Virus record (IMG/VR): IMGVR_UViG_3300014165_000013
Coordinates: 1-29,320 of that record
Direction: 5' to 3' (one strand)
Source of the DNA: a virus
Lineage: Duplodnaviria > Caudoviricetes
DNA: 29,320 nucleotides
Numbering within the stretch: the stretch's first letter is position 1; each line of letters begins with the position of its first letter. Made by a program: the position numbers and the translations under genes. This document shows, piece by piece, positions 1 to 29,320 of this stretch. The notes under the pieces are model-generated. The model did no database searches. It was not told the DNA's origin and worked only from the letters and a program-made list of their open reading frames with translations.

Positions 1-1110
1 AATCAAAGCAATCCTGGTAGTACTCTAAGTGCACCAACTAATCAATCTTTAGGGGGTGATGTAGGTGCTGTTCCTTCTGATTTTGTCCCACTGCATAATT
101 TAACAGTGCCCCCGGCTGCCCAGCAAGCCTTGACTCCTGGCATTGTTATTACGACAAATTTAGATGCCACACCGTGGTATCAAGATACGACATTAGTCAC
201 TGGTAATAAGCGCATCCGCTCCTTCGTTACCCCAGTTTCTTTCGTTCTGATTTTAAAGAACAAGAATGGTGTAGCTCTTTGCAATCAATCTACGGCGGAT
301 GGGACGGCACATGGACAGCCCATACAGGTACAATTGAATGCTTCGATTAGGAATTTTCAGAAGACCTCCAAGCACGTCTACAATAAGCAACAAGGGCGAA
401 CCGGTTGGCATGTCACCATGTGGGGGATGCAGGCTGACTTAATAGAAGGTCAATGTACTACCGGTGTCTTCATGAACCAGTTGGGATTAACCGATTTTCT
501 GAGCACCGCGCAGGTCAGTACAGATCTTGTAGCAGTTTTAAACAAAGGGTTTTGGGCGTTGGAAACCGATTCAGCTGGGGATGTTCAAGTCGAAAATGCT
601 GAAGGGAATCAAATGTTTTCAGGGAGTACAAGTTCTTTTCGAGTAGCGGCCCAAGATGCTTTCGTAGAACTTCTCTCTTTGTTCAAAAACAATGGTAACA
701 TCTGGTTTCGCACGGATAACAACACCGGATCTCTTTCTGGGGATCAGATGTCCGGGGTTTCAGCGTGGTCACCGACATTGGGCATCAGTAGTCAGCAAGG
801 GCATAGTAGAAACAATGATGTGTTCGCTCGTGGGGCTATCGCTATGACTTTGAAGGATAGCACTTACCTCGGCTATTTCAAGTCATTGCAATGGACGCAG
901 GACGCAAAAGATCCCTTTCAGTGGCATTTCAGCTTTGTGTTTCAAGTGGAGCGTACCATTACGCTGCTCGAACTTCCACCAACATCAACAGGGACTTCAA
1001 GCAGTGTTTATATTCCGACGAGTGGAACTAGCAATGTGCCTATCGGTCCAGTTGCAGTCGGTCCTTCGGCAACAGTTTCCACTTTGCCAAATACGATTTC
1101 TAACACATAA
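1..1110 (+). CDS. Tail-tube-initiator/baseplate-tube junction-like protein (5'-partial), paralog of the next gene
   Basis: Frame is open from base 1 (NQSNPGSTLSAPT...), so the real start lies upstream of the window, not at GTG 106. Motifs LNAS...RTGWHVTMWG...GLTDF and YLGYFKSLQWTQDAKDPFQWHFSFVF resemble tube-fold baseplate proteins. Located just before the hub gene. Confidence 0.6.
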   Translation, partial: NQSNPGSTLSAPTNQSLGGDVGAVPSDFVPLHNLTVPPAAQQALTPGIVITTNLDATPWYQDTTLVTGNKRIRSFVTPVSFVLILKNKNGVALCNQSTADGTAHGQPIQVQLNASIRNFQKTSKHVYNKQQGRTGWHVTMWGMQADLIEGQCTTGVFMNQLGLTDFLSTAQVSTDLVAVLNKGFWALETDSAGDVQVENAEGNQMFSGSTSSFRVAAQDAFVELLSLFKNNGNIWFRTDNNTGSLSGDQMSGVSAWSPTLGISSQQGHSRNNDVFARGAIAMTLKDSTYLGYFKSLQWTQDAKDPFQWHFSFVFQVERTITLLELPPTSTGTSSSVYIPTSGTSNVPIGPVAVGPSATVSTLPNTISNT

Positions 1111-2246
1111 TGGCACAGTCTAGTCAAAACGATTTCAGCGATGTCACGTTAACGACACCCAACAATGCCGGCATCTCGCCGATACAGTTGCCAATCCGTG
1201 GCGAGAAGCGTCTTGTTCCGAATTACCAAAGTCTTTCCGCTTTGCAGGCACAGGCCGATGCGAATGCTCAAAAGTTGGGGCGAGATACAAGCACCGCACC
1301 AGATATAGACAACGATGATTTCTTCATTTCCGCAGATGACCGGGCGGTTTTAAATCTCTACGAATACATACAGGTTCGTATCCCTCATCGTGGTTTTACG
1401 AATGGACAACCGGATCCTAATTCCACCGGAGTTTTTACTTTCCTGGTAAATCCCACCACCATGAACGTCACCCGTGCGGCAGTAGATGCTCAGTCGATGA
1501 CCCGTGAGGGTTGGCAATTCGGTGTTTGGGGTGAGGATATGGTTCAGATATCACTTACTGGGCAAACTGCTGGGCAGTATTTTGCAGCGGGTTTAACCGA
1601 TGCTTTCCAACCATTTTCAGAATCGTATCGAAATCTGACCCAGTTAGTCATGGTGTACGAGAACAATGGGTACTGGTTTGAAGGAGAAGAATTAGGAGAA
1701 GGGCCGTTGGCTGCTCCTGATTTTACACGTCGTCGCATCAAGATGCACCAAGATGTGGATTTGGTGGTAGGAAATTTTTTCTGGTCAGGTATGTTTGACA
1801 CTCTAACCGTTTCCCAAGATGCAGAAAAACCATTTTTGGCTGATTTCACTATCACTTTCATTGCTTGGAAAGAACGTTTTCGACCTTCTTCTCCTTGGTT
1901 GGATAGCATCCATAATGACCTGGAACGAGGCCATGCTTACTCGCAATATCAAAATACCAACCAACAACAGACACAGACGCAATCTTCGCCGCCCGCAGTA
2001 ACACCAGGTCAACCAGGGATTGGGTACACGCCAGGGCAAACGACTTCTTCCCCAGGAGTTTCGCCTTCGGTAGCAAGTTTGCCTTCTTCTGGTACTACGG
2101 CTCCAACCGTTGCTCCTGCTACAAATGCGTATGGTTACGTTGCAGCCAACTGTGTTTCTTCAAATACAAGTTCGATGGATCAATCTCCTACTGCGGATAT
2201 TTATAATCCTCTTTCACCCACATCCATTTTCGCGAGTGCAAATTAA
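1110..2246 (+). CDS. Tail-tube-initiator/baseplate-tube junction-like protein with S/T/P/Q-rich C-terminal tail
   Basis: 378 aa, TAATG-coupled. Motifs FLVNPTTM...TREGWQFGVWG...GLTDAF and WSGMFDTLTVSQDAEKPFLADFTITF align by eye with the upstream ORF. Confidence 0.62.
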   Translation: MAQSSQNDFSDVTLTTPNNAGISPIQLPIRGEKRLVPNYQSLSALQAQADANAQKLGRDTSTAPDIDNDDFFISADDRAVLNLYEYIQVRIPHRGFTNGQPDPNSTGVFTFLVNPTTMNVTRAAVDAQSMTREGWQFGVWGEDMVQISLTGQTAGQYFAAGLTDAFQPFSESYRNLTQLVMVYENNGYWFEGEELGEGPLAAPDFTRRRIKMHQDVDLVVGNFFWSGMFDTLTVSQDAEKPFLADFTITFIAWKERFRPSSPWLDSIHNDLERGHAYSQYQNTNQQQTQTQSSPPAVTPGQPGIGYTPGQTTSSPGVSPSVASLPSSGTTAPTVAPATNAYGYVAANCVSSNTSSMDQSPTADIYNPLSPTSIFASAN

Positions 2247-5116
2247 TGTTCATTCCCAGCAACTCGCCGCTATCAGCTCCTCCGACCATAAGTTTGACAA
2301 ATACTTTGCCACCGGCAGAAGTGTCAGTTCCGGCTCAGACCACGTTGCCTCCGGCTTCCTCACTCGCTTTTCCTACACCAACAGCTCCACCGGCCACGCC
2401 ACCGTCTAACACTATTCGGAATTTCATCCAGACGACTCAGGAACGGACCATAAATAAAACTGCTCCTGACATCATTGTGTTTTTGGATGGTTTTCCATAT
2501 CTCATCAATCCGTATTTGAATCCTGATGGGGCACAGCCTAGTGCGGGCACGGTTGCCCAAGGTGTGATCGTAAATTTCAACAACTTTGTTCAAAATTTCA
2601 ATGTTGGTTACGACGTTGATAACATGGTACCGACTGGCTCTATAGGATTGTCCATCCCGAACTATGCCGCTCATCTCTTTCAATCTCCGGGTGGCAATAA
2701 TCTCGTTCAAAGCATGATGCAAGTGCAGGTTTTTGCAAAGGGTTACTGGTTCTCACCCCGTGGTAACACTATTTACTACAGGGTCTTCAAAGGTTTGACA
2801 GCCCATATCAACCATACGGACAACGGTAAAACTTTGGAGATTTTGATTCAGATCAAAGGGATTCTGCGCTTTCTGGAAATGATGCAAGTAGATATTCACC
2901 CGGCGCTGCTTTCTAACACTAACCGACAAGCCGAAATCCTACAGACCGATCAATGGGCTTTAGATCCTTACGAACAGATTGCAGACACTTTTTGTCGGAG
3001 TGTAACTTTTGAGGGTTTCCAACTCAACACCATCGCAAACAAAGGCCAGACCGTGGCAGGTGAAATCTACGCTAATGCGGTTGCTGCTAATTATTGCGTG
3101 AAGTGGCAGTCTATCTTAAACAGTATCCTCGCGGATGTCCACATAATGGGCTACCTCGGAACGAATTTGACAAATGCCTCCATCAACACTGTGACAGCAT
3201 ACAACGCGGCTCGCGGTAGGAAAGCAGACAAGGTGCGGTCTACCGCGCAATCTACATATAGCACAACGTCCGTCACTGATCCTAAACGCGATGTGTATGT
3301 TTCTGCGTTGCGTGGGTACACTCCTGATTTCAAAGTTGCTACTGTTACTTTGATCAATGGGGGCATCACGCCGCGCCTAGAGCGCATTCGTAACATTTTG
3401 CACACTATCGGTTTCGAAGGATTCCAAGATCTTAATGGTGAGATAGTTTTCAAAGCGCCATTGTACAATTTGGACGTGACTAACCTGACTCCGTCTCCCA
3501 CTAACGATGCAACTCTCGGAAAATCTCCTATCGATAGTGTAACGGCGGCTACTAACCCATTCGTTGTATATCTGGATGAGATTCTGAGTGAAAGTGAAAC
3601 TGAGGATGAAGGGGCGATTCAAAATACCCGCATGTCCATTCAAGGAACATTTTCGCGTGCGTACCAAGTGGATATTCAAGGTTCATTAAGAGCTGCAGTT
3701 TCTCACATAGATCTTCCAAAGTTATCGCATTTCGGCCTTCGCGAACAACCGGCTCGCACCATACCTTGGGTTGAACAGACTGATACATTTTTGATGTACG
3801 CTTATGCGGTGAACGAATTAGTGCGTTCTAATCGAGGTTGGCGGACTTATACCTTTACGATTCCAATGCGCCCTGAGTTGCATATCGGATTTCCGATGTA
3901 TCTTCCACATCGCGATATGTACGGGTACATAAAATCTATCTCCTTAAACTACGCGATTTCTGGAACGGCGACAATGACCATCTTGCTAGATACACTCCGC
4001 AAGCGGCCCATGTTCCCATCTGTGCAACAGAATAATCAGTCGGTTTTGACCACGCAACCTAATTTGGTGATGAAGTGGACTAATCCACCAGCACAAAACT
4101 CGGCATCAAGCAATTCTACTTATACCGGCACCAATCCTCTTTATCAGGGAACGACTGGATTCTTAGGCAATCTCCTTGACAGTTCTAGCACAGCTCCAAG
4201 TCCTTCAGCTCGAAGTTCTTCGAATGCAGCCATCCCATCTAATAACCCAAGTGTGAATTTTATGGGTGATTCGCCAACCCAACTTTTGCCATCGGATGCC
4301 CCAGTGTACGCAGAAACAGAAGCATTAGCCGACTGGTATAAGAATCATATGGGGACAGATTGGTCTACGCGGGGTGACACAAAAGCACACAGTTTCCGGG
4401 TGCAACTTGACACTGATGGGCCAGGAGGTAATAGCCCTTATTTTAGCGCAGCAAATATCATAGGACCAATGGGAGCCGCAACTGGCGGAGGTGTGGCAGG
4501 TTCAACTGCTTCCGGAGGTAATACAGGTTCCACAGGCGCTGCCCAAAGTGGTATGACTGCCGGTTATTTTCGGAAGATCGTAACTTATCAACCGTTCACA
4601 GACGAGAAAGGTTACGAAGTTGTCGGTGTTTTTCCATTGGGCCGCTGGAAGAGCCTGGTGCAAGCCTATAAAGAAACTCGTGAAGGGAAGATTGGAGGTT
4701 ATACGAGTCCAGAGGCAGCAGCGCAAATAAATTCTACAAATGCCGCTCTGTTTGCAGGACTATATTGCCCCAGTTCGGAGGCTTCGTCAGTATTGTTACA
4801 GCAACAACAGACTGTTTCGAACGAATTGATGAATGACTCTTCATTCGAACTTGAATGGGCGCAGCCGAATGCACCGGGAGGAGATGCATCGTTAACTAGT
4901 CAGGCTCAGCCCGACAATGTGCCAGCAGCAGGTTCAGATGCTGCCATAGAGTTAGCTTTGAAGAATCAATTGACTAACACGGTGAATGTGTTTCTTACTG
5001 GCACACCTCCGTCATCACCTTCTACTTTGCAGGAGATAGACATTGCTCTTCAGAATAACACGGCAACCACAACAGATACTGTTGTGAATGATTTTAAGAA
5101 TCTGTTGAAGCCATAA
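2246..5116 (+). CDS. Baseplate hub protein (T4 gp27/gpD/VgrG-N-like)
   Basis: 956 aa. Hub-type segments YYRVFKGLTAHINHTDNG, EGFQDLNGEIVFKAPLY, HFGLRE and TFTIPMRPELHIGFPMYLPHRDMYGYIKSISLNY. Lies directly before the spike gene. Confidence 0.7.
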   Translation: MFIPSNSPLSAPPTISLTNTLPPAEVSVPAQTTLPPASSLAFPTPTAPPATPPSNTIRNFIQTTQERTINKTAPDIIVFLDGFPYLINPYLNPDGAQPSAGTVAQGVIVNFNNFVQNFNVGYDVDNMVPTGSIGLSIPNYAAHLFQSPGGNNLVQSMMQVQVFAKGYWFSPRGNTIYYRVFKGLTAHINHTDNGKTLEILIQIKGILRFLEMMQVDIHPALLSNTNRQAEILQTDQWALDPYEQIADTFCRSVTFEGFQLNTIANKGQTVAGEIYANAVAANYCVKWQSILNSILADVHIMGYLGTNLTNASINTVTAYNAARGRKADKVRSTAQSTYSTTSVTDPKRDVYVSALRGYTPDFKVATVTLINGGITPRLERIRNILHTIGFEGFQDLNGEIVFKAPLYNLDVTNLTPSPTNDATLGKSPIDSVTAATNPFVVYLDEILSESETEDEGAIQNTRMSIQGTFSRAYQVDIQGSLRAAVSHIDLPKLSHFGLREQPARTIPWVEQTDTFLMYAYAVNELVRSNRGWRTYTFTIPMRPELHIGFPMYLPHRDMYGYIKSISLNYAISGTATMTILLDTLRKRPMFPSVQQNNQSVLTTQPNLVMKWTNPPAQNSASSNSTYTGTNPLYQGTTGFLGNLLDSSSTAPSPSARSSSNAAIPSNNPSVNFMGDSPTQLLPSDAPVYAETEALADWYKNHMGTDWSTRGDTKAHSFRVQLDTDGPGGNSPYFSAANIIGPMGAATGGGVAGSTASGGNTGSTGAAQSGMTAGYFRKIVTYQPFTDEKGYEVVGVFPLGRWKSLVQAYKETREGKIGGYTSPEAAAQINSTNAALFAGLYCPSSEASSVLLQQQQTVSNELMNDSSFELEWAQPNAPGGDASLTSQAQPDNVPAAGSDAAIELALKNQLTNTVNVFLTGTPPSSPSTLQEIDIALQNNTATTTDTVVNDFKNLLKP

Positions 5117-5119
5117 ATT

Positions 5120-7585
5120 ATGCGCACGGCTAGAGATAATTCATTGATGTATCGGCAAGATCCAAACCAGCAAACGCGAGCACAGAATGAATCCCAACTT
5201 TTCATAGCGCGAGTGCTTTCAGTAGATTACGAACACAAGGTTTGTTCGTTGTTGGATCTGCGTAATGACTTGCTCTACGCCGATGTCTCAGTGATGCCAG
5301 CTAACGCTTCTGGCCTCGATAGCACCGATGTTCAGATGCCTGAAACCGGCACATTATGTTTGGCTGCGCCATTGTATTATGCTGGGGGTTTCACCCAAGT
5401 TGGCATTGTTACATACGTAATTTCGGAATCCCTTCGCGCTCAGGATTCTATCGCTTTTCGTGGGGCGGAAGGTGTAGAAGGATTTCAATATCGTAAACGT
5501 GGCACCTACAGGAAAGCCTACCCCGGCCAGAAAGCTGCTACATTCACTAATGGTTACAGCGAGCTGATCGATAATGGATGGGACCGCAATGGACAAGATC
5601 TTACAAGAGATAAAGTAGATCCGGACCGTCATGCTTGGATTCAGATGACTGGTCGCCGGGTCACTTACACGGACGCGGGTATCAGTTTCCACGGGCCTAT
5701 CAATCGTCCCAGTGGGGCTGCGGGCAGCATTGGCGTGACTGGTGCGACTGGGCCTATCAAGCCTCGTCTTTTGCCGGATGGTTCTAAAGAATGGGTTGTC
5801 TATCTCCAGCCTGGGGCAAATCTTTCTGATCGTTACATTTCCAACGCTCAAGATGTTATCCCATTTGCAGAGGATACCGAACGGATCCAAGAATACTCGT
5901 TAGACTATCCACTGCCCTATGAAATTCTGGAGACGGCGCTGTTCGATACAGCGTTGGGGACAATCGCGGATCCTTGGGCACGTACTACCATCAATCAAAC
6001 GACTGTGGGAGCTACCGGGGCGACCGGCCCGAGTCTCGTCATTTCCCACGACAATGAATCCTTTGCTATCAATCAAGGTGTAGACCACCCAAATTCACGA
6101 ACGTTGAAAGCGGTTGGGCCTACGATTGGTGATGGGCCTACTCCCGGACGCCGCGCTTTCATTCTAGAACGGACAGCCGGCACTTTGGTTGGATACAATT
6201 TGTTTGACCAAGTCACTTACGGTAATGTTCTCAAGCCAGTCTTGTTCCCTTACACCCAGGCGGGGCGTTTTGGAAGTAATGTGCAATCCAGTTATCTGCC
6301 GGTTGTGGATTCTCCGGATCACACGGAAGCACGACTGGCTGCTTCTGCCCTAGCTAATCGGTTTCCCGCTGAGTACAACACTACAAGATGGGACGTCACT
6401 AAAGAAGGATTCACGTCCTTCGAAATAGGCTCGACAATGCCCAAGGAAAACGTTCCTTTGGCGGGGCAGCCCACTTCCTGGAGTGGAAAAGGACCGGAAC
6501 CTATAGCTGGATATGAACACCCCCACGGTGCGGGCCGTTCGTTGGAAGGCCACTTAGTCGGTTCTCTGAAGTTGGTTATAGGAAAGAATCGTGACGAAGA
6601 AGATGCCATTGATTTACAGGCATTAGGACAGACCGTTCTCCGGTTGGGAGCGGATGACTCTTCGCTGCCCAATCCTTTAGGAGCAACTAGACGCACGGTT
6701 CTAACCCAGATACGCGGTCAGAAGGATCAAGTCCTACAACGGACTTTGCAATATTGGAAGAATCCGAAATATGGACCGGGGGATCCCGGTGATCTGGCGA
6801 ATAAGACCGGATTTGAAAATGTTTCTTTGCGGGCCGCCATGGATGGCGCAGCGGTTATTCGCTTGGGTGCTCGCAGCCCACTCGCCAAACGTCGGCATTT
6901 CCAAAATGGATATGTAGATGGACCGGGTACGAAAGTTTGGGCTGTAACGGATCCAGCCCGTGTGGACTCGAAATCCCCAGGACGACCAACTTACGGGGCG
7001 GGGGACAACGTCTATGCATTTCATGACCTAACACAAGTAGGAACTCCACCGCCGAACTCGGGAACGTCGATTAGCTTCAATCAGGCTCCTTACATTTCGA
7101 GCGGTCCCCCTGTAACAAGTATGGATGCCTCGGGGTTGTCCTTTGACTTACATACGGTGCAGGACGTTCTGTTGCGGTTGGGGAAGAATTTGACGTCAGG
7201 CCAATCCCTGCTTCTAGATTTAGCAGGTGGGCTTGTCGCGGCACTCGGTAAAGATAGCCAGGGACGTTCAATAACGGCTGCTCTCGATGGAGGAATCGAA
7301 ATTACTATCCTACCAAATGCCCAAGGTAAGGCTTTACGCCTTAACATCATAGGAGACATTGACGTTTCACATCAGGGGCATTTCCACTATAACTGTACGG
7401 GCGACATTATCTCAGAATGTACGACAATGAGCAGCATTGTAAAAACAGATCGCTTCATGAAACAGACGAACAGCTTCACTAAGACCAACGGGCAGGTTGT
7501 AAATGAGTCTCCAACTCTTGGAAATAGTGAAGGATTTAGACCAGCCAGTGGCGAAAATAGCCTTGGAGATGGGTTAGACGTATAA
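5120..7585 (+). CDS. Baseplate central spike protein (gp5/gpV-like; OB-fold N-terminus, beta-strand-repeat C-terminus)
   Basis: 821 aa. N-terminal FIARVLSVDYEHKVCSLLD...QMPETGTLCL is typical of spike OB folds. The C-terminus has stacked short beta repeats (LRLNIIGDIDVSHQGHFHYNCTGDIISEC). Follows the hub gene. Confidence 0.65.
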   Translation: MRTARDNSLMYRQDPNQQTRAQNESQLFIARVLSVDYEHKVCSLLDLRNDLLYADVSVMPANASGLDSTDVQMPETGTLCLAAPLYYAGGFTQVGIVTYVISESLRAQDSIAFRGAEGVEGFQYRKRGTYRKAYPGQKAATFTNGYSELIDNGWDRNGQDLTRDKVDPDRHAWIQMTGRRVTYTDAGISFHGPINRPSGAAGSIGVTGATGPIKPRLLPDGSKEWVVYLQPGANLSDRYISNAQDVIPFAEDTERIQEYSLDYPLPYEILETALFDTALGTIADPWARTTINQTTVGATGATGPSLVISHDNESFAINQGVDHPNSRTLKAVGPTIGDGPTPGRRAFILERTAGTLVGYNLFDQVTYGNVLKPVLFPYTQAGRFGSNVQSSYLPVVDSPDHTEARLAASALANRFPAEYNTTRWDVTKEGFTSFEIGSTMPKENVPLAGQPTSWSGKGPEPIAGYEHPHGAGRSLEGHLVGSLKLVIGKNRDEEDAIDLQALGQTVLRLGADDSSLPNPLGATRRTVLTQIRGQKDQVLQRTLQYWKNPKYGPGDPGDLANKTGFENVSLRAAMDGAAVIRLGARSPLAKRRHFQNGYVDGPGTKVWAVTDPARVDSKSPGRPTYGAGDNVYAFHDLTQVGTPPPNSGTSISFNQAPYISSGPPVTSMDASGLSFDLHTVQDVLLRLGKNLTSGQSLLLDLAGGLVAALGKDSQGRSITAALDGGIEITILPNAQGKALRLNIIGDIDVSHQGHFHYNCTGDIISECTTMSSIVKTDRFMKQTNSFTKTNGQVVNESPTLGNSEGFRPASGENSLGDGLDV

Positions 7586-10491
7586 TGGCCGTTCCCTCAA
7601 ATTTACAAGGTGCAGAACTTTGGCCGATTAAAGTCCAAGGGGCGATCAATCGCTACAACGTCCTTGGGGATCCCGAGGTCGAGCAGTTTTATCACGCGGC
7701 GATAGAGGATGGACGGAAGTTAGAGAAAAGTATCTCGGATGCACAGCATGTATTACAGCAGAAAATTCTAGCCTATCAATCTCGGGTGCAAACGTGGCTT
7801 AAGATGCATCTTTTGGCGACGGACGGCGAGTTTCCTACCCCGGCTCGCAAGCCGAAATACATTGCAGATGCTATCACCATAATCCAGCAGGTTCAGAAGT
7901 TCCAAAAGGAAGGTGCGTTGCTGATAGCGACGGTCATAAAGAACATCACCATCCTCACGACCATGGAACAGAATCTGATCGGAATGGTGCAGGCAAACTT
8001 AAACGCCGTGGCCAATCTATTGAACTCCGTCTGTAACTGGGGATTACCTCGGATCCCTTCCATACCGAACTTGCTTGCTGACGGCATGTTCAACTGGAAT
8101 GGTTTCAATTTCTCGCCGTTGTCTACATTCGTTAAGATCCTAACCACGGTGCCTAAGTTTTCGCTTAACTTCTCGTTTAGTCAATGCACAATTGTGAACT
8201 CGGTCTTGGCTGATCTTACTGCCTTGGGGGTCCTCGGCTCCAACGTTCCTCCCCAGGTGGTGCAGTACAGCGGAAACTCTTTCGGGACTCTTTCGTACTT
8301 GCCACCACTGTCAGGTGCAACGCTAGGGGACAACTTTAATCCGAACTCATCTATGCTCGGGAGTCTACCGGATCCCAGCACGATCACAAACGATTACTCT
8401 CTGCCGCCCCAGACTTATCTGGACAACATCGTGTCTATTGTACCGGCTACACGGGGCAATGTCATCGAACCTTCGGACCCAGATTATGGCGACCCAAATG
8501 TGGCTGCTCGGCAGGCCGCGCTTCGGGCCTCATTGGTTGCAAGTTGTAACTTGGGGCAGGTCGTAGCTTCAAACTTTGACCCTAATACTACAGCGGAATG
8601 GCTGCTTTACCTAAATTCTACGCGCACCGGGCGCGGCGGTGTTTGGATTCCGAACTTCCAAGAAGTGTACTCTAGCTTGGTCACACCGTCTGTGAACTAC
8701 CTTTTACAGACTCCTATTCCCTGGAATGATGCTACTGGCACAGTGGTGGATGCACCACTGGCTATTCCTCTTCTCACCACTTTGACACAAGCGGCTCCTT
8801 CCGCTCAGGCCAATCTCCTGTGGAGACTCTCATACATTGAAGCGGCCCTGTTAGGTTATACTCGGAACCACACTTGGGACTATGGGGCGGATCCTTCTTA
8901 TTTGAGTGGATTTACTGGTTTTGACGAAGATTATCGTGTTACGGCCATAGACTTGACAACCACTAACACAGTAATCTTGGGAGAAGGTACGGCTCAATTT
9001 CCAGTTCCGTGCACATTCCCAGCTGCGATCGCGGCGAACATGGCTATCGTTATTGCTGAGGCAACGGCCAATATTGCAAACGATCCGACGTTCCAATCCA
9101 GCAGTCCACAATTTCGCTTTACTTTCAGCCCGCAAGCTATAGCTACGAAGGTGGATCGTTTCACACAGTTCTGGCGCGAATTCAACGACAATCTCATCAT
9201 CCTCCTAGCCCAAGATCCATACCTGTTGGGTTTTGTAGCGACTTACTCGGACGCTCTAGACTCCGCTGTTGACCCGTTGGGGGATCCAACTGATTACGCC
9301 GTCATCCAATCGGACGTGGCTTCGAGAAACCGTATGTGGACGCCGGGTACCCCCTTGTTGAATATTCCGGTGGCTCCAGTCTTGACAGTCACAAACAACA
9401 GTGTCCCTACGGTATCAGACAGCGGTTGGACGAATCCACCTTTTGCTCTTGATCCGGCTGCTTTCCTTTCACGCCCAGACATACAAGCACAGCCAATGAC
9501 CGTGCAAATGGCAATGTTGCGCCTGAATCTGACTTATGCAGCCCTCAACACAGGCCTGCAGGCAACTCTAACCGAAATCGCAACTCAGATCGCTACCTCA
9601 AACAACATCATCGCAGCGGCCCAGGCCGCGCAAACCGGATTTCAGGTTGAATCTTCGTCAACCACCACGTTTGTACCGGCTGGTATGACCGGAACGGCTG
9701 TTGAATTTGATGAGATTGAGTTTGATGTCACGGGCAACGTAGACCCTACTCCTTATCCTTACACCACGTTTACTATTCAATCTGCTGGCGCATATGCCGG
9801 ATTTGGGGAGCTGTATTGGACTGAAGGGAGTGTCCCTGGTGTCCTAACTTTGATCATAATGCAGAATGGCGACCCAATTTACGATCTGACGAGTAACGAT
9901 GACTCGGTACCCCTCCAATTTTCTTTTGCCGGTAACTTTAATGCAGGTGACATAGTTCAGGTTATTGTAAACGATGAATTAGCTGACGCCGAAATCCTAC
10001 CCCAAAGTTATTTTGGGATGCTTCAATCCTCGCCCGCACCCGGTCCAACGATACCCGTCGTCCAGACGGATGTTTCCAAGACATTTACGGCGGGTGAAGC
10101 TATCTCGGCTCTGACAGTTGTTCATATCGCGTACAATGAGACACCAGCGGTTGTAACGCCTGTAGATCCAACCACGGTACTCCAAGTCAATGGAAACACA
10201 GTAATTCCCTTTGCCGATGGGGTTGTGTTGGCGAATGTTGCCAGCGGAGCGAATGCCAATGTTGCCACTTACTATGGCGGAGTGTATCAGATCACCACAA
10301 ATCCAGTATTGAACTGGACGGTTGGTGGATTGCTTTTTGTAGGATCCAACGGTCAGATGACGCAGGACTACGAGAGCCTCATAAGCGGCTCAACACCGGT
10401 TCAGTGGATCATCTGTTGCGGGAGAGCCATCGCAACTGATACTTTCATCTGGGAGCCTCACATTCCGTCGAGATTCAATATGACCTTCTAA
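7585..10491 (+). CDS. Large virion structural protein; helical N-terminus, C1q-like jelly roll and capsid-cement (DUF2190-like) C-terminal module
   Basis: 968 aa, TAATG-coupled. AVEFDEIEFDVTGN...TFTIQSAGAY...FNAGDIVQV resembles C1q/BclA-C. FTAGEAISALTVVH...DGVVLANVASGANANV...WTVGGLLFVGSNGQMT resembles cement-type domains. Confidence 0.55.
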   Translation: MAVPSNLQGAELWPIKVQGAINRYNVLGDPEVEQFYHAAIEDGRKLEKSISDAQHVLQQKILAYQSRVQTWLKMHLLATDGEFPTPARKPKYIADAITIIQQVQKFQKEGALLIATVIKNITILTTMEQNLIGMVQANLNAVANLLNSVCNWGLPRIPSIPNLLADGMFNWNGFNFSPLSTFVKILTTVPKFSLNFSFSQCTIVNSVLADLTALGVLGSNVPPQVVQYSGNSFGTLSYLPPLSGATLGDNFNPNSSMLGSLPDPSTITNDYSLPPQTYLDNIVSIVPATRGNVIEPSDPDYGDPNVAARQAALRASLVASCNLGQVVASNFDPNTTAEWLLYLNSTRTGRGGVWIPNFQEVYSSLVTPSVNYLLQTPIPWNDATGTVVDAPLAIPLLTTLTQAAPSAQANLLWRLSYIEAALLGYTRNHTWDYGADPSYLSGFTGFDEDYRVTAIDLTTTNTVILGEGTAQFPVPCTFPAAIAANMAIVIAEATANIANDPTFQSSSPQFRFTFSPQAIATKVDRFTQFWREFNDNLIILLAQDPYLLGFVATYSDALDSAVDPLGDPTDYAVIQSDVASRNRMWTPGTPLLNIPVAPVLTVTNNSVPTVSDSGWTNPPFALDPAAFLSRPDIQAQPMTVQMAMLRLNLTYAALNTGLQATLTEIATQIATSNNIIAAAQAAQTGFQVESSSTTTFVPAGMTGTAVEFDEIEFDVTGNVDPTPYPYTTFTIQSAGAYAGFGELYWTEGSVPGVLTLIIMQNGDPIYDLTSNDDSVPLQFSFAGNFNAGDIVQVIVNDELADAEILPQSYFGMLQSSPAPGPTIPVVQTDVSKTFTAGEAISALTVVHIAYNETPAVVTPVDPTTVLQVNGNTVIPFADGVVLANVASGANANVATYYGGVYQITTNPVLNWTVGGLLFVGSNGQMTQDYESLISGSTPVQWIICCGRAIATDTFIWEPHIPSRFNMTF

Positions 10492-10628
10492 CAACTAGCA
10501 CGGAACACCAGGATTGTCTACGGGAATGTCCTAAGTGCATACGGGACGAAGTACAATGCACCGATTGTGTCATGCAGCAAGTCTAGCTGATTTGCTTGGT
10601 CCTTCAGTAGATTGTATTGGAGGCAACA

Positions 10629-11192
10629 ATGTCATTCATAGGCAGCCACCTACTCTTCGGATTCTTCTTAATCTGTGCGGCGTTCGCCAGCCCGTTCATC
10701 CTCGTGGGTGTCATCACATACTACCGTCCCAAGCAAACCGTGCGCTGTGTCGAGAAGTCGTTCAAGTGGCTTGCCATCGTGGTCGCGGTACTGGTTGCCC
10801 TAATCATACTCTTCGCCATTATTGATGCCATGACGCCTATGACACTCGTGATAATCCTATTGCTCGCGATCCTTTTCAGGCAGCACAGGCAAAGGGCCAG
10901 TCACAATCTGACTCCTGCTCCAGTTGATCATCATGCCGAAGCCATGCTTGATAACATGGCGTCACTAGCTTACAAAGTCCAAGAACTTAAAGATCAGGTT
11001 GAACAACTTCAAGTTCAGCTAGCTGGCGTGTCCGTGGCGGCTTTGGGTGGTACCTCCCATCCTGCTGTCGAGGGTGACTATGTCTGGTCAAGTGCTTACC
11101 GGGATGTCCTGGAACTGCGTCGCGAGTATGACAGTCTAAAGAGAGCACCGGGCGCGGAGCGTCTAACTGCCGATGACAAGATCCGGGGATGA
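10629..11192 (+). CDS. Membrane protein (about 3 TM helices plus C-terminal coiled/soluble module)
   Basis: GGAGG at 10619-10623 precedes ATG 10629, a better start than 10617. Three hydrophobic stretches, then VQELKDQVEQLQVQLAG...GDYVWSSAYRDVL. Confidence 0.75.
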   Translation: MSFIGSHLLFGFFLICAAFASPFILVGVITYYRPKQTVRCVEKSFKWLAIVVAVLVALIILFAIIDAMTPMTLVIILLLAILFRQHRQRASHNLTPAPVDHHAEAMLDNMASLAYKVQELKDQVEQLQVQLAGVSVAALGGTSHPAVEGDYVWSSAYRDVLELRREYDSLKRAPGAERLTADDKIRG

Positions 11193-11417
11193 GCATTCGC
11201 TGCCAGTATCCCCTGTCGGGGATTCGGATGACGATCTAATGGATTTCTACGGCATTGAAACGTTCGGGGACGGGCAATATCGCTTAGGACCCGGCTTGCG
11301 ACCAGGATTATCCTTGGTACCTGCGTCGTCCTGTTCCACATCACCCCATTCGTTACGAAGACTGCTGACTTTTACGAGTCCAGCACTGTCCAGGCGTAGC
11401 TTCCAATTGTAATATGT

Positions 11418-11856
11418 GGCAACGGTGAGGCGGAGTGCCGTTCAGCACAGGCAAAGTGGTGTGATTTCCGGTACGTTACTGGCGTAGCTTGATGAGGCGG
11501 GGCATAGGCAAGGCACCGTCGATTTCAGTATCGGCGTAGTCTCTAGCATAGCTGGGGCATGGTGCAGTGATTTCTCGCATCGGCACAGTGAGTTGACGTG
11601 ACGGTGAAGTACCGTCGATTAAGGGCAACGTTACACGAAGTGGCGATTTTGCACAGCGGGGTTGTGTTACGGTTCCGTTAGACGAGGCATCGGCAAGATT
11701 GGGCTAAGTGCAGTGCTGGCAGAGTTATCCTCGGCTGAGGTACAGTTGCGTTGAGTCAAGTTTAGCACGGGCGATGTAGTGCTAGATTCTGCGTTGGCAT
11801 AGCGGAGTGCAACTTGGTTGGGTCATGGTGAAGCACGATTTAGTTCTGCTCAGTTG
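11418..11856 (+). repeat. Non-coding degenerate pentamer (NGYNN) array arranged in GGY-initiated 5n+1 blocks; candidate ncRNA array
   Basis: Manual parse gives 17 blocks starting at 11424, 11450, 11481, 11507, 11533, 11556, 11582, 11603, 11624, 11650, 11671, 11692, 11718, 11739, 11770, 11796 and 11827. Of 83 pentamers, 82 have a pyrimidine at position 3 and 68 have GY at positions 2-3. No ORF of 60 aa or more in the six-frame track. Strand is inferred from flanking genes and the 3' structure. Confidence 0.88.
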
Positions 11857-11922
11857 TTCCGGGAGGATTCCGTGGAGACACGGACACATGTTGCCATAAC
11901 GGTGCCTCAACCTCCCGGAGCA
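11855..11922 (+). ncRNA. Predicted structured RNA element (three-way junction) closing the pentamer array
   Basis: TGTTCCGGGAGG (11855-11866) pairs with CCTCCCGGAGCA (11911-11922). Inner hairpin TCCGTG-GAGA-CACGGA (11869-11884) has a GNRA tetraloop. Weaker second hairpin at 11885-11904. Confidence 0.55.
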
Positions 11923-11932
11923 TCATTGTCCA

Positions 11933-11941
11933 CAGTATTGA
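11933..11941 (+). promoter_or_regulatory. CAGTATTGA motif 6 nt before start codon (candidate leaderless promoter)
   Basis: An identical 9-mer with identical 6-nt spacing precedes GTG 11948 and ATG 14212. Neither gene has a clear SD. Confidence 0.45.
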
Positions 11942-11947
11942 AGCGTC

Positions 11948-12301
11948 GTGAAAGAGCAAATTGAGCAGCTGGTTCGTTCTGGCAAGTGTATGAAAGAGAT
12001 CGCTGTTATCCTGGGTTTTCCTTACAGCAAATTTCCCTTCATTCTTGAGGAATTATGGCCTGAAACTCATGGCCGATGGACGAAGCTCTGTGAATTACTC
12101 GGTGTAGATCCCTGGGCGACCACAAAACGCAACACCTGTGCAGGCGCGGCGGGATCAGCTGTTTTCTCAATGTTGGCAAGGGATTTTCCTGCTCAAAGTA
12201 GCACTATTAGAACCAGGTCAGGAGTATTCAAACTCCCGGAGATCCACATCAAAATTGGTGTGGATTTTCTGTTTAGGAGGCAACATGTTACGTTGGGCTG
12301 A
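11948..12301 (+). CDS. Small putative HTH DNA-binding protein
   Basis: 117 aa. N-terminal IEQLVRSGKCMKEIAVILGFPYSKF is an HTH-like pattern. Confidence 0.55.
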   Translation: MKEQIEQLVRSGKCMKEIAVILGFPYSKFPFILEELWPETHGRWTKLCELLGVDPWATTKRNTCAGAAGSAVFSMLARDFPAQSSTIRTRSGVFKLPEIHIKIGVDFLFRRQHVTLG

Positions 12302-12428
12302 ATTTAACACCGAGGAAGAGGCCGATTCATTTTGTTTTGGTTTGAACGGGTTCGGCTGTCCGTTCTATAAATTGTACGGGGTTAACGGACGCGGAAAATG
12401 GTGGGTAAGATTTGCCGGTCTCTACTAA
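12285..12428 (+). CDS. 47-aa hypothetical protein (MLRWAEFNTEEEADSF...KWWVRFAGLY)
   Basis: Strong SD AGGAGG at 12275-12280 before ATG 12285. The same GGAGGCAACA context occurs at the 10629 gene. It is the 3' half of the 12138 track ORF. Confidence 0.65.
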   Translation: MLRWAEFNTEEEADSFCFGLNGFGCPFYKLYGVNGRGKWWVRFAGLY

Positions 12429-12730
12429 GAACAGAAGGTCAGCAAAGTTTCAATAGCAGCGAGTAGTATCCCGGTGAGGATGACAACGAGTAAAATTCCG
12501 AGGAGAGAAGTTTTTAGGAGTTTCCAGAGAAGTGACGGTTCGGACGGCCTAATCCTCGATGAGAAGTTTTTGGAAATTCGGGCACATTCGTTGCAAATAG
12601 TTGGTTCCTTACCCATAAAGATACCCGCTATTCCTATGGGCCAGAATAAAAGGCAAGTTGGTAGCACCCAATCTGGGTAATGGCCCGCTTCAGTTACTTT
12701 TCCACACTTTTTACAGAGGTCTAATGCCAT
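12425..12730 (-). CDS. Membrane-associated zinc-ribbon protein (LITAF/BRI3-like CxxC-hydrophobic-CxxC) with C-terminal TM helix
   Basis: CKKC...WVLPTCLLFWPIGIAGIFMG...CNEC followed by LLGILLVVILTGILLAAI. Confidence 0.65.
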   Translation of the reverse strand: MALDLCKKCGKVTEAGHYPDWVLPTCLLFWPIGIAGIFMGKEPTICNECARISKNFSSRIRPSEPSLLWKLLKTSLLGILLVVILTGILLAAIETLLTFCS

Positions 12731-12791
12731 GTGCCTACACTCTACCGTTGCCTTCTACAAATCAGCTACAGAAACCCAACAGAGACGAATT

Positions 12792-13457
12792 TTGACCATT
12801 TCCAAACATCTCCGTGAGGCGTTAGTAAGCCGGTTCCCAGGTGTGGATTTTACGCCTTATTTTGCCTTCATTGAATCCCGACCTTCGGTGAAGAAAGGCG
12901 AGAAGCACCATATACTTCCCGAGAACGAATTCCCCAACTTTAAGAACGCTGTCGGCAACCTGATTCGAGTATCCACAGGGGACCATCTAATGGCCCACTA
13001 TTACTTGGCCCTTTGTGCGCCGGACTTCGTCCCATTCCAGATGGTTTTCTATTTCATGGCCAATTTCAGGAAGTACGCTTCCCAGATCAAACTCGAGGAG
13101 TTACCTAGTTTTTGCGAAATCTTCGAAAAGGGAAGAGAACGACAAAAAGTCATAGCAGCAGAAGTTGGTAGGCAAAATGTAATTAGTGGTCAGTTCGCCA
13201 AAATCCAAACGGTTGAAAACAGTTTGAAAGGAGGCCGTGTCGCTGGTCGTATCGCTGTGGATAGCGGCCAGCTTGCTAAAGCCAGTGTTTTAGGTGGTTT
13301 AGCCTCTTTGAAATTAGGTTTGTCTTCGTTAAACCTTAGCCAAATGAAGCCAGAGGATCTCTCCAAGTGGGGTACAAAGGGTAATCATGTCCGTTTTCAC
13401 GTCAATCGCGGTATTACTAATTCAGAATGTTCGTTGTGCGGAGGTAAAGATCAATAA
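12792..13457 (+). CDS. Free-standing HNH homing endonuclease
   Basis: EKHHILP...NLIRVSTGDHLMAHYYL is the phage HNH pattern. Two GRxxVxSGQxAK repeats and a terminal HxRxH...CxxC. The start is probably TTG 12792, since ATG 12729 overlaps the divergent gene's start. Confidence 0.8.
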   Translation: MTISKHLREALVSRFPGVDFTPYFAFIESRPSVKKGEKHHILPENEFPNFKNAVGNLIRVSTGDHLMAHYYLALCAPDFVPFQMVFYFMANFRKYASQIKLEELPSFCEIFEKGRERQKVIAAEVGRQNVISGQFAKIQTVENSLKGGRVAGRIAVDSGQLAKASVLGGLASLKLGLSSLNLSQMKPEDLSKWGTKGNHVRFHVNRGITNSECSLCGGKDQ

Positions 13458-13482
13458 CAAGTAATTGAAAACAATCAAACGG

Positions 13483-13518
13483 CGGCGCGATTCTACATGG
13501 ATCGCGCTGTTTGTTTTT
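13483..13518 (+). terminator. Rho-independent terminator after the HNH gene
   Basis: Stem-loop CGGCGCGATTC-TACAT-GGATCGCGCTG followed by TTTGTTTTT. Confidence 0.75.
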
Positions 13519-13552
13519 AGCTGATTTTGGCCTAAATCTCGTAGGATGATAT

Positions 13553-14185
13553 ATGACGAAAACACTTTTTGCTTTACTCATCTCGTTGTGCTTGACTGTG
13601 GTTGCCCACGGCCAAGTTTCGGCTATGGATGAACACAAGCTCGATGCTTTCGCCCATGCCATAGCACATGCGGAAGGATTTGGTGTGAGGAACACCATTC
13701 CGACGCGATATCACAACCCCGGCGACATTCGTAGCAGACGCGGTGGACGCCATTATGCGGGCCAAGTGGGCCTCAATAGACACGGATATGTGATTTTCAA
13801 AAATGATGCGGCGGGTTTTGCCGCGCTGAAGGACCAACTACGGTTGATGGTTTCCGGCCAATCGAAACATTACGGCGCGGATATGACTCTAGAACGTGTG
13901 GCACGAATTTATGCCACTGGTTGGAAGCGGTGGGCTAAGAACGTCGCCAAACAGCTCGGGGTGTCCCCTTCTGTGACTTTGGTTGAATATTTCGACATTC
14001 CGCCTAGCGTTCAAGTCAGTGACGACGGTCATGCTCTAAGCTCGATTTTAACGTTCACGCCGGTACTTCCGGCTTCTCCAAATGAATTGTCGAAGGAGCA
14101 GGAGAAGGCTCTCGACGATGCCACGTTACAGATGTTGTACCAGCAGGACCAGGATAATCTGCAGCGACAGACATTTTGTATCTGA
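13553..14185 (+). CDS. Signal-peptide-bearing lysozyme-superfamily protein (NPGxIR type peptidoglycan hydrolase-like)
   Basis: N-terminal MTKTLFALLISLCLTVVAHG signal. AIAHAEGF...RYHNPGDIR...GYVIFKNDAAGFAAL...TLERVARIYA...WAKNVAKQLGV matches the NNPGNIR lysozyme-like family pattern. Confidence 0.68.
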   Translation: MTKTLFALLISLCLTVVAHGQVSAMDEHKLDAFAHAIAHAEGFGVRNTIPTRYHNPGDIRSRRGGRHYAGQVGLNRHGYVIFKNDAAGFAALKDQLRLMVSGQSKHYGADMTLERVARIYATGWKRWAKNVAKQLGVSPSVTLVEYFDIPPSVQVSDDGHALSSILTFTPVLPASPNELSKEQEKALDDATLQMLYQQDQDNLQRQTFCI

Positions 14186-14211
14186 TCGAAATCGGGCAGT
14201 ATTGAGTCAAC

Positions 14212-14472
14212 ATGAGAGTTATCCTGCTGCCCGATGAACCCGATAACAACCTTTATGATTATCTTCTGCATGTTGTCCGCTCCCATACTGGAGCGGGCAT
14301 TGTGCCGGAGGAAGGGTTGTTGGCTTACAATCTCTATGCGCGGATTACCCAAGCCCAAGCGGTAGATTTAGCGAATGCGGAGTGTGCTCAGGAAACTGTT
14401 CAACAGCTTGAGCAATTGAAACAACAAGAATCGGAATCCGAAACTCCGCAGTCGGAAAGTGGACAGGTTTAG
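14212..14472 (+). CDS. Hypothetical acidic protein, 86 aa
   Basis: Fills the gap between neighbours, is preceded by the CAGTATTGA motif, and its stop overlaps the convergent lysozyme stop. Confidence 0.6.
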   Translation: MRVILLPDEPDNNLYDYLLHVVRSHTGAGIVPEEGLLAYNLYARITQAQAVDLANAECAQETVQQLEQLKQQESESETPQSESGQV

Positions 14473-14912
14473 GAATCAAACTCCGTAGTTTCGGCCTGCC
14501 TGCGCCGCAATAACCCTGCTACAACTTGACCTCCTGCATGGTCCCAAAGATCAAATTGGGCCGCCGCGCCCGCGTAATTCCCCGAATTTAGGAGGCGCAG
14601 CATTGTGCTGGATTCAAAGTTCCCACTTCCATCGTTGAAGACGAAATCTGTTAGAGCGTCAAACTCTCCTTGCGTGAGAGTTACGGTCACAACTCGATTG
14701 ACAACCTCGGCTGCCCACAGGATGTCTTCCAGGAGCCAAGCATCGGCTTGGGCTTGGGTGATTACCATTCCAACAGTTACATTAGGCCCAGTGTGACCCC
14801 AACCCACGGTTGGAACTCCATGAATGTCTGCGTATCCTACAAGAGCGCAGGATTCGAATTGTTCGGTTAAATGCTCCCCAGTTTGGGAATAAACCATTGG
14901 AGGATTTGGCAT
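14469..14912 (-). CDS. Phage lysozyme, glycoside hydrolase family 24 (RrrD-like)
   Basis: FESCALVGYADIHGVPTVGWGHTG has the E-x8-D-x5-T triad. Also LTQGEFDALTDFVFN, STMLRLLN and GLLRRRQAE. Confidence 0.93.
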   Translation of the reverse strand: MPNPPMVYSQTGEHLTEQFESCALVGYADIHGVPTVGWGHTGPNVTVGMVITQAQADAWLLEDILWAAEVVNRVVTVTLTQGEFDALTDFVFNDGSGNFESSTMLRLLNSGNYAGAAAQFDLWDHAGGQVVAGLLRRRQAETTEFDS

Positions 14913-14922
14913 TGTTTTGTCC

Positions 14923-15462
14923 TTATGTTGCCACGTCTAAGTAGAAACTGTCCTGGGTAAAATCCAGCGTTACCACCATGGTGGAAGCAGGCCCGTCGTT
15001 TTGCAAGATGTTCTCAGCTCCTTCGTCGGGAGTGTAGATCACGGAAATCACGCCGTCAGCATAGGCCAATCCACTCGGAGTGTATCCGATAGTGCTTTCG
15101 TTGAAGTTATTTGTTAACGCATAAAGATCAGCCAACAGGAACTGCATCCACAAAGTCAAGTTCGGATAGGTGGATTCGTCCAGGATTGTCAAAGCAACTT
15201 TGGACAACAGGACTAGACCGGCAGTCGGGAAGCTCGCTTGGGCGCTTCGGTACGGTCCTGGTGTATCAGCTTCTACAAACCATGAAGCGTATTGAAGACC
15301 TGAGATCTCTGAAACTTGCTGCCCGTCTGTGTAAAGGATTCCGTCCCAAGCAAATCCGTTGTGCCCAAGTGATGGATTGTAGAAGGAATCGTCATCTTTA
15401 AGCTCTATCAGCGCGGTGGCTACCATGCTCTGATTCAAGTAGTTGTATGGGATAACTGCCAT
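14923..15462 (-). CDS. Hypothetical acidic beta-rich protein, probably virion-associated
   Basis: 179 aa, co-oriented with and 10 nt upstream of the lysozyme. Composition resembles the structural proteins. Confidence 0.65.
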   Translation of the reverse strand: MAVIPYNYLNQSMVATALIELKDDDSFYNPSLGHNGFAWDGILYTDGQQVSEISGLQYASWFVEADTPGPYRSAQASFPTAGLVLLSKVALTILDESTYPNLTLWMQFLLADLYALTNNFNESTIGYTPSGLAYADGVISVIYTPDEGAENILQNDGPASTMVVTLDFTQDSFYLDVAT

Positions 15463-15495
15463 CGTTGGTTTCTCGCCTTCGGAGTCCTATATGAA

Positions 15496-15521
15496 GGTTT
15501 CGAAACCGACTTCCGGAAGTC
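15496..15521. promoter_or_regulatory. Two abutting perfect palindromes in the divergent intergenic region
   Basis: GGTTTCGAAACC (15496-15507) is immediately followed by GACTTCCGGAAGTC (15508-15521), within the 66-nt gap between divergent starts 15462 and 15529. Confidence 0.55.
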
Positions 15522-15528
15522 AGAATAG

Positions 15529-18500
15529 ATGAAGACCTATCCCACAACAGTTTCCCGAACTTTAGACCCCACTGGCAAGTCTCTCGTCACCGTCGTAGGC
15601 CAACATGACCAAGAGCTGGCCGATGCAGACATTGACCTTATACAAGATCTCCAAGATTTGAAACGGACGAGTCTCTTGGAGTTCACTACTTCGGGCGGCA
15701 TTACTTATGCTCCTTTTCAGTTTAACTCATTCACTCCCAACACTTTCTTCATACCGGCCTTCGATGTCCTGTTCAATGGGGAAGTAATCCATGTGGCCGG
15801 CAATCTATCGGCTGATCTGAATCTGAACCGTGTGGTACTTCCGCCACCCTCGTTTTGGGCACCAGGCACCCAGGCCGAAGATGCTAGTGTCTACGTCGTG
15901 TTCTTGGAGATCTGGTATCAAGCGTTGAATTCTGTCTCTGGTCAGGGTTACTACAAAGATCCTCAGACGGGCTTGCTCTATTTTTATCCTTACGGCGGTG
16001 TTAACCCGGATCCCTCCAATGCGGAAACAATCCCGAACGATAATACCGATCCTTTCTTGCCCAACATCACTACGCAGCGTGCACAGATCCAGTGGCGTCT
16101 CAGTGTGCAGAATGTTTCACTGAGCTACAATTTTTCATCGTACTTGTTTGGTCTGGATCCCGACACCACGGATACGTCGGCTTTTAGTGTTCCATTAGCT
16201 GTGCAGGCCCAAGCAGGCCAAACAGCTCCCATACCGGGTACAGCATATCAATTTGCCAATCTAGGTCCTATCACTGGGGACTCAGCTGTTTGGCGAGCAG
16301 GTTTTCCGATTTGGAATGCAGCAACTTCTTATGCGTTAAATGCTATTGTCACCTATGGTGATCAGTTGTACTACAGCACAGCAGCGAACAACGTCGGAAA
16401 CATTCCAAGTGTTGGTGCTCCCTGGGCTGTTGCCACTATCTATGCTTCTTCTTTGGGCACCATGGATGGCTACAGCTATGCTATGCCAGTGGCAGTTGTT
16501 TTCCAGCGTAACTCGGGTCCCTTCAACATTGGTACCAATCCGTTTGGTTCTGCCAATCCGGCTATTACCGGCTCTGGTCTTCTGGCTTCGGGAATCTCGG
16601 GGCGCTATGATTCCAAGTTGGCGGACCAGATTTTCGTCGGTGACGTGATTGACACCCGTTCTACGGTCAAACTTGACGGGTGGAATTACGATAAAATCAT
16701 GCGAGAAGGTTTCGGTGACCTGGCTGTGGGAAATACTCGCTTGGCGATTTCGCGCGGTCTATCCCCTGGCAACAAACCCGAAGCTCTAGGATCGACGCTA
16801 CCTTACACTGTGGCTGTAGCTCCAAGTCCAGTTTTGGGTACCAACACAATCAGTTCTTGGCTCCCTCTCACTGTGGGTAACACGACGTTGAGTTGTGGAT
16901 TTACAAATGGTTTTGGTTCAAATGCCCAGACCTTTTCCACAGCTATCTTAGTAACCACGAATCAAAAGGCAGTGGGTCTTATTGGGCAGCCTTGGGTCCA
17001 GAACGATTCCTTCACGATTTCGTTGCCGGTGAATGCCGGGGCAACCATCCAGGAAGTAAGTCTGACGGCTCTAGTCACCAATGCCTCGACCGGCCAGATC
17101 ACTCCCGCTGCATTGCTCCAAGGGCAGGTACAGATCATCGTAGGATCTACATCCGCTTCCGTCACCTTCAATAACGTTCTGACGGGTACAGCCTTTGACC
17201 CTGGTGCCAATCCAATATCTGTGGTCGTTGTAGTACAACTTACGGCGGGAACAGCGGTCAACCTAACCCAGATCCCTCTGTCCGTGGACGGCGGCTTGCT
17301 CTCTGATTTCATTTCGGGGAAACAACTCCCGGTCTATGGTGTCTCGGATTATGTGGTTGATGCCACGTTGTTGACCACGGAAGTAGCTGAAATGCTAGTG
17401 TATAACCCAGCATACTCTAGTGTCGTTTTCGGAACCCAGGTTTGGCTCGCCATAGCTGGCACTGATCCGCGTTTAGCGCAGTCAATAGTTGGTGGTGTGC
17501 CATTCACCACGCTGACTCTGAATCGTCTAGCAATAAACGGGATCTCAAATGGGTTGTATGTTCTTCAGGCTTGGGACCAGGCTACGAATGTTTACTATGC
17601 TGTTTCCAGTCGCAGAATGAATGGGGCTAACACTTCAGTTACGGTCCAAGGCGCGGTGCCGGCAACCTCGACTCTTATGGTTTCTCTGTTGTTGCAAGAC
17701 ACTTGCCAAGTCGCTTACAACGCACCGGTCAAAGCTATCACCACGATTGAAGAAACCGTCTTAGTGGGCAACTACAGTTCGAATTTCTTGTTCTCCATGG
17801 ATCCTCGCGTCAGCATCGTCTCAGTGTACTACAACTCGGCGAACAGCACAAACACGATTCTGTTAGCAGCTAACGGGTGCACTCTCCAAGGAGTTTCAGG
17901 GGACACCGTTACCCCGATGATTTGGGTTTTAGACAACCTTGGGAATTTGAACGCCAGTCCAATCAGTAGTTTGAACATAGCTGACGGTTTGATGACGGTC
18001 CAGGTTGTGGGAAACAACCTCACCACAGCCACGTTTGTGCTCGCGATGGCTATCAATCCAAACCTTGATCCAAATTCTTCTTTCGTTGTGCAAATTGAAT
18101 ATCTGCCCTACCAGGGTGAAGGTGTTCTTTCAAGGAATTACGAATTTGTTCACGCTGAGGATAATGCGCTGGTGACTACCAATGGCACCGGCACAGCACC
18201 GGTGGCAGGATTGTCTGATGTGTTTCCTTATAACCGTGAGTTGCCACTCGCGGTGTCTATGCCTTCCCAGTTAAGCTGGAATGATGCGACTCTAACAAAC
18301 GAAGCGGTATCTAGTTTCTTCGACAGCAACTTCGTTACGATGCGTGTAAATGATGTGGAACACACTTTCCTGGTGCCTTTGCATACTGCTGACTTCATCC
18401 CACCGGTTAACAAAGATCTTCGGAAGACCATCCAATTCATATCCACTGGTGGGCGCGGATTCTCCAAGGCCATTCCGCACATCGGTTACGGCATAGGCGG

Positions 18501-19455
18501 GCTTACTCCTGAAACTGTACTCGGGCAGAACTTGCAAGCTACTGTAGCACCAATTACGTTGTATGTCAACAACGTAACGGGCAATGATGCAAACAATGGG
18601 TTGACACAACAGACCGCCACTCTTACGATTGGGGCAGCTCTCGCCTTGTTGCCGCCTGTGCTACGGCATCCTTGCGTGATCACTTTGATTTCTACCGGTG
18701 TCGCATTCAGTTTGGCTGCTCTTCCAAGTGCTTTGCAAACAATAGCATTAGGTGATGGGACGATCCGTTCGGCTGAAATGTTTGCCCTTGGAAATCTTTC
18801 AAGGGTCATACAATCTGCTGGTCGATTGGTCATTACCAGCCAAGCCGGGGCTACGTCTCCAGTTGTTATTGACGCGACAGGTTTCGCAGGTTTTGGAAGC
18901 GGCCCGACTTCGGCCTTCTACCTAGACACGACCCGAGTGATCTTCAACAACATTCAGTTCCAAGGATTTACGAATCCGACCATAACGGCTTACAACTCCG
19001 ATGTGGATTTCGTAAACTGCGTTTGGGTTAACAACGTACAAGCAGGCGCGTATGTGGGCTGTGATTCGGTCATCCTTGATGGTGGTTCGACTACTCTTCC
19101 GACAAGCGGTGTTGGTCATGTCTGTGTACAATCTAATCTGACTTCGTATGGGCATGCATTAGCTGTCGTAGCGGTGGCAACAACTACTGGGCCATTTTAC
19201 GCAGGTTCCCAGAACTCGACACTGAATTTACAAAACCACGCTGTCGGAGGCGTCAGTGAAACCAACATTACTGTCACCACGCTCGTTGCAGAGGTCTCGT
19301 TAAACTCTAGCATTTCGGTGACACAAGACTTTCAGACGGAGGGCACAGCGAATCTGACAGCGAATTCCGTATTAGCTCGAACGGTTCTTGTAGATCCGTT
19401 CTTGGGTGGTGTCACAGAAGACAGTACCTCTAACACGGTGGCTCAGCTAGGATAA
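15529..19455 (+). CDS. Large baseplate-attached/tail-fibre-like structural protein with CBM5/12-like insert and C-terminal beta-helix
   Basis: 1308 aa. N-terminal LDPTGKSLVTVVGQHDQELADADIDLIQD resembles baseplate-anchoring domains. WNAATSYALNAIVTYGDQLY...W is CBM5/12-like. LYVNNVTGNDANNGLT...TIGAAL is a beta-helix cap. Confidence 0.65.
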   Translation: MKTYPTTVSRTLDPTGKSLVTVVGQHDQELADADIDLIQDLQDLKRTSLLEFTTSGGITYAPFQFNSFTPNTFFIPAFDVLFNGEVIHVAGNLSADLNLNRVVLPPPSFWAPGTQAEDASVYVVFLEIWYQALNSVSGQGYYKDPQTGLLYFYPYGGVNPDPSNAETIPNDNTDPFLPNITTQRAQIQWRLSVQNVSLSYNFSSYLFGLDPDTTDTSAFSVPLAVQAQAGQTAPIPGTAYQFANLGPITGDSAVWRAGFPIWNAATSYALNAIVTYGDQLYYSTAANNVGNIPSVGAPWAVATIYASSLGTMDGYSYAMPVAVVFQRNSGPFNIGTNPFGSANPAITGSGLLASGISGRYDSKLADQIFVGDVIDTRSTVKLDGWNYDKIMREGFGDLAVGNTRLAISRGLSPGNKPEALGSTLPYTVAVAPSPVLGTNTISSWLPLTVGNTTLSCGFTNGFGSNAQTFSTAILVTTNQKAVGLIGQPWVQNDSFTISLPVNAGATIQEVSLTALVTNASTGQITPAALLQGQVQIIVGSTSASVTFNNVLTGTAFDPGANPISVVVVVQLTAGTAVNLTQIPLSVDGGLLSDFISGKQLPVYGVSDYVVDATLLTTEVAEMLVYNPAYSSVVFGTQVWLAIAGTDPRLAQSIVGGVPFTTLTLNRLAINGISNGLYVLQAWDQATNVYYAVSSRRMNGANTSVTVQGAVPATSTLMVSLLLQDTCQVAYNAPVKAITTIEETVLVGNYSSNFLFSMDPRVSIVSVYYNSANSTNTILLAANGCTLQGVSGDTVTPMIWVLDNLGNLNASPISSLNIADGLMTVQVVGNNLTTATFVLAMAINPNLDPNSSFVVQIEYLPYQGEGVLSRNYEFVHAEDNALVTTNGTGTAPVAGLSDVFPYNRELPLAVSMPSQLSWNDATLTNEAVSSFFDSNFVTMRVNDVEHTFLVPLHTADFIPPVNKDLRKTIQFISTGGRGFSKAIPHIGYGIGGLTPETVLGQNLQATVAPITLYVNNVTGNDANNGLTQQTATLTIGAALALLPPVLRHPCVITLISTGVAFSLAALPSALQTIALGDGTIRSAEMFALGNLSRVIQSAGRLVITSQAGATSPVVIDATGFAGFGSGPTSAFYLDTTRVIFNNIQFQGFTNPTITAYNSDVDFVNCVWVNNVQAGAYVGCDSVILDGGSTTLPTSGVGHVCVQSNLTSYGHALAVVAVATTTGPFYAGSQNSTLNLQNHAVGGVSETNITVTTLVAEVSLNSSISVTQDFQTEGTANLTANSVLARTVLVDPFLGGVTEDSTSNTVAQLG

Positions 19456-19457
19456 AC

Positions 19458-22400
19458 ATGCCTGATCAACTACAGTCCGCTCCCGCAGTAGCGGTTATTG
19501 ACCAAAACAACGTTCTTACTCTCAACTGGCTTCCATATCCGTATGCCGCTGGTGAGTCGCCATCCGATGTTCCGTTTGATGATTACACAGGCTGGGAAAT
19601 AGTAGCCCAGACTGGTGCTTTGTCGGGAGGTGTCTTTACTCCTTCAGGACTTCCGCAAACCTTTCTGAAATCGGTGGCATTGAATCCAGGCGAGACACCC
19701 ACCAGCCGCATATTCACTACAATTTTGTCAGCCGTTGATTACGGCCTGACGATGCAAGCTGAAGGCGTCTCGGGAGTCAATCCTAGTCCGTTTTGGGAAA
19801 TTAACGGAACCCAAGCGCCATACGGATTTATCTTTCCCGCTGCCATAGTTTCTTCTTATGTCACTTTCAGCAATACGACGCTGCTTCTGAACCAGCAATT
19901 GACTGTGACTTTGGGCCCAGGATATACTGAAGCAGACCAATGGCAGATTTTGTGGCCGGATGGTACTTCCACGGGCTGGATACCCCGGTCAGCCTCAGTT
20001 GTTACGAAGTCGTTTACGAATCCTGGGGCACAAGTTGTATCCATCCAAGCGCGGCGCAATTACACAGGCAGTGCGTACAATCCACCGGTGTCATTGATTC
20101 GCCAGTTGGCCGTGCAGATTTTTGTGATGGATCAGGAAGCCACCACAGTTTCCTCCTCTTCTGTTGGCTTGACAACCACGTTGGGTTTCGCTGGCACTTC
20201 CGGATTCGAGATTGTAAATGCGATTACCAGCACACCAACTCCGCAGCCTTGGGAAGTGATTGCTCGTGCTTTGGTTCGCGACACCATCACCAATGAATTG
20301 AAGATGTTGCTTGCTACTTCGCGATTCACCAGCGCCAGCTCTTTGTTGGGCACTATGGCTCTTGATGTATTTCCGATTGAAGGCCGCCCCAAGACTTTAG
20401 AGCTTCTTACGCCGGTGGAACAGGAGATTACCGGTCCCAACACCGAGACTGTGCCGGTGAAAATCCAGACAACTTCTCTTCCCAACATCATCGTAGGAAA
20501 ATCTATAACCGATGCCTTGGGAACAACGTTGGCGATGTCGGTGCAGCCGAATACGGGCATCGCGCCTTATATCTGGGCGGCTTCAGGCCTCCCGAATGGC
20601 GTGTTTATGACCAGCAATGGGATCATAAACGGTACGCCGCTGGAGATGGGAGAGTTCGAGATTGAGTTTTCGGTGCAGGATTCCAGCACGCCGTTCTCCA
20701 TTGACGAAGTCGCTCTTCCGATCTTGATTGAAACTGACATGGAGGTCATAATCCAAGGTCAGCCCGCGACGAACACCGATCTGGGCACGGCAATAGTGGG
20801 AACTCCCTTCAGCTTGCAGATGGCCGTGGGGAATATCGTTAGCAGCAGCACATTACCTGGTGGCCTCGCGCCATACACTTGGAGCACTCCGGCAGGAGCA
20901 TTGCCTGAAGGTCTTACTATCAACCCGACTACTGGTTTGATCGCGGGTGTGCCGTGTACATACAATTCTACTTTGGACTTCGTAACACCGTTCAATGTGG
21001 TCATCCAGGTCACGGATGCCATTGGTGCGAAAGCCTCCAATACGTTTACCATGACGTTGCAACCGGCTGCCCTTCAGTTTGGCCCGGTGAATCAACCCGA
21101 GATTTTTGCCTCTCAGACATTTAAACTCGTTGTGCCAGTTTTTGGCGGTCAGTCGCCGTATACACTACAAGTGCACACCGATGATGGCGCTTCATCCCCA
21201 GCAGCTACGTACAGTCTGGTTGATGGCCAAGTGGAAATTGTTCTAAACATTCCAATTGCCAGCTCAGGTGTCCACTATTTCACTCTCACGGTCGCGGATG
21301 TCAACTATCCGAGTAGCTTGCCGGTCACCCAACAGTTCAGTTATCGGGCCGATGTCCAAATTTGTTCTCTGGAGTTTGTCTCCGGATTCATTCACAAATC
21401 AACTGGCGATCCCGGCGCGTGGACTTACAGCGATTCTAGCTCTAGTGATGTAATAGATTTGACAGGTAATTTAGGGAATTTTGTATTGCTACCATTTAAC
21501 CCCTCAACCAACCCTACCGTTGATCCGGTGACGAATGGCCTCACGGTTGTTTTGAACCCGGCTGTTTCCCCGGCTACTCTAGTGGTAAACGGTCCTCCGA
21601 CGACTTTTCGCAATTCAGAATTACGAGTACCTCTCGGTCTCACATACAATTTGGTGATTGGTGCAGTGACTAGTGGACCTTTTACTGCTAGTGAGAAAGT
21701 TGTGCAAACGACATCAGGAGCTTCTGCGTACTTGGTCTCCACTGCACCGGCAGGCCAACCCCCGGTTAACAACCCTCCTATCGGCACCACTTTGTCCATC
21801 GGTCCGATTACGGGCATCCCTGACGCAACCGACATTTGGACTGGTCAGACGAGTAGCGCAGTCTTTACTCCGACAACTGCCCCAGTGATTTTTACACCAG
21901 CACCCGCTACCGTTTCACGTCCATACACTCTTATCGCGCATAATGACAGTTCGAACCCAGGCGCGGATTTTGGTTTGATGACTGCATATGTGCATCCCTA
22001 CATTACCGGAGATGCTGTGGGCTTGAACCCTCGGAAACCCTATTACAACTCTCCGGATGTGTTTCCTGACGTCATTGCACCTTGGACCGCATCGGTTCAA
22101 GTGGGTTCAGTTCTGCCCCCCGGACTTTCCTTAGATGCTAACACCGGCCTTATTTATGGCACTGTGGCAGGAACTTTCAGTGGGACAAGCATCGTAGAAT
22201 ATTCCGACAACTCAGGCATATTGCACGGCGTCGTCACTATCAATTGGGCTATTTTGTCCAGTGATTTTACGATGAACTCGTCCTTCTCCGATGGCAAGTT
22301 GGGCACAGCGTACACCACAGGCTCCCCATTAGGGACTATCGGTCCCGCGTTCAGCACTCTTTCATCGGTATCCTTGGTGGACTCAACGGACTTCCCTCTT

Positions 22401-23549
22401 CCGAGTGGCTTGTCCGTCACGTTGGACGTGTCCAACTTAAATGTTCTCGTTGTTGGAACCCCTGTTGAGGCCGGTTATTTTGATGTTTGGTTCCAGATTA
22501 CCGCTATCAGTGGTCAAGTGTGTTACGTTTACAAGAGAATCGTGGTGGATTATCCAATTGCGTTGACGATCACAACTCCTTCAACTTTGCCGAACGCGAT
22601 CGTAGCTGTTCCTTATATCCCAGCGAATGGTGGGGCGACAATGCAAGCGGTGGGTGGTACAGGAGGCCCATACACTTGGTCACTGTTCTCCGGTTCTTTG
22701 CCCGGTGGCATTGTGTTAAACAATGCCGAAGGCCCAGGAACGTTTTCTGGTTTTGCTTCGTCTGCAACCGTGTCACCGGCTGTTGTTGTGATTCAAGTAA
22801 CCGATGGGATCAGTACGGTCCAAGGTACCTTCTATCTTTCTGTGCAAGTGCCTGGTTTGGTGGTTTCACCGTTGACGCCGATGGTGGTTACTTCTGGACG
22901 TCCGTTTAGTGCAATTCTTACAGCATCGGGAGATCCTCTCAATACTCCGTACACTTGGTCTATCTCCCCACTTTCTTCATACCAGTTGCCCACGGGGCTG
23001 ACGTTAGCTGCGAATGTCAATCCTCTCACGGCTACGGTTTCCGGAACGACATCGGCTACGGGGTTTAATGAAACCATCATATTCCGCGTCACGGATAGCA
23101 TAGGAGCTTACTACGATGCTTCGATTGTTGTTCAAGTGATAGCAGGATTGGTGCTGCACGCTGGCCCTGATTACGCAGACAGCCTCAGTTTAGGAATCTT
23201 GGGTTATGTGGACCAAGGAAATACCGATTCTATTGTGACCTTCAACAACCAACCGTTCCGCGTGATAGCTACGGGCGTGATTAGCACTACTCCAGCGACC
23301 ATATCGATCACGACGAGCAATCCAAATATCACTGCGGATGTTGACATTTTGGATACGGTCCACGGCATAGCGTATATCCATCTGCACGGGCCTTTTAGTT
23401 CAGGGGCATCGGGTTCCAATCCCCTCACAGTGACGGTAGTGGATTCTGGTGTAGGAGTTACTCAAACCTTCACATGGTGGGTGTACAATGATGGCGTGTT
23501 CCGCATCGCACCTTCAACGGGTTCTCTCCCACTACAGGAAGTGTCATAA
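19458..23549 (+). CDS. Virion surface protein with multiple putative Ig (He_PIG-like) repeats and a PKD-like domain
   Basis: 1363 aa, about 7 units such as TTSLPN..VG...GxxPYTWS...LPxGL.I...G.I.GTP...F.V.V.D. WPDGTST...TKSFTNPG is PKD-like. Confidence 0.8.
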   Translation: MPDQLQSAPAVAVIDQNNVLTLNWLPYPYAAGESPSDVPFDDYTGWEIVAQTGALSGGVFTPSGLPQTFLKSVALNPGETPTSRIFTTILSAVDYGLTMQAEGVSGVNPSPFWEINGTQAPYGFIFPAAIVSSYVTFSNTTLLLNQQLTVTLGPGYTEADQWQILWPDGTSTGWIPRSASVVTKSFTNPGAQVVSIQARRNYTGSAYNPPVSLIRQLAVQIFVMDQEATTVSSSSVGLTTTLGFAGTSGFEIVNAITSTPTPQPWEVIARALVRDTITNELKMLLATSRFTSASSLLGTMALDVFPIEGRPKTLELLTPVEQEITGPNTETVPVKIQTTSLPNIIVGKSITDALGTTLAMSVQPNTGIAPYIWAASGLPNGVFMTSNGIINGTPLEMGEFEIEFSVQDSSTPFSIDEVALPILIETDMEVIIQGQPATNTDLGTAIVGTPFSLQMAVGNIVSSSTLPGGLAPYTWSTPAGALPEGLTINPTTGLIAGVPCTYNSTLDFVTPFNVVIQVTDAIGAKASNTFTMTLQPAALQFGPVNQPEIFASQTFKLVVPVFGGQSPYTLQVHTDDGASSPAATYSLVDGQVEIVLNIPIASSGVHYFTLTVADVNYPSSLPVTQQFSYRADVQICSLEFVSGFIHKSTGDPGAWTYSDSSSSDVIDLTGNLGNFVLLPFNPSTNPTVDPVTNGLTVVLNPAVSPATLVVNGPPTTFRNSELRVPLGLTYNLVIGAVTSGPFTASEKVVQTTSGASAYLVSTAPAGQPPVNNPPIGTTLSIGPITGIPDATDIWTGQTSSAVFTPTTAPVIFTPAPATVSRPYTLIAHNDSSNPGADFGLMTAYVHPYITGDAVGLNPRKPYYNSPDVFPDVIAPWTASVQVGSVLPPGLSLDANTGLIYGTVAGTFSGTSIVEYSDNSGILHGVVTINWAILSSDFTMNSSFSDGKLGTAYTTGSPLGTIGPAFSTLSSVSLVDSTDFPLPSGLSVTLDVSNLNVLVVGTPVEAGYFDVWFQITAISGQVCYVYKRIVVDYPIALTITTPSTLPNAIVAVPYIPANGGATMQAVGGTGGPYTWSLFSGSLPGGIVLNNAEGPGTFSGFASSATVSPAVVVIQVTDGISTVQGTFYLSVQVPGLVVSPLTPMVVTSGRPFSAILTASGDPLNTPYTWSISPLSSYQLPTGLTLAANVNPLTATVSGTTSATGFNETIIFRVTDSIGAYYDASIVVQVIAGLVLHAGPDYADSLSLGILGYVDQGNTDSIVTFNNQPFRVIATGVISTTPATISITTSNPNITADVDILDTVHGIAYIHLHGPFSSGASGSNPLTVTVVDSGVGVTQTFTWWVYNDGVFRIAPSTGSLPLQEVS

Positions 23550-25798
23550 TGCCCATTGAAACCGTAAATGTTGTCGTAACCGGCGCGAACCCAAGAACCA
23601 TATCGGTTAACGTCAATGTGGGTCTCGTTTCTGGATCTGGAACTGCCTCGGTTTCGTACCAAGGAGCTACAGGTGGAGAAGACACGGCTGTTGCTAGTGG
23701 TTCGTTGGCCAGCAGCCCTTACACGTCAAACGATGCTTACGTCGCATGGCAGGTAGCTAACGGTCCCATTGCGGTAGACAATCCGGCCACCATCAAGGTT
23801 TATTCGACCACGCCAGGAACGCTCGGATGGCCCTATGGGTCTTCACCTACTATCACAGGCAGCCTTTCAAGTTCCAATTCTAGTAACTCTCTGGTATTAA
23901 ACCAAGTTGACGCCAACCACCCGATAAGCGGCATAGGTTCATCCAACAAAGCGAATCCGATGACAGCGATTCAGCAGACTTCAACGGGTGCATTCGCTAG
24001 CAATTTATTTCTCACTGGAACTACCAGCAGTTTCCTTTTAGACATTACAGGTGATCTTGTTGTTTCGGTGCCTGGAATTTACACACTGTATTTCAACTAC
24101 GCCAATGCAGGCTATTGGGCTGTGTATTTTTCCAACAAAGCCACGATCATAAGTGCTACGAATTTGACTGGTGGCGCTACGGCTTTCCCCTCGGTTGGCC
24201 CCGCAACTGGATTCCCACTGGCAGCTCAACAGGCCCAGACCGGTTCCACGTTGGGACCTCCTAACTTTGTGGCAAACTCGGGAGGAGCACTCCCGACGCC
24301 CGCTTACGTCTACATCAATTTTCCAACGGCAGGCGTTTATCCGTTTGAATTTGTTTACAATCAGAGTGTGGCCATCACGGCTGGGTCGGGTGCGAACGGG
24401 TATTTCCAACTTACATATCTTTCAGGTGAAACCACTCAAACTCCAAGTGGAACGCTTGAGCTTGATGCTCCAACGGCGCTGCCCGTTACGCCTGTAACTC
24501 CGCCTGCTCCCACTCTTCCGAGTGGCAACCTGCAGTTGTCGATAACTAATGGCAGCACCCAAGTTGTGGGTGGCTTGATCCAACTGAGCATTGGGGTCAC
24601 AGGTATCGTTTATTCCACGCAAGCCTACATTCCTATCCTTGAAGGGACTGCTGGAAAACTGTATGTCTACAGTGATCCTGCGGCGAGTGTGTACAACTTC
24701 CAAATAGGTGCTACGGGCGCTTTAGAATTTAACGGACACCCAGTAGCTCCAACCGCTGCTTTAGGCACCGTGTTTGAAGTCGCAGGCAGCAATAGCAGCT
24801 GGCAGGGTCGTGTAGCTTTAGCCTACGATCCAACGCCAACAGAGGGACAAACCATCAACGGAGCGACGGGAGCTTTCGAAGTCCAGTACAATGGTTCCAC
24901 ATTTGATTCTCACGTTGACGCTTCCATTCTCACGTTCCAAGCCGCCGACATCGCTTGGTATGACTCGGCAGACAACTCTTTTGACCTGTTTACTCCGACC
25001 TTGAGTAGCGGGGGGACTATCAATCAAATTAACCTGAATTACATGGTGAATCCTACGGTTGACGCAGTAGCACCGTATGTGTCAGTGTCTCCAACATCTG
25101 TTATTGCAAACGGGAACTCTTACATCATCACCATCACTTTGCCAAAACCGATGTCCCCTGAACAACAAGGAGCATTGGGCACCGGAAACGTTGTTGAATC
25201 CCCCACCATCACTTGCACCAGTGCGTCGGTGGGCACAATTACGCCGGTTCTAGATGGTTCCGGTTGGTTAACTGGGTGGACCGTATCTATCACTCCGGTA
25301 ATATCTTCTTCAAACATCAGTGCTTCGTTAGGGTTCACTCTTGTTGGGACTCTCACGTATCTTTCGGGGGACTCTTTCATAACCGGATCTGTGACTTATG
25401 TTCCAACCCAAGCGATTCCTCTGACGTTTATTGGGGAAGGCTATACAGCCCCAACGATTGCGTCCTTCGCGGTATCCGGGCAATCGGGAACCGCTCCAAA
25501 TTATTCTATGTCGCATGCGGCAACTTTGACAATGACTGCCACGGTCACAAGTTCCCTCAACGACAACATGACGTGTGCTTTCTATCGTAAGGCAAACACC
25601 GGGACCCCTGTCAACTTAGGAAATGGAACGCTCATGAACAGCTACACCAGTGGAGGTCTATATTACAAAGTATTTCAACTCTCTAGCAGTGGTTGGACCG
25701 CTGGTGTTACGTATAGCTTAGGAGCGCAAGCTACTGACACAGTTAGCAGTTTACAGAGCAGTCTGTACTATGATTCCAGCACCTTTGCTGCAACCTAA
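23549..25798 (+). CDS. Virion surface/adhesin protein with PA14-like and Ig-like domains
   Basis: 749 aa, S/T/G-rich. FLLDITGDLVVSVPGIYTLYF...INFPTAGVYPFEFVYNQ...FQLTY resembles PA14. TAATG-coupled. Confidence 0.6.
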   Translation: MPIETVNVVVTGANPRTISVNVNVGLVSGSGTASVSYQGATGGEDTAVASGSLASSPYTSNDAYVAWQVANGPIAVDNPATIKVYSTTPGTLGWPYGSSPTITGSLSSSNSSNSLVLNQVDANHPISGIGSSNKANPMTAIQQTSTGAFASNLFLTGTTSSFLLDITGDLVVSVPGIYTLYFNYANAGYWAVYFSNKATIISATNLTGGATAFPSVGPATGFPLAAQQAQTGSTLGPPNFVANSGGALPTPAYVYINFPTAGVYPFEFVYNQSVAITAGSGANGYFQLTYLSGETTQTPSGTLELDAPTALPVTPVTPPAPTLPSGNLQLSITNGSTQVVGGLIQLSIGVTGIVYSTQAYIPILEGTAGKLYVYSDPAASVYNFQIGATGALEFNGHPVAPTAALGTVFEVAGSNSSWQGRVALAYDPTPTEGQTINGATGAFEVQYNGSTFDSHVDASILTFQAADIAWYDSADNSFDLFTPTLSSGGTINQINLNYMVNPTVDAVAPYVSVSPTSVIANGNSYIITITLPKPMSPEQQGALGTGNVVESPTITCTSASVGTITPVLDGSGWLTGWTVSITPVISSSNISASLGFTLVGTLTYLSGDSFITGSVTYVPTQAIPLTFIGEGYTAPTIASFAVSGQSGTAPNYSMSHAATLTMTATVTSSLNDNMTCAFYRKANTGTPVNLGNGTLMNSYTSGGLYYKVFQLSSSGWTAGVTYSLGAQATDTVSSLQSSLYYDSSTFAAT

Positions 25799-25809
25799 AG
25801 GAGATGTGA

Positions 25810-26553
25810 GTGAACTCATTTTCCGGTTACACATACGCGGTGCCTGGGCCTCCTTTCAATTTCCTGGGTAATTTTGCGGAAACGCAAAGGAACAATTTCT
25901 TTGCCTGGGTGAACGCCCGAACTGGAAATTTTTCTGCTATCAAATTGCACCACCAAATGCGAGCGGAACAGCTGCGCAAAACTGCTGGCATTCTTGAGAC
26001 TTTTTATTCCACGGTCAACGATCAAAAATTGACCCCCACATTCCAGAAGCCTTCGTGGCAACCCGGTCCTAACGGGCACTTCACTTATGCTCATTGGGAA
26101 GATCAATTGCCCATGACAGCTGTAGCTGATATCAAGGCGCTAATGAAGCCTCAATTTCAGCGAGATGAAGAAGGCGTATTTTTCATGAATCTCATGAGAA
26201 ATCTTATTGAGAAGCATGAGGATAGTGCCCAATACGCGACCGATGCTATGGCTCCGGCCACGGCGGTGGGAGCAACTGGTGCGACAATTTCAACCAGCGC
26301 GGCGGGCGCAACCGGTCCGAACTCGCTGAGCATAGCGGCCTTACTCGCCAACATCACTACCTATTTCGGACAAACACAGTATCTGGGCGCTCTAGTGAAG
26401 GACCAAACTGATCAGTACAAGGGTCAGCCGCGCTATCGTGTGCATCAACTTGATCCACCTACCATCTGGGAGCTGGAACAAGTCAACCATTCGCCAGCCG
26501 GATCCCCGATTATGATCAAGCAGGTTGATCCTGTACAGGACCCGATTCCATAA
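25810..26553 (+). CDS. Hypothetical virion protein, 247 aa
   Basis: SD AAGGAG at 25798-25803 before GTG. Coupled to the gp25-like gene. Confidence 0.7.
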   Translation: MNSFSGYTYAVPGPPFNFLGNFAETQRNNFFAWVNARTGNFSAIKLHHQMRAEQLRKTAGILETFYSTVNDQKLTPTFQKPSWQPGPNGHFTYAHWEDQLPMTAVADIKALMKPQFQRDEEGVFFMNLMRNLIEKHEDSAQYATDAMAPATAVGATGATISTSAAGATGPNSLSIAALLANITTYFGQTQYLGALVKDQTDQYKGQPRYRVHQLDPPTIWELEQVNHSPAGSPIMIKQVDPVQDPIP

Positions 26554-27335
26554 TGTCTTACGATTTCGACACAACGGCAGAACCTTGCGACCACGAGCAG
26601 GCATTAGAGAGGTACATAGTCAGTCCGACGGATTTTCGCACTTTACTACTAGCTTCTAATCCAGCCATCCGTATGCGTGCCCCGATCAATGGACAAAGCC
26701 TAGTTCAAATGTTCATCAGCGGGCAGTATGTAGCCCAGGACGATCCGGTTTTTGGGTACACGTTTGTGGCGGACGACAATCCGAATCTCGTTGGTTTCAC
26801 TGGATACGTCTTTTTCAAAATGGTTTTTAATCATCCGGTTCGTTTCATTACGCCTTTGATCGAAGTAACTTATCTCACCACCGTGGCGTATTGCTTAAAA
26901 TGTAGCGGTACAAGTCAATTGGATGATTTCAAACGCGCCAGCTCCGGGGCTTTTCTTATCATCGTTGACACCCGCAAATTAGTGCAGAGAAGCCTCAAGT
27001 ACATTTTGACTTCCCGTTGCCCATTCTATCCCTTGCTGGCTTGTCCACTCAGGACATACATCGGGAAGAAAATCGCGCAGGCTTCGGTTGCCGATGTTTC
27101 AAATGCGGTGATGACGGCTTTGGCTAATTTCAAAAAAGTTCAAAGCGCCCAGGCCACTGTGCAAACGCTAACCCCACTAGAGACTCTCAAGGACATCACT
27201 AATGTTTCAGCATTACCAGTGAAGGGTGATCCCACTGCGGTATCAGTTTTGGCACAGGTGTCTTCGTACGGTACGACAGCGACTGTACCAATTGGATTTA
27301 CAATAAACAGTAACACGCTTACAGCAGGGCAATAG
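26553..27335 (+). CDS. Baseplate wedge/sheath-initiator gp25-like protein with CxxC
   Basis: CLKCSG...DD...IVDTRKLVQRSLKYILTSRCPFYP...LRTYIGKK...ETLKDITNVS...DPTAVSVLAQV fits the gp25/gpW pattern. Lies upstream of Baseplate J. Confidence 0.7.
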   Translation: MSYDFDTTAEPCDHEQALERYIVSPTDFRTLLLASNPAIRMRAPINGQSLVQMFISGQYVAQDDPVFGYTFVADDNPNLVGFTGYVFFKMVFNHPVRFITPLIEVTYLTTVAYCLKCSGTSQLDDFKRASSGAFLIIVDTRKLVQRSLKYILTSRCPFYPLLACPLRTYIGKKIAQASVADVSNAVMTALANFKKVQSAQATVQTLTPLETLKDITNVSALPVKGDPTAVSVLAQVSSYGTTATVPIGFTINSNTLTAGQ

Positions 27336-27336
27336 C

Positions 27337-27408
27337 ATGAGTTGGTCTCCAGAAATTCGTAAAGATAGAGCCGTCAAAGCAGTTCAAGCTCGATGGGGGA
27401 ATGCATAA
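27337..27408 (+). CDS. 23-aa basic micro-ORF (MSWSPEIRKDRAVKAVQARWGNA)
   Basis: ATG 1 nt after the upstream stop. Its TAA overlaps the next ATG (TAATG at 27406-27410), exactly filling the gap. Confidence 0.5.
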   Translation: MSWSPEIRKDRAVKAVQARWGNA

Positions 27409-29320
27409 TGTCCCCTGTTCTCACCACCCTCAAACCGCTCATTGTCACCTCCCCGGCGATTATTGGGCAATCCCTGTCCATCGACACCCAAGTTTTACCT
27501 CTTAGCATCCAAGCCGACACTTACGCTATCCCTTGGGTCGAGAACACGGAATTCTTCCCCGGTGACCAGATAGTAGATTCGAATGGGAATGTGCAGACGG
27601 CTACTGTTGATGGCGTCACTGGCTTAACGTCTCCCACTTGGTCAAGTGGGCAAGGAAATTTCACAACGGATGGTGCTCAAGTTTGGGTTCTCATTGGTGT
27701 TCCGGATACCACCCGCATCGAAGTCCTTATCTATGATGAAACTTTCACGTTCCTGAATTACACCCTGGGTTCCCAGACGACTCCTTTCCTGGAATCTTGG
27801 ACCACTTTCACAGGTGATATCAATGTGGATCCAACGATTCCTCAGACGCTTTTGCAGATTCGGGGTAGAAATTACGATCCTTCCCCCGGCGCGGTGTGGC
27901 AAGCCAACATCAACTATACAGTTGGCGCACAGATCATAGACAGCAACGGTAACGTGGAGACGGTTATCATAGCTGGAATTTCAGGGGCCGCTGTTCCTGT
28001 TTGGCCTCTTGGGATCGGAGTCCAGACGACGGATGGAGGAGCAACCGGCGCGGTTTGGATTATGACCGGTCTGCCGGCTCTAACCACTACCGTCCAAACC
28101 AATCTGATTTATTTCCAGTCAAGCGATGCAGTCCAGATTGGACCCCCTTCCGGTGTCACTGCCTACAAAGGGGCCACGTCTTGCCAACTTGAGTGGGCAC
28201 AACCAATGTTCCCTGGCACGCTAGGTGTTCAGGTGATGCTTTCCACTGATCCTACTGGCGTCAATGTCCCTTTTACACAGTTCGGGGATCTTGTTTACAA
28301 TGTAACGCGAACAGCCAACGTAATTATTTCGGAATCGAATCAATCTAGTACAGTTCCAAATGTCGAGACTCAGGATATCACCAATGTAGTGATAAATTCT
28401 CCAACATTAGCTACTTTGACCGTGGAAACTGGAACCGCTTTCCAGACCAACCAGCCAATCACTATTGCGAGTTTGACCGCAGCGCAAAACCTCCAGTTGA
28501 ACGGCACTTGGACAGTTTACGGGGCGACTCTCAGTACAGTTATAATCCAGGGTTCAGGTTGGACCGCGCACGGAGCGGTTGCTGATACTGGTACCGCGAC
28601 TCAAACTCTTACCACCAGCACTACAACTTTGACGACAACCCAGGAAACTCAAGAAGTTTCTTTCAGCTCGGTTGTGATAACTCCCGGTGACGTTCAGAAT
28701 GCCACGATATTCTACGCGATGTTGTCAGTGGTTGTCCAAGATCCTAACACAAACGTTGTGTTCCAGTCACAACAAAATGGTCCCATAACTTGTGGCTTTG
28801 TGAATCTGCAAGTCGTTAGTCCGACGGATTTCTTAGCCTTGCAACGCAAGGAAGATATCGCGGGTCGCCTTATTACATACATCACCAACCTTTATCCCGA
28901 TTTGGACTTGTCCCCGCGTTCGGAATTGCGAGATTTGATCATAGATCCAATCGCTTTAGAGCTAGCCAATATGTCGGTTCGTGAATGGTTTAGTCGGTGC
29001 GCCACTAGCATCTCGGCTATGAGCCAACTAGATGACACGACTGGCGATGGTTTTAGTGACCCATTCAGCCAATCACCGACCAAACAACAATTGGCCCGCG
29101 CTTATGGTTTAAGCGCCTCGGACACACAATCCCTCGTCGATACCCAGTTTGATATCCTGGGTGAACAAGCGGGTGTCACGCGGGGTACAGCGACGCCGGC
29201 AGTCGTAGAGTTGACGTTGTTCACGTACATAGAGCCAACATTGGCTGTTACTTTCCCACTGGGTGTTCAAGTAAGCACTGTGATGGATGCTAATACACCC
29301 GCGTTGACATTCGTCACAAC
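27408..29320 (+). CDS. Baseplate J/gp47-like wedge protein with long N-terminal CBM/FN3-like extension (3'-partial; absent from the ORF track)
   Basis: Manually translated open frame MSPVLTTLKP... to the window end. From about 28850, EDIAGRLITYITNLYPDLDLSPRSELRDLIIDPIALEL...FDILGEQAGVTRGTATPAVVELTL...VTFPLGVQVST matches the Baseplate J N-terminus. Confidence 0.82.
   Translation, partial: MSPVLTTLKPLIVTSPAIIGQSLSIDTQVLPLSIQADTYAIPWVENTEFFPGDQIVDSNGNVQTATVDGVTGLTSPTWSSGQGNFTTDGAQVWVLIGVPDTTRIEVLIYDETFTFLNYTLGSQTTPFLESWTTFTGDINVDPTIPQTLLQIRGRNYDPSPGAVWQANINYTVGAQIIDSNGNVETVIIAGISGAAVPVWPLGIGVQTTDGGATGAVWIMTGLPALTTTVQTNLIYFQSSDAVQIGPPSGVTAYKGATSCQLEWAQPMFPGTLGVQVMLSTDPTGVNVPFTQFGDLVYNVTRTANVIISESNQSSTVPNVETQDITNVVINSPTLATLTVETGTAFQTNQPITIASLTAAQNLQLNGTWTVYGATLSTVIIQGSGWTAHGAVADTGTATQTLTTSTTTLTTTQETQEVSFSSVVITPGDVQNATIFYAMLSVVVQDPNTNVVFQSQQNGPITCGFVNLQVVSPTDFLALQRKEDIAGRLITYITNLYPDLDLSPRSELRDLIIDPIALELANMSVREWFSRCATSISAMSQLDDTTGDGFSDPFSQSPTKQQLARAYGLSASDTQSLVDTQFDILGEQAGVTRGTATPAVVELTLFTYIEPTLAVTFPLGVQVSTVMDANTPALTFVT

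Follow-up and report, generated by a model that had tools for sequence, protein, structure and literature searches.

A non-coding stretch of about 480 bases in the 29,320-nt DNA analysed here (the window), which represents a structural region of a jumbo phage, is a genuine array of a common, punctuated VIPR subtype, here standing alone. Its VIPR-type identity is very likely, and the explanation that we favour, and regard as probable, is that the array encodes some 18 short guide RNAs for a Cas7-fold Vipr protein, which would bind, and probably silence, the DNA of rival phages. This explanation rests on the register of the array, on a family of like arrays and on the tie of these arrays to one Vipr clade. 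A rule by which such arrays may be read, with three information-bearing bases in every unit, is a new lead that is supported but unproven.

Register, extent and setting of the array

The unit of the array is N-G-Y-N-N, and the units are grouped into blocks with a length of 5n+1 bases (Table 1). Of the 18 blocks, 17 consist of four to six units plus one base and the remaining one is irregular, with 23 nt. The initial annotation of this DNA had described a hidden five-base register with 5n+1 punctuation, and both features were recovered: the parse obtained by dynamic programming scored 102, compared with 26.9±6.5 (maximum 48.5) in 1000 dinucleotide shuffles, and the GY autocorrelation that it had proposed as a check reached 42, 42, 48 and 43 at lags of 5, 21, 26 and 31, respectively, compared with about 11±3 (maximum 24) in 1000 base shuffles. 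Re-derivation of the blocks from 11424 onwards likewise gave 17, 16 of them opened by GGY, with spacings of 21, 26 or 31 nt and a single exception of 23 nt. The start of the array had been placed too far downstream, since one more full block and three lead-in units precede it. In the 16 regular blocks from 11424 on, Y occupies position 3 in all 79 units and GY is present in 64; with those of the 23-nt block, four in number, the totals are about 83 units and 68 with GY, in agreement with the earlier count. Over the whole array, 84 of 85 units have kept Y3, while the inner units carry G at position 1 in 20 of 68 cases and at position 2 in 52 of 68. The units that have lost G2 are mostly third or fourth in their block, and the same but weaker trend is seen in the family. 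No second array is present elsewhere in the window.

Table 1. Position of the array, its parts and the neighbouring features in the window
Feature	Position	Strand	Remarks
Variable slot	10492..13552		About 3 kb, between two conserved structural-region genes
Hydrophobic ORF	10617..11192	+	191 aa; not Vipr-like; sub-threshold holin-like matches only
79-codon ORF	11173..11412	+	15 residues align on the Vipr G-loop, not significant
Punctuated pentamer array	11377..11857	+	Predicted guide-RNA array; three lead-in units and 18 blocks
Lead-in units	11377..11392		Three units preceding the first block
First block	11393..11423	+	31 nt, GGY-started; upstream of the start given initially
Starts of the other 17 blocks	11424, 11450, 11481, 11507, 11533, 11556, 11582, 11603, 11624, 11645, 11671, 11692, 11718, 11739, 11770, 11796, 11827
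Stable stem with two inner hairpins	11855..11922	+	z -3.99; inverted repeat I2; directly after the last block
Small ORF	11948..12301	+	Weak helix-turn-helix-like features, best score 0.81
HNH/homing-endonuclease-like gene	12729..13457	+	Same insertion as the array

A similarity of 10-24 nt between a few of the blocks would speak for a decayed microsatellite or a chance pattern, but the parse and the autocorrelation lie far outside the shuffles, and arrays of this form go together with one protein family in many phyla. A coding repeat is contradicted by the 4-12 stops found in each of the six frames of the array region, which bear out its initial designation as non-coding; origins of this kind are hardly credible.

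The stem that follows the last block is a candidate 3' cap or terminator. Neither the array region nor the stem has a match in Rfam (E values up to 5), a promoter and terminator scan returned nothing and a blastn search with the array region against 50,697 phage records gave no match. The slot that holds the array measures only 169 nt in relative L010, and no array is found at the same gene slot in relatives L004, L006, L007, L010 and L011; no homologues of the ORFs neighbouring the array were found near other arrays.

An Acidobacteriota host is inferred for the phage because a 968-aa gene product of the window matches that of Tunturiibacter phage Tunturi_5 (37.7%), to which the phage is related. 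The same array is carried by G001, a near-identical contig of 51 kb rated as 16% complete. In run X2, roughly half the population contains a 5.3-kb cassette inserted at window position 10471 (L191:10028-15324), which alters the end of the 968-aa gene and of which the window is the empty form; labels read from translations describe its genes as collagen-like fibre, glycosidase-like, TPR/methyltransferase-like and others. This insertion was considered as a home for a vipr gene and rejected, as its fibre-like and other genes include no Vipr. No array variants were seen in run X3, and runs X4-X7 yielded small pieces only. Contigs from the RNA runs span the whole phage region evenly and are thus uninformative on array expression. 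At the end of the window, positions 27336-29320 lack any plus-strand ORF of at least 65 codons, although the region is otherwise densely coding on that strand.

Like arrays and their Vipr clade

An exact two-block version of the punctuated motif matches about 170 IMG/VR stretches, 125 of which were retrieved. Among 80 flanked motif loci, a set in which a few contigs are counted twice, 68 clustered with one protein and four more were added by profile (72 of 80), and this family of ~200-aa proteins is encoded by 49 of 50 whole records chosen from the 125 retrieved stretches. In many phages the array follows the gene for this protein directly. The association also holds when loci are picked by the protein: the best 80 were taken from each of two sets, 169 GTDB and 553 viral loci, and same-strand arrays of at least four blocks accompany 63 of the GTDB and 69 of the viral ones (132 of 160 together), whereas controls contain none in 341 kb. 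The punctuated form and the one protein family are linked across many phyla, and the blocks of the family arrays mostly comprise five or six units (1,740 of 2,744). In some arrays almost all blocks have an identical last unit (L046:2701-3611, L066:4810-6329, L200:4620-4860), and across all arrays the last triplet of a block is often A-rich; this may signal processing or reflect a motif on the target side.

The clade protein belongs to no Pfam family. Its structural model (pLDDT 91) matches Cas7/Csm3 chains, with a best E value of 5e-9, and it can be aligned with the Vipr of Escherichia phage SUSP1 (184 columns, probability 88%, E 2.9e-6). The family found beside like arrays is thus a Vipr homologue with RAMP fold and G-loop, as anticipated by the initial proposal of a VIPR-like system with a RAMP/Cas7-fold partner. 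In SUSP1 Vipr, the residues His17 and Asp177 read G1, according to the available text of 10.64898/2026.04.26.720927. The clade lacks both: the former is replaced by Thr, Ser or Ala in 40 of 42 proteins and the latter by Gln in all 42, while the G-loop Trp and Arg are kept in 38 and 41 of the 42, respectively. The predicted loss of the G1-reading residues fits the free first position of the arrays, in an alignment with only 16% identity.

The window array itself consists of tandem five-base units in which a fixed motif alternates with variable bases, as in VIPR. With type II VIPR of SUSP1 it has in common the five-base unit and, through its relatives, a homologous protein with the G-loop Trp and Arg. 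In SUSP1 every unit carries GGY, each RNA comprises 9-16 units and is followed by a conserved 3' tail, and the target is read with a one-nucleotide skip, whereas in the window array G1 is free, the blocks have four to six units and there is no tail per block. The closer counterparts are the YNNNG repeats and the staggered arrays with one-nucleotide overlap named in the available text of the VIPR preprint (10.64898/2026.04.26.720920; figs S17-S18). These have the same five-base period, fixed GY core, free first position, one-base register shift and phage origin, and a Vipr/RAMP partner, which the window array has in its relatives; they differ in that no vipr gene is adjacent here, and the identity with fig. 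S18 is drawn from its legend. Compared with that legend, the 5n+1 blocks fit a one-nucleotide stagger if the G at the border is shared. Because the preprint names these forms, the window array is assigned to a VIPR subtype and not to a new class. The punctuated architecture is probably already known, and the initial description of a divergent or new class was overstated, the same form being common beside one Vipr clade. Further noncanonical repeats are listed in the accessible part of another preprint (10.64898/2026.10.21.760802). At L073, canonical GGYNN arrays of more than 120 units stand beside a SUSP1-like Vipr domain in an open frame of 591 codons.

The crRNAs of class 1 CRISPR systems, bound by Cas7, resemble the present arrangement in the fold of the likely partner and in the many short guides per array. 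They differ from the window array, in whose region there are no direct repeats with spacers and no cas genes, and in which the scaffold is interleaved with the information-bearing bases.

The partner gene

No RAMP-like gene had been noticed in the window initially, and the search agrees: the window, G001 and 1.5 Mb of DNA from this phage and related jumbo phages yielded neither a Vipr gene of the clade nor a SUSP1-like one. A vipr gene flanking the array, a feature of VIPR loci, is absent from both the window and G001. A scan for further arrays and for a RAMP gene, suggested at the outset, was fruitful in the databases, where it led to the like arrays and their Cas7-fold family; it gave no array at the array slot of the five relatives and no Vipr gene in the 1.5 Mb. 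The phage genome is estimated at ~320 kb, of which the search could cover about 67 kb, or roughly 20%. Among 401 Acidobacteriota genomes the Vipr clade occurs in one, which is the seed itself, and a loose motif gave matches at the control level; two of these genomes (G116 and G141) are unpublished, and none of the conclusions depends on them.

The absence of the gene could mean that the array is a true orphan, serving as a decoy or hijack with which a phage devoid of vipr soaks up or redirects the Vipr of a rival. Solo vrRNAs of this kind are described in satellites and vipr-null phages in the available part of a third preprint (10.64898/2026.10.15.759431); they share with the window a phage array without a nearby vipr and differ, as far as that part tells, in that they occur in Enterobacteriaceae elements as GGYNN arrays bearing the SUSP1 tail. 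The lack of vipr in two complete relatives and the location of the array in a lineage-specific insertion also point in this direction. Against it, about 80% of the genome is unseen and distal vipr genes do occur. A second motif retrieved 31 loci, 22 with vipr within 2.5 kb, four that are not true arrays and five without vipr in the flank; for the last group, vipr was present elsewhere in all three near-complete records and absent from the two fragments. In one of these three, a 258-kb jumbo phage, an array lies ~24 kb from vipr. Because the near-complete flank-negative records held vipr elsewhere, a distal and an orphan arrangement are indistinguishable for the window array, and true orphan status is considered somewhat unlikely. 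In the 258-kb phage (G493:C1, ~35,100-37,900 and 58,800-61,400), arrays flank the only vipr gene on either side, and further arrays lie ~22-24 kb off on the other strand.

Alternatively, the array may have been acquired together with a vipr gene that has since decayed or been replaced, leaving a relic out of use. The presence of G2 in 52 of 68 inner units, compared with about 96% in motif-selected arrays, the one irregular block and a faint G-loop-like stretch ~100 nt upstream of the array would agree with this. The last of these (11250-11295; probability 0.9%, E 0.065) is not significant, and the ORF that contains it is only a possible Vipr remnant, judged from 15 aligned residues. Moreover, Y3 is almost perfectly kept, and the combination of relaxed G2 and strict Y3 does not show decay, because it is also found beside intact vipr genes (L583, L590). 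A relic is quite improbable. Under the favoured explanation of a working guide array, the Vipr protein would be supplied by an unassembled part of the genome or by a co-infecting phage.

Proposed reading rule, targets and significance

A variable first position and an extra base per block, as initially described, probably reflect a wrong phase. The re-phased unit is likely to consist of a scaffold, GY or, at the start of a block, GGY, followed by three variable bases, the former first position becoming the third information base and the extra base a scaffold G. Non-contiguous reading of the target had also been proposed; here, it appears somewhat probable that each block copies contiguous target DNA at three bases per unit. 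In the proposed mechanism the array would be transcribed, as type II VIPR arrays are, and one Vipr protomer would bind each five-base unit, burying GY. Read from unit to unit, the three variable bases would spell a contiguous target of 12-18 nt, while the extra G at the start of a block would break the register and mark the end of one guide and the start of the next. By analogy with type II VIPR, the guides may then direct Vipr to the double-stranded DNA of rival phages, leading to silencing.

If blocks are contiguous copies, a neighbour bias is expected across the scaffold inside blocks and not across their borders. In 1,055 dereplicated blocks, TA is indeed depleted across the scaffold (0.90 in GC and 0.84 in GT context; pooled 0.88, z -4.1). 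In 1,787 blocks, a 4-mer junction score gave z 4.4 inside blocks versus 1.2 at their borders, and a depletion of in-frame TAA/TAG is seen (odds ratio 0.61, p 1e-5). The compositional picture is not free of contradiction, since the gapped N4N5-to-N4N5 signal is absent (z -1.4) and the NN|NN join statistic reaches z 2.5. An antisense stop-codon test was mostly null, and in substitution rates position 1 is not separable from positions 4-5 or from drift.

The search for targets with window blocks, another of the proposed checks, was unrewarding: none of the 17 regular blocks has a target above the shuffled range in the 1.5 Mb from this phage and related jumbo phages. Pooled searches gave no enrichment (7 versus 2-6, 20 versus 10-18 and 8 versus about 4.8), N-N-x matches (one-nucleotide skip) show no overall excess, and eight named Faecalibacterium phages show no excess of targets. 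Slight excesses in 236 vipr gene regions and among 5'-anchored 17-mers (4 versus 0.6±0.8) are too weak to lean on. Decoded blocks of L248, L270 and L173 match the vipr genes of other phages, two near the start codon, with only a slight excess over controls.

Two candidate targets were nevertheless obtained in other phages. A clade of temperate phages of ~42 kb (L024, L357-L436), whose host we guess to be Faecalibacterium, has six related blocks that, decoded in frame, correspond to part of a 38-aa ORF of sister phages, and the guide blocks match it at two offsets. The ORF is present in none of the eight guide-bearing loci within the DNA retrieved. The best match has one mismatch in 21, and at most three mismatches in 21 were found for four of 33 long blocks, compared with at most two blocks in 53 permutations; these four count once, because all belong to one target family. 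The third base follows the target in this family, the three-base step being kept with the x position matching too. The best site is recovered even when position 1 is ignored, and six of the seven such positions then agree. The second candidate is a perfect 19-nt antisense match from L151 to L259, for which no relatives of the target gene were found.

Whether the third base pairs or was merely copied is a separate question. With ordinary VIPR chemistry, positions 4-5 alone would pair, the target base between pairs would be skipped and position 1 would be a copy retained from the writing of the guide. A one-nucleotide skip has been shown for type II, the only type for which the preprint text at hand tests skip rules (10.64898/2026.04.26.720920), and that text gives no targeting rule for YNNNG or staggered arrays. 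Position 1 coincides with the codon wobble base in the two candidate targets, just like the skip base of VIPR, and sequence statistics cannot separate pairing from copy history. Conversely, two bases per unit amount to 8-12 nt in a block of four to six units, which is too little for specificity. In addition, diverged guides match the target no worse at position 1 than at positions 4-5, two of them having no mismatches at the former and three to four at the latter. Ordinary chemistry is unlikely, while actual pairing of the third variable base is a possibility to which we lean slightly less than to its opposite. No paper stating a three-base rule was found in a literature search that was short on subscription journals.

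A fuller version, which remains tentative, is that a second code is used by this Vipr clade, which is very large (a scan puts it at about 1,600 IMG/VR stretches). Each protomer would bury two scaffold bases and pair three, with no base skipped. The array would be cut at the single-base shifts into mini-guides of 12-30 nt, and the jumbo phage would carry guides without the protein, hijacking that of a rival.

The window locus adds another array to a subtype apparently noted in the VIPR preprint, and the reading rule matters more. If position 1 copies the target without pairing, it would be a footprint of guide writing from target DNA. Pairing of three of the five bases with contiguous DNA would mean that the family has two codes or more. 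This would bear on the move of RAMP proteins towards CRISPR-type pairing, the second code being intermediate between the gapped two-of-five VIPR code and contiguous CRISPR pairing. Such a system would also constitute a very small programmable DNA binder, with a protein of ~200 aa and a guide of 21-46 nt.
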